Assembly (NCBI GenBank): GCA_963669175.1
Contig: OY769902.1
Coordinates: 4,320,001 to 4,384,000, forward strand
Direction of reading: 5' to 3'
Source: a bacterium
Lineage (GTDB): Bacteria > Electryoneota > Electryoneia > Electryoneales > Electryoneaceae
Length of the DNA: 64,000 nt
In this document: positions 1 through 64,000 of the stretch, piece after piece
Layout: each line of letters opens with the position of its first letter
Position numbering within the stretch: position 1 is the first letter of the stretch
The notes under the pieces: model-generated
What the model saw: only the letters and a program-made list of their open reading frames with translations
Databases searched by the model: none
Told to the model about the DNA's origin: nothing
Made by a program: the position numbers and the translations under genes

Positions 1-927
1 AAGTTCGGCACCCTAGCGCCGGAAGGATCCAACTGGATCAAGATCATGCGGCGGATGGACCGCGACCTGAAAAAGGCAACCAGCGGTCAGGTCGGATTCA
101 GGATTTATGCCGGTGGCGTTCAGGGTGACGAACCGGAGATGATCCGCAAGATGTACATCGGTCAGCTTCAGAGCGCTGGGTTCACGGGAAACGGCCTGGG
201 TGAAATCCTGCCGGAAATCCGTGTACTGGAACTTCCGTTTGTCTACAATTCCAAGGATGAAGTTGATCATATCACAGAAGTCTTTTACGATCGTTTTGAT
301 CAGCGTTTCCGTGAACAGGGCTTTGTGCTTCTGGGTTGGACGGAAGTCGGGTATGTGTACTTCTTCAGCAAGGAGCCGATTGCCAGCATCGATGATTTGC
401 AGGGTATGAAAATCTGGACTTGGGAAAGTGATCCGTTGGCGCGCGCCCTGTTTGATGAATTGGGCCTGAATCCTGTTCCATTGCCTGTTACAGAAGTTTT
501 AACTTCATTGCAGACGGGCATGATTGATGCTGTTTACTGCGCCCCGTATGCCGCGTTGGGCCTTCAATGGTTCACACGAATCAACTATATCACAGCCCAA
601 CCAATCACCAATGCTACCGGCGCAGTGTTGATGACAGTTGAGAAGTATAATGAGATTCCGGAAGAGTACCGTGATGATCTGCATACCATCATCAGGGATG
701 GCTTGCTTGATCTGACTCAGCATACACGTCAGGACAACCAGGACGCGATCGAAGAAATGCAGTCCAAAGGCATTGTAATCAGCAACATTGATGATATTAC
801 TCCTTTCCGTGAAGCGAGTCTGAAAGTACAACAGACATTAACCGGTCAGCTTTACGACCAGGAATTGCTGGACGCAGTCAAAGCGGAACTTGAGCGATAC
901 AGGGCAGAAAAGGCGGAGACGGAATAA
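1..927 (+). CDS. dctP: TRAP transporter substrate-binding protein (5' truncated by window edge)
   Basis: Frame is open from base 1 (KFGTLAPEGSNW...). YAGGVQGDE, LELPF, DLQGMKIW and LQTGMID motifs; followed by small and large TRAP permeases. Confidence 0.9.
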   Translation, partial: KFGTLAPEGSNWIKIMRRMDRDLKKATSGQVGFRIYAGGVQGDEPEMIRKMYIGQLQSAGFTGNGLGEILPEIRVLELPFVYNSKDEVDHITEVFYDRFDQRFREQGFVLLGWTEVGYVYFFSKEPIASIDDLQGMKIWTWESDPLARALFDELGLNPVPLPVTEVLTSLQTGMIDAVYCAPYAALGLQWFTRINYITAQPITNATGAVLMTVEKYNEIPEEYRDDLHTIIRDGLLDLTQHTRQDNQDAIEEMQSKGIVISNIDDITPFREASLKVQQTLTGQLYDQELLDAVKAELERYRAEKAETE

Positions 928-1476
928 GTGCGCCGGATACTTGAGGCAATCGACCTGTACTTGTGGAAAGTGGTGGCGATCACGACAGGTGTCGTTGTCC
1001 TGTCCATGGTCGGTCTTTCCTTCACCCAGGTAGTGATGCGGTTGCTGTTTAATGCCGGCCTTTTATGGGCTGACAGTGTGCTGACTCATCTCGTTTTGTG
1101 GCTGGCCCTGTTGGGCGGAACGCTGGCGACACGTGAAGGCCGACAGATTTCTATCGATCTGCTGACACGTATTCCCAATCCCAAGGTTCGAACTCTATTC
1201 CGGTGGCTTGGTGGAGTTTTTACCGTGATTGTCTGCTTCCTGCTGGCACGTGGGTCCATCGCTTTTCTGGACATGCAGCAGGATATCGGTGGTTTTCTAA
1301 CCGCAACGAAAGTCCCGAGCTGGTGGGCTGCTGTGATTCTTCCGGCGGGGTTCTCGCTGATTGCAGTTCAGGTATTGCTCAATCTCGCACTAGGTCGTAC
1401 CGACGGATTCGATACGGAAATCACCCAAACTGAAGAAGCTGAAATCGAGCAACATTCCACGGAGGCCGAATCATGA
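928..1476 (+). CDS. dctQ: TRAP transporter small permease
   Basis: Four hydrophobic segments, WADSV..HLVLWLALLGG and RQISIDLL motifs; lies between dctP and dctM. Confidence 0.88.
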   Translation: MRRILEAIDLYLWKVVAITTGVVVLSMVGLSFTQVVMRLLFNAGLLWADSVLTHLVLWLALLGGTLATREGRQISIDLLTRIPNPKVRTLFRWLGGVFTVIVCFLLARGSIAFLDMQQDIGGFLTATKVPSWWAAVILPAGFSLIAVQVLLNLALGRTDGFDTEITQTEEAEIEQHSTEAES

Positions 1477-2966
1477 CCTACATCGGCCTCCTCCTGTTTG
1501 CGTTATTCGGCGCTCCCCTGTTTGCTGTCCTTGGCTCGTTGGCTTTGGCCGGTTTTGGTGTGGAAGGGTCAGGATCTGTTGCTGTTGTGAATAATATATA
1601 CGGCATCACGACCAAGAGCACTTTGCTGGCTATCCCGTTGTTCACCTTCGCCGGTTATCTGCTTGCCGAATCCGGCGCTCCGAAACGACTGGTTCGTGTA
1701 AGCCACGCCTTGTTTGGCTGGATGCCTGGTGGCCTGGCGATTGTTGCTTTGGTCACTTGTTCATTTTTCACAGCTTTTACCGGCGCTTCCGGTGTAACCA
1801 TTGTTGCGCTTGGCGGGGTATTGTACCCGATGCTGATGCGGGACAATTACCCGCAACGCTTTAACTTGGGCCTGTTGACGTCATCGGGAAGCCTTGGGCT
1901 TCTCTTCCCTCCCAGCCTGCCGATCATCCTGTTTTCTGTGCTGGTTTCCATGCAGCTTTCTGCCTCGATGAACATGGTGAACCAGGCGGACTACGATGCA
2001 ATGGGCAACCTTTGGGTATTGTCCGATCTACCAGCAACTGAGCAACTGCGTGAAGCCATTGAACTTGATCCTGATTCACAAATCCAGCAATGGGCGGACC
2101 TTGGTGGTACAAGTTCGATGATGAGCAGTCCTCAGAACGATGAATTCGTCACCGCCTCGTCAGTGAACGACCTGTTTGCAGCAGGTGTGTTACCGGGACT
2201 GTTGCTGGTTCTGGCGCTTTCCGGGTATGCAGTCTTTGTCGCACGCAAGCGTAAAATCCCTACAGTACCCTTCGTTTGGAAAGAAGCCGCGGCGGCGCTC
2301 TGGGATGCTAAATGGGAAATCCCGCTTCCAATCGTGATTCTTGTGGGGATTTACAGCGGGTGGTTTACTGTAAATCAAGCGGCTTCTGTTACAGCCATGT
2401 ACCTGCTGTTCGTTGAGATATTTGTCCTGCGTGATATTCATATCACACGTGATCTGCCACGCATCATCTGTGATTCCAGCGTCCTGGTAGGTGGTATTCT
2501 GCTTATCCTGGGATCTGCATTCGGACTGACCAACTTCCTCATTGACGCGGAAGTTCCCCAGAAGCTGATCGCTTTTGTCAGCAGCCTGGTTTCGTCCAAG
2601 TGGACCTTCCTCATCCTGTTGAATATTTTCCTGCTCCTGGTTGGTGCGATGATGGATATATTCAGCGCGATCACCGTGGTTGTGCCACTCATCCTGCCGA
2701 TTGCCCTGTCCTTTGGAGTCCATCCCGCTCATCTTGGGATCATATTCCTGACCAATCTTGAAATCGGATATTCAACACCGCCGGTTGGTTTAAACCTGTT
2801 TATCTCAAGTTTCCGGTTCAACCGTCCGGTCCTTGACCTGTATCGTGCGACACTTCCTTTCATCGGGTTGATGTTGCTGGTACTTCTGGTCATCACTTAC
2901 TGGGATGATCTTTCTTTAACACTGGTACGTTGGGTGGTAGATGCACGCATAGCAGCCGGCCGATGA
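1473..2966 (+). CDS. dctM: TRAP transporter large permease with a ~65-aa hydrophilic insertion
   Basis: LLAIPLFTFAG, GSLGLLFPPSLP and NLEIGYSTPPVGLNLF DctM motifs. Confidence 0.92.
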   Translation: MTYIGLLLFALFGAPLFAVLGSLALAGFGVEGSGSVAVVNNIYGITTKSTLLAIPLFTFAGYLLAESGAPKRLVRVSHALFGWMPGGLAIVALVTCSFFTAFTGASGVTIVALGGVLYPMLMRDNYPQRFNLGLLTSSGSLGLLFPPSLPIILFSVLVSMQLSASMNMVNQADYDAMGNLWVLSDLPATEQLREAIELDPDSQIQQWADLGGTSSMMSSPQNDEFVTASSVNDLFAAGVLPGLLLVLALSGYAVFVARKRKIPTVPFVWKEAAAALWDAKWEIPLPIVILVGIYSGWFTVNQAASVTAMYLLFVEIFVLRDIHITRDLPRIICDSSVLVGGILLILGSAFGLTNFLIDAEVPQKLIAFVSSLVSSKWTFLILLNIFLLLVGAMMDIFSAITVVVPLILPIALSFGVHPAHLGIIFLTNLEIGYSTPPVGLNLFISSFRFNRPVLDLYRATLPFIGLMLLVLLVITYWDDLSLTLVRWVVDARIAAGR

Positions 2967-2984
2967 TCACTTGACGAGGATATC

Positions 2985-4538
2985 ATGGCACACTGGAATA
3001 AACACATCAATCGCTTTATCCTGCTGTGTATCATTCTGATCGCAGCATTGCCTCTGTATGGCCAGACCATTACACGGAAAAGCCTGAGTACCACCGGTGA
3101 CCTGATCATTGAAACGTCTGATCAGGAGTATTTAAACGGTCATTATCAACGTGCTGCAGATCTGCTTGATTCTGCTCTGATCGTATCTCCCGATGATCCG
3201 ATCCTGCTGTATAACCGGGCGCTTACAGCAAGAATTCTGTATGGTAGAACGGCTGGGCTTCCCTGGTTGCAGGAAGCTGTAAGGCTGGCTCCTGACAAGT
3301 ATTTCATCGCTGGCGAATATGGTCAGGCGCTGACAATGACAGGTCAGTTGGAGGAAGGTGAACACTGGCTGCAAAAAGCGATTGACGCAGAAAAGGAATA
3401 CTATCCCGGTTTTGTGGCATTAGGTCAAAATCTTCGCCGGCAACTGCGTCCCAATGACGCAATAGACCTGCTAAAACCCGTTATAGATAATCCCCTGGCT
3501 CATTACGAAGTCTGGATAGAACTGGCAAATGCGTATGATGATATCGATGACCAGCCAAACCGCCACAAGACTTTGTTACTGGCCAACAAGGACTTCGCTT
3601 ATGCCCCTGTTCTTGAAGCATTGACTCGATTCCATTTCGAACATGGCAACACGGATTCTGTCGTATTCTATGGACGAAAATATCTGGAATGGTATCCGAG
3701 ACACAAAGCAACAGAGCATCCATCTGTGCTTGAGATGTGCCGTGAAGTAGCTCCGGAAAAACAATTCTGGCCCAGTACCGATTACGTCGAGACTGCTTTC
3801 CTGACTTTTGACAAGGACAACGCTACCTGTTGCGCACCGCCAGTCGGAAAAAGGTTCCGTTACGATGTCAAGTACGGTTTCCTTGGACTGGGTGAAATGA
3901 CCATCGACTCCCGTGAAGGCATGTGGCGCGGCGATTCCACATATTGGATACAGGCAGTGGTTCGCTCGGCGCGTGGCCTTCCTTTTGTAGATATAATCGA
4001 CACATTTTATGTCCACATCGCAAAGGATTTCACTCATGCGCTATGGGTTGAAGGACGCTACTGGGAAAAGGAGAAGCGTGCGCTGGAAACCCATGAATTC
4101 AACTATGATGCCGGACATATTGATCTTCGTGAAGTCCAGGGCGATAATCATTGGACTTTCCGCAGGCTGGATCTTCCTCCGAATGCGTTCGACCCGATCT
4201 CGTGCGTTCTTCTTACGCCACAGGTCATTCTTGGCGAACGTACCGGTAACTATACAACATTGATGAGTGATGGTTTGAAGTATACCTCGATCAATGTGTA
4301 CGATAAATTTGACCGATTGAATGAAGCAGGCGAAACCTGGAATACACGATACATTGATGGCCAGATGGAATACCATGGTATAGCAGGTATTTCAGGTTAT
4401 TATCGTGGCTGGTTCTCGCATGATTGTCATTTCTGTATGCCGATTGTCGCCAAGTTCAAGATCTTTCTCGGCTCTGTAACTGTTCGACTGGAAGCGATAG
4501 AAGAGTCGCCGGTTCCTCCTGGTCGGCACTGGAATTGA
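2985..4538 (+). CDS. Secreted TPR-repeat protein with C-terminal DUF3108-like domain
   Basis: Signal peptide and TPR-like helices; C-terminal YDVKYGFLGLG...WFS..PIVAKFKIFLGSVTVRL pattern. Confidence 0.7.
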   Translation: MAHWNKHINRFILLCIILIAALPLYGQTITRKSLSTTGDLIIETSDQEYLNGHYQRAADLLDSALIVSPDDPILLYNRALTARILYGRTAGLPWLQEAVRLAPDKYFIAGEYGQALTMTGQLEEGEHWLQKAIDAEKEYYPGFVALGQNLRRQLRPNDAIDLLKPVIDNPLAHYEVWIELANAYDDIDDQPNRHKTLLLANKDFAYAPVLEALTRFHFEHGNTDSVVFYGRKYLEWYPRHKATEHPSVLEMCREVAPEKQFWPSTDYVETAFLTFDKDNATCCAPPVGKRFRYDVKYGFLGLGEMTIDSREGMWRGDSTYWIQAVVRSARGLPFVDIIDTFYVHIAKDFTHALWVEGRYWEKEKRALETHEFNYDAGHIDLREVQGDNHWTFRRLDLPPNAFDPISCVLLTPQVILGERTGNYTTLMSDGLKYTSINVYDKFDRLNEAGETWNTRYIDGQMEYHGIAGISGYYRGWFSHDCHFCMPIVAKFKIFLGSVTVRLEAIEESPVPPGRHWN

Positions 4539-4662
4539 CATTTTTTTGTAAATTTAGCATTTTCAAGGAATAAACTTCTCCCTTTTTCTAGCTCTTGGGG
4601 CGAAATATGACTGTTTTGTTTGAACGCTGATAATTTATTCACGATATTTGAAGAAATAAGAT

Positions 4663-4686
4663 ACCGTCCTTTTGGACGGTTTTTTT
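4663..4686 (+). terminator. Intrinsic terminator
   Basis: ACCGTCC-TTTT-GGACGGT hairpin followed by a T run. Confidence 0.55.
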
Positions 4687-4761
4687 CGTATCAAACAGAT
4701 TGGTAATACCTTTTTCATCTCCAGTTTCTGACTGGATTGTACAAACGTCAGGGATACTTGC

Positions 4762-6117
4762 ATGAGTAAGAAAAACATCCTGATCCTGGGTGCCGGGCAA
4801 AGCGCTCCGGCCTTGATTCGTTACCTGTTGGAAAAGTCTACAGAGTTTGATTGGCACGTGACTGTTGCCGACATGGACCAGGACATGGCTCAACGCCGTG
4901 TGAATGGTCACCCCAACGGCGTTGCAATCTCTTTCAACGTAGACGATACCGAACAACTTCAAAAGCTGGTTGCAGAAGCGGATATTGTCGCTAATCTTAT
5001 GCCACCACCTTTCCAACCCCGCATTGTAAAAGCATGCGTTGAAGCAGGCACACACCAAGTGTCCGCTTCCTATGAGTCAGCTCCGGTAAAAGCGCTGGAC
5101 AGCGCAGCAAAAGAAAAAGGCGTGACAATTCTGAACGAGATGGGTCTGGACCCCGGTTTGGATCATATGTCCGCCGTAAAACTGATCACCCGTGAACGCG
5201 AACGCGGTGGTGTTTTCAAATCGTTCTGTTCCTATGGCAGTGGTGTGCCGGAACCGGGCGCGAACGCTAACCCGATGAATTACATCATCACCTGGAATCC
5301 TCGCAACGTGGTGATGGCCGGTCAGGCAGGCGCACAGTATCTCGAGAATGGCGAGATCAAGATTGTACCCGCACATCGCGTGTTCTGGCGAACCTGGCCC
5401 ATGGACGTGGATGGCGTCGGCACCATGGAAGCTTACCCGAACCGTGACTCGCTGGCCTACATCGACATCTTCAACCTGAAACATGCTCATACCATGATCC
5501 GTGGCACCCTTCGCTATCCGGGATACTCGGAAGCATGGATGCAACTGGTTCGCCTTGGCATGCCCAATGAATCCATGGTCATTCCGAACTTGAAGGATTA
5601 CACCTGGAGCGAATTGACGGCCATGTTCCTGCCGGGCATCATGGGCGGCGATAATATCAGGCAGCGTGTTGCACGTCGTCTCCAGATCAGCCCGACTGGC
5701 GCAGTGATGGATAAACTGGAATGGCTGGGTTTGTTCAGCGATGAGAAAATCGGTTATGACGTCACTACAGCCGCTTCAGCATTGACATACCTGCTGAAAA
5801 ACAAGTTGGCGCAGCCGGCTGGTGTTCGTGATATGGTCGTCCTGTTGCATCGCTTCGAGATTGAATACCCGGAGCAGAATGGCAAGCTGGAACAGATCGT
5901 TTCCACCTTTGTCTACTACGGCGACCCGAATGGCGAAACTGCCATGGCTAAAACCGTCGGTCTGCCTGCAGGAATTGCAGTCAAGAGGATTCTAACTGGT
6001 GAGTTGAACCTTACCGGCTGCCACATTCCGATAAAGTCGGAGATCTACGAACCCATTCTTGCTGAGCTGGATCGTGAATTCGGTATTCGATTTGTTGAGA
6101 AAGCAGTCCCGATGTAA
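4762..6117 (+). CDS. Saccharopine dehydrogenase (NADP+, glutamate-forming)-like
   Basis: Rossmann ILILGAG; NEMGLDPGLDHM, TWNPRNV, EAYPNRDS, RGTLRYPG and TAMAKTVGLP motifs. Confidence 0.92.
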   Translation: MSKKNILILGAGQSAPALIRYLLEKSTEFDWHVTVADMDQDMAQRRVNGHPNGVAISFNVDDTEQLQKLVAEADIVANLMPPPFQPRIVKACVEAGTHQVSASYESAPVKALDSAAKEKGVTILNEMGLDPGLDHMSAVKLITRERERGGVFKSFCSYGSGVPEPGANANPMNYIITWNPRNVVMAGQAGAQYLENGEIKIVPAHRVFWRTWPMDVDGVGTMEAYPNRDSLAYIDIFNLKHAHTMIRGTLRYPGYSEAWMQLVRLGMPNESMVIPNLKDYTWSELTAMFLPGIMGGDNIRQRVARRLQISPTGAVMDKLEWLGLFSDEKIGYDVTTAASALTYLLKNKLAQPAGVRDMVVLLHRFEIEYPEQNGKLEQIVSTFVYYGDPNGETAMAKTVGLPAGIAVKRILTGELNLTGCHIPIKSEIYEPILAELDREFGIRFVEKAVPM

Positions 6118-6146
6118 GCTTTCCTGATAAGGACGCACTTACCCTG

Positions 6147-6174
6147 TCAGCCCGCTTATGCGGGCTGTTTTTTC
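6147..6174 (+). terminator. Intrinsic terminator
   Basis: CAGCCCGC-TTAT-GCGGGCTG followed by TTTTTT after the dehydrogenase gene. Confidence 0.7.
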
Positions 6175-6246
6175 TTTCGGTATAACTCTTTAGCCATATT
6201 GGCGCGAAGCCATCAAAGGAGAGAATCAGAAAGCGAGACAATTAAT

Positions 6247-6597
6247 CTAAAACGTGCGAACTTCAGTGTTGTGATAAACGATATTGTCCGTAATGGGAAG
6301 CGACCCCTCGCTGATATGATCCACACGAACAGTAGCACGTTCCACTTCTTCGAATACCTGTACCATATGGTTTGCCAGACCAATATAGTGTGCCTGTCCC
6401 GGGAACATGAAATCCCGGTCCTCGGCAGTCGTCTGAAAACTCAGGTTGCTGCCATCAAGCTTGTACCTTTCGGAATCCAAAGCAAAGTTTTTGGGGCTGG
6501 CTGCCAGGATGCGATTACTTTCACTGGCCAGTTTCAGCATCAAACCATCATCGTTTGTCTCAGCCGCCAAGAGTAACCGTAAGGAGAAATTGTACAT
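6247..6597 (-). CDS. Hypothetical protein
   Basis: 116-aa ORF with plausible composition filling an intergenic gap; no recognised motif. Confidence 0.45.
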   Translation of the reverse strand: MYNFSLRLLLAAETNDDGLMLKLASESNRILAASPKNFALDSERYKLDGSNLSFQTTAEDRDFMFPGQAHYIGLANHMVQVFEEVERATVRVDHISEGSLPITDNIVYHNTEVRTF

Positions 6598-6805
6598 ATT
6601 CAGGGTACCGTTTGTAAAACTTTGTTGTCACTTTAGGTACCTTTATGATACTGCTTTGGTTATGCCACAGCAATAACAAAACACAAACATTAGAGCCTGA
6701 TGCCCCCAGGAGAGTACCCCCAAAGCCACACTTATATTTCTACAAAACATGCAATTACATTGTATACCCAACCCTACACAATCATATCCTTATTCTACGC
6801 TACTA

Positions 6806-9800
6806 CTATTGTTTATAGTTCCTCTTCATTGGCAGTTCACGTGCTGCATCTGTTACTGCCCCAATCTTCGCAGCAAAACTGGTACGGTTCTTTATATCAG
6901 CGTCGGTTACCAGATGAACATCCAGCAGCCCCTTGCTGTGATAGCCTGTTCTAAGGAAATTCATTTCATCGAGACACTGGCTCCAGCCATCCAGCCAAAG
7001 CATCAGGTTGTGACGCTTCTCTTCATCCTCGCTAATATGCAACAACACGTCAATATCGCTGCCTGGTCCGGCAGTGCCATTTTTTGTGCTTCCGAATACG
7101 AAGAACGCCTTTACGCCATATTCAACACCATCAAGCTGTTCAGCAATGCGATGCGCCATGCGTAGACGCCATTTCCAGTGATCATCCGAAAAGGGGGGTT
7201 TTTTGGAAGTGCTGGCCATCGTTTCAACCTGTGTGCCTCCCGGCGTACTCAGGATGGCAACCGCCTCATCCAGGTCGGCATTCATGAATACTTTCAGTAC
7301 CTTGCCGTCAGTTACACGTCCGATATCAATAACACGAATTACCTCAGATAATTCGTTGAACTCGGGAAGGATCTCGGACAGAACATTCTCTGAACGCGTC
7401 AGGAACATCTTGTTAAAATGGACGTTCTTTTCGCCCGGATAGAGTGGCAAGTAGCGAATAGAAGCTTCTACAAGATCCTGGAAGAAGTGTGTGCCGAAAG
7501 ACAAATCCGGGACATAATTCCCTTTCGCCATGGCAACTTCGATCAGCATGGCCGTATTGTTGATCTGAGAATACGTAACATCGACACCAAGCTTGATATC
7601 ACCACGGCTTCCCCACCTTCCCGGCCCAATCAGGATAAACTGGCGTTTGGGAAGTTGCTTGTTCAATTCACCAATAGCTTTGCCAATATCCCGTAGCGTT
7701 TTCAGATTCTCCACTTCGCTGTACATCTGCGGGTCAACATAAACAACATGAGTAATATCCGGTACGATACCGTTGGAAACATACTTGTTCGCGCTGAACA
7801 CAATTGAAGTTTCCGGGATATCTTTTGGAATCGGCGCGGGTTTGGATTCCATTGAATAGCTTTGTGGACGGCATTGTAATAGATAGAAGCTCCGGCCATC
7901 GTGCGCAAATTCGATATCCACCGGATACCCCATGCCTTCTTCCAAAGCATCCAGGATTGATTTAATCTCCGCTATAAAATTCGTCTTCGTAACCAGTCCC
8001 TCGAAGGTCACAACAACTTCATCATCTTCGAAATCCAGGTTAAACTGGTTCTTCAGCGAAATGTGGTTGTCCTTGACCACAGACACAACTTTATCCACAT
8101 TCGGGAATTCATCGCCGAATGTTTTCAGGAATTCCTTGATATCGACGGTCTCAAAGTTGTTGGTTTCCAGGTTGATAACATCCATCTTGTTGGGTGCATA
8201 GCGGATGATCTCATCTACGCTGGCGTTGACCCTGAGACCGGGCTGACCGGGCGCCAGCAGGATCGGATAATCGTCACTCAAGCGGTCAACCGCACGTGTC
8301 CCCAATCCGGGAACCAGACGCACGAGACCATCGTCACGCTTGATACGTGGCGACCAGCGGAACTCATTGCTACTGAAGGCAACCCCGGCATACATCGGCA
8401 CATAGTATTTTCCTACCGGCTTCCCAACAACCTCCTGGATAAGTACACCCATTTCCTCATGGAAGTCGATGAGGCCACGTTCGGCACGGTACTCGATCGG
8501 ATCTGCGCCAAAGGTCGATGCGTACACTTCAGCTATCGCATCCATCAACGCTTCCAGACGTTCCCATTTTGTCCCACGATTCGCCAGGAACAGGCTGACA
8601 TATTTACCTGAGAAAGCGGTGCCCAACCTGTCCTCAAGAAGGCTGGAACTGCGGACAATCAACGGAACATCGCCGAAATCATCCAGCGCCATGGAAAGCC
8701 CCTGAACCATTTCAGGGGTAAAACGGCTATTCTTAAATAATTGAATAATATGAGGATACTCTTGTCGTACCAGCCCTATTTCCTTGTACTTCTGCTCTGT
8801 AACTTCACCCAGGTTGTTATGATTCATGAAGGAATGAAGACCATCAGAAGTAATGTACCATGTCTTGGGTGTTTTGATATTTTTGAGTTCAGGTTTCTCC
8901 TTGCTGAACTTGGTCAGCATTCGATATGCCAGGAAAAGCCCTGACCCCTTACCACCCAGTTTTCCATGACTGTTCGGGGGATGAATCAGGCGGGGAATCA
9001 GGTCAACGAAGTCTTCAATATCAACATAATCTTTCGCAATACGGATAAATTCAAGGTGATCGGACAGGAAGCGGCGGGTAAGGTGAACCCTTGCCCCTTT
9101 CGCAGCAGAGGGGGACAATTCCACACCCTGTTGCATCAGGTGGTGGAATCTTCGCAGGGCATCTGCCAAATCCCCCAGGGAACTGTCCAGGTTTACCAGT
9201 GTTCGGCTGAAGAAGCTTGATTTATCTTCATGCATCCATCGTTGCACGACCTGAAGAATCTCTTCATCCGGCAGTGTCTTGCCGGCAATTTTGAAAATAT
9301 CCTCACTCAAATCCATAATTTCTATGCGTTTGCGCTGCATTGGGCGGTTTCCACCACCATTCAGCGTCTCGGATTTTTCATCAGCGCTCAGTTTTTCCAG
9401 CAACGCATCCGCTTCGTGAATACCGTGCCAGCAGAGGTAATTCAACATTTTGCGAGCGATGCCCAGGTACAGGTCTTTGTCGGTTCGCCTGAGAAGATCT
9501 ACGACAATTTTCCATTCAACCGTCTTGTCTTCGTTCAACCTTTCATGCGCCTGGTTCCAATCACCGACCATTTGCCTGAGTTGCTGATGCAGAATGAAAT
9601 GGCCCAGGCGGTCAGCGATGGTGGTAATTAGTTTGCGTTCTTCCTTGAGGAACGGCCCCTCGTCAGCAGCAGGCATCTCACGAGTATAAAACACCTTAAC
9701 CGACCCCAGGACCTGGTCATGCACTTTCAGGTCTGCTTCCTGCACCCATGGCGTGGGGATAGAATCGCTGGTCTTGAACTCTTGTCCATCAAAAGTGATC

Positions 9801-9991
9801 ATGGCTTCACAGATGTTGACAAACTGCCAACCGGGTGGAATAGCACGCAGGATGCCGCGAATCACGACTTCGACATCCTGTTCCGGATCATTGGTCAACT
9901 CTTCTATGCGATAAAGGCAATTCAGCTCTTTTGCTCGTTCACGTAACTGATCAAGAACATAGTGGCTGCGTCCATCCCCGATATCAACCAT
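6806..9991 (-). CDS. PEP/pyruvate-binding (PPDK_N ATP-grasp) protein with N-terminal GAF-like segment and C-terminal nucleotidyltransferase domain
   Basis: LRERAKELNCLY...GPFLKEERKL sensor-like N-terminus; GKLGGKG, LIVRSSSLLED, FSGKY, GLGTRAVD, VDIEFA, LLQCRP and SFGTHFF motifs; C-terminal VFGSTKNGTAGPGSDID. Confidence 0.85.
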   Translation of the reverse strand: MVDIGDGRSHYVLDQLRERAKELNCLYRIEELTNDPEQDVEVVIRGILRAIPPGWQFVNICEAMITFDGQEFKTSDSIPTPWVQEADLKVHDQVLGSVKVFYTREMPAADEGPFLKEERKLITTIADRLGHFILHQQLRQMVGDWNQAHERLNEDKTVEWKIVVDLLRRTDKDLYLGIARKMLNYLCWHGIHEADALLEKLSADEKSETLNGGGNRPMQRKRIEIMDLSEDIFKIAGKTLPDEEILQVVQRWMHEDKSSFFSRTLVNLDSSLGDLADALRRFHHLMQQGVELSPSAAKGARVHLTRRFLSDHLEFIRIAKDYVDIEDFVDLIPRLIHPPNSHGKLGGKGSGLFLAYRMLTKFSKEKPELKNIKTPKTWYITSDGLHSFMNHNNLGEVTEQKYKEIGLVRQEYPHIIQLFKNSRFTPEMVQGLSMALDDFGDVPLIVRSSSLLEDRLGTAFSGKYVSLFLANRGTKWERLEALMDAIAEVYASTFGADPIEYRAERGLIDFHEEMGVLIQEVVGKPVGKYYVPMYAGVAFSSNEFRWSPRIKRDDGLVRLVPGLGTRAVDRLSDDYPILLAPGQPGLRVNASVDEIIRYAPNKMDVINLETNNFETVDIKEFLKTFGDEFPNVDKVVSVVKDNHISLKNQFNLDFEDDEVVVTFEGLVTKTNFIAEIKSILDALEEGMGYPVDIEFAHDGRSFYLLQCRPQSYSMESKPAPIPKDIPETSIVFSANKYVSNGIVPDITHVVYVDPQMYSEVENLKTLRDIGKAIGELNKQLPKRQFILIGPGRWGSRGDIKLGVDVTYSQINNTAMLIEVAMAKGNYVPDLSFGTHFFQDLVEASIRYLPLYPGEKNVHFNKMFLTRSENVLSEILPEFNELSEVIRVIDIGRVTDGKVLKVFMNADLDEAVAILSTPGGTQVETMASTSKKPPFSDDHWKWRLRMAHRIAEQLDGVEYGVKAFFVFGSTKNGTAGPGSDIDVLLHISEDEEKRHNLMLWLDGWSQCLDEMNFLRTGYHSKGLLDVHLVTDADIKNRTSFAAKIGAVTDAARELPMKRNYKQ

Positions 9992-11741
9992 GCTGTATCA
10001 CTCCCCGTCCTGTACGGCCATCGACCAGAATCGACAACGGTTTATCAATACGCACTCTGCGAACGTATTCGGTTTCCTCTTCAGCAGGTAAAGCATCCAG
10101 CCAGTCCCAACGTATGGGATAGCTGGAGTTATGATGTACAAAGAAGTAGCTGACTTCAAAGCTTGATAGATTGTGGAAAAAATGCGAGCCCTGGCTGGGT
10201 TCAACATTCATGCTCGGCAGGGTAGCTTCCACAATCGCTTTCGCGCCTGCAATCTGGCTCCATTCCACCGGTGTTCCCAGCCAGTGATCACTACTGCCCC
10301 AGCGCCCGAATCCCATAAGCAGGAAAGCCCGGTCTTCGTTTAATAAGGTCTGGTTCATAGCCGCCACATGCTTCGCTATCAAAGGCGTATGCTTCGCTTC
10401 GAACACTTCCGGGCGAACATACACTATATCACGTATCGTGTTCACGTCCCCATTACCCAGCACCTTTTCGGAAGCGACGAGTGCATTGGGAGCCGACAGC
10501 GTTTCGACCGGAACTTCGACTTCCTCTTTGGATACGACCATGGGACGCACCTGCAGGAATCCCAGTCTCGCCGGGGTGCCATGGACGGGGTCCAATGTCA
10601 GGGCGAACTCGATCTCCACTTCACTTTCCAGCGCTTCTTCACAAAGCCGGATCAATTCCTGTACGATTTTATTCAGGGGAACGGTATTGAGTTGCAGGAT
10701 CGGTGCGAACGTGAGGATTCGTGGTCCGGCCGGTCCTGTCCCGGGAGAAAGCCGATCATTGGCTGCATCGTATGTGGAAGCAGTGTGTTTTAATACACCA
10801 TCCGCTTCCGCTTCATCAAGACCGTTCTGCACCAGGAATTCAGCTTCGTTGACAGGATCATACGCCGGTGGTTTTCCCAGGTTCACTGCCCAGAATGTCG
10901 TCTGAGTGGCTTTCATCAAATCGCCAACATTGCTATAAGGCGGCGGAAGTTTCGGCCATGCCGGAACGTAACTCCAGCAAACACCACCGTCTACAATCGC
11001 CTTGCCCAGCCCGAGCGCAAGATTGACCACGCCCTGTTCTGGCTTGGCGCGTCCGAACGGGTAAAAATTGAATGATTTCGCCACACCGGAAATGGTCGGA
11101 TACCATTTTTCTTCATGTTGCTGACCGACCACTTTTTGGATTACGACGGCCATCTTTTCGTCAGCGATGCTTTTCCCCGTGGTGGCGATGTAATCCTTGG
11201 CGCCTTTGAAGAATGTCGAGGCGAAAACGAACTTGACCGCTTCCATGAGTTTCTTGAAGCGTTCGTCCGTAGAATGCTGGTTATTCGGGATCATTTTCGT
11301 GGCGAAAACACCGGCGAACGGCTTAAACATGGCGTCTTCGAGCATGCTGGAGGAGCGTACCGCGAGAGGCGTTTTCACTTCGCTGACCAGCGCCCGCAAA
11401 TCTCCGGTCCACTGGTAGGGGAAACTCGCCCGCTGAAATTCCATCGCGATGTATTCATCCGATGCATCCGATAAGGCAACGTCATACAGCTTGTTCTGCT
11501 CCATGAAAGCATCGAACACAGCAGTAGAAAGAACCGTCACCGCGGGGATGGAAACCTTCACATCCGGAAAGCTGGAATGCGGGAATTTGTCCTGGATTGT
11601 ATCGTGAATAAATGCGAGTCCACTGGCTTTACCACCGAGCTCACCTTCCCCGATGAAGGTAAACGCACGCTCAGATTGCAGAGCGTGACGATCAAAATGA
11701 AAACGATGGCCGAGTGGAGCGCTTAAATCCTTTTTATCCAT
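9984..11741 (-). CDS. PEP/pyruvate-binding (PPDK_N) domain protein
   Basis: GELGGKASGL, LAVRSSSMLED, PFAGVF, EIEFA, LQVRP, GRWGS and SQGSHFFHN motifs; overlaps the downstream paralogue by 8 bp. Confidence 0.88.
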   Translation of the reverse strand: MDKKDLSAPLGHRFHFDRHALQSERAFTFIGEGELGGKASGLAFIHDTIQDKFPHSSFPDVKVSIPAVTVLSTAVFDAFMEQNKLYDVALSDASDEYIAMEFQRASFPYQWTGDLRALVSEVKTPLAVRSSSMLEDAMFKPFAGVFATKMIPNNQHSTDERFKKLMEAVKFVFASTFFKGAKDYIATTGKSIADEKMAVVIQKVVGQQHEEKWYPTISGVAKSFNFYPFGRAKPEQGVVNLALGLGKAIVDGGVCWSYVPAWPKLPPPYSNVGDLMKATQTTFWAVNLGKPPAYDPVNEAEFLVQNGLDEAEADGVLKHTASTYDAANDRLSPGTGPAGPRILTFAPILQLNTVPLNKIVQELIRLCEEALESEVEIEFALTLDPVHGTPARLGFLQVRPMVVSKEEVEVPVETLSAPNALVASEKVLGNGDVNTIRDIVYVRPEVFEAKHTPLIAKHVAAMNQTLLNEDRAFLLMGFGRWGSSDHWLGTPVEWSQIAGAKAIVEATLPSMNVEPSQGSHFFHNLSSFEVSYFFVHHNSSYPIRWDWLDALPAEEETEYVRRVRIDKPLSILVDGRTGRGVIQHG

Positions 11742-12045
11742 AAGGGTATCTCCGATCTGTTCTGTCCTTCGACTTGCCAGTACGGCCTACCACAGATGGC
11801 TTGACTTCCGTTTTGCCGCTGTAAAACCCGGATTTGAAATGCTTTCGGCTGCTAACTATAAGGTAAGGTATGCCTTTAGTCAGGTCGGTTCAATGGTATG
11901 CGCCACTCCTGGTGCCCGGTTAACGGCGCAGATTCATTTACAGGAGACGTTCAAAACAGACGGCACGGCCCTGCGCTACGTTCGGTCACCCCTTCGGGAT
12001 GTATGTAACACAGATGAAGCAGGCCTTGCACAGGTGAAGCAGGCG

Positions 12046-12614
12046 AAAAATGGGACTGATACCTTTTCATGTTCTCAAATGCAGGACAATCCCAACAAGT
12101 AGCGATGAAAAAATATCTGTACCGAATTTTTCGCTTTTTCCAGCTTTATTATCTCTTACGGGAAAATGTTGGTACAGTTATAGCGATTCCCATTATTATT
12201 CCGTCATGTGGTCATGTGCCAGATCAGTGAAAGGTCAACCATATGGTTGGAATAAAGGATAAGGATATGGAAAAAGGGGACAGTTTCCTTTCCCTGGGGC
12301 AAAGCCTTCCCGCTGTGAGCAAGGACCGGGAAAGGTGGCTGTACCCTTTTTCTTGAGAGCAGGCAGGACGTACACGGAAAAGGGTACAGTTTCCTTTTCC
12401 ACAAGTTCGGCGAGAGTGTTTCATATGCGCGCGAGGAAAAGGATCCCGTCCCCTTTTCCCGGCAATCTCTATTATGTCGGAATAAAATCGAGAACAGCAA
12501 TACCTTTTTCGCAACATATTTTCTGGTAAAACTATCAATCAAATGCACATAACAAATAATATCAGCAATTCATAACACACTCGCTTGCGAAAAAGTGTAA
12601 CAGTCCCCATTTTC
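12046..12614. repeat. Cluster of about 9 degenerate REP-like palindromes (AAAA-G-rich-CAG/CTG-C-rich-TTTT)
   Basis: Units at about 12046, 12108, 12162, 12270, 12330, 12377, 12436, 12483 and 12589. Confidence 0.75.
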
Positions 12615-12806
12615 CGTAAGATTACGCCTTTTTATCTACCTCCAAAGACGAGTGAAAACAGAGTTTGACGGGAGAGATGACAGGGGTACTGGCCGTTCTG
12701 CTAAGAGGGGTGACTGCAACTGGAAATCTGAAACTTGCCCCTGTTTGCTTGTCAAACAGGGTTTATATTCATTCAATTTTCACATAATCAATCATTTAAA
12801 ATAAAA

Positions 12807-15089
12807 TCATTTAAGCAATACAATTCGTCGCAAAGGAGCTGCTTTGCCATCATGTGTAGCACGTAAATAGTACATCCCCGACGCCAGCTCATGTGCATTG
12901 ACAGTCACAAGATGAATCCCTGCGTTTTGGACACCAAGCGTATGTTTCTGCACCACCTGCCCCAGGATATTCACCAGCTCCAGCTCAACGGTTCCTGCTT
13001 CAGGAAGATGAACCTCAACAACGCTCGTGGCATTAAACGGGTTGGGATAAGCTTCACTGATAAAGAATTCTTGCGGAAGTGACAACTTGTCCTCATCCAC
13101 ATCAAGGTTCCAGATGAGTTCCAGCGGCCCCGCCGGTTCCGATTCGCCGTTATCATACTGGGCTGTAACCCAATAGTGATAAGTGCCGTACTGAACAATG
13201 CGGTCGATATACTCATGGTCCACTGGCGATGCAATCAGGGTGCTGTCACGATAAACATGATAGGACAGAAAGTCATCCAGTTCGTCATCCGATCCGGCTT
13301 GCTGTATCATGCTTCCGCCACGATCCAGACGTACCTGCGCACGGATGAAATAGGTCTGCGGCCAGGCGCTCCAGGTACTCCCATTGAAGTCAAAACAACG
13401 CTCATTGTTATCATCATCATAGCCCAGCCGAACAGTCGTATTCAGCGAACCGAAGGCAACGATAAAATCACTCCCGAACACAAGGTTCTGGTCAATTGAG
13501 AAGTCATGCCAGCCATTGGAGGATACAGTTTCTGTACTGGAATATAACAGGGAATCACCGGGCATACCCGTAATCTCGTTCCAGTTGAAAACCTTGACCT
13601 GGAACGGTTGATCGGAACCGGTTACCCGCAGGTAATAACTGACCCTGAGTAAACGGCACGAATCGGACGGGCTCATCCGTTGTCCCAGCGTGTACCCCTG
13701 GAAATCGTAATACCCACTCGGCCAGCCATCATCATAGATAAGGTTTTCCGTAGGCCCTTCGATATCCGGCGGTTCCCAGTCGAGGAAGACATAACCGTAT
13801 TGTTCATCCAGCTCGGCGGTCAAGTCAACAGGTGACGGTAACGCTGCCGGTCCTGCAAGGCTGAACTCGGCATAAACAGTCGTATCCAGATCGGGAATTT
13901 CAAGCGGTGTGTTCAGAGCCGGAATCGTATCATTCCAGGCGGGATAGATGATCTGGGCTTCGTTGATCTGGCCTGAATGCCCATTTCCGGGATGATTGTC
14001 ACGTACCCCGGCAAACATCGGGTTCAGACGATAACGATCCAGCATCCAGGCCGCGTCGGTAAGATCAAGTACGATTTCAACCGGTGGTACGGCAACACGA
14101 GCGTAAGCGTACGCATCCATCCATGAGAAGAACGTCCGGCTCCACCGTCTGTCTTCAACCGTTCCCAGCCCGACGTCCAGCGAGATGCCATACTTGTCGG
14201 TATGGGAGATATCCATAGTGGCCAAAAAACTGGGTTCATAATCTGTCAAATCATCTGCATGGAACGCAAATCCGGATGAGGTAGTCAAACTTGTCATGGC
14301 ATCATAGGTAACCCAGCAGTAGCCGGAAAGTCCCCAAACGGTGCCGACACTGTTCACCACCTTGAAAGCGCCGAGCCCGTCATCATTGACATGATTATCC
14401 ATAAAACCCACAACCGGCAGGACAATGGTCCCTTCCGGGTTGCCGTAAATTTCAGACAGGCAGTAGTTTCCACCATATTCATCAATGTTGGTGAAGTTGC
14501 CGTAAACATTCAACTCCACCAGTGCGATATGACCGTCAAGAAGCAGGGATTTGAGCTGTTCCACACCTGTAGTGTCCAGATCGATGTAATACCACGGCCC
14601 GGTACGGTATTCCATGGCGTTGATCCAGTCGGGACGCGTGGGCCAGGTGGTGTAGTCCTCCGCATCGTAGGGCATATCGACCATCGTGGCGCACCCATTA
14701 AAACGCAGCAACTCCATGACATCAGCAAGATCACTGTCCTGATTGATGCCGTGGTTGGTCAGGTTAAACACAAATGCGGGACTGAAACGGTGAGAAGAGG
14801 TTGACACATCCCAGTGTCGCTCTTCCCATTCCTGGTAGGTTTTGTAATAATATGCCACAGACCATGCCGTGGCGGAATTCTGGCTGCCACGATTGCCGAC
14901 TGCGGGAAGGTGTGCGGAGTTGTCCGCCGCCTCATCCAGTTCATACGATGTATGGACAGGATAATCGCTCGGCAGTAGCCACTCCGGCAGCTCTTGCCCA
15001 TATACCCGGACATTTGCCGAAAAGGAAAACGCGACCGTTATCAATACCAACATCACTATTTTCAAGATGTTGCTTCTATCCATCCCCAT
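12807..15089 (-). CDS. Secreted papain-like (C1A) domain protein, probably inactive, with FN3-like and C-terminal sorting domain
   Basis: Signal peptide; LPAVGNRGSQNSATAW, FSPAFVFN and FKVVNSVGTVWG C1A-like motifs; YPNPFN...RRIVLLK terminus. Confidence 0.8.
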   Translation of the reverse strand: MGMDRSNILKIVMLVLITVAFSFSANVRVYGQELPEWLLPSDYPVHTSYELDEAADNSAHLPAVGNRGSQNSATAWSVAYYYKTYQEWEERHWDVSTSSHRFSPAFVFNLTNHGINQDSDLADVMELLRFNGCATMVDMPYDAEDYTTWPTRPDWINAMEYRTGPWYYIDLDTTGVEQLKSLLLDGHIALVELNVYGNFTNIDEYGGNYCLSEIYGNPEGTIVLPVVGFMDNHVNDDGLGAFKVVNSVGTVWGLSGYCWVTYDAMTSLTTSSGFAFHADDLTDYEPSFLATMDISHTDKYGISLDVGLGTVEDRRWSRTFFSWMDAYAYARVAVPPVEIVLDLTDAAWMLDRYRLNPMFAGVRDNHPGNGHSGQINEAQIIYPAWNDTIPALNTPLEIPDLDTTVYAEFSLAGPAALPSPVDLTAELDEQYGYVFLDWEPPDIEGPTENLIYDDGWPSGYYDFQGYTLGQRMSPSDSCRLLRVSYYLRVTGSDQPFQVKVFNWNEITGMPGDSLLYSSTETVSSNGWHDFSIDQNLVFGSDFIVAFGSLNTTVRLGYDDDNNERCFDFNGSTWSAWPQTYFIRAQVRLDRGGSMIQQAGSDDELDDFLSYHVYRDSTLIASPVDHEYIDRIVQYGTYHYWVTAQYDNGESEPAGPLELIWNLDVDEDKLSLPQEFFISEAYPNPFNATSVVEVHLPEAGTVELELVNILGQVVQKHTLGVQNAGIHLVTVNAHELASGMYYLRATHDGKAAPLRRIVLLK

Positions 15090-15495
15090 CAGTGAATCCC
15101 CTTACCACGTTTCCGCGAGAGCATTGTTCTGCAATAGTTTGCAAAGCATGTGCCTCTTGGGTCATCTAACAAAATACGGAACTGCAAGGGGATTTGCCTG
15201 ATGATATAGAAAAAACCGGTGCTTCGCTGTTTCGTGTGGGTAAGGAGGTTCACATAGTGATGCGACACGACAATGAAATATCGAGTCGTTTCATAGGAAT
15301 CTGTCAATAAGGTCTGGTTCCATTGCATGTCCACAGAGGTGACCTGCATCAATGACATGCCTTTGCAAAATAAGTTGTGGCCGTGATTATACATATCAAA
15401 ATTATTTCCTCATGTTGCATACCCACACGGAATAGCGAGGAACCAAAAAACCTGTTCGCTCTTTTCTGATACATGGGATTTGTGGACAGATTCGT

Positions 15496-16068
15496 CTAGA
15501 AATAGTACAAAACCCTTACCTGCAGGTTGAAGAACGCCTCATCAATGGAATCACCGGCGTCATCAGCAGCGTATTCAATATCGTAGCGGAACAACGGCAC
15601 AATCGCCCAGTGATTCCCAGCTATCTCCAGCCCCAGCCCAAAGCGGGCTCTTCTGTAATCACGGTCAAAATCGACTGGACCATCAATTGATTCATTCATC
15701 CAATAATAGGAGGCTTCCAGGATCGGACTTATGGGGAATTCTGGAGCGGCCATGTTCCAGGTGAGTTTCACGCCATGACCGTCACCAAGGGCTTTCTTCT
15801 TGTTCCGCTTGCTCCAGAACCAGTCGTATTCATAGGAAACACCAATGTAATCTGTGATATAGTAGCCAAATGAAGGAATCAATTCAACATGGTACAACTT
15901 TCTATCCTCATCATCCGGATTGCTGGCAACACTCTGCGAGGAAGGAGATTGCAGGCTGTTTCCCAAACCGATATAGAATCTACCTTTTCGAGGTTCTTTC
16001 TTGAATTCCTGTGCTGAAACAGCAGAGACTAATAGAAAAAACAAAGCCACCCATGTGAAGTGTTTCAC
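15496..16068 (-). CDS. Outer-membrane beta-barrel protein
   Basis: Signal peptide, alternating amphipathic strands, C-terminal YYF. Confidence 0.7.
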   Translation of the reverse strand: MKHFTWVALFFLLVSAVSAQEFKKEPRKGRFYIGLGNSLQSPSSQSVASNPDDEDRKLYHVELIPSFGYYITDYIGVSYEYDWFWSKRNKKKALGDGHGVKLTWNMAAPEFPISPILEASYYWMNESIDGPVDFDRDYRRARFGLGLEIAGNHWAIVPLFRYDIEYAADDAGDSIDEAFFNLQVRVLYYF

Positions 16069-16289
16069 TTTCCCCCCAAAATGTTTCCTGATCGAACAAC
16101 GGTGTGACCGAATGCTGATCTTGTCTTCGAATGAAGGGTAATCACTTTCGGCAGGTAATCACAACAGCGATTGGCCCCTGTCAGGATGGTTCTTCATAAT
16201 ACTCACTTTCAATGCCTTTGTTTCCTCTTTGTATAATCAGCCTCCCCTGAATATTGAGCAACACACATAGTTATTCTGCTATGTAAACA

Positions 16290-16498
16290 GTCAAGGGTGT
16301 AAAGAGCCTTTGTATCGTCCCATGTGCCGTTCTGCTATTCGTGCTCGTGGCACAAGTTTTTTGTTCGCACGGAACAGCGGCGCCCTAAACTCGAATCGTT
16401 GTCAAGCAACAGAATAACTACCAGGGTCGCGTGTTCCCAATGGCATCGGACGATTCAATCACAATCTATGCTTTACCTACCTGCCAGCAGTGCTGGGG
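16290..16498 (-). ncRNA. Predicted bridge/seek RNA of the IS110 element
   Basis: Non-coding end contains an 11-nt match to the target flank and an 8-nt match to the donor junction; RNA boundaries are approximate. Confidence 0.6.
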
Positions 16499-17560
16499 TT
16501 ATACGCAGGCAGGATTGTAGTCTTGTTCTTTGACCAGCATGGCCCACAGTATCACGGCTAGTTTTCGTGCCATGGCGACGATCGCCACTTTCCGTGTTTT
16601 CCCGGCATGGATCGCATCGTATTTCTTCTTTGCATACGGATCTTTTTGCACCCAACGCCACGCAGCTTCGACCAATAGTTTTCGTAGATGGGACGGTCCC
16701 CAGTGGGTAATGTGTCCCATATGGCGTGTGTTGGCGCTTGACCATTCACACGGCGTCAAGCCAAGATGTGCGCCGACTTGCTTACCGGATGCGAAGCGTT
16801 CGGGACGATACATCTCGGTCACGAAGGCGTTCACGGTCAACTCGCCCACGCCTTTCACCTGGCACAGGCGCTGGGTACGGTCCCGATACGTTGCGGACGC
16901 ATTCATCGCCTTGATCGCTTTGGTGATCACCTTGAGTTGCTGTTCAATGGCCTCCAGCTCATCGAGAGCAACATCAATGGCTATCCGTGTCGCGGCCAGA
17001 CAATCACACGTTCGCAACCAGCGCCGGTATTCCTTTGTCCAATAGCGTTGCGGCGGAAACGGTGACTGTAAACCGTGAAACAATAGCAGACTCTTGATTC
17101 GGTTTTTGACCCGAACGCGATCATTCATCACCTGGTCACGGGTTCGAGACAACTGACGATCCGCCTCTTCCTGTTCTGTAGGGACATGTACCCAGGTACG
17201 GGGCGGTGTCCAGAACATGTGGGCCAAGGTCAGGGCATCCAGATGATCGGTCTTCTGCTGCTTCGCTTGCGCCCCTTTGGGAACTTGGCTGGGCGGCGCG
17301 ATCTGGCAGTCAACACCTTGGCCGATCAGGTAACGACAGAGGCCAAAGCCGGTGAGGCCCGCTTCATAACACGCCCACATGCGGCAGTTGGGAAAACGGG
17401 CAAAGAAGCCTTCCCAGGCGGCTGAGTCATGCTTGATCCGATTCTCAAAGAGCACTTCACCAGTCTGGGTGTCGAGCACAACGGCGAAAGAAGTCTGCGA
17501 ATCAACATCCAGACCTATAGACAATGAACGGTCCGCTGCAATAACTTGGTTCTTCGACAT
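16499..17560 (-). CDS. IS110-family recombinase/transposase
   Basis: IGLDV, CYEAG and KTDHLDA DEDD-RuvC motifs; GVGELT and LGLTPCEWSSAN...GHITHWGPSHLRKLLVEAAW (catalytic Ser region); VAMARKLA. Confidence 0.95.
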   Translation of the reverse strand: MSKNQVIAADRSLSIGLDVDSQTSFAVVLDTQTGEVLFENRIKHDSAAWEGFFARFPNCRMWACYEAGLTGFGLCRYLIGQGVDCQIAPPSQVPKGAQAKQQKTDHLDALTLAHMFWTPPRTWVHVPTEQEEADRQLSRTRDQVMNDRVRVKNRIKSLLLFHGLQSPFPPQRYWTKEYRRWLRTCDCLAATRIAIDVALDELEAIEQQLKVITKAIKAMNASATYRDRTQRLCQVKGVGELTVNAFVTEMYRPERFASGKQVGAHLGLTPCEWSSANTRHMGHITHWGPSHLRKLLVEAAWRWVQKDPYAKKKYDAIHAGKTRKVAIVAMARKLAVILWAMLVKEQDYNPACV

Positions 17561-17773
17561 GGCGCTTCTCCTTGTGTTGGAAAAATGGAATACTGCTAAG
17601 ATAGCAGTTCCAACACGACTTGATGCGCCTGTCGTTTAACATAGGAACTCTGATAACATTTCTTCCGCCGACTGTGTTATCAACGTAAAACCTTAAATGC
17701 TTCAGTGTTTATTTGTCAACTGACATACACATCCCTGCCGCTTAACACTCAATACCAGGCGCACAGAAGTACA

Positions 17774-17803
17774 ATACCCCGGGCCCTGACATACCCGGGG
17801 TGT
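17774..17803 (-). terminator. Hairpin terminator after the 1253-aa gene
   Basis: TACCCCGGG...CCCGGGGTG inverted repeat. Confidence 0.5.
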
Positions 17804-17855
17804 TGAATAACTTGCCCGAAAAGACTACGTGAACAAGCTACGTGTAGCTCCCTTC

Positions 17856-20800
17856 CTAGCGAACAAGCGTGATCTTACGAACAGTGTTCATCTTACCGGG
17901 AACATGTGCCCTGATAAAGTAAATCCCACTGGAAAGGTTCGTGGCATCAAATGTGAAAGCATGGTATCCCTGTGCGAAACGGCCCTGCGCCAGGACAGAA
18001 ACCTGCTCGCCAAGGATGTTGAAGACACGGACATTCAGCTCGGCTGCATCGGGCAGGCCGATTACAGCGGTCATGGTCGGGTTGAACGGATTCGGGTAAG
18101 CACGTGCAATGCTGTACTCGGTCGGAACTGTTGAGAACAGATTCTCGTTGACGCCGACACCATCCCAATTAACAGAAGCTGTGTCCGAATTGGCCGAATT
18201 ACCTTCTACGAACGATGCAACAACATAATAGGAATAGGCGCCAACTGCTTCACCGGTCAGATCATCAATGAAACCAATCGTATCCACTTCAGCCAATGCA
18301 TCACCATTACGGAAGATGATAAATTCATCGAATGTGTACGTTTCATCATCACCGGTAAACGTCCATGAAAGCTCGACAGAAGGACTACCATCTTCACGCG
18401 TAGCGGACATGCTTGCCGGCGCTTCCAGGATAGGCGCGTTGAAATCTTCAGCCATGGAAGGGATAATCTGAACCACATTGTTGTACAGGCCGATCGGACC
18501 GCGTATAACAATCCAGTCATCTTCAGCAAAATCGCTCAGGTCGAGATCGGCGGCTTCGTTGATGTAGACCTGAACAGCTCCGGAACCGTCATCAATGGAC
18601 AGGGCATACGATCCTGTTTCAGGATCGGATTCGAGCTGCCCCAGGATTTCCGCCCAGGCGCCCTCAAGTGCTTGCTGTCCGGCAATCGTAGCGGTTGTGC
18701 CGGTGTAAGGTGTCGGCAGATCATTGCCCGTACTGAGAACTTCGTACTCGAAATACACGAGTTCAGTTATACCGTTATACTCAACCACTTGCCCGGTAAC
18801 CTGGATTTGATCTCCACGGTTCAGGTTGTCAGCGGGGTCAATAGCTTCGGAATCATACAACATCACTCCGTAACCGCTTTCATCCTGGATGTAACAATCA
18901 AAGCGATCAGTGTGGATGGAATTGGTTGGCAAGGTCACAGTACCTGTTGTGGTAACCCATGTGCCCGCTTCAACCGAGGTCTGAATGTTTTCAATCGAGT
19001 AGGTAACGATAAGGGCCAGGGTAATGTCGATGACCTCGAAATCACCGGCTTCCACTTCGATGCCAGCCTGAATATAAGGTGCATAATCTTCAATCACTGC
19101 AACCAGGTCATAGGTCGCAGGCGCCAACTCGTCAAATTCGTAGTAGCCGAGTCTGTCCGTGTAGACAGTCTGGAGAAGGCCTTCATCAGGTTGAATGGCA
19201 ACCAGCACGTTTTCCATCGGGTTGTCGTCGGAATCAATGATCGTTCCGGAAATGTTGCCAGTTGTATAGGCAGAGAGTGTGATATCGATGGTTTCAATAT
19301 CACCGGCGCTCAAGTCGATGCCATTCTGCGTATAGGGTATATAGCCAGCAAAATCAGTGCTCAGGCTATAAATCTCAGGAACAATATCAGCGATTTCGTA
19401 ATAACCGTGCGCATCTGACGTTGTTGTTCGTGTGTCACCGGTATTGGGTGTCATCGTGACAGTTACACCTCCCAGCGCGTTTCCGTCATCATCGGTTATA
19501 ACACCAGATACATTGGCAGTGGTTGACCAGATCATGGTGATGTTGATAACCTCAGCCTGCCCGGTTACCAGTTCAATGCCATCCTGTACATACGGATCGT
19601 AACCATCATATTCCGCACGCAGACTGTATGTGCCTGGTGTCAGGTCCAACAATTCGTAATGTCCGGATCCGTCTGAAGTGGTCACGAATGGAAATCCCGT
19701 TTCCGGTGTCAGCGAGACATTGATCTGCATCAAGGGGTGGGTTGCTTCATCCTGGATCGTACCGGAAAGGGAAGCATTCGTACCAGTCGTGAGGTTAAAA
19801 TCGACAACGATAAAATCACCGGCTTCCACTTCAATCCCTTCCTGTGTACCAGTGACATATCCATCGTATTCAGCGCTCACGGAATAAGTACCCGGCGAAA
19901 GCGAACCGAACCGGTAATGTCCCTCTTCATCCGTGAAGACCATCAACGGCAATCCGCCCTGGGGAGTCAGCGAAACAGTTGCGTTTTCAATGGCATCGCC
20001 ATCCGCATCCATGACCGTACCCGAGATGCTGCCGGTTGTCCAGTCATAGTATATGCGTCCGGAAACTTCGCCATCGAGAATCGGCATATTATCATCAACA
20101 CCATAGTATACCTGAAGCCCGATCTCGCCGTCCTGATCTTCATAACCTATGGCTACGATAGCATCTTCCGGGTGCGCTGAAATTGTATTATAGTTGACAA
20201 CAATTTCTCTGGTATCGAAATCCATAACACACTGAAAGGTGTTTTCCGTATCATCCGTATTGTAGTAAACAACTTCGGACCACGTAATAACCAACTTTCC
20301 ATCCACAACTTCAGCATAAACCGCGCCATCAGCACCTTCATCAGCGGGGTTTAGGTCGGCGCCAAAGATGGACAGCAAGCTGTTCGGTTCGAATTCATTC
20401 GGTGTGGGATTGGAATAGGGATATCCAACCGCATCGCTGTTTGTAAAGGAAATCCTGCCGTTGGAATTGACATACATGTCTCTGTAAGCAGCATCGTACC
20501 AGGTGAAATCACCCAGGCCATAATCCGCAAAAGTCAGCAACACACTTGCGTCATCACCCAGTTCCAGGTCCGTAGCATTTTCTGAAACCGCCTGCCACGA
20601 ATACTCAATGACTTCGAAATAGTGCATGCCTTCTTCAGGCCACGGATCAAGTTCAACATTGACTGTATTAAAGCCATCAGACAATTCTATTGCCTCAGCA
20701 TAAGCGTAGTAGCCGGATGCGCTGGGAATTTCAACCGAGTTCTGTCCGATCACACAGCCTTCAATGCTGTAACCGCCGCGGTCATCCGTTGTTGCACTAT

Positions 20801-21617
20801 GCGAGCCGATAGTTACGACAACTCCTTCAAGCGCAGCGCCTGTTTCAGAGTCTGTTACGGTTCCAGAAAGATTGGCTGTACCGGAAGGCGCCTCATCTTC
20901 TTCTGAGTGAACAAGAACATTATCAACTACCCAGAAGTAAGCATAGTTGGCGTCATAATAACGGAACCTGATCTGGACTTCACTGTTGCCGGCAGCTTCT
21001 TCCGAAATGTCCAGGTTGTTGATGTTGTCTTCACTGTCTTCAAGATAAAACTCAAGGACGTTGACCCATGTATCGCCACCATCCACAGTGACATCAACAT
21101 CGCAAACCTCTTCATCGTAGTACCAGAAGAAGCTGGAAAAGGAAAGATAAACTGTTTCCAAATCCGAACAATCAAACACAGGAGATATCAACTGTTCATC
21201 CAGGTCGACTTGCCCCATATTATCCGAATCAACGATGGCAAACTCGCTATCAAATCCTTCAATAATTCTGGTTCCGAAGTTTCGCCGCCACGTATAGCCA
21301 TCATCAGAACCATCGACAACGATCCAATGTTCGGGGATTCCATTTTCAAAGGTTTCGTACAGGATAGTTTCATCCAGTTCGCCCCGACGCGGAGTCCAAC
21401 CACTACGATCTCCAGCGGCTTCAACGCGATCCAGGATTTCCGGGTGTTCTTTCAATAGCAGGTTTTGCTGTGGGGTTAAAACGTGGTTCTGCCATACCGC
21501 AAGCTGCAGCTCTTTCAATTCTTCACGCGATGCTGCAAAAACGCTTGTCACCAGTAGTAGGCAAATGCCGAGTGAAAGTAAAGCTTTTCGATGAAACATG
21601 TGCTGCTCCTCCGTCAA
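17856..21617 (-). CDS. Large secreted multidomain protein: adhesin/choice-of-anchor-like domain, carboxypeptidase-regulatory-like repeats, OB folds, C-terminal sorting domain
   Basis: Signal peptide; DEQLISP..WVVDNV; five (L/I/V)SG(T/V)...G.Y repeats; YIQDESG and DDGSGA OB-fold motifs; YPNPFNP...RKITLVR. Confidence 0.85.
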   Translation of the reverse strand: MTEEQHMFHRKALLSLGICLLLVTSVFAASREELKELQLAVWQNHVLTPQQNLLLKEHPEILDRVEAAGDRSGWTPRRGELDETILYETFENGIPEHWIVVDGSDDGYTWRRNFGTRIIEGFDSEFAIVDSDNMGQVDLDEQLISPVFDCSDLETVYLSFSSFFWYYDEEVCDVDVTVDGGDTWVNVLEFYLEDSEDNINNLDISEEAAGNSEVQIRFRYYDANYAYFWVVDNVLVHSEEDEAPSGTANLSGTVTDSETGAALEGVVVTIGSHSATTDDRGGYSIEGCVIGQNSVEIPSASGYYAYAEAIELSDGFNTVNVELDPWPEEGMHYFEVIEYSWQAVSENATDLELGDDASVLLTFADYGLGDFTWYDAAYRDMYVNSNGRISFTNSDAVGYPYSNPTPNEFEPNSLLSIFGADLNPADEGADGAVYAEVVDGKLVITWSEVVYYNTDDTENTFQCVMDFDTREIVVNYNTISAHPEDAIVAIGYEDQDGEIGLQVYYGVDDNMPILDGEVSGRIYYDWTTGSISGTVMDADGDAIENATVSLTPQGGLPLMVFTDEEGHYRFGSLSPGTYSVSAEYDGYVTGTQEGIEVEAGDFIVVDFNLTTGTNASLSGTIQDEATHPLMQINVSLTPETGFPFVTTSDGSGHYELLDLTPGTYSLRAEYDGYDPYVQDGIELVTGQAEVINITMIWSTTANVSGVITDDDGNALGGVTVTMTPNTGDTRTTTSDAHGYYEIADIVPEIYSLSTDFAGYIPYTQNGIDLSAGDIETIDITLSAYTTGNISGTIIDSDDNPMENVLVAIQPDEGLLQTVYTDRLGYYEFDELAPATYDLVAVIEDYAPYIQAGIEVEAGDFEVIDITLALIVTYSIENIQTSVEAGTWVTTTGTVTLPTNSIHTDRFDCYIQDESGYGVMLYDSEAIDPADNLNRGDQIQVTGQVVEYNGITELVYFEYEVLSTGNDLPTPYTGTTATIAGQQALEGAWAEILGQLESDPETGSYALSIDDGSGAVQVYINEAADLDLSDFAEDDWIVIRGPIGLYNNVVQIIPSMAEDFNAPILEAPASMSATREDGSPSVELSWTFTGDDETYTFDEFIIFRNGDALAEVDTIGFIDDLTGEAVGAYSYYVVASFVEGNSANSDTASVNWDGVGVNENLFSTVPTEYSIARAYPNPFNPTMTAVIGLPDAAELNVRVFNILGEQVSVLAQGRFAQGYHAFTFDATNLSSGIYFIRAHVPGKMNTVRKITLVR

Positions 21618-21793
21618 TGATCAAATCTCAACGCACAAGTGGATCGTTCATGCGTTATCGTACAAATAACTTCCTGTACCAACTTCCCGCATGAAAAGCT
21701 CGTTACAAATTTCCTCCCTGTTTATTGTTTGCCTGGATCATCGAATGCCATCGCGGCGCCATGCCAGATGGACTTCAAAACAAACCAGTTGAG

Positions 21794-22396
21794 TCATGCT
21801 TTTACCAGGGGCCAAAGATCTTCCGCCATTCGCCTGGCTTTTCCGTCAATATCAATTGACGGGTTGAATGCCCAAAGACTCATGAGACCGCGATACATGG
21901 AGAAGTACGTTAATGCAAAATGGTTGCAATCAACGTCTTTTCTCACGTATCCCCGCTGTTTTCCGGAATCGAGGGCCGTTTCCAGATCATGGATAACGCG
22001 CTCGTAGCTTTCGGAAATCCTGTTTCGCAGGGATTCGTTGTTTTTGGCAACCTCATAGAGGAAACGAGGCACTGCAGAAGGATCACCGGATACATCATCC
22101 GGCGTGGCGCCAGCCCAGATGTTTGTGTCCGTTTTCAAGTGTTGGAAAACGGCGCGAAGTTGTTCCGACGTGTTTTGTTGACTGTCGATTGAAGACTTTA
22201 TGCGCAGGTAATTCTGCTGCATATAAGAGTCTACAACCGCTTCAGCGAGCGACTGCTTACTACTGAAATAGTGATATAATCCACCCTTGGAGACTTTCGC
22301 TCTTTGGGCGATATCACTTACGGATACCGAGTTATACCCATATTTCAGAAATAACCAGACCGCTGCTTGCAGGATGTTAGTCTTGGTGTTCATCAA
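21794..22396 (-). CDS. TetR/AcrR family transcriptional regulator
   Basis: ILQAAVWLF...SVSDIAQRAKVSKGGLYHYFSSK HTH. Confidence 0.95.
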   Translation of the reverse strand: MMNTKTNILQAAVWLFLKYGYNSVSVSDIAQRAKVSKGGLYHYFSSKQSLAEAVVDSYMQQNYLRIKSSIDSQQNTSEQLRAVFQHLKTDTNIWAGATPDDVSGDPSAVPRFLYEVAKNNESLRNRISESYERVIHDLETALDSGKQRGYVRKDVDCNHFALTYFSMYRGLMSLWAFNPSIDIDGKARRMAEDLWPLVKA

Positions 22397-22618
22397 AGTA
22401 TCCCGTGCAAACAGACTTTTAGCAACGTCAGGTATCTAAATAATCGAAAATTTACTCGCTAAATCAAGTGCTCTAAGTCACAAGAGTGCATATTTTTCAT
22501 GGTAAGCCTCGCAATAAGCAAGTTAATCAAGGTATATCCGGCCCGGCATGCACCAACAGACTCCCAGAAAACCGGGCAATATTTGCACTTCTTTCGCTGA
22601 TGAGATACTCGATGGTTG

Positions 22619-22682
22619 TCCCCGGCTCGCTTATTCGCCCCGGCTCGATTGTTTTTCCCCGGTTCGCTTGTTTACCCCGGCC
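22619..22682. repeat. Short tandem repeat, about 3.5 copies of CCCCGG(C/T)TCG(C/A)TT(A/G)TT
   Basis: Seen directly in the atpC-tetR intergenic region. Confidence 0.55.
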
Positions 22683-22739
22683 AGGCATGGCCGGGCTACT
22701 TTTTTCACTTTCAACTTTTTTCACTTCATAGAGATAAAA

Positions 22740-22767
22740 CATCCCTCCCCGAATCCGGAGAGGGATG
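22740..22767 (-). terminator. Terminator of the atp operon
   Basis: CATCCCTC...GAGGGATG hairpin with a T run on the minus strand. Confidence 0.6.
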
Positions 22768-22806
22768 ACTGCAATCAAACAAAACCTGGCGAAGGGGTTG
22801 TGACTG

Positions 22807-23223
22807 CTACGCTCCGCCTTTCGCTTTTCGGGCGATCCGGAGCCTGTTTTCAGCACGAGCCTTGGCGAGCCGGAACTTGTCGACATCTTCAGGTTTGACA
22901 TCCATCAACCGTTCGATCGACCGCTGTTTTGCGGTTTCGGCACGTTCCAGGTCAATCGCGCTTGCGTCTTCTGCGGTTTCCACCAGCAGTAGAAACTTGC
23001 CCGGGCTGACATCCGCAATGCCACCGGACGTTGCGAAGACTTTATCTTCGCCACCGGCTATGCGCACATCAATCTCGCCGATTTCAAGCGGTGTGATGAA
23101 TGGCGTATGCCCATCCAGCACCCCGAAGGAGCCTTGCACACCTGGTGCACGTACATGCTCCACATCGCCTGTAAACACCACCCCACTCGGGGTGACGATA
23201 TCCAGAGTGAACGTCTTTGCCAT
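22807..23223 (-). CDS. atpC: ATP synthase F1 epsilon
   Basis: LDIVTP, GSFGVLDGHTP, SGG and ID..RA motifs; operon position. Confidence 0.96.
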   Translation of the reverse strand: MAKTFTLDIVTPSGVVFTGDVEHVRAPGVQGSFGVLDGHTPFITPLEIGEIDVRIAGGEDKVFATSGGIADVSPGKFLLLVETAEDASAIDLERAETAKQRSIERLMDVKPEDVDKFRLAKARAENRLRIARKAKGGA

Positions 23224-23238
23224 GCTACACGCCTATCG

Positions 23239-24723
<1,485 letters not shown>

Positions 24724-25602
24724 TCACTTCAATGCTTCCGCACCGCTGACCACTTCCAGAATTTCGTTCGTAATGGCAGCCTGACGCGCCTTATTGAATT
24801 CCAGGGTCAGCCTTTCGATAAGTTCGCCCGCGCTCTTGGTCGCATTCTCCATGGCGTTCATTCGAGCTGCCTGTTCTGCAGCGAATGATTCCAGAAGTAC
24901 ACGCCACAACGCAACATTCAGGTACAACGGCAACACCGCTTCAAGTACTGCCGTCTCATCAGGTTCATAGATGAAGTCAGTTGGAAACTCCTCATCTTCC
25001 GCCAGTTCGGGAATGATGGGAAGAATCTGCTCGAGAATGACTTCCTGCTGGACCACGTTTTTGAATTCGTTGTAAACAACGTATACACGGTCCAAGCCAA
25101 GATCATCTATGAAGCCCAGTTCATACAGTTTACGAATATCGCCACCGATGATAGAAGCGGCTTCAAAATTGAAGTCCTTGTCCAGGCCGATATGGTGCTG
25201 GATGACATTTCCGCCACGTTTCCGGAAATAATCATACCCTCTTCTTCCGATCGCGATCAACTGTACCTGCCGGGCATTGACCTGCTGTTCCTTGATAAAC
25301 AGCTCTGCTTTGCGGCAGATGTTGTTATTGAAACCGCCGGCCAAACCTCGGTCACTGGTAACGACAATGATACCAATGTCCTCAGGTTCACGTACCTGCA
25401 AGAGCGGGTGCTTGTCGGGGTCGCTACGCGCCGCCAGGTCACAGATCATGACTTTCAGCTTGTCCGAATACGGACGTGCTTTCATCATGTCTTCCTGTGC
25501 GCGCCGCAACTTGGCCGCTGCGACCATCTTCATCGCACGAGTGATTTGCTTCGTGGACTCGACGGACGCAATGCGCCGCTTTATCTGCTTTAGTGAAGGC
25601 AT
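24724..25602 (-). CDS. atpG: ATP synthase F1 gamma
   Basis: QITRAMKMVAAAK, SDRGLAGGFN and RQAAITNEILE motifs. Confidence 0.98.
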   Translation of the reverse strand: MPSLKQIKRRIASVESTKQITRAMKMVAAAKLRRAQEDMMKARPYSDKLKVMICDLAARSDPDKHPLLQVREPEDIGIIVVTSDRGLAGGFNNNICRKAELFIKEQQVNARQVQLIAIGRRGYDYFRKRGGNVIQHHIGLDKDFNFEAASIIGGDIRKLYELGFIDDLGLDRVYVVYNEFKNVVQQEVILEQILPIIPELAEDEEFPTDFIYEPDETAVLEAVLPLYLNVALWRVLLESFAAEQAARMNAMENATKSAGELIERLTLEFNKARQAAITNEILEVVSGAEALK

Positions 25603-25641
25603 ATGCGCCTACCCGTCATGACTGCGTCTGCGACGACTGCT

Positions 25642-27174
25642 TTACGCTACCGTAGCTTTCGGCGCGGTTACAGTAAAGGTCGCCTTGAACTCGTCTGCCG
25701 CCTTCCGAATCTTCTCTTCGAGGGCCTTGTCGATCTTGCCCTGCTCATCGATACCCTTGAAGATATCCGGATGCTGATTGGCGATAAACTTCACGTTCTC
25801 TTTGGTATACCGGTCGACATCTTTCACGGGCACATCATCAAGATACCCGTTAATCGCTGCCCAGAACGTGACCACCTGATGCGACAGATCCCAAGGTGAA
25901 TACTGCGGCTGCTTCATAATTTCCAGCAGACACGCACCACGCTTCAGCTTGTTCAGTGTCGACTTGTCCAAGTCGCTGCCGAATTTGGCAAACGCTGCGA
26001 GGTTGCGGTAGTCAGCCAATTCCAGCTTTATCTTACCGGCCACCTGCTTCATCGCCTTGGTTTGGGCGTTACCACCTACACGGGATACGGAAATACCTAC
26101 GTTCAACGCAGGGCGCTGACCGGAGTAGAACAATTCCGTTTCCAGGAAGATCTGACCGTCCGTAATCGAAATCACGTTGGTCGGAATGTAGGCGGACACG
26201 TCACCGGCCTGGGTTTCAATGATGGGCAACGCTGTCAGCGAGCCACCGCCCAAGTCGTCACGCAACTTGGCCGCACGTTCCAGCAGACGGCTGTGCAGGT
26301 AGAATACGTCGCCCGGATACGCTTCACGTCCCGGAGGACGACGCAGCAGCAGGGAAAGCTGCCGGTAGGCCCAGGCGTGCTTCGTAAGGTCGTCGTATAC
26401 GCACAGTGCGTGCTTGCCTTTGTCGCGGAAATATTCACCAATCGCTGCACCGGCAAACGGGGCAAGATAGAGCAACGGCGCCGGTTCTACAGCCGTAGAA
26501 CTGATCACGATGGTATGCTCCATCGCGCCGTGGTCTTCCAGTGTCTTCACTACGTTCGCAATGGTCGAGCCCTTCTGGCCGATAGCGACGTAGATACAGA
26601 TCACGTCCTTGCCCTTCTGGTTGATAATGGTATCAACAGCGAGGGTGGTTTTACCGGTTTGGCGGTCGCCAATGATCAGCTCGCGCTGTCCACGGCCAAT
26701 CGGGATCATCGAGTCAATAGCTTTAATTCCCGTCTGCAGCGGTTCATCCACCGGCTGACGGGTGATAACGCCTGTTCCCTTACGTTCAATCGGGGAACGT
26801 TCTGTTGTCGCGATGTCGCCTTTGCCGTCCAGCGGGAAACCGAGCGGATTGATGACGCGGCCAATCATGGCCTCGCCCACGGGGATATCGACCAGACGTC
26901 CCGTCCGCTTGGCGATGTCGCCTTCCTTGATGTTGCTGTCACTGCCGAACAGTACGCAACCGACGTTGTCCTCTTCCAGGTTCATCGCCATGCCGTAAAC
27001 CGGGCCGGGAAACTCTACCAGCTCGGATGCCATGACGCTGTCCAGGCCATGAACACGGGCGATACCGTCACCGACCATGATAACGGTGCCGACCTCGTCG
27101 GTTTCAACTTCGGCGGAATACTCCTCGATCCGTTTCTTGATGATCGAGGTAATTTCTTCCGGTCGAATCTGCAT
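25642..27174 (-). CDS. atpA: ATP synthase F1 alpha
   Basis: GDRQTGKT and [23 protein letters not shown] motifs. Confidence 0.99.
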
Positions 27175-27212
27175 GGGTCCTCCGCAACGGCGCGCGCTGG
27201 CGCCGTGTTCAA

Positions 27213-27743
27213 TCAGGCGCTGACCCTGCGCCGGATTTCACTGATTGATCTCTCTACGCTGGCGTCGATGATCCTGTCTCCGAACCGAAGACGGAAGCCG
27301 GCAATAATCGAGGGGTCTACTTTGCGGGAAAGGATGATTTCTGCATCCAATTCCTTCTTGAGGTAGTCCACGAATGGTGTCGTTTCGTCCTCTTCCAACT
27401 CGATTGCCGTGGTCAGTGTGGCTCGCACCACGCCGCGTTCCTGATCGTACAAGGCGGAAAGAGCCGGGTACACATCCTCAAGGATGGCTTCCCGCTTTTT
27501 CTCGATCAGTACTTTCAGGAATGTCCGTACCAGTTCGGGAGTGTCGGCGAACGCCTCGTCCACTACCTCCAGCTTTTTCGGCTGCGGAACCTGATGCCCT
27601 ACCCAGAATTGGCGCAGAACCGGGGATTCGTAGGCTTCATGGATCAGCTTCATCGCCTCCATGACATCATCTACGTCCCCAGCGTCCTTGGCCGCCTCGT
27701 ATAGGCCTTCCGCATAGCGTCTTGCCAGTTTGGGATCACTCAC
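27213..27743 (-). CDS. atpH: ATP synthase F1 delta
   Basis: ARRYAEGL and VDPSIIAG...IDASV motifs. Confidence 0.95.
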
Positions 27744-28324
27744 GACTTCTTCTCCAACATCTCAAGACGTTGTTGAATAATCCGTATCTGATCTTCGCGG
27801 GAGAAACTTTCCGCGATGGCTTTGGACGCAACCTCAGCAGTGACATCAGCAATCCTGGCCCGAATGTCGGATTCAACTTTCGCCTTTTCAGCTTCGATTT
27901 CACCCTTGGCACGAGCGATCAGCTTGTCACCTTCTTCACGGGCGCTACTCTTCGCCTGTTCAATGATGGTGTTGGCGTCATGCTCGGCTTTGGCGAGGCG
28001 ATCGTTGATCTCCTGGGACGCGCTCTTCAGCTTGTCTTCGTACTCAGTAAGCAGTCTTGCTGCTTCGTCCCGATCTTTCTTGGCCTGCTCGATGTCGTTC
28101 CTGATTGCGTCTTCACGCGCCTGCAAGCCCTTGACAATTGGCCCCCAGGCGAACTTCCACAAGATCAGAAGCAGGATAATGAAGGTCAGCAGCGTCCAGA
28201 GCATACTGCCCGGCGCCACACTCAAAATGGCATTCAGACCGCCGCCTTCTCCCCCACTCGCGAAGACCGCCGCCGGCAATAAACCAAGAGCCAGTGTAAC
28301 GAGGTATTTAAGCTCCCTCATCAC
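27740..28324 (-). CDS. atpF: ATP synthase Fo subunit b (signal-peptide-like N-extension)
   Basis: WTLLTFIILLLILWKFAWGPI...R membrane anchor followed by coiled coil. Confidence 0.95.
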   Translation of the reverse strand: MMRELKYLVTLALGLLPAAVFASGGEGGGLNAILSVAPGSMLWTLLTFIILLLILWKFAWGPIVKGLQAREDAIRNDIEQAKKDRDEAARLLTEYEDKLKSASQEINDRLAKAEHDANTIIEQAKSSAREEGDKLIARAKGEIEAEKAKVESDIRARIADVTAEVASKAIAESFSREDQIRIIQQRLEMLEKKS

Positions 28325-28348
28325 GACTCCCTTCGGTTGGCGGTTAGG

Positions 28349-28585
28349 TTACTTCAGGGCTACGAGCATACAAATAACGGCGTTGAAGAACGCCACGCCT
28401 TCGATCAGCGCTGCTGCGATAATCATCGGAGTCTGGATCTTGGCTTGAGCTTCCGGCTGACGCGCAATGCCGTCCATCGCCTGGCCACCAATACGGCCAA
28501 TACCAAGAGCAGCACCCAGCGTTACCAAGCCGGCGCCCAATGCGGCGCCCAAGTACGCGAGACCAGCCAGGTCAATACCTTCCAT
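28349..28585 (-). CDS. atpE: ATP synthase Fo subunit c (probably H+-type)
   Basis: Start reassigned to MEGIDLAG after a GAGGAA RBS; ARQPE loop; IEG with carboxylate but no Na+-type E-S/T signature. Confidence 0.96.
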   Translation of the reverse strand: MEGIDLAGLAYLGAALGAGLVTLGAALGIGRIGGQAMDGIARQPEAQAKIQTPMIIAAALIEGVAFFNAVICMLVALK

Positions 28586-28720
28586 CGTTCCTCTTCTCCT
28601 TCTTTGAAGACGTAACCGCCTTCGTGCGTTGAACCTTGAAACGACTTGCAGTAAATCGTTGTATCGTTTTGCTTCTTTTGCTTCCAACCTATCCCCGGAC
28701 AAGCATGTCCGGGCTACAGC

Positions 28721-29902
28721 TTAATGTCCGTGCAGCGCCTGGCCGACGAAAATACTCGCCAGCATGACAAAGATGTATGCCTGCAGGAAGGCCACGAACA
28801 GTTCCAGCATGCTGATGACAACCGCGCCCGGAACGCTCGCAAATGCAATCCACGGCGACATGATCAGCGCCAGGAACACCCCGATGACCGTATGGCCCGC
28901 CAGCATGTTCGCAAACAAACGAATGCACAACGCGAAATGCTTTACAAACAACCCGAAAATTTCAATCGGGAAAAGAAGCGGGATAACAAATACGGGAACA
29001 CCGTGCGGTATGAACGAAGCGATATACTTTAGACCATGTGACTTGAAGCCGGCGAAGATAACCGCAAACAACATCATGATCGCCAGACCGGCAGTCATGT
29101 TGATATTTCCGGTTGCAGCCGTGCCCCAGGGAATCATGCCCATCAGGTTGCTGAACAGGATGAGGAAAAATGCAGTCAGGAAGAAAGGCAGCCAGGCTCG
29201 ACCTGACTTTTCCCCCATATTCGGGTAAATCACTTCGTCACGAATGAAAACAACCAGTACTTCCAGGAAATTGCCGAAACCGTGAGGAACTTCGCCCTTA
29301 CGTGTTCTGGCCATACCCGGAATCACCAGCAGGATTACCAGTATCGCTGCAATCAACAACCCAAGCATGTGCTTGGTCATCGGGATACCATGTGCGTACT
29401 GTTCGCCGAGGAATGAGAAATCGCCCTTGATTACCGGCAGATGAACCGGGCCGAATGGTGTATCGTAGGCTTTGGCATCCGTAAGGTGGTGTGCCAGGAT
29501 TCCCATAACATCAGCGCCGGCTTCTTCTTCAGCATGTTCCGCGCCATGGCCATGTGCAGCCGCGTGATGAATCCCCGCTTCAGTGTGAACCTCGCCATGG
29601 GCATCATGATCTTCAACCGGCGCAGCTTCGCCATGACCGTCATGCGCTTCGACAGTCGCCGCGGCACGAGGACGTTCATCGCTGGGATGCGTGGCTTCGT
29701 GGGATTCTTCACCATGATGGGTTTGCGCCAGGAGCGGCGCTTCACATTGATCAGTGCAACCTGCACCGTGCTGGAGGGACTCACCGGACTCTGCCGTCCG
29801 AACCATTGCCATTTCATTTCCGGCGGTCGCAAGACCAACCAGACCAGCGGTTAACACTATGAAAACCGCTACGATCCCGAAAGCGTGTCGCCCCCGAATC
29901 AT
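28721..29902 (-). CDS. atpB: ATP synthase Fo subunit a with long His/Glu-rich N-terminal extension
   Basis: NLMGMIPW, ATGNIN, RLFANMLAGH and ELFVAFLQAYIF motifs. Confidence 0.97.
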   Translation of the reverse strand: MIRGRHAFGIVAVFIVLTAGLVGLATAGNEMAMVRTAESGESLQHGAGCTDQCEAPLLAQTHHGEESHEATHPSDERPRAAATVEAHDGHGEAAPVEDHDAHGEVHTEAGIHHAAAHGHGAEHAEEEAGADVMGILAHHLTDAKAYDTPFGPVHLPVIKGDFSFLGEQYAHGIPMTKHMLGLLIAAILVILLVIPGMARTRKGEVPHGFGNFLEVLVVFIRDEVIYPNMGEKSGRAWLPFFLTAFFLILFSNLMGMIPWGTAATGNINMTAGLAIMMLFAVIFAGFKSHGLKYIASFIPHGVPVFVIPLLFPIEIFGLFVKHFALCIRLFANMLAGHTVIGVFLALIMSPWIAFASVPGAVVISMLELFVAFLQAYIFVMLASIFVGQALHGH

Positions 29903-30192
29903 CGGCTACCCCGTTTTAAGGTTCTGATCGCTGCTAACGTAGTGACTATCAGCGCAACCAAGTAGGCCGTCACCGTACCAATCGCCGCAACAGGTGGTGG
30001 ATACTGCATTACTTTGAGTGCAAGTACAAATACGATTATCCCGATTGTTGCCTTGGCAGCAAGGGAAAACATGAACCCCTGAAAAACTCTATCGTACTTT
30101 TGCTTGCGGATAGGCGACATTAACAACAGCCAACCAGCGCCTGTCATCACCACCGTCGCCGCTAAAAAGAACAAAAGCGTCATTGTACTCAC
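29899..30192 (-). CDS. AtpI-like membrane protein
   Basis: Hydrophobic 97-aa ORF overlapping the atpB start. Confidence 0.6.
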   Translation of the reverse strand: MSTMTLLFFLAATVVMTGAGWLLLMSPIRKQKYDRVFQGFMFSLAAKATIGIIVFVLALKVMQYPPPVAAIGTVTAYLVALIVTTLAAIRTLKRGSR

Positions 30193-30498
30193 GAAGGCTG
30201 TTCCAGGCAGCTACGCGTTGCCCAAAACACGAATGAGATGTCCGTAGCAAAGAATTGACACGAGTCTTGCTTCCCTGCGTTCACACCGGACCCTCGCGGG
30301 TTACCATGACGTTTCCTGTTATGCGACAATCGCCAATTCTTCGCGCCGCCTCCCTGAAGATTTGAAGAATCAGCAAGTTGCCTAACAATTTGTGAAAAGA
30401 AGTACCTGCAAAGATAAGGGTCGACTGCATCAATTACAACCCATTGGCTCGGTGACTCCGGGCAAGTTACGCCTAACTTTGTGATTTATAGTGCATGA

Positions 30499-30801
30499 TT
30501 ATTTACTTTCAGGTGGATTGGAATCGGACTCCTTCTCCTCCTCCTCCTGCGCTTCTGAGAACTGCTTCACTTTCATTATGAGCCAATACATGCCCATTCC
30601 AGCGCCCCATAGCGTCCCAATAATGAGAAAAACCGGAGATGTTCCTATCCAGTTGTCCAGCCAGCGACCAACAAAAAAACCCACAACGACCGTAATCGCC
30701 AGGGTTAATGATGTTTGAAATGCCAAATCCGCCCAGCCGCTGTATGCGCCGCGCTTCTCTTCCTCGGCAGGTCTGACACGCTTGTACTTAAACAGGTTCA
30801 C
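30499..30801 (-). CDS. AtpZ/AtpI family protein
   Basis: GFFVGRWLDNWIGTSPVFLIIG motif. Confidence 0.85.
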   Translation of the reverse strand: MNLFKYKRVRPAEEEKRGAYSGWADLAFQTSLTLAITVVVGFFVGRWLDNWIGTSPVFLIIGTLWGAGMGMYWLIMKVKQFSEAQEEEEKESDSNPPESK

Positions 30802-31323
30802 TTAATTGACCTGTGCTGCAGCCGGTTCTTCCTCTTCTTCCTCAATCTGTGAACCTTCATCATCATACAGGGTAATGCCGGTTCCTGCGACCTGCTTGCT
30901 TTGCGCAACGGCCAACTTCAGCGTGGGCGCTATTTCACCTTCGCCCTGACGCTTCCGTAATGCTTCAACCGCTTCAGATCCCATACCACTGTTGCCGTTG
31001 AACTTCGCGCCTTCAAACACTACCAGGGTGTTCGTGGCCAGATCGCCATTCATCTCGGCGCTGCCTTCGAGCACCAGTCTGCTCTTGGCGACAACAGAAC
31101 CAGTCACGCGCCCACCGATGACCACCTGATCCGCATCAATGCTGCCCGTCAGTCTTCCCTTATGGCCAATCGTCACTGTCCCCTGGCATTGCAGGATACC
31201 TTCGAACGAACCGTCAACACGGATCGAACCTTTCAAGCTCAGCTTGCCGGACAGACTCGCATCATCACCGATAATCGATGACATCACGTCATTGAGTCCG
31301 TCCCTAACTTTGTTCCGTGCCAC
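30802..31323 (-). CDS. Bactofilin (polymer-forming cytoskeletal protein)
   Basis: SIIG...LSGKL..IRVDG.FEG beta-helix repeats and EGAKFNG; adjacent to an M23 gene. Confidence 0.93.
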   Translation of the reverse strand: MARNKVRDGLNDVMSSIIGDDASLSGKLSLKGSIRVDGSFEGILQCQGTVTIGHKGRLTGSIDADQVVIGGRVTGSVVAKSRLVLEGSAEMNGDLATNTLVVFEGAKFNGNSGMGSEAVEALRKRQGEGEIAPTLKLAVAQSKQVAGTGITLYDDEGSQIEEEEEEPAAAQVN

Positions 31324-32188
31324 TTGTCTTCTCCACAGCTTGATGCAAAATCGTCAATGGATCAACTGTATTTCCCTTAATCCATATCTCGAAATGTAAA
31401 TGCGGGGCCGTACTGATGCCCGAATTGCCCGATAGCGCCAGAACCGTTCCCGGTTCCACGCTATCATGCTTGCTCACAAGCAGTATCTGGTTGTGTCCAT
31501 ATACAGACAGCACACCATCACCATGATCAATGATCACACGGTTTCCCAACCGTGGTGTCCAGTCAGCCGCGATCACCACTCCGGCAGCGCTGGCCCGGAC
31601 GGGTGTGCCACGAGGCACCGCGATATCGACACCCGTATGACTCTGGCTTGGATCAACAACATTGGGCTCATAGCCACGTGTGATAAAACCATCTACAGGC
31701 CAGCGTTGCGGCATATTGGCCCCGGCGATGGCAAACATGGATTCCTTCAGCAGCCAGCCCGGTTCAGCATCGGTTACTCTCGTCTGCCTGATCTGCAACC
31801 ATGACTCGTTCGCCATGGGATCCGCAACAGGTTCAGGTATTGAGATCTCCTGCATTTCAAATCCGGGACTCGTCTCACCACCGGCAGTCAGACTGCGCTG
31901 CAACTGCCTGCTCAGGCTCTGCAATTCATCCAGGTCCGCACTGATCGCCTGAATCCGTGCAACCTCTGCCCGCAATTGACGGTTCTCTGATTTATATCGG
32001 GACAAATCAATGGTTTGTTTAACCATAAACAGATATAAAAGGATTGCCACCACTACAATTGCCACAGTAATCATGGCGGCAATTGTCAGCCCGCGCGCCC
32101 TGCCCACAGACAACCGCCACTCCTTGGGACGGTCTTCCAGGGGACGATACCACAGGATCAGATGATGTGGTCCTTCTGCCCGCTTCAC
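31304..32188 (-). CDS. M23 family metallopeptidase
   Basis: HTGVD, YGHN and STAPHLHFE motifs. Confidence 0.94.
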   Translation of the reverse strand: MKRAEGPHHLILWYRPLEDRPKEWRLSVGRARGLTIAAMITVAIVVVAILLYLFMVKQTIDLSRYKSENRQLRAEVARIQAISADLDELQSLSRQLQRSLTAGGETSPGFEMQEISIPEPVADPMANESWLQIRQTRVTDAEPGWLLKESMFAIAGANMPQRWPVDGFITRGYEPNVVDPSQSHTGVDIAVPRGTPVRASAAGVVIAADWTPRLGNRVIIDHGDGVLSVYGHNQILLVSKHDSVEPGTVLALSGNSGISTAPHLHFEIWIKGNTVDPLTILHQAVEKTSGTEQS

Positions 32189-32251
32189 GTTATTCCTTAC
32201 CAGATCGTAACTTCTTCAAAAGGAGAAATGTAGCTCTCCTCCCCAACCATG

Positions 32252-32995
32252 TCAACCGCCCTGATTCTGCATCCGAATACGCACCCTGGCAGCCTCGAAA
32301 AGCAGCACAGATGCTGCCGCAGAAACGGATAACGATTCCACATTGTTTTCCAGTGGAATCCGTAACAGGGAATCGCAGGTATTCCTTACACGATCCCCGA
32401 TTCCTTTGCCCTCACTGCCCATCACGATAACCACTCGGTCCGGCCACTCGTAGTCATATAGTGACATGCCCGATTCTCCGGCCGCCCCGGTTATCCACCA
32501 CCCATCCTTTTTCAAAGATGACAGCGCATCGGACATGTTGGACACCTGTATCACCGGCATTTGCATCAGCAGACCGGCTGAGGCTTTAATGACTGTATCG
32601 GTAATCGGTGCGCTACGGCGTGCCGGGATCAGCAGGGCGTCACATCCGGCGCCACGTGCGCTCCGGGCAATCGCCCCGATATGATGCGGATCGGTTACGC
32701 TGTCCAGCGCCATGATCACCCCATATTCCACCGGCGCTGCGTGGGTTCCCAGCTTGGACAAGGATAACAACTGCACGGGAGAAACATCAGCCGCCACTCC
32801 CTGGTGATTGCCGCCGCCCATGATCTTGCTTACCTGTTGCGGCGCGACACGATCAATACGAACCTGGCGACGTTTCGCTTCGTTGATAATATCCCCGATA
32901 ATTCGTCCCTGCGCATTGGTCGCAACCATCAGGCGTTGAACCGGACGATCCGATTGCAGCAATTCCAGAACTGGTTTTCTTCCTATGACTCGCAT
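32252..32995 (-). CDS. rlmB: 23S rRNA G2251 2'-O-methyltransferase
   Basis: NHQGVAA, LDSVTDPHHIGAI, GSEGKG and ESLSVS SPOUT motifs. Confidence 0.92.
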   Translation of the reverse strand: MRVIGRKPVLELLQSDRPVQRLMVATNAQGRIIGDIINEAKRRQVRIDRVAPQQVSKIMGGGNHQGVAADVSPVQLLSLSKLGTHAAPVEYGVIMALDSVTDPHHIGAIARSARGAGCDALLIPARRSAPITDTVIKASAGLLMQMPVIQVSNMSDALSSLKKDGWWITGAAGESGMSLYDYEWPDRVVIVMGSEGKGIGDRVRNTCDSLLRIPLENNVESLSVSAAASVLLFEAARVRIRMQNQGG

Positions 32996-33022
32996 CCGGT
33001 TCTTCCTGGAGTAACGGTTGGA

Positions 33023-33727
33023 TTAAAAATAACTCTCGTCTTCACGTTTCATTTCATCGCTGGATTTGGTTCCTGCCTGTTCTGGGGTAAGCCCCTCCAG
33101 GTTCTTCAGGGTCGGATCAGCGCCATGTTGGAGCAGGATTTTCGCTTCTGTACTCTGTTTCCATTCATCGGGAAAGGTCATGGCCAGCTCGTGCAGGGGT
33201 GTATTGCCTGTACTGTCCACAGCGTTGACATTTGCGCCTTTGTCAATGAGAAATTCAACCATATCGGGCGACTCGTTGATCACTGCATAGAACAACGGCG
33301 TCTGCCCCATGATGGTGGAAGCGTTCACATCCGCGCCATGCTTCAACAGGAGTTCCGCCATATCTTTATAGCCGAAAATGACCGCTTCGAACAGGGGTGT
33401 ACGCATGTCGTTAAAAATGGCGGTGCTGCTTCCCGACGCCTGGGCATTCACGTTCGCGCCGTTCTCAAGCAGCAGCCCGGCCACGCCCAACGCATTGTTT
33501 TCCGCAGCCGTGAAGAGGGGAGTGTGACCGAATTCATTGCGTTGCTCAACGCTCGCGCCCGCTTTGAGCAGACGTTCCGCCTGCTTGGAGTTGTCCTCAG
33601 CCGCCGCTTCGAATAACGGTTGCCCGACCGCTGTCGCAACCTGCAACAACGCTATAAGTGCTGTCAAAAGGTAAAATCGCATGACACGCCTTGCCGTTCT
33701 CGCCGAACAAGTAAAGTACCGCTCCAC
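33023..33727 (-). CDS. Ankyrin repeat protein, probably exported
   Basis: Repeated G.TPL..A...LL..GA.VNA units; hydrophobic N-terminus; true start may be internal. Confidence 0.9.
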   Translation of the reverse strand: MERYFTCSARTARRVMRFYLLTALIALLQVATAVGQPLFEAAAEDNSKQAERLLKAGASVEQRNEFGHTPLFTAAENNALGVAGLLLENGANVNAQASGSSTAIFNDMRTPLFEAVIFGYKDMAELLLKHGADVNASTIMGQTPLFYAVINESPDMVEFLIDKGANVNAVDSTGNTPLHELAMTFPDEWKQSTEAKILLQHGADPTLKNLEGLTPEQAGTKSSDEMKREDESYF

Positions 33728-33860
33728 AGGCAGGAGTACAACCGGGCGTGCTTGAATCAGGAAGCAAGAACTCTAGTGGTTCGAGTATACAAGGAGATAA
33801 ATACATGTATTATCACATCAAACGCAATTCGCGTAAGTGACATTCCAAGTATAAGGCGAG

Positions 33861-33988
33861 AGTTTGAATTTTTATTTGACCATCATAACCTTTTTTGTCT
33901 GTACCTGGCTGTCTGTCTGTACAACGAGGAAATAGGCACCTGACGCCCAAGTCGACATATCTACTACATACTCATTCTTTGTTGAAGG
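33861..33988. repeat. 128-bp direct repeat, copy 1 (identical to 37679-37806)
   Basis: Base-by-base identity over the 3' end of both paralogues plus 11 bp downstream. Confidence 0.9.
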
Positions 33989-36160
33989 CAGATCCATCTC
34001 GCGTACCAGTTTCCCTACGACATTGTATATTTTTGCCTTCGCAGGTTTGTTGCCTGGGAGATTGTAAGTTATCGTCAAACTTGCATTGAATGGATTGGGA
34101 TAAGCATCAAAGAGAAACATACCAGGCTGCGCTTTGGTTTCGTAATTGGGTACTGATAGGCTCGATATTGGCAAACGATACATTCCAATTGCAGTTGATA
34201 CCCATATTTGGCAATTTATTTCATCGAAATAGATTTCTTCAATCTTGTGCGTGTGATTGGGATGCGGAAATGACTCTTGAAGTACGTGCCAAGTAACTCC
34301 GTAATCTTCACTAAACCATATGTCAGAAAATCCATTAGCGACAAGGACTGTATCTTCTCCTCTTACTGCAGAAATAATGGAATACGTGTTATATGGATAT
34401 TCTCCTTGTATGCTCCACTCACCTTCATGATATCGCCAGTATAGACTGTCACTGCGTACATAAATATCATTATCCGCTCTCATAACAGGCGAAGCTATCC
34501 AGCCAAGATATGAACCCGGATGGTTAGTTTCCTGCCAACTGACGCCATTGTCATAGGATAAATAAATATCGTTTGCGCCGGAACAACATAGTATGTCGTC
34601 TCCTTCTACGAGACGATAAGGGAAGTCGCTATTAGGCAAACTTGATTGCCGCCATTGCTGTCCATAATCACTTGACACCCATAATCCAAGTGGATTAGAT
34701 GAGCTAAAATAAAAATATGTTGTATCTTGGAATAAATAGCTCCACATATATCCATTGTTTGCGATAAATGGGATCTCTGAATATTGCCTCCATGATTCTC
34801 CCATATCACTCGATATTATCATACTATAATAGTTATCCGCAGTATAAAACGGACGTCTATATTGATATGCTATGATTGTATCCTCTACCGCATAGAGAAT
34901 TGGACCAGACATACAAATTGTGTCTATAGCAGTGGGAACAGCAATTTCTTGCCAATCGTTTTCAATGCTCTCTTTAAACCAACAGCGAGTTGAAATATCT
35001 CTGAAATAATATGAAGCGCCAAATTGATATAGCTCGCCTGGCGATCCCAGAGATGGCCCCTGAATCTCCTCCCAGTTTTCTCCGTGATTATTGGAACGAT
35101 ACACACCGCCACCTTCCAAAGCCAAATAGATGTCACCTGAAAATCTATTTTGCCATATACTATTCGTATACGACACATTTGAAGGCAATCCATTAGTTAG
35201 TCGATCCCAAGTATAGCCACTATCAATGGATTTATATACTCCATGTTTTTGCCTTCCTATCAACAATATTACATTTGATTGATATCTATCCACCAACATT
35301 TTATAAGGTAAATATCTTGGTGCAACATTACTGAATATTCTTTCCCATGTATCGCCATTATTCTCTGTTAAAAATATATTGCCAGTATCCCACTCATCTA
35401 TATATTGAGTATAATAACCACATGCTAATATTCTTACTGAATCAAGTTTTACTATATCCATACATCTAAAACTCTCTATTCCATACAAGCTATAAATATC
35501 GATCATATTTGACCACGTTTCACCATCATCATCACTACGCATAAACCCATTAATTCTATCTGGATATTCTGTATTATATCTATAATTAGCGCAATAATAA
35601 TGTTCTTGATATTCACTATTATATGAATAGTTATTCTTTTGTACATAGTATTCAAACTCTTCTTGTACTTGCCATTCTTCTCTTCCATTTTCTGTTAATG
35701 CGAAATAATAATCACTTAAGTAATACCATTTATCTGGATCATTTTCATCAATGACTATATGTTCTTTTGTTGATGTATATTCAATAAAACTTTCATCCAT
35801 CGCTTCCCAACTATACCCGCCGTCACAACTAATAGCTATTAAGGGATTATCATTGCTAATTATTTCTAAAATAATTGTATCACCATTTGCATCATATAAT
35901 AATCCACCAGATATATTTCCCGTATAATATTCAATATTAATAGGATCCCAGTTTGATCCACCATCATTGGTTAACCAAAATCCCGATCCTGAGATGCCAG
36001 CAATTTCTCTTGTATTTCCTGAGTCTGCGACAAATAATGCAAATCCTGGATATCCTACATATTCTGATATCCATTCTGAATGCGATAGACTACATATAAG
36101 TAATAGCATCAAACTTATAAGCATCGTTTTAACTATCAATGAAGATCTTTCAAAATTCAT
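33872..36160 (-). CDS. Secreted BNR/Asp-box beta-propeller protein with C-terminal sorting domain (paralogue 1)
   Basis: Many S.D.G.(T/S)W Asp boxes; YPNPFN...KKVMMVK; start taken at MNFERSS; AT-rich. Confidence 0.85.
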   Translation of the reverse strand: MNFERSSLIVKTMLISLMLLLICSLSHSEWISEYVGYPGFALFVADSGNTREIAGISGSGFWLTNDGGSNWDPINIEYYTGNISGGLLYDANGDTIILEIISNDNPLIAISCDGGYSWEAMDESFIEYTSTKEHIVIDENDPDKWYYLSDYYFALTENGREEWQVQEEFEYYVQKNNYSYNSEYQEHYYCANYRYNTEYPDRINGFMRSDDDGETWSNMIDIYSLYGIESFRCMDIVKLDSVRILACGYYTQYIDEWDTGNIFLTENNGDTWERIFSNVAPRYLPYKMLVDRYQSNVILLIGRQKHGVYKSIDSGYTWDRLTNGLPSNVSYTNSIWQNRFSGDIYLALEGGGVYRSNNHGENWEEIQGPSLGSPGELYQFGASYYFRDISTRCWFKESIENDWQEIAVPTAIDTICMSGPILYAVEDTIIAYQYRRPFYTADNYYSMIISSDMGESWRQYSEIPFIANNGYMWSYLFQDTTYFYFSSSNPLGLWVSSDYGQQWRQSSLPNSDFPYRLVEGDDILCCSGANDIYLSYDNGVSWQETNHPGSYLGWIASPVMRADNDIYVRSDSLYWRYHEGEWSIQGEYPYNTYSIISAVRGEDTVLVANGFSDIWFSEDYGVTWHVLQESFPHPNHTHKIEEIYFDEINCQIWVSTAIGMYRLPISSLSVPNYETKAQPGMFLFDAYPNPFNASLTITYNLPGNKPAKAKIYNVVGKLVREMDLPSTKNEYVVDMSTWASGAYFLVVQTDSQVQTKKVMMVK

Positions 36161-36241
36161 CTCAACTTCCTCAAGTTTTACAACCCTGGCAATTATTCTA
36201 TCATATTTATGAATCAACTATTACAAAATAATAAATAGATA

Positions 36242-36291
36242 TTATAGGATAATCATGCACAATAGTTCTATTCTGCATGATTATCCTATAA
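36242..36291. repeat. Near-perfect 50-bp palindrome
   Basis: TTATAGGATAATCATGCA / TGCATGATTATCCTATAA arms plus inner AATAG/CTATT. Confidence 0.8.
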
Positions 36292-36348
36292 CAAGATTAT
36301 TATTTATCCATATATACTATACTTATAAGTATAGTACAATAATAACAT

Positions 36349-36393
36349 TTAATTTGTATCACCACTATTATAATCAGGTATCCAACCTTCAGC
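36349..36393 (-). pseudogene. 3' remnant of a paralogue of the 40115 small secreted protein, cut by IS3
   Basis: Reads AEGWIPDYNSGDTN* versus ACGWMSPGYASSPTN* of 40115; same position relative to a BNR gene; ends exactly at the IS3 boundary. Confidence 0.55.
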
Positions 36394-36455
36394 TGAAGAG
36401 GATCCCGTAGTTTGGAGAGGTCTTCATCAGTTTTAAGTGATGGTTCCTGTTTGGG

Positions 36456-37283
36456 TCATGCTGCTTCTGTTCGTTGTGTTTGCCAGTATACTTGATCTGG
36501 GGTTCGACCTTTCAGCGCCTGGTGAGGTCGCTTTTCGTTGTAGAATGTAAAATACTCTCCAATACCCTTTTCTGCCTCACGCAAGGTCTCGTAACATTTC
36601 AGATACACATCCTCATGTTTCAGGGATCGCCACAGACGCTCGATGAACCGATTGTCTACCCAGCGACCTTTGCCGTCCATGCTGATCTTAATCCCTTCAT
36701 CCTGCAACCGTGACGTAAACGCCACGCTGGTAAACTGTGCGCCCTGATCAGTATTGAAAATTTCCGGTGCGCCATATTTCGCCAACGCTTCGTTCAACGC
36801 GTCCACGCAAAACAGGTGATCCATCGTGTTGCTCAGCCGCCAGGACAGCACTTTACGGCTGTGCCAATCCATGATCGCCACCAAATATCCGAAGCCTCGT
36901 GCAAGCGGAATGTACGTGATATCAGTACACCAAACCTGATTGGGACGGTCAATCGTCAACCCACGCAACAGGTAGGGAAAGATCGTATGTCCCGGTGCGG
37001 GGTGACTGGTGCGTTTCTTCTTCGGATACACCGTATAGATCCCCAGGATACGCATCAGACGACGCACCTTCTTCCGGCAGATCTTGTACCCTTCGCCACG
37101 CAACAGGTCACGCAACATCCGTGACCCCGCGAAAGGATAAACCAAGTGCAACTCATCCAACCGGCGCAACAGCGTCAAATCTCGCTCCTTCAACGGTTTC
37201 GGCCTGTAATACGCCGTTGATCGAGGAACAGACAGCAAGGCACACTGCTTCGTGACCGGGAGTGTCTCGGTGGGCGTGATCAT
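36456..37283 (-). CDS. IS3 transposase OrfB (DDE/rve)
   Basis: [30 protein letters not shown] and RPHQAL motifs. Confidence 0.95.
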
Positions 37284-37588
37284 CGTTTTACGCTCGGCCT
37301 TGCCCCAGGTCCGAGCACACGTGATAAAAAATCACGTTCCATCGTCAACTGACCGATCTTGGCATGCAGCTCCTTGATCTCTGCGGCGGTATCATCCTGA
37401 TGCACACCACGTTTGCCAGCGAAAAGACCTTCCGCCTGCTCAAGCAACTGCTTCTTCCATTGTACGATCTGGTTGGGGTGAACATCGAACTGCGAGGCCA
37501 GTTCCGAAATCGTCTTGTCACCCTTGACGGCAGCAAGCGCTACCGATGCCTTGAACTGTGCGGTTAACTTTCTGCGGGATCGCTTCAT
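37280..37588 (-). CDS. IS3 transposase OrfA
   Basis: FKASVAL...ELASQFDVHPNQIVQWKK HTH; KIGQL..ERDFL with a T6 tract as possible frameshift site. Confidence 0.93.
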   Translation of the reverse strand: MKRSRRKLTAQFKASVALAAVKGDKTISELASQFDVHPNQIVQWKKQLLEQAEGLFAGKRGVHQDDTAAEIKELHAKIGQLTMERDFLSRVLGPGARPSVKR

Positions 37589-37678
37589 CTTCCGCTCCTT
37601 CCGAAGAACCTACGGTCCTTCAATGTAGGGCGGAACCATCAACTAATACACTGTCCAGTTTTTGGGCCCCTCTTTAAA

Positions 37679-37806
37679 AGTTTGAATTTTTATTTGACCA
37701 TCATAACCTTTTTTGTCTGTACCTGGCTGTCTGTCTGTACAACGAGGAAATAGGCACCTGACGCCCAAGTCGACATATCTACTACATACTCATTCTTTGT
37801 TGAAGG
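37679..37806. repeat. 128-bp direct repeat, copy 2 (identical to 33861-33988)
   Basis: Base-by-base identity. Confidence 0.9.
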
Positions 37807-39960
37807 AAGGTCAATTTCTTTAACCAATTTTCCTACGACGTTATAAATTCTTGCTTTCGCCGGCTTACTGTTTGGAAGATTATAAGTTATTGTCAAACTA
37901 GCGTTAAAGGGATTAGGATAAGCATCAAACAGAAAAACATCCGGCTGAACAGATGCTTGCTTTTCTGGCATAGAGAGGTTTGAAATTGGTAAATGACACA
38001 ATCCTATGGATGTTGATATCCAGATTTGCTCGGCGTTTTCATCAAAATAGATTCTTTCTATCATATGTGTATGGCCCGGATAAGGAAATGGCTCATCCAA
38101 CACATGCCAACTAGCGCCATAATTGTCACTTAACCATATTTTATCAAAACCGTTCGCGACAAAAACCGTATCTTCATCTCGAGGTACAGCTATGGTGGTA
38201 TATGTATCATAAGGATATTCACCCTGCACAGACCAGGTATTGTTGTGCCATCGCCAATACAAATCATCACTTCGCACAAAAATTTCATCATCATTAATCA
38301 TGATAGGTGAAGAAGGCCAACCGAGATACGAACCAGGGTGATTTGTAGCTTCCCAACTCTCGCAATTATCATAAGACAAATAGATATCTCGATTTCCAAC
38401 ACGGCAAATTACTGAATCGCCAACTACTAAACGAGAAGCATAATCATTATCTGCAAAATCCGATCTTCTCCAGGTCAAACCTAAATCGCTCGATATCATT
38501 AACCCAACAGGATCCATTGTACTTGCATAAATATAGGTACTATCACCATACTCTTCCTGCCATATATACGCATCGCTAGTATAAAACGGTGTTTCTACAT
38601 ATGGCGTCCAAGATTCTCCACCATCCGTCGAAATAATGAAGTTTACAATGTCAACAGGATCATAAAATGGACGTTGATAATAACGTGCGATCAATGTATC
38701 CCCTCCGGCAAACAGCAATGGCCACATTGTGCACAGCGTGTCTTGAGCCACTGGAAGCGCGATTTCATGCCAATCTCCTTCAATTCCAGTCTTTTTCCAT
38801 ACTTGTTTTGATTCATGGAGACAATAATAGTCGTTATCATAGAACAACATATTTCCCGGAGAACCTAAGTTCGGTGCAGATATAAGCTCCCATTCTTCGC
38901 TCACGGTTGTCTTGAAAAAACCTCCAAAGCCATTTGCTGCCAGGTATATTGTTCCGGAAAACCGATTCTGCCAGATAGATCCTGTTCTGAATACGTTTTC
39001 AGGAAGTCCCTGTAAAACCCTGCTCCAATGATATCCGCCATCTTCAGATTTGTATATTCCAAATTTTTGATCTCCTATCATGTATATATCATTGGGTGCA
39101 AAATCCAACAGTAATTTTTCCGGCATAAACCGTTGTGCCACTCCACCGAATATTCTCTCCCATGATTCGCCATTATTCTCCGAAATGAAGACATTGCCAT
39201 CATCCCATCCATCCGCATACGACAGTGGACTGCCACATAGCACAATTATATTTTCAGATAATTTTATTACATCTTTAAAATTATAATCATCATTACCAAA
39301 CAACTCATGCATATTAAATATGTTTTCCCAACTTCCTCCATTATCATTACTTCGTGAAACACCTTCCATATAATTAGGATCTTGTCCAGTATATATATAA
39401 ATTGAAGTAATAAACAATTCATCTGTTTGAGAGCATAATATTAGCGATTCCTTTTGATTATATGTATTGTCTGTATACAATATATTCCAACTTTCCCCAC
39501 CATCCTGCGATCTTGCAAAATACTGATCATTAAGAAAATACCATTGATCAGGATTGTTTGTATCTATGATGAGATGTTCACCGGCAATATTAAAGCCCGC
39601 ACCGCTGAAGGATTCCTGCATAACAGACCACGATTCACCGCCATTAAAACTCAGGAAAGTCAGCGAATCGTGATTAGCAGTGATCTGAAGAAATAGTGTA
39701 TCACCATTGGCATCATACATATCGATATTGGTAAGCGATCCCATATAGCTGGAAAAATGAACAGGCGACCAGTTTTGCCCTCCATCTTCAGTCATCCAGA
39801 TCCCTGACCCCATTATTTCAGCCAGTATTTTCTCTCCACTGGAATCAGCGACAATGAAATCAAAGTTGGGTCCACCAAAAGGATCTAAAACCCATGAAGC
39901 CTTTGCATAACAACTGATAATCAGGACTATCATCAATGACAAATGGTATTTCAATTTCAC
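37690..39960 (-). CDS. Secreted BNR/Asp-box beta-propeller protein with C-terminal sorting domain (paralogue 2)
   Basis: GGAGG RBS, signal peptide and Asp boxes; colinear with 33872-36160. Confidence 0.88.
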   Translation of the reverse strand: MKLKYHLSLMIVLIISCYAKASWVLDPFGGPNFDFIVADSSGEKILAEIMGSGIWMTEDGGQNWSPVHFSSYMGSLTNIDMYDANGDTLFLQITANHDSLTFLSFNGGESWSVMQESFSGAGFNIAGEHLIIDTNNPDQWYFLNDQYFARSQDGGESWNILYTDNTYNQKESLILCSQTDELFITSIYIYTGQDPNYMEGVSRSNDNGGSWENIFNMHELFGNDDYNFKDVIKLSENIIVLCGSPLSYADGWDDGNVFISENNGESWERIFGGVAQRFMPEKLLLDFAPNDIYMIGDQKFGIYKSEDGGYHWSRVLQGLPENVFRTGSIWQNRFSGTIYLAANGFGGFFKTTVSEEWELISAPNLGSPGNMLFYDNDYYCLHESKQVWKKTGIEGDWHEIALPVAQDTLCTMWPLLFAGGDTLIARYYQRPFYDPVDIVNFIISTDGGESWTPYVETPFYTSDAYIWQEEYGDSTYIYASTMDPVGLMISSDLGLTWRRSDFADNDYASRLVVGDSVICRVGNRDIYLSYDNCESWEATNHPGSYLGWPSSPIMINDDEIFVRSDDLYWRWHNNTWSVQGEYPYDTYTTIAVPRDEDTVFVANGFDKIWLSDNYGASWHVLDEPFPYPGHTHMIERIYFDENAEQIWISTSIGLCHLPISNLSMPEKQASVQPDVFLFDAYPNPFNASLTITYNLPNSKPAKARIYNVVGKLVKEIDLPSTKNEYVVDMSTWASGAYFLVVQTDSQVQTKKVMMVK

Positions 39961-40114
39961 GCCTCCTCCAATGACTATGCTTAAGTATTATGATGTTATA
40001 TGAGAATTATTATATACATATATATATGACACTTATAGCGATCTAAAATAACATTCTACTAAAATCATGAATAGTATTTGACCGCTATAAGTATCATATT
40101 TATAATATTAGGTC

Positions 40115-40622
40115 TTAATTTGTTGGTGATGATGCATATCCCGGTGACATCCAACCACATGCGTCATGTATTGAATAAGATGCGGACCCAAAATAACATT
40201 GACCAGAATTTTCTGATATTTCTACATAGAATATTGTTAATCCACCAGATAAATCGACACTTTGTCTCACTTCATAGTATGGATTAGCCATACTTCTAGC
40301 TTGGGATTCAGTAATCGTCAACTTATTCCGTTCATTAGGATATAAATATCCTTTAATTGCTTCTGAATCGCTCGAATTTTGCTCATCTAATCGAAACCAA
40401 TCAAGTCTGATAGTGGCTGTTGCATCTTCTGGTCCCAACACCATATAGATAGATTGATCAGAAACAGTGTTTACCCCAGCTATCCCTGCAACAGAAGCTC
40501 CTCCGATATAACTACACTCCCACCATACCGGAAGTGGCTCTTGTTCATCACCGGAGAATTGTGCATTGGCAAAACCTAACATCAAAAAAAAACATCACTG
40601 TACTAATGATTACGACTCTCAT
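40115..40622 (-). pseudogene. Small secreted protein, frameshifted at a T9 tract in the signal peptide
   Basis: AGGAGG RBS plus ATG at 40622; T9 at 40584-40592 puts it out of frame, while T8 gives MRVVIISTVMFFLMLGFANAQ joined to ORF 40115-40585. Confidence 0.7.
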
Positions 40623-40864
40623 CTTACACCTCCTGAATTAGTTTACAGATACATGTATAAACTGTATATACTTTTATGAATAGTCAAGTCTCTGGAGAGT
40701 CACATTTAACTTGAAATAGGTATAATAGTTTTACTCAAGAAAAGAATATTGATATGATACAATACCATTATTCTTATCTGTTGACAAATTTAAATGCTGT
40801 CTAATCTAATAAACAGACTGAAAAGCATGCCATAATAAAACCAGGGAAAGATAAAACAAGGGAC

Positions 40865-41478
40865 AGGGCATGGCCGGGCTACTCTGCATTAGTACGGGCA
40901 TCAATATACAAAGAGATCGGGTGGCCCGATTTTGCCCTGTGATGATGATGGTGATGCTGTTGTCGTACTTGATGATTCGGGAACAGGGCTTTCTCGCATA
41001 TCGTACTCAGATAGGCAAAGTCGGGATTGTAACAAAATCTGCCAATCAAACATTGGTCCTAATAGTGAACATCGCAACAATCCCGACTTGCCTCCTAAAA
41101 GCGTCTCAGACACAACCCTTCTGGCAATATACATAAGCATTCAAGAAAGTCAGCATCACAACATGGCAAATCGGGCCACCCAGCCGGGACATGATCGGGT
41201 ACTCTAAGGAATAGATATCACAATCGATCTCTGTCCCGATGCGCTCATAACTGTATTCTGTGTCAGGGTTTCCCCAGAGTATTTGAGGATGCCGTTCTAA
41301 AGGAAACAGGTTCAGTTGCAGAACGGGCCACCCAGGCTCCCGACTTGCTCATCATCCACATCACAGGCCTACGACTCACAAATATTGTCATCACATCGAG
41401 AGGATCGTACTACACTTCCGGCAAATCGGGCCATGCACTCTTTTGCGGTACTGTTAGAAACGTACAGGGCCACCCGTC
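40865..41478. repeat. Cluster of GGGCCACCC / AAATCGGGCCA short repeats
   Basis: Copies at about 40916 (inverted), 41168, 41325, 41423 and 41467; another inverted copy at about 45422. Confidence 0.55.
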
Positions 41479-41507
41479 TGAGGTAAATAAACAGGCATCT
41501 CTTTGCA

Positions 41508-41753
41508 GAAAATGGGGACTGTTACACTTTTACGCCAATGAATTGGCAAGAATTACAAATAATAGTTGATATACATACCTGATTACGTGTTATCCGAGAA
41601 AACTTATTGCGAAAAAGGTAACTGTACCAACATTTTCGTATATAAGCTAATCAAGCTGGAAAAAGCGAAAAATTCGGTACAGATACCTTTTCATCAATAC
41701 TTATTGAGACTGTCCTGCATTTGAGGATATGAAAAGGTATCAGTCCCATTTTT
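41508..41753. repeat. Four REP-like palindromes; inverted copy of the ends of the 12046-12614 cluster
   Basis: Reverse complement of about 41620-41753 closely matches 12046-12180; 41508-41620 partly matches 12500-12614. Confidence 0.8.
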
Positions 41754-41801
41754 CACTTCTTTATCCACTTGAACATGTCCCCCTCTCATGCAGAGCACAA
41801 G

Positions 41802-41828
41802 AAAAAAGCCGCCCGGAAAGAGGCGGCT
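41802..41828 (-). terminator. Terminator of the cold-shock gene
   Basis: AGCCGCC...GGCGGCT hairpin with a T6 tail on the minus strand. Confidence 0.7.
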
Positions 41829-41869
41829 CTAAACCCTGAAAGGGCGGATAAGTCAATCAACTGACTGCA

Positions 41870-42079
41870 TTACCCAACTCGTCTGACGTTCTTTGCTGAC
41901 GGTCCCTTGGGGCCCTGATCCATCTCGAACTCAACTTCTTCGCTCTCGGTCAGCGTCTTGAAACCGTCACCGGTAATCGCGCTGAAGTGAACAAACACAT
42001 CCTGTCCACCTTCGACCTCGAGGAAGCCGAATCCCTTTTTCTCGTCAAACCATTTCACTTTGCCGTTCATCTGGAACAT
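41870..42079 (-). CDS. cspA: Cold-shock protein
   Basis: [14 protein letters not shown] and DVFVHFSAI (RNP1/RNP2); start may be at 42070. Confidence 0.95.
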
Positions 42080-42191
42080 GACCTTTCGTTAGAAAATCCG
42101 CTCGACATCCCTTTGGTGAACTTCTGCTGTTGTTGGTAACACCTGGACATATCAGCCAAAAAATAACAGGTACAACCTATCGAAAACTTCC

Positions 42192-42626
42192 CTACGCTTT
42201 TTTCTTGATCATGGTTAAAATCTTGTCGCCATTTTCTTCAACATGATATTCAACTTCATCCATAAGTTGTTTTACGAAGAAAATACCGAGGCCGCCGATG
42301 GAGCGTTCTTCCAGCGGCGCATCGGGGTCCGGCTCACGCACATTATCATAATCAAATGGCTTCCCACGCTCCCGCAAGCAAATCAGCAATTGATCTTCCT
42401 GTTCTTCCACTGTCAGGGAGAACGATTTGGACGGGTCTTTTTCAAGACCGTGTACGATCGTATTGGTGCAGGCTTCATCCACTGCCACCTGCACATCCGA
42501 AGCAGCCGTGTCATCAAGCCCAACACGATCACTCGCTTCCGCCACGAGCTGGCCAATGTCCGCCAGGATCGCGGTATCCGCCGGGAACTGGTACGTTTTA
42601 GTCATACGATGCCATCCGTTCCACAC
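42192..42626 (-). CDS. Anti-sigma factor / Ser kinase (RsbW-like HATPase)
   Basis: AVDEACTNTIVHG, GKPFD and GGLGIFFVKQLMDEV motifs. Confidence 0.92.
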   Translation of the reverse strand: MWNGWHRMTKTYQFPADTAILADIGQLVAEASDRVGLDDTAASDVQVAVDEACTNTIVHGLEKDPSKSFSLTVEEQEDQLLICLRERGKPFDYDNVREPDPDAPLEERSIGGLGIFFVKQLMDEVEYHVEENGDKILTMIKKKA

Positions 42627-42638
42627 CGTAATGGTGTT

Positions 42639-43031
42639 CTACTGGAAGTCCGCTATCGCCTCATCCACAGTTGGGAAAAGCTTCAGGACACGATCCATGC
42701 CTGAGATTTCGAAAACACGCCTGACAGAATCCTGCAACGCTGCGATCTTCAGATCACCCGCCTTGTCCTGACGCAATGTTTTCACGATCACGAGCACAAC
42801 ACGAAGCCCGGCGCTGGCAATGAACGGCACCTTTTCCATGTCAAGCACCAACTTGCCATTACCACCATCAATTTTCGTCTTGAGGTATTGCTCCACCTTT
42901 CCCGACGTACCGGCGTCAAACCGGCCATCAAGGTGAACAATGACTACCTCGCCCTTCTGACTTTCCGAAATCGACATCTGCATGGCGTTACCTTCTTTTG
43001 TAACAGTGTATGTTGCAAAACTGAATGACAA
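42639..43031 (-). CDS. Anti-sigma factor antagonist (STAS)
   Basis: GRFDA, LVLDM..V.FIASAGLRV and VFEISG motifs; likely start MQMSI at about 42983. Confidence 0.92.
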   Translation of the reverse strand: MSFSFATYTVTKEGNAMQMSISESQKGEVVIVHLDGRFDAGTSGKVEQYLKTKIDGGNGKLVLDMEKVPFIASAGLRVVLVIVKTLRQDKAGDLKIAALQDSVRRVFEISGMDRVLKLFPTVDEAIADFQ

Positions 43032-43064
43032 GCTACCGCTGAATAATCAAACTGACATGATACT

Positions 43065-44012
43065 CTACAACTCGAGATGCAGACCTTCACTTGCCAGTAC
43101 AACCGCAAGTTTGCCGTCCTCGCTGCTCAGCTCACAATACTCCTGCGATTTATCCAGGATCTCCACCAGTTTCTTATCGTCATAAGCCGGTTCATGATGC
43201 GTCAACACCAGCAGTTCAACATTGGCTTCAACCGCAAAATCGATCCCGGTGAAGGAGTTGGAATGTCCCCAGTCCTCCTTCTCCACATTCTCCATGAAGG
43301 AATACTGCGCGTCAAAAATGACCACGTCCGCATTCTGGAAAAAGCGAATAATGGGCGTAACAGCATCCTCACTCAGGTCATTGTACTCGGAGTCGGTGCT
43401 GTACACAATCGATTTTCCCTGCCGGTTCAAACGATAGCCGTAACTGGAACCGGGGTGATTTTGAGTCTTGTTGACAACTTCAACATCACCGATCATGAAA
43501 CGTGTGTTCGGACGCAACTGGTGGAAAATGATGTTCGCGCCCATATCCGCAAGCGCTACCGGGAAAAACGGCGGCTGCTGCTGGGTACGGAAACGATATT
43601 CCAGATCCGGATGGACACCGTAGATATGAATGTTGTTGCCACGAATGTAGGCTGGGACAAAGAAGGGAAAACCTGCGATATGATCCCAGTGCGTGTGTGA
43701 CAGCAGGATATGCACATCCATGGGCTGCCCGCCTTTTCGACGCAACAGGTCCAGCCCCAACCGTCTCAACCCGGTGCCGGCGTCAAGAATAATTGTCTGG
43801 TCGCCTGCGATCACTTCATAGCAGGATGTGTCCCCGCCAGCCGTCTGTGTTACGTACCAGGGCAGTTCTTCCAGAAATCCCGGAATCTCGTCTTTCCGGG
43901 TAACACCGGCGTCCATCGCCCTTGACAGGGCATTTTCTATCTTCCAAAGAAGTTCGGAATTACTTAACGGAGCAGCGATTGAACCACGTACTCCCCAACA
44001 ATGGAGTTCCAT
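43065..44012 (-). CDS. MBL-fold metallohydrolase (phosphodiesterase-like)
   Basis: WGVRGS, GGDTSC, DAGTG, SHTHWDH, DAQY, WGHS and HHEP motifs. Confidence 0.92.
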   Translation of the reverse strand: MELHCWGVRGSIAAPLSNSELLWKIENALSRAMDAGVTRKDEIPGFLEELPWYVTQTAGGDTSCYEVIAGDQTIILDAGTGLRRLGLDLLRRKGGQPMDVHILLSHTHWDHIAGFPFFVPAYIRGNNIHIYGVHPDLEYRFRTQQQPPFFPVALADMGANIIFHQLRPNTRFMIGDVEVVNKTQNHPGSSYGYRLNRQGKSIVYSTDSEYNDLSEDAVTPIIRFFQNADVVIFDAQYSFMENVEKEDWGHSNSFTGIDFAVEANVELLVLTHHEPAYDDKKLVEILDKSQEYCELSSEDGKLAVVLASEGLHLEL

Positions 44013-44250
44013 GTTCCTCTCTTGCAGGATGGTATATCTGCGCCCTCTCCCGTGGGCACACCTAGCAAATGTAAACGCTTACGAGTTGCTGAGCAAGGGG
44101 ATTCGTTCCTGACACCTGTTAAATACGCTAAAATGCGGACTCTCTGCAAGACATTTTCTCTGCAATAGGGCCAGATCTCTTGTTAAAATACCTTTTGGTG
44201 CCGTACACTTTCAAATCACACCAATATTTCAACCACGCCAGGAGGTACGC

Positions 44251-45138
44251 ATGCGCATCCTGACTCGTGCCGATCTTGATGGCATTGTCGCCGCAGCCAT
44301 GATCATGGAACACGAAGAAGTCAACGATATCCTGTTCGTCCATCCCAAGGACATGCAAGACGGGCTGGTCGATGTTCAAAAGGGTGATATTCTTTCAAAC
44401 CTGCCGCTGCATCCCAACGCCAGCATGTGGTTTGACCACCATAACAAAGCTGAAGAAGTTGAAGAAATGCCGGACGGTGTGCGTGGTAAAGTCGGTGTCG
44501 CCGATTCCGCCGCACGTATCGTCTACGAGTATTACGGGAAAGCCAAGCTGAAACGTTATCGTGAGATGCTCGACGAAACCGACCGTCTCGACAGTGCAAC
44601 CCTGACTCACAAGGACGTCCTCGATCCCGACCGCTGGATCCTGTTGGGCTATACCCTGGACCCGCGCAGTGGATTCGGACGCTTCCGTGAGTATTCCATG
44701 GAGATCATCAACGCCATCCGTGAAGGCATGACCATCAACGAGATGCTGGAGCTGCCGGGCGCGAAAGCACGGATCGCCAAGTATTTCGAGGATCAGGAAG
44801 CCTTTAAGGCCGCACTGAGCAAACATACCAAAATGGTTGCGAATGTGTCGGTCACGGACTTCCGTGGCATAGCAGATGTCCCCAAGGGCAATCGTTTCAT
44901 GGTCTTCGCCCTGTTCGACCAGTGCAACATCAATGTCCGCCTCTACGACCACCGTGATGAGGATAAGGTCATGTGCGCGGTTGGCAAGAGCATCTTCGAC
45001 CGCTCCCACCCGACCCATGTCGGCCAACTGATGGACGAATACGGCGGCGGTGGCCTGCCCGGAGCCGGAACCTGCCCGATCCAGAAAGACAAGGCGGAGA
45101 AAACAATCAAGGAGATCATCGGAAGACTTACAGTGTAG
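44251..45138 (+). CDS. DHH-family phosphoesterase (exopolyphosphatase/nanoRNase-like)
   Basis: TRADLDG, HPKDMQDG, FDHH, SAAR and GGG..GAGTC motifs. Confidence 0.88.
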   Translation: MRILTRADLDGIVAAAMIMEHEEVNDILFVHPKDMQDGLVDVQKGDILSNLPLHPNASMWFDHHNKAEEVEEMPDGVRGKVGVADSAARIVYEYYGKAKLKRYREMLDETDRLDSATLTHKDVLDPDRWILLGYTLDPRSGFGRFREYSMEIINAIREGMTINEMLELPGAKARIAKYFEDQEAFKAALSKHTKMVANVSVTDFRGIADVPKGNRFMVFALFDQCNINVRLYDHRDEDKVMCAVGKSIFDRSHPTHVGQLMDEYGGGGLPGAGTCPIQKDKAEKTIKEIIGRLTV

Positions 45139-45144
45139 TTAGAT

Positions 45145-45214
45145 GAATTAGGAATTAGGAATTAGGAATTAGGAATTAGGAATTAAGAATTAAGAATTAG
45201 GAATTAGGAATTAA
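45145..45214. repeat. Heptamer tandem repeat (GAATTAG/GAATTAA) x10
   Basis: Counted directly. Confidence 0.95.
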
Positions 45215-45252
45215 ACAGTTTTACATACATACTGTTGCATAACAAGTTTTGA

Positions 45253-45341
45253 TTGTATTGTATTGTATTGTATACCATTCTATCCTGTGATATGCCTGTG
45301 ATATGCCTGTAATTTACCTTTAATTTACCTTTAATTTACCC
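45253..45341. repeat. Adjacent microsatellites: ATTGT x4, CCTGTGATATG x2.5, AATTTACCTTT x2.7
   Basis: Seen directly. Confidence 0.85.
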
Positions 45342-45372
45342 CTGCTTGCTTACAAGCAGGGGTAATTTTTTT
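45336..45372 (+). terminator. Intrinsic terminator
   Basis: TTACCCCTGCTTG-CTTA-CAAGCAGGGGTAA followed by a T run. Confidence 0.75.
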
Positions 45373-45630
45373 CTGAAAATGGATTTTCATTTATAGCTTT
45401 CAACAACACAATTGTCAGCCAGGGTGGCCTGATCCGCATGTGATGCAACTTCCATTATCGCTACGGCAGAAATACTCTTGCCTTATCAGGATTCAAGCCA
45501 GTCCTCATGAGCGCATCAGGACAAGGCGTTGTATTCCAGAAAATGATCTCACGATCTTTCCCTGTCCATCAGGTCGCCTGTTTCACTTACTATTAGGAAA
45601 TATTTCCGGTAGGTTTTCAGTTGATAGTGG

Positions 45631-46461
45631 TTACTTTTTCTTGTCCTTTTTCGTTGTATCTTTTTGTTTATCTTTAGGTTTAAGGTCAGGATGATACTGC
45701 ATCACCAGTTTCTGATATTGGACCACTGTACTACGTCCGAGTCCGGTAGTACGCACAATTTCCATCAGATTAAGTTCTTTGACCATCAGGAACTTGATGT
45801 TTTTGTAAGATCGCAAGTAACGACCCACCGCTTCAAGGGTATGCGTGGTCAAGCGAGCGATATCCGGTTCCGGATAGCCCTGTTCGTACAGGTCAATGAT
45901 TGCGGCCTTGTGTGTGGGACGGCTTCCCTGGTCCAACATGATTCCTTTCGTCGGCAGGATGTCATCATGCGTTTCGTGATACTGTTGGATGTACTTGCCA
46001 ATGGTCGTCAGCGACCGGTTCAACAACACACTCAATTCCGCGCCGCTTAATAACCCGCCTTGTTCGTACGCGCTTTTCACCAACCGCGCCAGCACTGCAA
46101 TATCCCTGTCGCGCTGTTTGCCCGCACCGTCTTTTCCATAGTGGCGACGAATACGATCAACCACATCTTCTTCAGTGACAAGCGGAAGAATGACGGTCTT
46201 CACCTCATAGTCTTCTACCCGTGTCCCATAGCTGGGCTTGTGGCACTGTGCACCTGTCGTACGCCACACAATACTGCCACCGCTGCGTTGCTCGATATCC
46301 GGATAGAACTCACGGTGCAGTTGCATGATGTCATCCGCCACCATGGCCAAGACCTTGTGGCTGCCAAGAATCTTGTACTGCTCTTCCAACAACCGGATGA
46401 TCGCAGTGCGAAAGTTCCGCTTCGGCAGGGATTCATAACGGTTCCGTACCTCAGTTTTCAT
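45631..46461 (-). CDS. DUF1670-like HTH protein 2
   Basis: ARLVKSAYEQGGLLS..EL..LL..S..TI, PTKG..LDQG..PTHK and IARLTTHTLEAVGRY; start MKTEV after GGAGG. Confidence 0.8.
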   Translation of the reverse strand: MKTEVRNRYESLPKRNFRTAIIRLLEEQYKILGSHKVLAMVADDIMQLHREFYPDIEQRSGGSIVWRTTGAQCHKPSYGTRVEDYEVKTVILPLVTEEDVVDRIRRHYGKDGAGKQRDRDIAVLARLVKSAYEQGGLLSGAELSVLLNRSLTTIGKYIQQYHETHDDILPTKGIMLDQGSRPTHKAAIIDLYEQGYPEPDIARLTTHTLEAVGRYLRSYKNIKFLMVKELNLMEIVRTTGLGRSTVVQYQKLVMQYHPDLKPKDKQKDTTKKDKKK

Positions 46462-47284
46462 GGACGCCTCCGCCACCTTGTCCCGCTCTTTTTTTTGAGG
46501 GATACTGTGCTTGCAACTGCTCCAGAAGTTCGACATAGCTTGTCGGCCAGTGATCACCCTGTTTGTATTTTGCAAACAGATCCAGGTACTCACCCGTCAA
46601 CCGTTCGCTCTGTTGAAGCAGACGGCTCAGGTCGGTCAGCTCGGTAATGTCATGGCTAAGCAGAAGCAACAAGCGTCCAAACGTACTCACATAGCGCTTG
46701 ATCGCAAACGCGCTGTGACGTGTCAGACGGATGATCTCATCATAGGTCCGGCCACCCAGGTACAAATCAACGATCCGTGCCTTGTGCGATAACCCACGCC
46801 CAATGTCATGGTCGTAGCCACGCGTATGCACCGTATTCCCGTCAGCAAGCAGCAACGCAATATCCTTGCGGATGGTCCGATCTGAAACGTGCAGCAGACG
46901 ACTCAGATCCTCCTGTGTCAGCAACCCACCCTGCTGGTACGTCTCTTCGGTTAGCCGAAGAATCCGTTGCTGACGAAGCGATGAAGCGCCCAGTTCGCGC
47001 AGAACATCCAAGTCCTCAACACCGTCATCCAGTGTCAGTTCGACACGAATCAGGTCTTGTTCGCGTAAGGGACGACCGTGACGAGCTTTCTTGGACGCAC
47101 ATAAAAAACGAAGCTTGCCAAGCGTTGACGGCATCGTACCGAACAAACAACGCTTGGCAAGCTCCAATATCCCCGTACTCGCAGCCGGTGAAAGCTCAAA
47201 CTCGCGACGAAGCGAGTTCACAAACACCTGCTCCGGCGTCTTCTCCATACACCGGTCATACAGGCTCGTTGAAGTATGTAACAT
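46451..47284 (-). CDS. DUF1670-like HTH protein 1
   Basis: RLTEETYQQGGLLTQEDLSRLLHVSDRTIRKDI, TRG..HDIGRGLSHK and TRHS..AIKRY; start MLHTS after GGAGGA. Confidence 0.8.
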   Translation of the reverse strand: MLHTSTSLYDRCMEKTPEQVFVNSLRREFELSPAASTGILELAKRCLFGTMPSTLGKLRFLCASKKARHGRPLREQDLIRVELTLDDGVEDLDVLRELGASSLRQQRILRLTEETYQQGGLLTQEDLSRLLHVSDRTIRKDIALLLADGNTVHTRGYDHDIGRGLSHKARIVDLYLGGRTYDEIIRLTRHSAFAIKRYVSTFGRLLLLLSHDITELTDLSRLLQQSERLTGEYLDLFAKYKQGDHWPTSYVELLEQLQAQYPSKKRAGQGGGGVHEN

Positions 47285-47383
47285 CTTGTCCTCCAGCATG
47301 TTACGCGATCGCTTCCGATTGCCAACCCGAATACAAAGGTCGCAAACAAGAAGCAAATCGCCAAACCTACCGGAAGTATTTCC

Positions 47384-49630
47384 TTATTTTAACAATATAA
47401 TTTTTCTGGTAAAAGTTTGTTTACGATAATCTATTTGAAGAAAGTAGGTGCCGCTGGCAAGATTGGGAGCTTCAGAATCAGTATTGAAAGTCCACCTGTT
47501 TTCGCCGGAAAGATAGTATTCTCCTGTTGAATACACCTGTTCACCCAGAATATTATATAGATTCATGGTTACAAAGCCTGATTCTGGAAGAGAGAAAACA
47601 ATAGTAACAGTAGAGTTAAATGGATTCGGGTAAATATCTGTCAATGCAAAAGTCGCAGGCACGTTGAAAGATAATTCATTGTCAATATTATCAAGATCAT
47701 ATGTGTAATATATAGCTATTCCGTCTGTAAAAGATGAGTTATAAATAATATTATTTGAACAATATATTCCAGCTGCACCCATTGGATAGTCAGGCAAGTA
47801 GTAGCCAAGTTTATTATAATGCATACTATCATCAAATTCCAATATGTAAATTGTATAATAATCTCGTATATTGGCTGACACACCAGCCATATACATTTTA
47901 TTTTCATACATAATCATATCATGTATTACTAATATACTATCAATACAAGCTTCTTCTGTAATATATTCACCATCATTACTATTTATTCTGGATATTTTTA
48001 TATATGGGTTATCATATGGATAATGTACGCAATATATAAAACCATTAGATGTATCAATATTACTGAACAATCCTTCTATGGGAATTTGTTCCGTAAAGAC
48101 CGGCAATACAGGATTACTGATATCATAAACAGCAATTCCTGAATCGTTTGCACAATAGGCAGTTGAATCAAGTATCGCATGAACAGCTTGCGGTTGGTCC
48201 ATTATGGTCAAACACTCCGGATTAGATGGATCGGAGACATCCATAATGGCTAACTGGTTGATTCCGGTCGTCACATAGATGTAGTCGCCAATCCCTTGAA
48301 TGAAACCGTTTGATCCGATGGGCTCTTCTGGGGCTGACAACAACTGGGGGTGGACAGGATCGCTGACATCGAAAATCAGTAATGGATGCGTCAAGTACAG
48401 AAAACCAGAATAGATTTGTGGAATACTTACTGTCATTAAATCTTCAATATGCAGATAATTTACAACTTCCGGAGCAGCGGGATCCGAAACGTCAAGTATC
48501 CAAAGATCCTTTGTTGCATCAACAGCGTATAGAATCGTATCCAGAATAGCCAGATCATAGATCGCATAAGGCGCAGCAAAATAGCCAATCTCATGGACCA
48601 GGTTCGGGTCGGTTATATCGAAACAACGTACCCCTCTTCGGTCATCACTGATATACGCAATATCATCTTCTACACTTAGTTGCGAGGCTCGATAGAACAC
48701 TGGATTCATGGTAAACAGACTGTCAGGCATGGTTGGATCGCTGATATCAAGAGCAAGCATTCCCTTGGAATGACCATAAATGTCTTCAGACAGGCCGATA
48801 AAGGCCAGCGTATCATAAATGTCAATTTGCCAGGCAATATAATTCAGGCAGTATTCGGCTAATTCAACCGGGTTCAGCGGATTACGAATATCGTACGATT
48901 TTACTATTGTAGAGTCGCCCATCCAACAGGTCAGCCAGGCAACACTGTCCTTGATGGCAATTTCCCGGACATCTTCCAAGGCGATGGTTGACACGGCATG
49001 AGGCACTGATGGATCACTGACATCAACCACCTTACAGCCGGAATCTTCCGCAGTAACAAATAGATAATCGCCCAACACATCAATACAACTGACTGTCGCA
49101 CAAAATGGGCCAAGATAATAACCGATTTGCGTTGGATTTGCTGGATCAACAATATCAACAATAACTGTTTCACGATCACTTTGCATGAACAGTAGCGAAT
49201 CCTGCAGGATAATTCTATCAAGATTGCCGTTGAACAGAATATGGCCGATTAGCGCGATATCAGAAGGATTGCTGACGTTGAAGATGTATAAACCTGGTAC
49301 AGTTGCCATATCATCATTGGCAAACACGGCATAAGCCAGAGAATCCCGCACCACAACATCCTTGCAAGTGGCATCGCAGATAAACGAGTCCAGTTCAGTG
49401 GGGTTGGTCGGGTCGGAGACATCCAGAACACGCAGGCCGGTCCAGTAGGTGGCGACACAGGCAATGTCATCCTGTACATCCAACCCGAAAGCAAAGCTCC
49501 AGTTGTGATGCACCTGTGACAGCAGGCTGACATTCAAGCTGTCCTGACCGAATGACAACAGCGGACAGAATAATAAAAGTATCATCACGTATCTGAATAA
49601 AACCTTCATCCGTTCGATCCTTCCGTGCAT
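47384..49630 (-). CDS. Secreted LVIVD-repeat protein with C-terminal sorting domain
   Basis: More than 10 (L/I)(V/L)D(V/I)S(D/N)P..P repeats; YPNPFN...RKIILLK. Confidence 0.88.
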   Translation of the reverse strand: MHGRIERMKVLFRYVMILLLFCPLLSFGQDSLNVSLLSQVHHNWSFAFGLDVQDDIACVATYWTGLRVLDVSDPTNPTELDSFICDATCKDVVVRDSLAYAVFANDDMATVPGLYIFNVSNPSDIALIGHILFNGNLDRIILQDSLLFMQSDRETVIVDIVDPANPTQIGYYLGPFCATVSCIDVLGDYLFVTAEDSGCKVVDVSDPSVPHAVSTIALEDVREIAIKDSVAWLTCWMGDSTIVKSYDIRNPLNPVELAEYCLNYIAWQIDIYDTLAFIGLSEDIYGHSKGMLALDISDPTMPDSLFTMNPVFYRASQLSVEDDIAYISDDRRGVRCFDITDPNLVHEIGYFAAPYAIYDLAILDTILYAVDATKDLWILDVSDPAAPEVVNYLHIEDLMTVSIPQIYSGFLYLTHPLLIFDVSDPVHPQLLSAPEEPIGSNGFIQGIGDYIYVTTGINQLAIMDVSDPSNPECLTIMDQPQAVHAILDSTAYCANDSGIAVYDISNPVLPVFTEQIPIEGLFSNIDTSNGFIYCVHYPYDNPYIKISRINSNDGEYITEEACIDSILVIHDMIMYENKMYMAGVSANIRDYYTIYILEFDDSMHYNKLGYYLPDYPMGAAGIYCSNNIIYNSSFTDGIAIYYTYDLDNIDNELSFNVPATFALTDIYPNPFNSTVTIVFSLPESGFVTMNLYNILGEQVYSTGEYYLSGENRWTFNTDSEAPNLASGTYFLQIDYRKQTFTRKIILLK

Positions 49631-50165
49631 TGAAATATCATTGTGTAAAAAGTATCATACTCTACCTCTACATGCAACTCAATCAAGATTATATTACTTG
49701 TTTGTACGTTGAAGGAGCCTGTTGCCGATTAAGAGAACCCGAATCACTGTTTCCTCTTTTCTTTAAAAGAAAATCCTGATTGACTCGTCAAATGTGCGTA
49801 TCCTTCGGAAACAATTGGTGTGGAAGCCTTTGTATTCCCGGCGCTTACGCACCACGCTATTCAAGTGTCACCTCTTCGAGGTGATTTGGCCGCCTTTACC
49901 ATTAAGTACATAGTATCCAGCCAGTGGTTTACCCAATCGATACAGCGAATAGCCCTATTTATAACCGACGCGCCTTCACTGCATTCCCGCTACGGATAAC
50001 ACTGAGCAGCTATGCACGTCCCATCCCGATAACTGCGATTCCCGGGTTGCTTGATTACCTGAAAGAAGTCTATCATATAGTGGATAGATGGAATTCTTCA
50101 CTAACCATCTGAACAGATCAAGCGAGTTTATTGCACAGTGAGAACATCAACCGGAAAGCCCGACG

Positions 50166-51407
50166 ATGATTGACTTGAACCGTAAAAAACACCGCAACTT
50201 CGTGATAATCAGCGTCGTGTTGATCGCGCTGACGGCATGGCTTGCCAGCGGCTACCTGGTTCGGAAAAAGGAGCCGAATCAGGAAGCCTTGCGGGCGGGC
50301 ATCATTGAAGCCACAGCATATCTGGATACGGCGTGTGATTCGTCAGGACGGTTTGCTTACCGGATTCATCTCGACAAAGAACTTCGCATCGGACGTGAAT
50401 ACAACATGTTGCGTCATGCCGGTTCCATTTATTCCATGTGCATGGCCCAGGAAGTCAATCCTACGGACGCCAACCGTGACGCGATCCTGCGGGCCATCAA
50501 TTATATGCGAACCACATCATTATCGCCTGTCGAGGGAAATGATTCCATCCTCGCAGTGTGGACATTACCGCACATCACCGGCTATCCCCTGAAAGCCAAA
50601 CTGGGCGGCGCCGGGCTCGGGTTGATCGCCATGGCCAGCACGGAAAGCCTGTTCCCGGGGACTGTGCCATTGGAAGAAATGCAGGGTTTGGCGCGTTTCA
50701 TCCAATTCATGCAACGCGAGAATGGGGCTTTCAACTCGTACTACTACGCAGACCAGGGACCGGACACTACCTCAACTTCGCAGTATTACCCCGGCGAAGC
50801 GGCTTTGGGACTGATATTGTTGTACGAACTGGACGGAAATACAGAGTGGCTGGAAATCGCACTGAACGGTATCGGTTACCTTGCGAACGAACGTGATGGG
50901 GCGTGGCTGGTTGAGCCGGATCATTGGTCCCTGCTGGCGACTGCGCGCTTGTGGCCGCACTACGACCAGATTGAGAATCCACGATACACTCGTGAAGACC
51001 TGCTGAATCATACGCAACAGATTGTCAGCACAATCCTGATCTGGAAATCCTGGTACCGTGCCATCCACTTCACACCGCCGGGCTGTTTTGTCGCCTGGGG
51101 GGCCATTACACCGACAGCCACCCGGATGGAAGGATTGCTGGCCGCGCTGACCTACCTGCCCGAGGATGAGGACCGTTCTCTGCGCATGTACACCCGAAAG
51201 GCTGTAGGTGAGGGCGCTGGATTCCTGCTGTCAGCCCAGATCAAAAATGGGCCATACAAGGGCGCTATGCCCCATTCGGCAAAGAAATTGTGGTTCTACC
51301 TCCCCATCCAGAAAATCGGAAAACGTAACGCACGAGTACACGAAGTTCGCATTGACTATGTTCAACATTCCTTGAGCGCGATGGTGCGGCTGTATCAATT
51401 GAAGTAA
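50166..51407 (+). CDS. Membrane-anchored (alpha/alpha)-barrel protein of unknown function
   Basis: N-terminal TM segment; YNMLRHAG, KLGGAGL, YYPGEA, DHW and RIDYVQH motifs. Confidence 0.7.
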   Translation: MIDLNRKKHRNFVIISVVLIALTAWLASGYLVRKKEPNQEALRAGIIEATAYLDTACDSSGRFAYRIHLDKELRIGREYNMLRHAGSIYSMCMAQEVNPTDANRDAILRAINYMRTTSLSPVEGNDSILAVWTLPHITGYPLKAKLGGAGLGLIAMASTESLFPGTVPLEEMQGLARFIQFMQRENGAFNSYYYADQGPDTTSTSQYYPGEAALGLILLYELDGNTEWLEIALNGIGYLANERDGAWLVEPDHWSLLATARLWPHYDQIENPRYTREDLLNHTQQIVSTILIWKSWYRAIHFTPPGCFVAWGAITPTATRMEGLLAALTYLPEDEDRSLRMYTRKAVGEGAGFLLSAQIKNGPYKGAMPHSAKKLWFYLPIQKIGKRNARVHEVRIDYVQHSLSAMVRLYQLK

Positions 51408-51490
51408 ATAAAGTAAAGAAGGTAAAAAAGGTAAAGAAAGTGATAGCTAACAAAGTCTTCTATTCCATTAATCATCTTCAACACTCTAAC

Positions 51491-51553
51491 AATTCCTAAT
51501 TCCTAATTCCTAATTCACCAAACTCATTCTTAATTTTTAATTCTTAATTCTTA
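51491..51553. repeat. CTAATTC/TTAATTC heptamer repeats (reverse complement of the 45145 array)
   Basis: Seen directly. Confidence 0.8.
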
Positions 51554-51567
51554 CTTGTAGAGAAAGT

Positions 51568-51609
51568 CGCTCCACCCGGACTTCTACAATGTAGTATCCA
51601 GGTGGAGCG
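51568..51609. terminator. Hairpin between convergent genes
   Basis: CGCTCCACC.GGA...TCC.GGTGGAGCG inverted repeat. Confidence 0.55.
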
Positions 51610-51647
51610 TTCGAAATGCAACTATGTTGGGTACTGCAAGGTACTGC

Positions 51648-52934
51648 TTATGCCCAGCCACGTTCCTTGCAGGCCTGGGCGACACGGCTCACCGAAATGA
51701 CATAGGCCGCATCACGCATGTACAGCTTCTTGCGACGCGCCAGTTCGCTGACCGACAGGAAAGCGGAGGTCATCTTCAGATCCAGCTTACCAAGGACTTC
51801 GTCCTTCTCCCAGAAGTAGTTCTGGTTGCACTGTACCTGTTCGAAGTAGGAGCAGGTCACGCCACCGGCGTTGGCCAGGAAGTCTGGAATCATGAAGATG
51901 TTACGGCTGTGAATCACTTCATCGGCTTCCGGGGTGGTCGGGCCATTGGCGCCTTCCGCGATAACTTTCACCCGGTTGCTGATCTTGTTGACGTTGTCAG
52001 CAGTGATCTGGTTTTCCATCGCCGCCGGGATCAGGACGTCCACATCCTGCTCGATCCATGCATCACCCGGAAGGATTTCGTAACCGAGGTCACGTGCCTT
52101 GTCGCCATCAACACCACCGAAGCGGTCAGTGATGGTCAGCAGCTCGTCCACATCGATGCCTTCCATCTTGCGTACGGTGTAGGACTTTTCATCCTTCTGA
52201 TCCCAGTAGGAGGCGCAGATAACTTTGCCACCGAGCTGCTGATACAGACGGATAGCGTACTGCGCGACATTGCCGAAGCCCTGAACGGCGGCGACGGTGT
52301 CGGCAGTGCGGATGTTAAGTTCACGAAGAGCTTCACGCAGGGTGAAGATCACACCAAAGCCGGTGGCTTCGGTACGGCCCAGGGAGCCGCCCATGCCTAC
52401 GGGCTTACCAGTAATGAAACCAGGATACTTCGCGCCGTGGATGTGCTCGAATTCATCCAGCATCCACAACATGTGCTGACCATTGGTCATGACATCTGGC
52501 GCGGGAACATCAGCCAACGGGCCGACATTCTTTGCAATCTGACGAACCCAGCCACGGCAAATGGCTTCCTGTTCACGCATGGACAGGTTGTGAGGATCAC
52601 AGATTACGCCACCCTTGCTACCACCTAAAGGAATATCGACTACGGCTGTCTTCCAGGTCATCCACATGGAAAGAGCACGAACCGTGTCAACGGTCTCTTG
52701 CGGGTGAAAACGAATGCCACCCTTACCGGGACCACGTGAATCGTTATGCTGCACACGGAACCCACGGAACACCTTGAAACTGCCGTCATCCATCCGAACC
52801 GGAATGCTGAAATGGTATTCACGAAGCGGATTACGGAGCAGGTCACGAGTTGCTTGATCCAGATCAAGTATTTCCGCGACATGGTCAAACTGTTTCTGGG
52901 CCATTGCGAAGGCGTTGAACGACTTGTCCGCCAT
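51648..52934 (-). CDS. gdhA: Glutamate dehydrogenase (Glu/Leu/Phe/Val family)
   Basis: KGGIRFHP, MTWK, GGSKGG, DVPAPD, GRTEATG, QGFGNV, EGANGP and ANAGGV motifs. Confidence 0.96.
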   Translation of the reverse strand: MADKSFNAFAMAQKQFDHVAEILDLDQATRDLLRNPLREYHFSIPVRMDDGSFKVFRGFRVQHNDSRGPGKGGIRFHPQETVDTVRALSMWMTWKTAVVDIPLGGSKGGVICDPHNLSMREQEAICRGWVRQIAKNVGPLADVPAPDVMTNGQHMLWMLDEFEHIHGAKYPGFITGKPVGMGGSLGRTEATGFGVIFTLREALRELNIRTADTVAAVQGFGNVAQYAIRLYQQLGGKVICASYWDQKDEKSYTVRKMEGIDVDELLTITDRFGGVDGDKARDLGYEILPGDAWIEQDVDVLIPAAMENQITADNVNKISNRVKVIAEGANGPTTPEADEVIHSRNIFMIPDFLANAGGVTCSYFEQVQCNQNYFWEKDEVLGKLDLKMTSAFLSVSELARRKKLYMRDAAYVISVSRVAQACKERGWA

Positions 52935-53492
52935 GAAACACCCCCTACGTCCTTTTGCGCGCCGTCTTCTCGGGGCGGGCGCTGCCTGAAAATGAAAACG
53001 CTATGAATAAAAAAACGGTAAAGAAGGCTAAGGGAATCTTCCTACAGACGGGGGAGTTCCCTTAGCCTTGCTGGGATCAAATATAAACTGCATTATTCTC
53101 AAACGCTAGAGGCAATTGGAGATTTAACTCCCCTTAACTAAGCAAGGTTTAATGAGTTACAAAAAAGCTTGTTCAACAAAAGTACAAAGTTACTCGAGTC
53201 GTTGCCTATGAATTATAAACTACTTGATTTTGTGGAGTCTTACTTCGCTTTGCAAAACGAAACACAGGCTGGAAAAATGTAGCAGTTCGCAAGAGAAATA
53301 TGGACAAAATACTGCCCGTTATCCGCTCGGCAATCACACCTCAAAAAAAAGTAAAAACCTGTAGCCCACACCCATAAAGGATCTTAGCCCACCTCGTTGA
53401 TCACCCTGAATTCTTTTGGCACATCGGTTGCACTTATACCCGACAGAAAGCAGAAGACAAAGTTTTTCATACACTTACAGGAGGACACCCTC

Positions 53493-53834
53493 ATGACAAC
53501 GAGAAAACTGATTGCACTGATGCTTGGAATCCTGGTATTGAGCAGTTTTGCCATGGCACGTCCTCGTCCAGTCGAATACTTGCCGTTTTCTGGCGAGCCA
53601 GGTGATTTCGGTATGATGGAGCCGCATCCCTATGTTTACGCACTGTCGGCCGACGAACACATCATTGATTCGGAATTCCCGCTTTACAGTGGACATCCGT
53701 CCGTATGGCGTCCCAATCCCCAGCCGATTCAGCGCATGGATCCTGATGGAAAGCACATTGTCCCCTTTGACGATGACCAGATCAGGTTCACTCCAGACAA
53801 GCACGGTATTGAAGTGTATCAACGCAACCATTGA
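53493..53834 (+). CDS. Small secreted hypothetical protein
   Basis: AGGAGG RBS and signal peptide MTTRKLIALMLGILVLSSFAMA. Confidence 0.65.
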   Translation: MTTRKLIALMLGILVLSSFAMARPRPVEYLPFSGEPGDFGMMEPHPYVYALSADEHIIDSEFPLYSGHPSVWRPNPQPIQRMDPDGKHIVPFDDDQIRFTPDKHGIEVYQRNH

Positions 53835-53933
53835 CAACTTCAGCATTGATTTTCATGGATCGCCCCCATGATTTCAGAAGCAACCACAGGACCAGCCGAT
53901 TTCGGCTGGTTTTGTTTTGTAGTGGCTCCTGGC

Positions 53934-54020
53934 GAAAAATCTGGTACAGTTACCTTTTCTCCAATACCTGAATGACGTCCTGCACTTGACATCATGAAAA
54001 GGTAACAGTCCCATTTTTCG
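53934..54020. repeat. Two further REP-like palindromes of the 12046/41508 family
   Basis: GAAAAATCTGGTACAGTTACCTTTTC and GAAAAGGTAACAGTCCCATTTTTCG. Confidence 0.7.
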
Positions 54021-54136
54021 CCAGTTTTATACTCTTCGAGGTATATATAGTATTTCTTGAAAGTAATGTCGGATACAGTCATCCGACCAAAAAAAAACGC
54101 CCCATCCGGGGCGCAAAGAACAATGCTGAGAACTTC

Positions 54137-54379
<243 letters not shown>

Positions 54380-54542
54380 TCACGCAGATCACACCGCTTG
54401 CTCCGCTTTCCTCCCCCTTGTTTCGGTACACAATGTACGTAAAACTACAACGCCGTTTCCTGCATAGCAAAACCTTAAACTCCCCTAATCTTTTGCGAGA
54501 TTATCTCACTAAAAGGTGAAAAAACAATCACCTGTATCGTAT

Positions 54543-56939
54543 TCATCTATCCAAATGAACCAGACGAATCCCAACTTCTCCACTTCTTTCAGTTTCTGTA
54601 CGGCTGTCACGGCTGGCGCTACGCAATTCTGCACCGGCATCATTCCAGCTTCCGCCTCGAATCACACGTTCACTTCCGGAAGGAGTATTCCAGGCTGAAC
54701 CATCTTCCGGCGCTCCGGTATAGCTATCATGATACCAGTCCTGGCAATACTCCCATACATTGCCGAACATATCGTAGAGACCCCAGGAATTCGCATCCCG
54801 ACCACGGACATAGTGAGTCGTATTGTTGCTGTTATCCGTAAACCAGGCATAACCGCCCAATTCGGAATAATCGCTGTCATCTCCCCAGGGGAAACGTGTG
54901 TCTGATCCGGCACGAGCGGCGTATTCCCACTCCGCTTCTGTCGGCATACGCCAGACCTGTTGACTCTCACCGGAATTCAGAACCGTCAGGAGAATCCGCG
55001 CTTCACCGAAACTGACATTTTCAACCGGCCGACTGGAGCCGGGGAATTCGGGGAATACATTACCACTCCCCATCACTGCTTCGTACTGCGATTGTGTCAT
55101 CTCAGAACGGCTCATCCAGAAACCGTAAGCGAAAGTAACATCATGTACCGGAGTTTCATCCAAATCAGCTCCAACTTCACCCGATTGGGCTCCCATCTGG
55201 AAGTTGCCCGGCGGAATCCACACCATCTGTACCTGTAAACCGCTGTTGCCCAGAGGGAATGACCTCATCGTACCGGCAGTCAAACCGCCACCGGAAAGGG
55301 TTTCATCAGCCATGTATGAATTCGCTACATTTCCGGCAACATCTGTGAAGTAACCGGTAATGGTTGCAGAAGAAAGTTGGGGACTGCTGTTTCGGACAAC
55401 CCAACTCCCGGTATAGCTGCCATCTGCCTGGTCTTCGAGTTGAATTCGGGAGGACAAGCCCTGGATAGCTACTTCTGCCAGACCGCCCGTTTCCTGCCCA
55501 TAAAATGCAGAATCGGCCAACAGGTTGAAATAAACCGTATCACCGGGTGCGACATCAGTTTCCGACGATGATGTCCAGGTGAATTCCTGAATGCTGGCGT
55601 CCAGGTCAACACCTACCGAATCACGGTAGGGGCCAAGTGTCAGAAAATCATTGCGCAGCCAGACATAAACAGTATGCCAGCCTGATTCCTGGGGCAAGTC
55701 TACAGTATACTCCGACTGGAATTCCTCCCAATCGATGTCACTGCTGTTCTGGCTCAGTCCGATTTTCATGTCAATCGCGCCGTAGGCCTCAAGCTCAAGC
55801 GGGATTGCGGTATAGTTGACGATATCCTCATCAGTCTGAATGCTGATGCTGCCATCGATAGGCTTGGTGCTGATCGTATCCCCGGCGACGGCTTCAATCA
55901 GGAATTCATTTCTGAAGGCGACCTCCACCCATTTCAAGCCTTCGCCTGTGGGCAATTCAACTTCATAAGATGAGACATAGGGAATCCATTCTGAGGATGT
56001 TGCCCTTATACCTGATTTATCCGGCTTCGCTTTGCCACGTTTGCCGCTCATCACCGAACCATCATCTGTCCCGTCTATCCGGGTGATCATCATCTCGGAC
56101 GCGCCCGGAGCGTTCATGGTCAACGTGACATTGCGGTACGCGGTATAAACGGAATCTCCCATTATCACAACATCGCCGGTCAGTCCGGCAACACCGACAC
56201 TGTCAATCAGAATAGCGGAAGTATCCCCATTCAGAAAAGCCACCTGTGCAAATATATATTTCATCCCGGCGCCGGTGGGCAATATCCATTCGGGAAGGGA
56301 ATCGTGATCAACCCAGTCCATTTCCCATACGAGTGTATCCAACGCCAGCGAATCCATGGCTGGAACATTGGTAATCCGCATCTTGTCAGCGCCGGGGCCA
56401 TACAGGGCCAGTCGGATGTTCCTGCTGGTAGCAACCGTATCAGGCGTCAGGATGCGAAATACCGGTTCTGTTCCCGGTTCAAGTAAATGCACCCCCGCGA
56501 TAAAACTACTCCCCGCACTAAGAGGCGGTACAGCAACTGACCCACGCCAGGTAACCCCGGCATGATCAAGAATAACCGTAATCACACAGGCGGTTTCAAC
56601 CGGGACTTCGAGAGGACGGTTGCCATGCTGACGTGTGATAATGATCGTCTCTTCATAGGCGGCCATGCCATCCGGATTGATCCGCACTTCAGCCGTGATG
56701 CTGCTGGTTATGTCCGGGACACTGTCCGGAAAAACGAATTGCAGCGATACACCGCCACTGGTATAGTCCACTTCTATTGGACCGTCCTTATCGCATGAAA
56801 CCAACAAGAGGAAAGCTGCACTGATCCCCGCGAACAGGAAAATCCAACGGAAAAGGTCGGCAGCGCCCGGGTCCAGAACTCTTTCTTTCAAATGTCGCAC
56901 CATGATCGCCTCCCCATCCCTATCGATTGTACCGTTCAC
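54543..56939 (-). CDS. Lipoprotein with C-terminal FGE-sulfatase (SUMF1-like) domain
   Basis: LVSC lipobox; F.MG, RMPTEAEWEYAARAG, WGLYDMFGNVWE and RVIRGGSW motifs. Confidence 0.88.
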   Translation of the reverse strand: MNGTIDRDGEAIMVRHLKERVLDPGAADLFRWIFLFAGISAAFLLLVSCDKDGPIEVDYTSGGVSLQFVFPDSVPDITSSITAEVRINPDGMAAYEETIIITRQHGNRPLEVPVETACVITVILDHAGVTWRGSVAVPPLSAGSSFIAGVHLLEPGTEPVFRILTPDTVATSRNIRLALYGPGADKMRITNVPAMDSLALDTLVWEMDWVDHDSLPEWILPTGAGMKYIFAQVAFLNGDTSAILIDSVGVAGLTGDVVIMGDSVYTAYRNVTLTMNAPGASEMMITRIDGTDDGSVMSGKRGKAKPDKSGIRATSSEWIPYVSSYEVELPTGEGLKWVEVAFRNEFLIEAVAGDTISTKPIDGSISIQTDEDIVNYTAIPLELEAYGAIDMKIGLSQNSSDIDWEEFQSEYTVDLPQESGWHTVYVWLRNDFLTLGPYRDSVGVDLDASIQEFTWTSSSETDVAPGDTVYFNLLADSAFYGQETGGLAEVAIQGLSSRIQLEDQADGSYTGSWVVRNSSPQLSSATITGYFTDVAGNVANSYMADETLSGGGLTAGTMRSFPLGNSGLQVQMVWIPPGNFQMGAQSGEVGADLDETPVHDVTFAYGFWMSRSEMTQSQYEAVMGSGNVFPEFPGSSRPVENVSFGEARILLTVLNSGESQQVWRMPTEAEWEYAARAGSDTRFPWGDDSDYSELGGYAWFTDNSNNTTHYVRGRDANSWGLYDMFGNVWEYCQDWYHDSYTGAPEDGSAWNTPSGSERVIRGGSWNDAGAELRSASRDSRTETERSGEVGIRLVHLDR

Positions 56940-58107
56940 GATATTGCCGCTCTTTCATACGTTCACGTAACTGGTGATCACGCTGTTGGGAACGAGACAT
57001 CTCCCTTGCCCAGAACCAGGTTACGCCGAAACGGAATTCAACATCACGGAAATTTTCCGCACTGCGATCACCGTAGTTCGCTGAAATCGGGATGACCAGT
57101 TGAGCCCGTCCGGTGAAGGGACCGTAATAATAGTTCGCCCCCAGCAACCATTCGAGTGTGGTCAAAGACGGCATCCCCGGATAGCTGGACGAGTAAGCGC
57201 CCCATTCACTGTCCACCTTGTTCCATTCCGTATAGGGCGCTTCGAACAGGTGCTTCAGGTGGAAACCGGAATAACTGTCTACCAGATCCCAGTAGCGATG
57301 GTTATACACTACTTTCAGCAACAAGGCATTCGCATTGTGAACATCGTATTCTGTATCAATGACATGTGTTGGATCGTTTGGATCAACCGCGCGCAGAACA
57401 TGTTTCTGATCCCCGTTTGAGCGCCACTGCCCCAGCACCTGGACATCCCCGAACGGCATGGCGTGCATGAGGTTGACGCTCAGGATCATATCCGTCGCGC
57501 CGGTGCCAAGCGGAGTATTCATCCGGCTGCGATAAGCGCCGCTGTTGGCCGTCGGGAACTTGAGTGTCATAGCCGCAGCGTAACTCATTCCCACCGGTAA
57601 TGGAAAAGAGTAGCCCAGTGTCATGCTGAGGTCACCAAACCCGGACGCATTGAAATCATGGCCACGATAGCCGAAACTTCGTCCTTCCACCATGGGCATG
57701 GTCAGCCCGAACACCCAGTCCCGGTAAAAGAAATAGGCCGGAACCTGCCACGCGCTGTAGGACTTGGACAGCACTAGCTGCGTGTTGGTGTGAACGCTGA
57801 ACATGTAGCCATTGGCACGATCCCACTCGCCCAGGTATTCACGTTCATAGCGTTCCGCCCTGTGCATATCCAGCAGGCTGGCAAGTGGAAACGGGTCTTC
57901 AACGAGTAACTCGGCAACTGGTGGGATTACGCCTGATCCCTCCGTAACCACATCGATTACAAAGGATTCCTGCGCATTAACCTGGCTCACCCCCATCAGG
58001 GCCAGCAGAAGACTCAAGATCACCAGTTTTTGTTTGCGCACGTGAATCACGTGACCTCCCCGGGACATGACCGGCGCCACGGTTTCATTCCACCGTGACG
58101 CCGCCAC
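56920..58107 (-). CDS. Putative outer-membrane beta-barrel (transporter-like) protein
   Basis: Signal peptide; SGFGDL, LKFPTA and LGTGATD motifs; start may be at about 58050. Confidence 0.6.
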   Translation of the reverse strand: MAASRWNETVAPVMSRGGHVIHVRKQKLVILSLLLALMGVSQVNAQESFVIDVVTEGSGVIPPVAELLVEDPFPLASLLDMHRAERYEREYLGEWDRANGYMFSVHTNTQLVLSKSYSAWQVPAYFFYRDWVFGLTMPMVEGRSFGYRGHDFNASGFGDLSMTLGYSFPLPVGMSYAAAMTLKFPTANSGAYRSRMNTPLGTGATDMILSVNLMHAMPFGDVQVLGQWRSNGDQKHVLRAVDPNDPTHVIDTEYDVHNANALLLKVVYNHRYWDLVDSYSGFHLKHLFEAPYTEWNKVDSEWGAYSSSYPGMPSLTTLEWLLGANYYYGPFTGRAQLVIPISANYGDRSAENFRDVEFRFGVTWFWAREMSRSQQRDHQLRERMKERQYRERYNR

Positions 58108-58112
58108 TCCCT

Positions 58113-61100
58113 TTATTTCAAGAAAACAATCTTACGAATATCTGACCAGCCTTCGGATGTTGATACACGCATGATGTACGTACCCGAAGCGCCCTTTGCC
58201 GTCCAGTGGAAAGCGTGGTAACCGGCGGCATACTGCTGGCTGGTTACGATATCCACCCTGCGTCCCAGCATGTCGAACACCTCGATGCGCACATGCGCTG
58301 CACGTGGCAAGCCCACATGCACCTGGGTAGTCGGATTACATGGGTTTGGATACGGGGCGCCCATCGAGAAACGTGAGGGGATATCTTTGCGGTTCGGCTC
58401 AACATGGAACTGGAAGCGACTGTCGCTTTCAACCGTATCACCCGCCGAAATTGCCTGTACATACCACGTGAAATGCAGTGTGGAATCCCAGAAACGGTGA
58501 GACAGTTCCGGGGCAACCTCCAGCACGATCGAAGGTGATTCGGTAACCATCAAATCCATGTACACCGCATCTTCAATGGCGACAGAATCCTGTTCCAGAA
58601 TCAGACGGTATTTCACATCCTGGTTCGGGTCCGGATCAACCGAAGCCTTCCAGGTGAACAGCAGGTTACGGATATCATCCACATTCAGCGTGTCACCATC
58701 GGCAACACGTGCCAGTTCAAACGCTGTAGGCGCTTGAGGACGTGCTGTGGTGAAATTACCGGACGAGGTTGACCAGGTGCCTTCCGTGTTCGTATCGACA
58801 GCACGAACCTTCCAGTAGTAGGTCCTGTCATCCTGCAATCCAGTTGCATGGAATTGCGCAGCTTCGATAGCATCGTAGACCAGTGTTTTCACATCCGGGA
58901 ACTGCGGATCAAGACTGAGAAGCAGTTCATAGCGCAAGGTATCCTCGAAGTCCGGGTCAGACGATTCCTGCCAGGTGAAGCTTACTGTCGTGTCAGCAAT
59001 AACCGCCTTCTTTTCCGGGTAGACCAGATCGAAAGCAACCGGTGCATGTGCGATACGAACCTTGAAATGACGGCCGTTGCTGCCTGAGCTGCACCAGCGT
59101 TCCAGTCCGAAGATATCTACGGCACGAACCCGCCAGTAGACGGTCTCGTTATCGAAGGTATTCTCCAGATCATCCAGCAACAGGGCTGTGTCGCGCAGGG
59201 TTTCCGTAAAGGTCGAAGCGCTGTTGTAATCAGATGACGTCGAATAGTCAAGAACGAAGGTTACACTGTCACCCGGATCGGGATCAGTTGTGTTACGCCA
59301 GGTCAACAGCACGCTGTCTTCCGCAACCGTACTGCCATTTGCGGGACCGCTCAGGTTGAAGCCGTTCGGCGCTTCCGGGATGTAGACCTGGAAGGCAAAT
59401 ACCTGGCGTGAAAGTGTACCGTTGGTATTGTCATCCAACGCCCTGACCTTCCACCAGTAGACCGTATCATCGATAAGGTCGTCCATTGCCAGAGTCGGCT
59501 CAGTCACATCGGCCGAGTCAGCATCCTCGAAATCGGCATTGGTCGCCCACCAGACACGATAAGTCGCTACTTCATCATCAAGGTCAGGATCGGTTGAAAC
59601 TTCCCAGCTCAATGTCGTCGCCGTTTCGGTCAGGCTGCTGCCGTTATCCGGTGTCAACAGGCTGAAGGTGGTCGGCGCATCGGGACGAATTACCTCGAAT
59701 GACCAGCCATCATCGTTACCGTTGGCCCAGGTCGTGCTGTCAAAGCTGTCAATGGCGCGCACCCGCCAGTAAATCGTGGTGTTGTCCGGAAGTTCATCCA
59801 GTTCACCGGTCGCACCACAACGGGAATCATCAATCTCAGAAGCGCTGCCAAACTGGTTCGATGCGGTAGCAATACCTGATTCAGCGCCAAATACAGACGC
59901 TTTCTTCTTTGACGTACTGGAAGCAAATCCGGTCACTTCGGTTCTCTTCTCGCCTGCAACCTGCATGCTGCCCGTAGCGAGTATACCGTTGCGTGGGCTG
60001 AAGCTTGCCAGGCCATCATCACCGGAAATGCCATTTCCACCGGTCCCGATGCTGGTCATCACTTCTTCCAGGTCACTGATGGTCAGGAAGGTATCGGTTG
60101 TGATTTCCGTGAAGACTGACATGAAGTTTGCGTCAGCCGACCACTGTACTTCGTAGCTGACCTCGTCGCCCGGGTCGGGATCATCGGCGCTGTTCCAGCG
60201 TACAGTCACTGCTTCAAGAGCGACGGTATCCTCATCGTTCGGATACGCCAGCGTAAAGGCTTCCGGCGGTTCCACAATGTAGACATGCAGGGACAGGGTA
60301 TCTTCCGCCCAGGTTCCTTCGGTGTTGCTGTCAGTCGCACGTACCGTCCACCAGTAGGTGTGGTCGTCTTCCAGATCAGCGAACGTAAATTCCGTATCCT
60401 CAATGCTGTCCGCTTCGAGGGTAGCGTTCAACATCCGGCTGTTCTGTGCGATCCAGACATCATAGCTCGGGGTATCGTACGGGTCGGGATCGGTACTGGC
60501 ATCCCAGCTCAGGACTTCAGACGTACTCCAGGCCGTATCCTCATCCGCCGGGCTGACCAGGCTGAAGGCTTCCGGCGCTTCGTACTGATCGGTGCTGAAT
60601 TCACGTCCATCTTCACCCGGATCAGCGTAGGTGTAGAGGTTGTCGTTGTCGAATGCACGTACACGCCAGTAGATGGTCACATCGTCCGGCAGTTCATCCA
60701 GCTCACTGTCACCCTCGTTGTGTGAACCGAGCGCTACGCTGCTGCCAAGGCTGACCTCCATACTGCCGAAGGTATTCCCACGGCTTGACGAGGCTAACGA
60801 GGCGAATCCATCATCCTGCTTTTCAACCTGGTCACCACCATTCACGGACAACTCAGCAGCCAACGCAAACCAGTCGGTCAACGTCCATTCCTGCTCGTCC
60901 GTGATAAAGGTGAAGTAACTGGTAAACTGTGCGTCTGCCGCAACTTCAAGATGATAGGTAATCGGATCGCCGTTATCCGGGTCGAAGGTCTCTTCCCAGC
61001 TTACCGTAACCGTGTCATCGTTGATGTGTGCGCCATCTTCCGGCAGTAACAGGGCAAACTGCGCCGGGACACCGGAAGTATGAATCGTAAATGACCATGT

Positions 61101-64000
61101 TTCGCTGTTCGTCTGGTTATGATCCTCATCTTCAGCGATCACAGTCCAGTAATAGGTGACTTCATCAACACCGTCAAAGGTGAAGGTTGTATCGGCAAGG
61201 TTCTGACCGAAGCGTGTACCCAGGTCATTTTCAGACAGGGACAGGTACACATCATAGCTCACATCGCCACCATCAGGATCGATGGATGTGTTCCAGACCA
61301 GGTCCACAGCCTCCATGCCAACCAGCGCCTCATCTTCCGGAGAAATCAGGGCAAAGGCGGTCGGCGGGTTGCTGACGTTGCTCAGGTCAATGCTGACACT
61401 CCAGGTCTCGCTTGCCTGGGTGACATTGTCGTCCTCATCGGTAGCGCGTACGGTCCACCAGTAGGTGCCTCCATCCTGCCCGGTGAAGCTGAAGGATGTT
61501 TCTTCAAGATTCGCCGCCATCCGTGTTCCGAGATAACCTTCAATCGTAGACACGTACACCGAATACACGACATCCTGATCATCCGGATCAACCGCGGCAA
61601 ACCAGCTCAGGTCAATCTGCGTATAGGGTAGCACATTGCCGCTATCAGGCGCCGCAAGGCTGAATGCGTTCGGCGGATTACCCACAACCGTAGCATCGAT
61701 GGTGAAGCTGAACGTATCGCTGGCTGCTGTGCTGTTATCGTTGACATCGGTTGCGGTTACTGTCCAGTAGTAGGTGTCACCGTCTGTTCCGGTGTAAGCG
61801 TAGGAAGTGGCTTCATGATCGGTTACGACAGCAGCACCCATGTTCGCCAGATCAGTACTGACAAACAGGCTATAGGTGACTTCATCGCCATCCGGGTCAA
61901 TCGATTCGTACCAGCTCAGGTCCGCAGTGGTTGTGCGGATGGTACTGCCACTGTCCGGCGCGGCGAGGGTAAAGGCTCCCGGCGGATCTTCCACGAAGAT
62001 GTGGAAGCTCCAGGTTTCACTCGCCTGTGTCCAGTTGCCGTTTTCATCGACAGCACGAACCGTCCACCAGTACTCGGTATCATCGGTAGCGGTGAAGTCC
62101 CAGGTAGTTGTGGTCAAACCTGATACCAGTCGTGTACCGAGGAAACCGTCAACCGTGGAAACGTACAGCTCGTAGGTCACATCATCGCCGTCCGGGTCAG
62201 TAGCCGCGTTCCACTGGAATGTTACCGCCAGATCGTTGAGGGTAGATTCATCTGCCGGTGCGATCAGGCTGAAGTCGTTGGGTTCACTACCAACAACCGT
62301 CTCATCAACACTGAAGCTCCACTGCTGAGAAGCTCCGGTCCAGAGACCGTAAGCATCAACCGCAATCACCGTCCACCAGTAGGTTACACCATCTGTTCCG
62401 GTGAAGCTGTAGGACGCTCCTTCCTGACCTTCCGAGACACGGTTGCCAAGGAAGCCCTGCACCATCGAGATGTAGACATCGTACGTGACGATATCGCCAT
62501 CCGGGTCAACCGCTTCGAACCAGCTCAAGTCAACTTCCGGGTTGACTGATACCCAACCACTATCCGGAGCGGCCAGGTCAAACGCCAACGGCGGTTGATT
62601 CTGCGGCGGGACCGTACCTGTATCAATGCTGAAGGACCAGGTCTGGTCGGCCTGTGTCCACATGCCGTCTTCATCGATCGCACGGACTGTCCACCAGTAG
62701 GACTCCCCTTCAATTCCGGTGAAGATGTGTGAGGTTCCGGTCAGGTTTGCTGCGACACGGGTTCCCTGGAAGGCGATATCGTTGGATACATATACATCAT
62801 AGGTAATCGCTCCACCATCAGGATCTGTCGTCTCTTCCCAGGTCAATGCCACATCCTGCATGGTTGAGGTGTAACCATCTTCCGGAGTCAGCAGATCAAA
62901 CGCCACAGGCTCATCACCCGGGATATCTGTATCGACACTGAAACTCCAGGTTTCGTTTGCAGCAGTCCAGTAACCATCAACATCCACAGCGCGTACCGTC
63001 CACCAGTACGTCTGATCATCAATGCCGGTGAATTGGTATGATGTACCAGTCAGGTTGGCCGCGACACGAGCGCCCAGGTCAGCAGGATCATAGCTGACGT
63101 ACACATCGTATACGATATCTCCGCCTTCCGGATCGGAAGACGCTTCCCAACTTAACAGTACATCTGCGACAAACGAGGCATAGCCATTATCCGGTCCGGC
63201 AAGGCCGAATGCAACCGGCGGCCAGCCCGGAATGGTTGTATCAATGTTGAACGACCAGGTTTCGGTAGACTGTGTCTGGTTGCCGTTGCTATCGACAGCC
63301 TTCACGGTCCACCAGTACGTATCACCATCCTGACCGTTCCAGGTATAGGACAGGGCATCCAGACCCTGCGCCACACGCTGACCGATGAAACCTTCCACAG
63401 TACTGATGTAGACATCGTAGGTAACCGCGTCGTCGTCAGGATCAACCGACTCAAACCAGCTCAGGTCCACATCGGTGTACGGTGAACTGTATTCATCATC
63501 AGGCCCGGCAAGGCTGAACGCGCCTGGCGGATTACCGATTGCTTCTTCTTCGATGGTGAAGCTCAGGGTATCATCGGCTGCGGTACTGTTTCCGGCATCA
63601 TCATGCGCGAATACTGTCCAGTAGTAGGTCGCGTCACGTTCGCCGTCAAACTCGTACGAGTTGCCGTCCAGATCACTGACAATCGCTTCACCAAGATCAT
63701 CCGGATCAAGGCTGATGTAGACATCGTACTGTACGTCATCACCATCCGGGTCCGTAGTGGTTTCCCAACTGAGCAGTACCAGTGTATCCGCAGACTGGAA
63801 ACCGTCTTCCGGGCTGACCAGCGTAAATGGCAGCGGCGGTTCCTGGACAAAGATATCGAAACTCCAGGTTTCGCTTGCAGGTGTAACATGGCCACTCGGA
63901 TCAAGCGCCTGTACGGTCCACCAGTACTGACCACCGTCAACACCGGTGAAGGTCCAGCTTGTATTGGTCAGATCCTGTGCGACACGCTGGCCGAGGGTGT
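58113..64000 (-). CDS. Giant secreted FN3-like repeat protein with C-terminal sorting domain (5' end outside window)
   Basis: More than 15 repeats P.AF.L..P...L.W....DPDG..V.Y...TYWWTV.A.D...W.F; frame stays open upstream of 63470 to the window edge; YPNPCNP...RKIVFLK. Confidence 0.9.
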   Translation of the reverse strand, partial: TLGQRVAQDLTNTSWTFTGVDGGQYWWTVQALDPSGHVTPASETWSFDIFVQEPPLPFTLVSPEDGFQSADTLVLLSWETTTDPDGDDVQYDVYISLDPDDLGEAIVSDLDGNSYEFDGERDATYYWTVFAHDDAGNSTAADDTLSFTIEEEAIGNPPGAFSLAGPDDEYSSPYTDVDLSWFESVDPDDDAVTYDVYISTVEGFIGQRVAQGLDALSYTWNGQDGDTYWWTVKAVDSNGNQTQSTETWSFNIDTTIPGWPPVAFGLAGPDNGYASFVADVLLSWEASSDPEGGDIVYDVYVSYDPADLGARVAANLTGTSYQFTGIDDQTYWWTVRAVDVDGYWTAANETWSFSVDTDIPGDEPVAFDLLTPEDGYTSTMQDVALTWEETTDPDGGAITYDVYVSNDIAFQGTRVAANLTGTSHIFTGIEGESYWWTVRAIDEDGMWTQADQTWSFSIDTGTVPPQNQPPLAFDLAAPDSGWVSVNPEVDLSWFEAVDPDGDIVTYDVYISMVQGFLGNRVSEGQEGASYSFTGTDGVTYWWTVIAVDAYGLWTGASQQWSFSVDETVVGSEPNDFSLIAPADESTLNDLAVTFQWNAATDPDGDDVTYELYVSTVDGFLGTRLVSGLTTTTWDFTATDDTEYWWTVRAVDENGNWTQASETWSFHIFVEDPPGAFTLAAPDSGSTIRTTTADLSWYESIDPDGDEVTYSLFVSTDLANMGAAVVTDHEATSYAYTGTDGDTYYWTVTATDVNDNSTAASDTFSFTIDATVVGNPPNAFSLAAPDSGNVLPYTQIDLSWFAAVDPDDQDVVYSVYVSTIEGYLGTRMAANLEETSFSFTGQDGGTYWWTVRATDEDDNVTQASETWSVSIDLSNVSNPPTAFALISPEDEALVGMEAVDLVWNTSIDPDGGDVSYDVYLSLSENDLGTRFGQNLADTTFTFDGVDEVTYYWTVIAEDEDHNQTNSETWSFTIHTSGVPAQFALLLPEDGAHINDDTVTVSWEETFDPDNGDPITYHLEVAADAQFTSYFTFITDEQEWTLTDWFALAAELSVNGGDQVEKQDDGFASLASSSRGNTFGSMEVSLGSSVALGSHNEGDSELDELPDDVTIYWRVRAFDNDNLYTYADPGEDGREFSTDQYEAPEAFSLVSPADEDTAWSTSEVLSWDASTDPDPYDTPSYDVWIAQNSRMLNATLEADSIEDTEFTFADLEDDHTYWWTVRATDSNTEGTWAEDTLSLHVYIVEPPEAFTLAYPNDEDTVALEAVTVRWNSADDPDPGDEVSYEVQWSADANFMSVFTEITTDTFLTISDLEEVMTSIGTGGNGISGDDGLASFSPRNGILATGSMQVAGEKRTEVTGFASSTSKKKASVFGAESGIATASNQFGSASEIDDSRCGATGELDELPDNTTIYWRVRAIDSFDSTTWANGNDDGWSFEVIRPDAPTTFSLLTPDNGSSLTETATTLSWEVSTDPDLDDEVATYRVWWATNADFEDADSADVTEPTLAMDDLIDDTVYWWKVRALDDNTNGTLSRQVFAFQVYIPEAPNGFNLSGPANGSTVAEDSVLLTWRNTTDPDPGDSVTFVLDYSTSSDYNSASTFTETLRDTALLLDDLENTFDNETVYWRVRAVDIFGLERWCSSGSNGRHFKVRIAHAPVAFDLVYPEKKAVIADTTVSFTWQESSDPDFEDTLRYELLLSLDPQFPDVKTLVYDAIEAAQFHATGLQDDRTYYWKVRAVDTNTEGTWSTSSGNFTTARPQAPTAFELARVADGDTLNVDDIRNLLFTWKASVDPDPNQDVKYRLILEQDSVAIEDAVYMDLMVTESPSIVLEVAPELSHRFWDSTLHFTWYVQAISAGDTVESDSRFQFHVEPNRKDIPSRFSMGAPYPNPCNPTTQVHVGLPRAAHVRIEVFDMLGRRVDIVTSQQYAAGYHAFHWTAKGASGTYIMRVSTSEGWSDIRKIVFLK

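Follow-up and report, generated by a model that had tools for sequence, protein, structure and literature searches.

The junction comparison described here indicates that a 1799-bp element at positions 45589-47387 of the window (the whole 64,000-nucleotide stretch of DNA that was analysed) is a site-specific insertion sequence, which has entered its host gene in a fixed orientation and between bases two and three of the last sense codon. The host gene encodes an LVIVD-repeat protein with a C-terminal sorting domain of the type IX secretion system (T9SS), and the same placement is seen at the ends of other sorting-domain genes. When compared with the NCBIfam IS-family models, the element looks like a member of an uncatalogued family, and its two paralogous DUF1670 proteins would be its recombinase. 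The anatomy and the targeting, taken by themselves, are close to certain, while the whole statement, which includes self-encoded catalysis, is probable. The features are as follows, with the 5' and 3' ends named in gene orientation.

45583-45588, minus strand: the host gene's own final codon and stop (minus-strand AAG TGA), pushed downstream by the insertion
45587-45588, minus strand: distal copy of the two-nucleotide repeat, TT (AA on the minus strand)
45589-45594, minus strand: element-borne six-nucleotide spacer outside the inverted repeat, AATAGT, including the left TATT
45595-45616, no strand assigned: 3'-end inverted repeat, a palindromic 12-mer GGAAATATTTCC followed by GGTAGG
45631-46461, minus strand: ORF-B, 276 aa, DUF1670
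46451-47284, minus strand: ORF-A, 277 aa, DUF1670 paralogue, overlapping the start of ORF-B by 11 nt
47285-47362, minus strand: 5' untranslated leader, with a degenerate ACCGGA(A/G)G motif here
47363-47384, no strand assigned: 5'-end inverted repeat, whose outermost base is the third base of the host's new stop
47385-47387, minus strand: element-borne ATA, which completes the host's last codon (A) and begins the new stop (TA)
47388-47389, minus strand: proximal copy of the two-nucleotide repeat, AA, with which the host Lys codon begins
47384-49630, minus strand: host gene, a 748-aa LVIVD-repeat protein with a T9SS C-terminal sorting domain, ending ...RKIILLK

Read gene-wise, the host sequence ...NNN-AA leads into ATA, the first 22-bp repeat, the leader, ORF-A and ORF-B on the proximal side, and ORF-B is followed by the second repeat, AATAGT and then AA-G-TGA with the downstream sequence on the distal side. 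An earlier, sequence-only reading had described 22-bp inverted repeats with one mismatch around nothing but two overlapping paralogous DUF1670 genes, and both observations were confirmed. The repeats are subterminal and asymmetric, lying 3 and 6 nt from the exchange point. The six-nucleotide spacer is fixed in all seven copies of this genome and lineage-specific elsewhere (AATAGT in 35, AAACGT in 24, AATAGA in 10 and other types in 13 of 82 elements). The start of ORF-A was set by comparison with 18 other elements; in those of them with a listed ATG-started ORF-A, the ATG is about 79-107 nt away from the element end. In most relatives, the leader holds two more copies of ACCGGA(A/G)G, one of them over the ribosome-binding site, according to an alignment of the ends by eye. 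A promoter search of the leader gave one promoter-like match (47325-47298) that did not rise above shuffled sequences, and the element matched no Rfam RNA family.

The sequence-only reading had drawn the element differently, as a 1790-bp insertion sequence bounded by the 22-bp repeats, flanked by a 4-bp TATT target duplication and without target preference. TATT is indeed present on both sides of the repeats in this copy (45591-45594 and 47385-47388), but it is not a target-site duplication. Looking for copies with different 4-bp duplications, as that reading had proposed, showed TATT at all seven, together with further conserved bases on the left, and in sister lineages with the AAACGT spacer the flanks are AAAC and AATA, AAAC taking the place of AATA. 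Because TATT is uniform in the seven copies and missing in the sister lineages, it is element sequence. The corresponding empty site is essentially absent from the genome, as the only occurrence of the putative AYTTACTATTT does not coincide with any secretion-tag gene end. With insertions that are moreover non-random and located at T9SS gene ends, this anatomy retains hardly any probability.

The targeting itself is seen most directly in the genes that precede the elements. All eight full elements in this genome follow a gene whose last 100 aa match PF18962, the T9SS type A C-terminal sorting domain (E 3e-5 to 1.5e-12, seven of the eight above the curated cut-off of 27 bits), and the LVIVD host gene gives the E value of 1.5e-12. 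Elsewhere, 72 of the 74 elements with at least seven readable upstream residues follow an end of the type ...K-M-x-L-L-K/R, of which 70 were caught by a crude pattern and two more were judged by eye; L038 and L131 are the two that are not preceded by such an end. The codon concerned is Lys AAR or, more rarely, Arg CGN/AGR. At every junction where it can be read, the host reading frame enters the element on the strand of the element genes. No conservation of the target sequence was found downstream of the stop. This genome holds about 326 sorting-domain gene ends. The sequence-only reading had missed this main feature, namely that insertion is strictly confined to the last codon of these genes and to one orientation.

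The junctions of 82 elements bounded by the same repeats, drawn from this genome as well as from other genomes and from metagenomes, point to how the split codon is repaired. In 81 of the 82 elements, the two junctions share their initial dinucleotide, which makes up bases one and two of the final Lys or Arg codon of the host gene; by position, mismatches fall at 3 (24 elements), 5 (14), 6 (40), 1 (one) and 4 (one). The single exception is L039, whose two junctions read CG and AG. At the proximal junction, codon and stop are restored by the element in 82 of 82 cases, the four bases after the dinucleotide being ATAA in 78, ATGA in two and ATAG in two. The element brings the third codon base and the stop, and the host protein is thereby left unchanged. 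At the distal side, the hexamer lying 6 nt beyond the far repeat is likewise a Lys or Arg codon plus stop in 80 of 82. Among the seven near-identical copies, this hexamer is AAGTGA twice, AAGTAG once and AAATAG four times, and distal copies vary like native gene ends. The proximal pentanucleotide AAATA, on the other hand, is uniform, occurring at 8 of 8 elements here versus 87 of 317 unoccupied sorting-domain ends (P about 3e-5). Since the proximal sequence is uniform and the distal one as variable as native ends, the distal copy is taken to be the native one, displaced beyond the distal repeat. The LVIVD gene therefore natively ends in AAG-TGA (reverse complement of 45583-45588), and not in the ...LLK-TAG-TAA that had been obtained by removing the element with one TATT.

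Seven full copies of the 1790-bp repeat-to-repeat unit, with 0-4 substitutions among them and outer flanks that are all different, are present in this genome, together with a cousin of 67% identity (the eighth full element) and two end remnants. A genome with seven full near-identical copies places the feature far beyond chance, and a set of nearly identical copies with inverted repeats at their borders, scattered over unrelated loci, is what defines an insertion sequence in general. The element is thus real, mobile and recently active, in line with the mobility that the first reading had proposed. Movement is inferred from the copies, because searches for empty sites, excision products and circle junctions came back negative. 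A survey for DUF1670 pairs with inverted repeats elsewhere recovered the same ends in other genomes and metagenomes, and the two-gene unit with these ends occurs in genome bins labelled as at least six different phyla or candidate phyla. With respect to replication, three insertions in this genome lie on the leading and five on the lagging strand, a small sample.

Both proteins belong to PF07900 (DUF1670), well above the Pfam cut-off of 25 bits (ORF-B, E 1.4e-48, 165.6 bits; ORF-A, E 2.3e-45, 155.1 bits), and they are paralogous: they are 33% identical across 132 aa, and their global profile alignment has a probability of 98.9%. The family is widespread; ORF-B has more than 1600 homologues and ORF-A 469, and among 1.84 billion representatives 931 clusters (50% identity) belong to it. 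A-B fusions exist. Public names for these proteins are limited to 'hypothetical', 'DUF1670', 'biotin operon repressor' and 'CsgD regulator'. As the first reading had noted, no function is given by the annotations, Pfam, NCBIfam or the literature searched, which does not mention 'DUF1670' or 'PF07900'. An AF2 model of ORF-B (pLDDT 73.9) has an N-terminal alpha/beta part and three helix-turn-helix units, and contains only a two-strand hairpin besides helices. Residues invariant in both paralogues (T-[KR]-G..D.G...[ST]-H-K, L-Y and R-Y) are, speculatively, candidates for an active site. Structure prediction hints at a contact between A and B (score 0.35 versus 0.00 for the best control), with at least 57% of contacts in common between runs and a partner pLDDT of at least 65; 58 of 80 solved complexes attained the mark for such a contact, as did 2 of 110 mismatched pairs, and at scores up to 0.60 it was attained by only 7 of the 80 and by both passing mismatches.

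Pfam and NCBIfam searches at E<=1 found no DDE, HUH, serine- or tyrosine-recombinase family in ORF-A or ORF-B, as the motif-based reading had maintained, and side matches were to helix-turn-helix families only. Specifically, the serine recombinase domain PF00239 gave no Pfam match at E<=1 and resolvase HTH_7 a sub-threshold one, and the tyrosine recombinase domain PF00589 gave no Pfam match, while junction identity spans only 2 nt and not the 6-8 bp of a tyrosine-recombinase overlap. Features of IS200/IS605 elements (stable subterminal hairpins, HUH, replication-strand bias) were not found, with end hairpins of -1.3 to -2.0 kcal/mol (z -0.16 to -0.46). No NCBIfam IS-family equivalog model scored above its cut-off, the best being IS21 (12.8 versus a cut-off of 160, over the helix-turn-helix stretch only), which agrees with the earlier suggestion of a new family. 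The structure and profile searches that had been proposed for finding a catalytic fold recognised helix-turn-helix only: a PDB profile search gave no matches, Foldseek of the models nothing at E<=1e-3, and a wide structural search only helix-turn-helix matches with Z<=6.4, within the tool's stated noise range. The N-terminal domain modelled alone (pLDDT 53) was too poor for a fold search.

That both proteins look, in their models, like pure DNA binders with no recognised catalytic fold would suit mobilisation in trans, in which they only recognise the ends and target or act as regulators, and the cutting and joining falls to another enzyme, either of the host or unlinked to the element, for instance a chromosomal recombinase or a transposase from another locus. 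Against this, the same inverted repeat was not found around any other DNA in this genome, which argues against a separate master element here. Both genes are intact in 70 of 79 elements (fused in one), and comparison with the 67%-identical cousin points to purifying selection (dN/dS 0.22 for ORF-A and 0.09 for ORF-B). Since the same unit recurs in at least six phyla or candidate phyla, the helper would have to be universal. Neither the three longer homologues nor the 10 long representatives scanned of 150 listed carry a partner or catalytic domain, with matches to DUF1670 and helix-turn-helix only. Mobilisation in trans is as such unlikely. Gene content, conservation and the absence of another element with these ends instead suggest a self-encoded transposase.

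The available data are compatible with a model in which the two paralogues, each with three helix-turn-helix units and an N-terminal alpha/beta part, act together. They would contact the palindromic repeats GGAAnnnnTTCC and CCGGTAGG at both element ends, identify the target by the conserved coding end of the sorting domain, and break and rejoin DNA with a 2-nt stagger. How this would proceed can be read in two ways. In an ordinary cut- or copy-and-paste transposition, a 2-nt staggered cut with repair would create a true 2-bp target-site duplication, as IS630/Tc1-mariner elements do, without any circle. The near-universal dinucleotide repeat would then be the duplication itself, which would also explain, without any homology requirement, that the proximal dinucleotide tracks the codon class (Lys with Lys 75, Arg with Arg 6, none crossed), and a target conserved on only one side of the exchange point is equally in keeping with it. 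Yet the inverted repeats lie inside the ends and not at the tips, no DDE-type domain was found, and non-AA sites are concentrated in few lineages instead of being spread at the roughly 20% expected from native ends (1 of 59 versus 5 of 13, Fisher P 5e-4, a comparison confounded by host and shared descent). Simple duplication is thus a somewhat unlikely account. The preferred, conservative version, held tentatively and at a little under an even chance, is that the element excises as a circle, in which the repeats would stand 11 bp apart (AATAGT-AA-ATA), and re-enters by reciprocal strand exchange at a dinucleotide required to match the target. The asymmetric, subterminal repeats and the lineage clustering speak for circle excision, whereas the lack of a conserved target arm downstream of the stop, unlike a two-armed recombinase site, and the discordant L039 speak against it. 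With similar caution, DUF1670 may constitute an unrecognised class of recombinase or transposase, an A/B hetero-oligomer built of tandem helix-turn-helix modules and a small alpha/beta domain, lacking the RNase H/DDE, serine, tyrosine, HUH and DEDD folds and carrying out a 2-nt-staggered, sequence-guided exchange in the last codon of genes for T9SS substrates.

Comparison with known systems places the element between several of them. In IS630/Tc1-mariner elements, a single protein contains the DDE/D catalytic domain, TA is duplicated and the repeats form the extreme ends. The present element resembles them in its shortness, terminal inverted repeats, 2-nt junction repeat and tandem HTH_23/28/29-type units (weak Pfam matches here), but it has two HTH-only paralogues, subterminal repeats, a dinucleotide AA, CG or AG inside a codon, and strict gene-end and orientation specificity. 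With serine-recombinase elements (IS607 family, large serine integrases, invertases) it shares orientation-specific integration, inverted sites that would flank a short spacer in the putative circle, and a 2-nt exchange point as the only shared sequence, which by itself is not diagnostic of serine recombinases; unlike them, it has no resolvase-type catalytic domain, an exchange point off-centre between the repeats and a target without a second conserved arm. Tn7/TnsD uses attTn7 at the glmS 3' end and other integrases use tRNA gene 3' ends, in each case one site per genome and with DDE plus TnsA or tyrosine integrases. The safe-harbour logic is similar (a conserved gene end, one orientation, an intact host product), as is the replacement of the displaced gene end by the element's own copy in tRNA-targeting islands, but here the potential gene ends number about 326 and the replacement is only 4 nt. 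IS110/IS1111 elements, which use a DEDD-type transposase and in IS110 proper lack terminal inverted repeats, likewise insert site- and orientation-specifically into chromosomal repeats, where the shared core is very short and a classical duplication is lacking; the present element has no DEDD-type transposase gene and no Rfam match.

If the DUF1670 pair is the enzyme, it would add a new protein class to the few DNA transposases and recombinases and provide a function for a widespread Pfam family that currently has none. The targeting is unusual whatever the chemistry, in that the coding end of a protein-sorting signal offers a harmless place to insert, available at hundreds of gene ends in each genome; with the split codon and stop repaired by the element, it can multiply without inactivating genes. 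Precise, oriented and scar-free insertion at a short, definable motif makes the element interesting to those who engineer the genomes of Bacteroidota and related phyla; in metagenomes, it gives rise to broken assemblies and to annotation errors at T9SS genes. With this target, its host range is tied to bacteria with type IX secretion.

The insertion element lies at positions 45589-47387 of the window and splits the end of a host gene encoding an LVIVD-repeat protein with a type IX secretion system (T9SS) C-terminal sorting domain. Its features at this locus are:

45587-45588 and 47388-47389: 2-nt repeat TT
45589-47387: element proper, 1799 bp, as delimited by junction comparison
45595-45616: inverted repeat AGGAAATATTTCCGGTAGGTTT, with its reverse complement, one mismatch, at 47363-47384
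45631-46461, minus strand: ORF-B, 276 aa, GGAGG six nt ahead of the ATG
46451-47284, minus strand: ORF-A, 277 aa, overlapping ORF-B

The 22-bp repeats described in the sequence-only reading are present at both ends with a single mismatch between them, and its two overlapping DUF1670-like genes are likewise borne out, both lying on the minus strand, filling the interior and matching PF07900 (DUF1670) in Pfam (E 1.4e-48 for ORF-B, 2.3e-45 for ORF-A). The start of ORF-A was assigned to an ATG lying 100 nt inside the element end, since ORF-A begins about 79-107 nt from the end in 18 other elements examined. A 1803-nt contig from public runs containing the locus spans 45587-47389. Just left of the element, the intergenic stretch 45146-45330 is dense in short tandem repeats (about nine copies of a 7-nt unit, GGAATTA/AGAATTA, four of TTGTA, two of an 11-nt unit and three of TAATTTACCTT) and leads to a hairpin at 45336-45365 that is strong and terminator-like; 20-mers from the 7-nt array recur 43-51 times genome-wide, and run contigs give the stretch a very high summed depth.

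A one-genome-per-species scan (29 loci) and a metagenome scan (80), together with the copies in this genome, provided 82 elements with both junctions complete, on which the junction counts are based. Inverted repeats around DUF1670 pairs, as the sequence-only reading had anticipated, recur in the same layout in all 82: in gene direction, the host's last codon NNN plus TA, the repeat AGGAAnnnnTTCCGGTAGG ..., ... CCTACCGGAAnnnnTTCCT, a 6-nt spacer, a hexamer and then unrelated DNA. The spacer is lineage-specific (AATAGT in 35, AAACGT in 24, AATAGA in 10, others in 13), and the hexamer consists of a Lys or Arg codon and a stop in 80/82. The 'codon + stop' is thereby found twice, in a proximal copy before the 5' repeat and a distal copy beyond the 3' repeat, whose first two bases are identical in 81/82. 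Beyond this dinucleotide, the copies mismatch at position 3 in 24 elements, position 5 in 14 and position 6 in 40, with differences that are synonymous (for example AAA/AAG, CGA/CGT, AGA/AGG and TAA/TAG/TGA); these mismatches exclude a tyrosine-recombinase overlap of 6-8 bp. In the proximal copy the dinucleotide is followed by ATAA (78), ATGA (2) or ATAG (2), which in every case completes a codon for the same class of amino acid and then a stop (82/82). In L097 and L098, two elements of one lineage that are both inserted in Arg (CGN) codons, the outermost repeat base is G, not A, which makes the restored stop TAG.

Comparison with native gene ends indicates which copy belongs to the host. Specifically, searching the genome with a profile of the target domains gives 326 sorting-domain-like gene ends, nine with an element end and 317 unoccupied; the latter read AAGTA (107), AAATA (87), AAGTG (30), AGGTA (16), AAATG (15) or rarer variants, and their last residue is Lys in 239 and Arg in 64. 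Proximal copies in this genome are AAATA in 8/8 (P ~3e-5 if drawn from native ends), whereas the distal copies (four AAATAG, two AAGTAG, two AAGTGA) have a spread resembling that of native ends. It follows that the distal hexamer is the native gene end and that the proximal bases after the dinucleotide are borne by the element. For the LVIVD gene, the junction comparison gives an original end of ...TTG TTA AAG TGA, in place of the LLK-TAG-TAA that had been proposed from removing the element together with one TATT. Nor does TATT behave as the target duplication it was taken for: the same TATT stands on both sides in all seven copies of the element, with a further conserved [CT][TC]A[CT]TTAC in the left flank and TATTT in the right, and the 67%-identical cousin L008 has GTTTC on its left side where the element has TATT. 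AYTTACTATTT, the empty site predicted by that earlier model, occurs once in the genome, away from any relevant gene, and AAATAGTAA occurs 40 times, almost never at sorting-domain gene ends.

The target is the coding end of a T9SS sorting domain. PF18962, the Pfam family of this domain, matches within the last 100 residues of 8/8 target genes here (seven over the cut-off), and a crude K-M-x-L-L-K/R pattern fits 70 of the 74 elements with at least seven readable upstream residues. L035 and L094 are plainly of this type though outside the crude pattern; the upstream ends of L038 and L131 are not of it, and both of these elements have the dinucleotide AA at both junctions. Element and host gene point the same way in every case with a readable gene end. 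At occupied sites the base profile matches the coding end of the sorting domain, AAR AAR ATG NTN YTN NTN AAR TRR, with no target signal downstream of the stop, and a comparison of occupied with unoccupied ends reveals no clear DNA-level signal beyond the sorting-domain consensus. By record titles, the element-carrying bins are Ignavibacteriaceae, Melioribacteraceae, Bacteroidota, KSB1, Neomarinimicrobiota, Caldithrix, Fibrobacteres and one Lentisphaeria bin; most of these groups probably use type IX secretion. Among 13 downstream flanks examined, nine, from different assemblies (L021, L028, L068, L073, L074, L075, L095, L096 and L099), carry a near-palindromic 12-mer TRTCAWATGAYN (for example TATCATATGATA) directly after the native stop and diverge beyond it. 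It is found with none of this genome's copies, and could represent an additional recognition element or mark where a different element using the same sites ends.

The genome, a single 5.45-Mb contig with 50% G+C, also bears out the expectation of further copies: seven full ones stand at unrelated sites with 0-4 substitutions per 1790 bp, and the element has thus multiplied recently. The cousin L008 resides in the same genome with both genes intact. A search with a repeat 18-mer (≤3 mismatches) returned the 14 ends of the seven copies, one L008 end, the fragment L009 and 13 isolated singles, and no paired repeats elsewhere in the genome. L009 (G000:C1:2071034-2071185, on this genome's contig) is a 152-bp end fragment that shares 78% identity with the 5' end of the element; this decayed relative follows a gene whose end, ...LAMNK, is unlike a sorting domain, and AAGTA rather than AAATA stands ahead of its repeat. 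At G000:C1:800634, a sorting-domain gene (...QKLVLVK) is followed by a 15-nt remnant of one element end that looks like the scar of a deleted copy; here the gene end AAATA and the first 15 nt of the element end give way to unrelated DNA with AAAGTT-type short repeats. When the 3' part of the host gene was searched for as DNA in 40 relatives, only short weak matches came back, with no orthologue and no empty site. No contig from the public runs containing the locus joins the flanks across the element, and in the related sample X4 one contig starts in the left flank and crosses the left end of the element; no RNA runs containing the locus were found. The element family occurs in only 2 others of 60 relatives; this is patchy, with the caveat that repeats are lost from fragmented assemblies. 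In the control set, a DUF1670 match came from the archaeon Methanosarcina acetivorans.

Two versions of how the element moves fit the junctions. In the conservative version, it would leave as a circle in which the repeats lie 11 bp apart (AATAGT-AA-ATA), and the circle would then exchange strands with the target at the matching dinucleotide. This version is tentatively favoured, at somewhat less than an even chance, because the repeats are subterminal and asymmetric and because CG/AG-type insertions cluster in few lineages (1/59 versus 5/13, a comparison confounded by host). No circle or tandem junction is present in the genome or in any element locus examined. Alternatively, a 2-nt staggered target cut could be repaired into a 2-bp duplication; such transposition needs no extra assumption to account for the proximal dinucleotide always following the target codon class, and also explains the one-sided target conservation; it is considered somewhat less probable than the conservative version.

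The element ends carry further structure. Each holds a palindromic 12-mer, GGAAnnnnTTCC, which is perfect in 46/82 elements at the 5' end and 48/82 at the 3' end with one pair lacking in a further 31 at each end; the centre of the 12-mer co-varies (AATT, ATAT, GATC, GTAC), and in two elements an arm is altered on both sides (GGCAATATTGCC, GGACATGTGTCC). Since it folds weakly as single-stranded DNA (-1.3 to -2.0 kcal/mol, no better than shuffles), it is read as a putative two-fold symmetric protein site and not as a hairpin. A single-strand hairpin mechanism is unlikely given this weak folding and the lack of replication-strand bias. In most relatives the leader contains two more occurrences of the inner repeat part CCGGTAGG, in the form ACCGGA(A/G)G, one of them overlying the ribosome-binding site; this suggests several candidate binding sites and possible autoregulation. 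A promoter of the element's own was not supported (one consensus-like leader site; a region total of 8 versus 4.9 +/- 2.1 in shuffles), and Rfam gave two chance-level matches only, far below gathering score.

ORF-A and ORF-B are paralogues, with 33% identity over 132 aa and an end-to-end profile alignment (probability 98.9%, in a comparison that left out a fusion protein). Both are intact in 70/79 elements and fused in one, and dN/dS against L008 is 0.22 for ORF-A and 0.09 for ORF-B, synonymous sites being saturated against more distant elements. Beyond PF07900 they match helix-turn-helix (HTH) families only; NCBIfam, with its curated IS-family transposase models, gives nothing near cut-off, and no source names either of them a transposase. 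At E<=1e-3, ORF-B has >1600 homologues and ORF-A 469; the best 120 of each are 63-100% identical, and most sit on 1-2.5 kb contigs, a length typical of assembly breaks at a repeat. A search of all 50%-identity representatives returned 931 clusters at E<=1e-3 and 64 at E<=1e-30. Among longer relatives, P0274, P0276, P0283 and P0293 (930-952 aa) hold three DUF1670 stretches per polypeptide, and P0350, P0381, P0383, P0384, P0386 and P0388 (414-437 aa) have DUF1670 preceded by some 200 residues without a family match; none of the ten contains a known catalytic domain, and the module seems to work in multiples. The search for longer homologues yielded three A-B fusions and nothing else. Single-frame fusions of 485-535 aa are seen in L024 (2694-4301) and P0121-P0123, consistent with ORF-A and ORF-B acting together. 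A predicted A-B contact score of 0.35, against 0.00 for the best control in a prediction calibrated on solved and mismatched pairs, lends weak support to contact between the two. The idea that the opposite strand encodes a third, conserved gene was rejected, as the longest antisense frame varies (71-300 aa, median 127).

The AlphaFold2 model of ORF-B (pLDDT 73.9) comprises an N-terminal helix-helix-hairpin-helix (residues 1-110; pLDDT 53 when modelled alone) and three HTH or winged-helix units. Foldseek against PDB finds nothing at E<=1e-3, a PDB profile search gives 0 matches, and a wide structural search returns HTH domains only, at noise level (Z<=6.4) and within the HTH units; a Topo VI-A winged-helix match (Z 5.9) was discounted, being tied with many unrelated HTH rows. 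PHROGs gives HTH only, PADLOC a single weak WYL-model match over an HTH stretch, ESM Atlas HTH_23-type clusters only (<=0.81), and tblastn against plasmids nothing. The residues invariant in both paralogues (T-[KR]-G..D.G...[ST]-H-K, L-Y, H and R-Y) sit in and around the linker between HTH units 1 and 2, and in unit 2. The insertion point, orientation, 2-nt shared sequence, element-borne codon and stop completion, gene content and recent multiplication are established. That the two DUF1670 proteins carry out the chemistry is inferred, as is the way they would do so; an unlinked enzyme as the mobilising agent is judged improbable.

Among known systems, the element most resembles IS630/Tc1-mariner (2-nt repeat, tandem HTH units), serine-recombinase elements (2-nt crossover), IS1111-type elements (oriented insertion into a repeated motif), and Tn7 and tRNA-targeting integrases (gene-end targeting with the gene product preserved), but as far as membership could be assessed it belongs to none of these families. 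DUF1670 and PF07900 are absent from the 8.4 million texts searched, and none of the papers listed by the literature searches was relevant to T9SS-linked insertion at stop codons, HTH-only IS families without DDE, or ISDol1. No description of the element was found in the literature, novelty being set against this literature and the NCBIfam IS models. Taken together, the element behaves as a site-specific insertion sequence would, following a safe-harbour logic; it is rated a new IS family whose target logic is also new, and its enzyme has a substantial chance of belonging to a new category.
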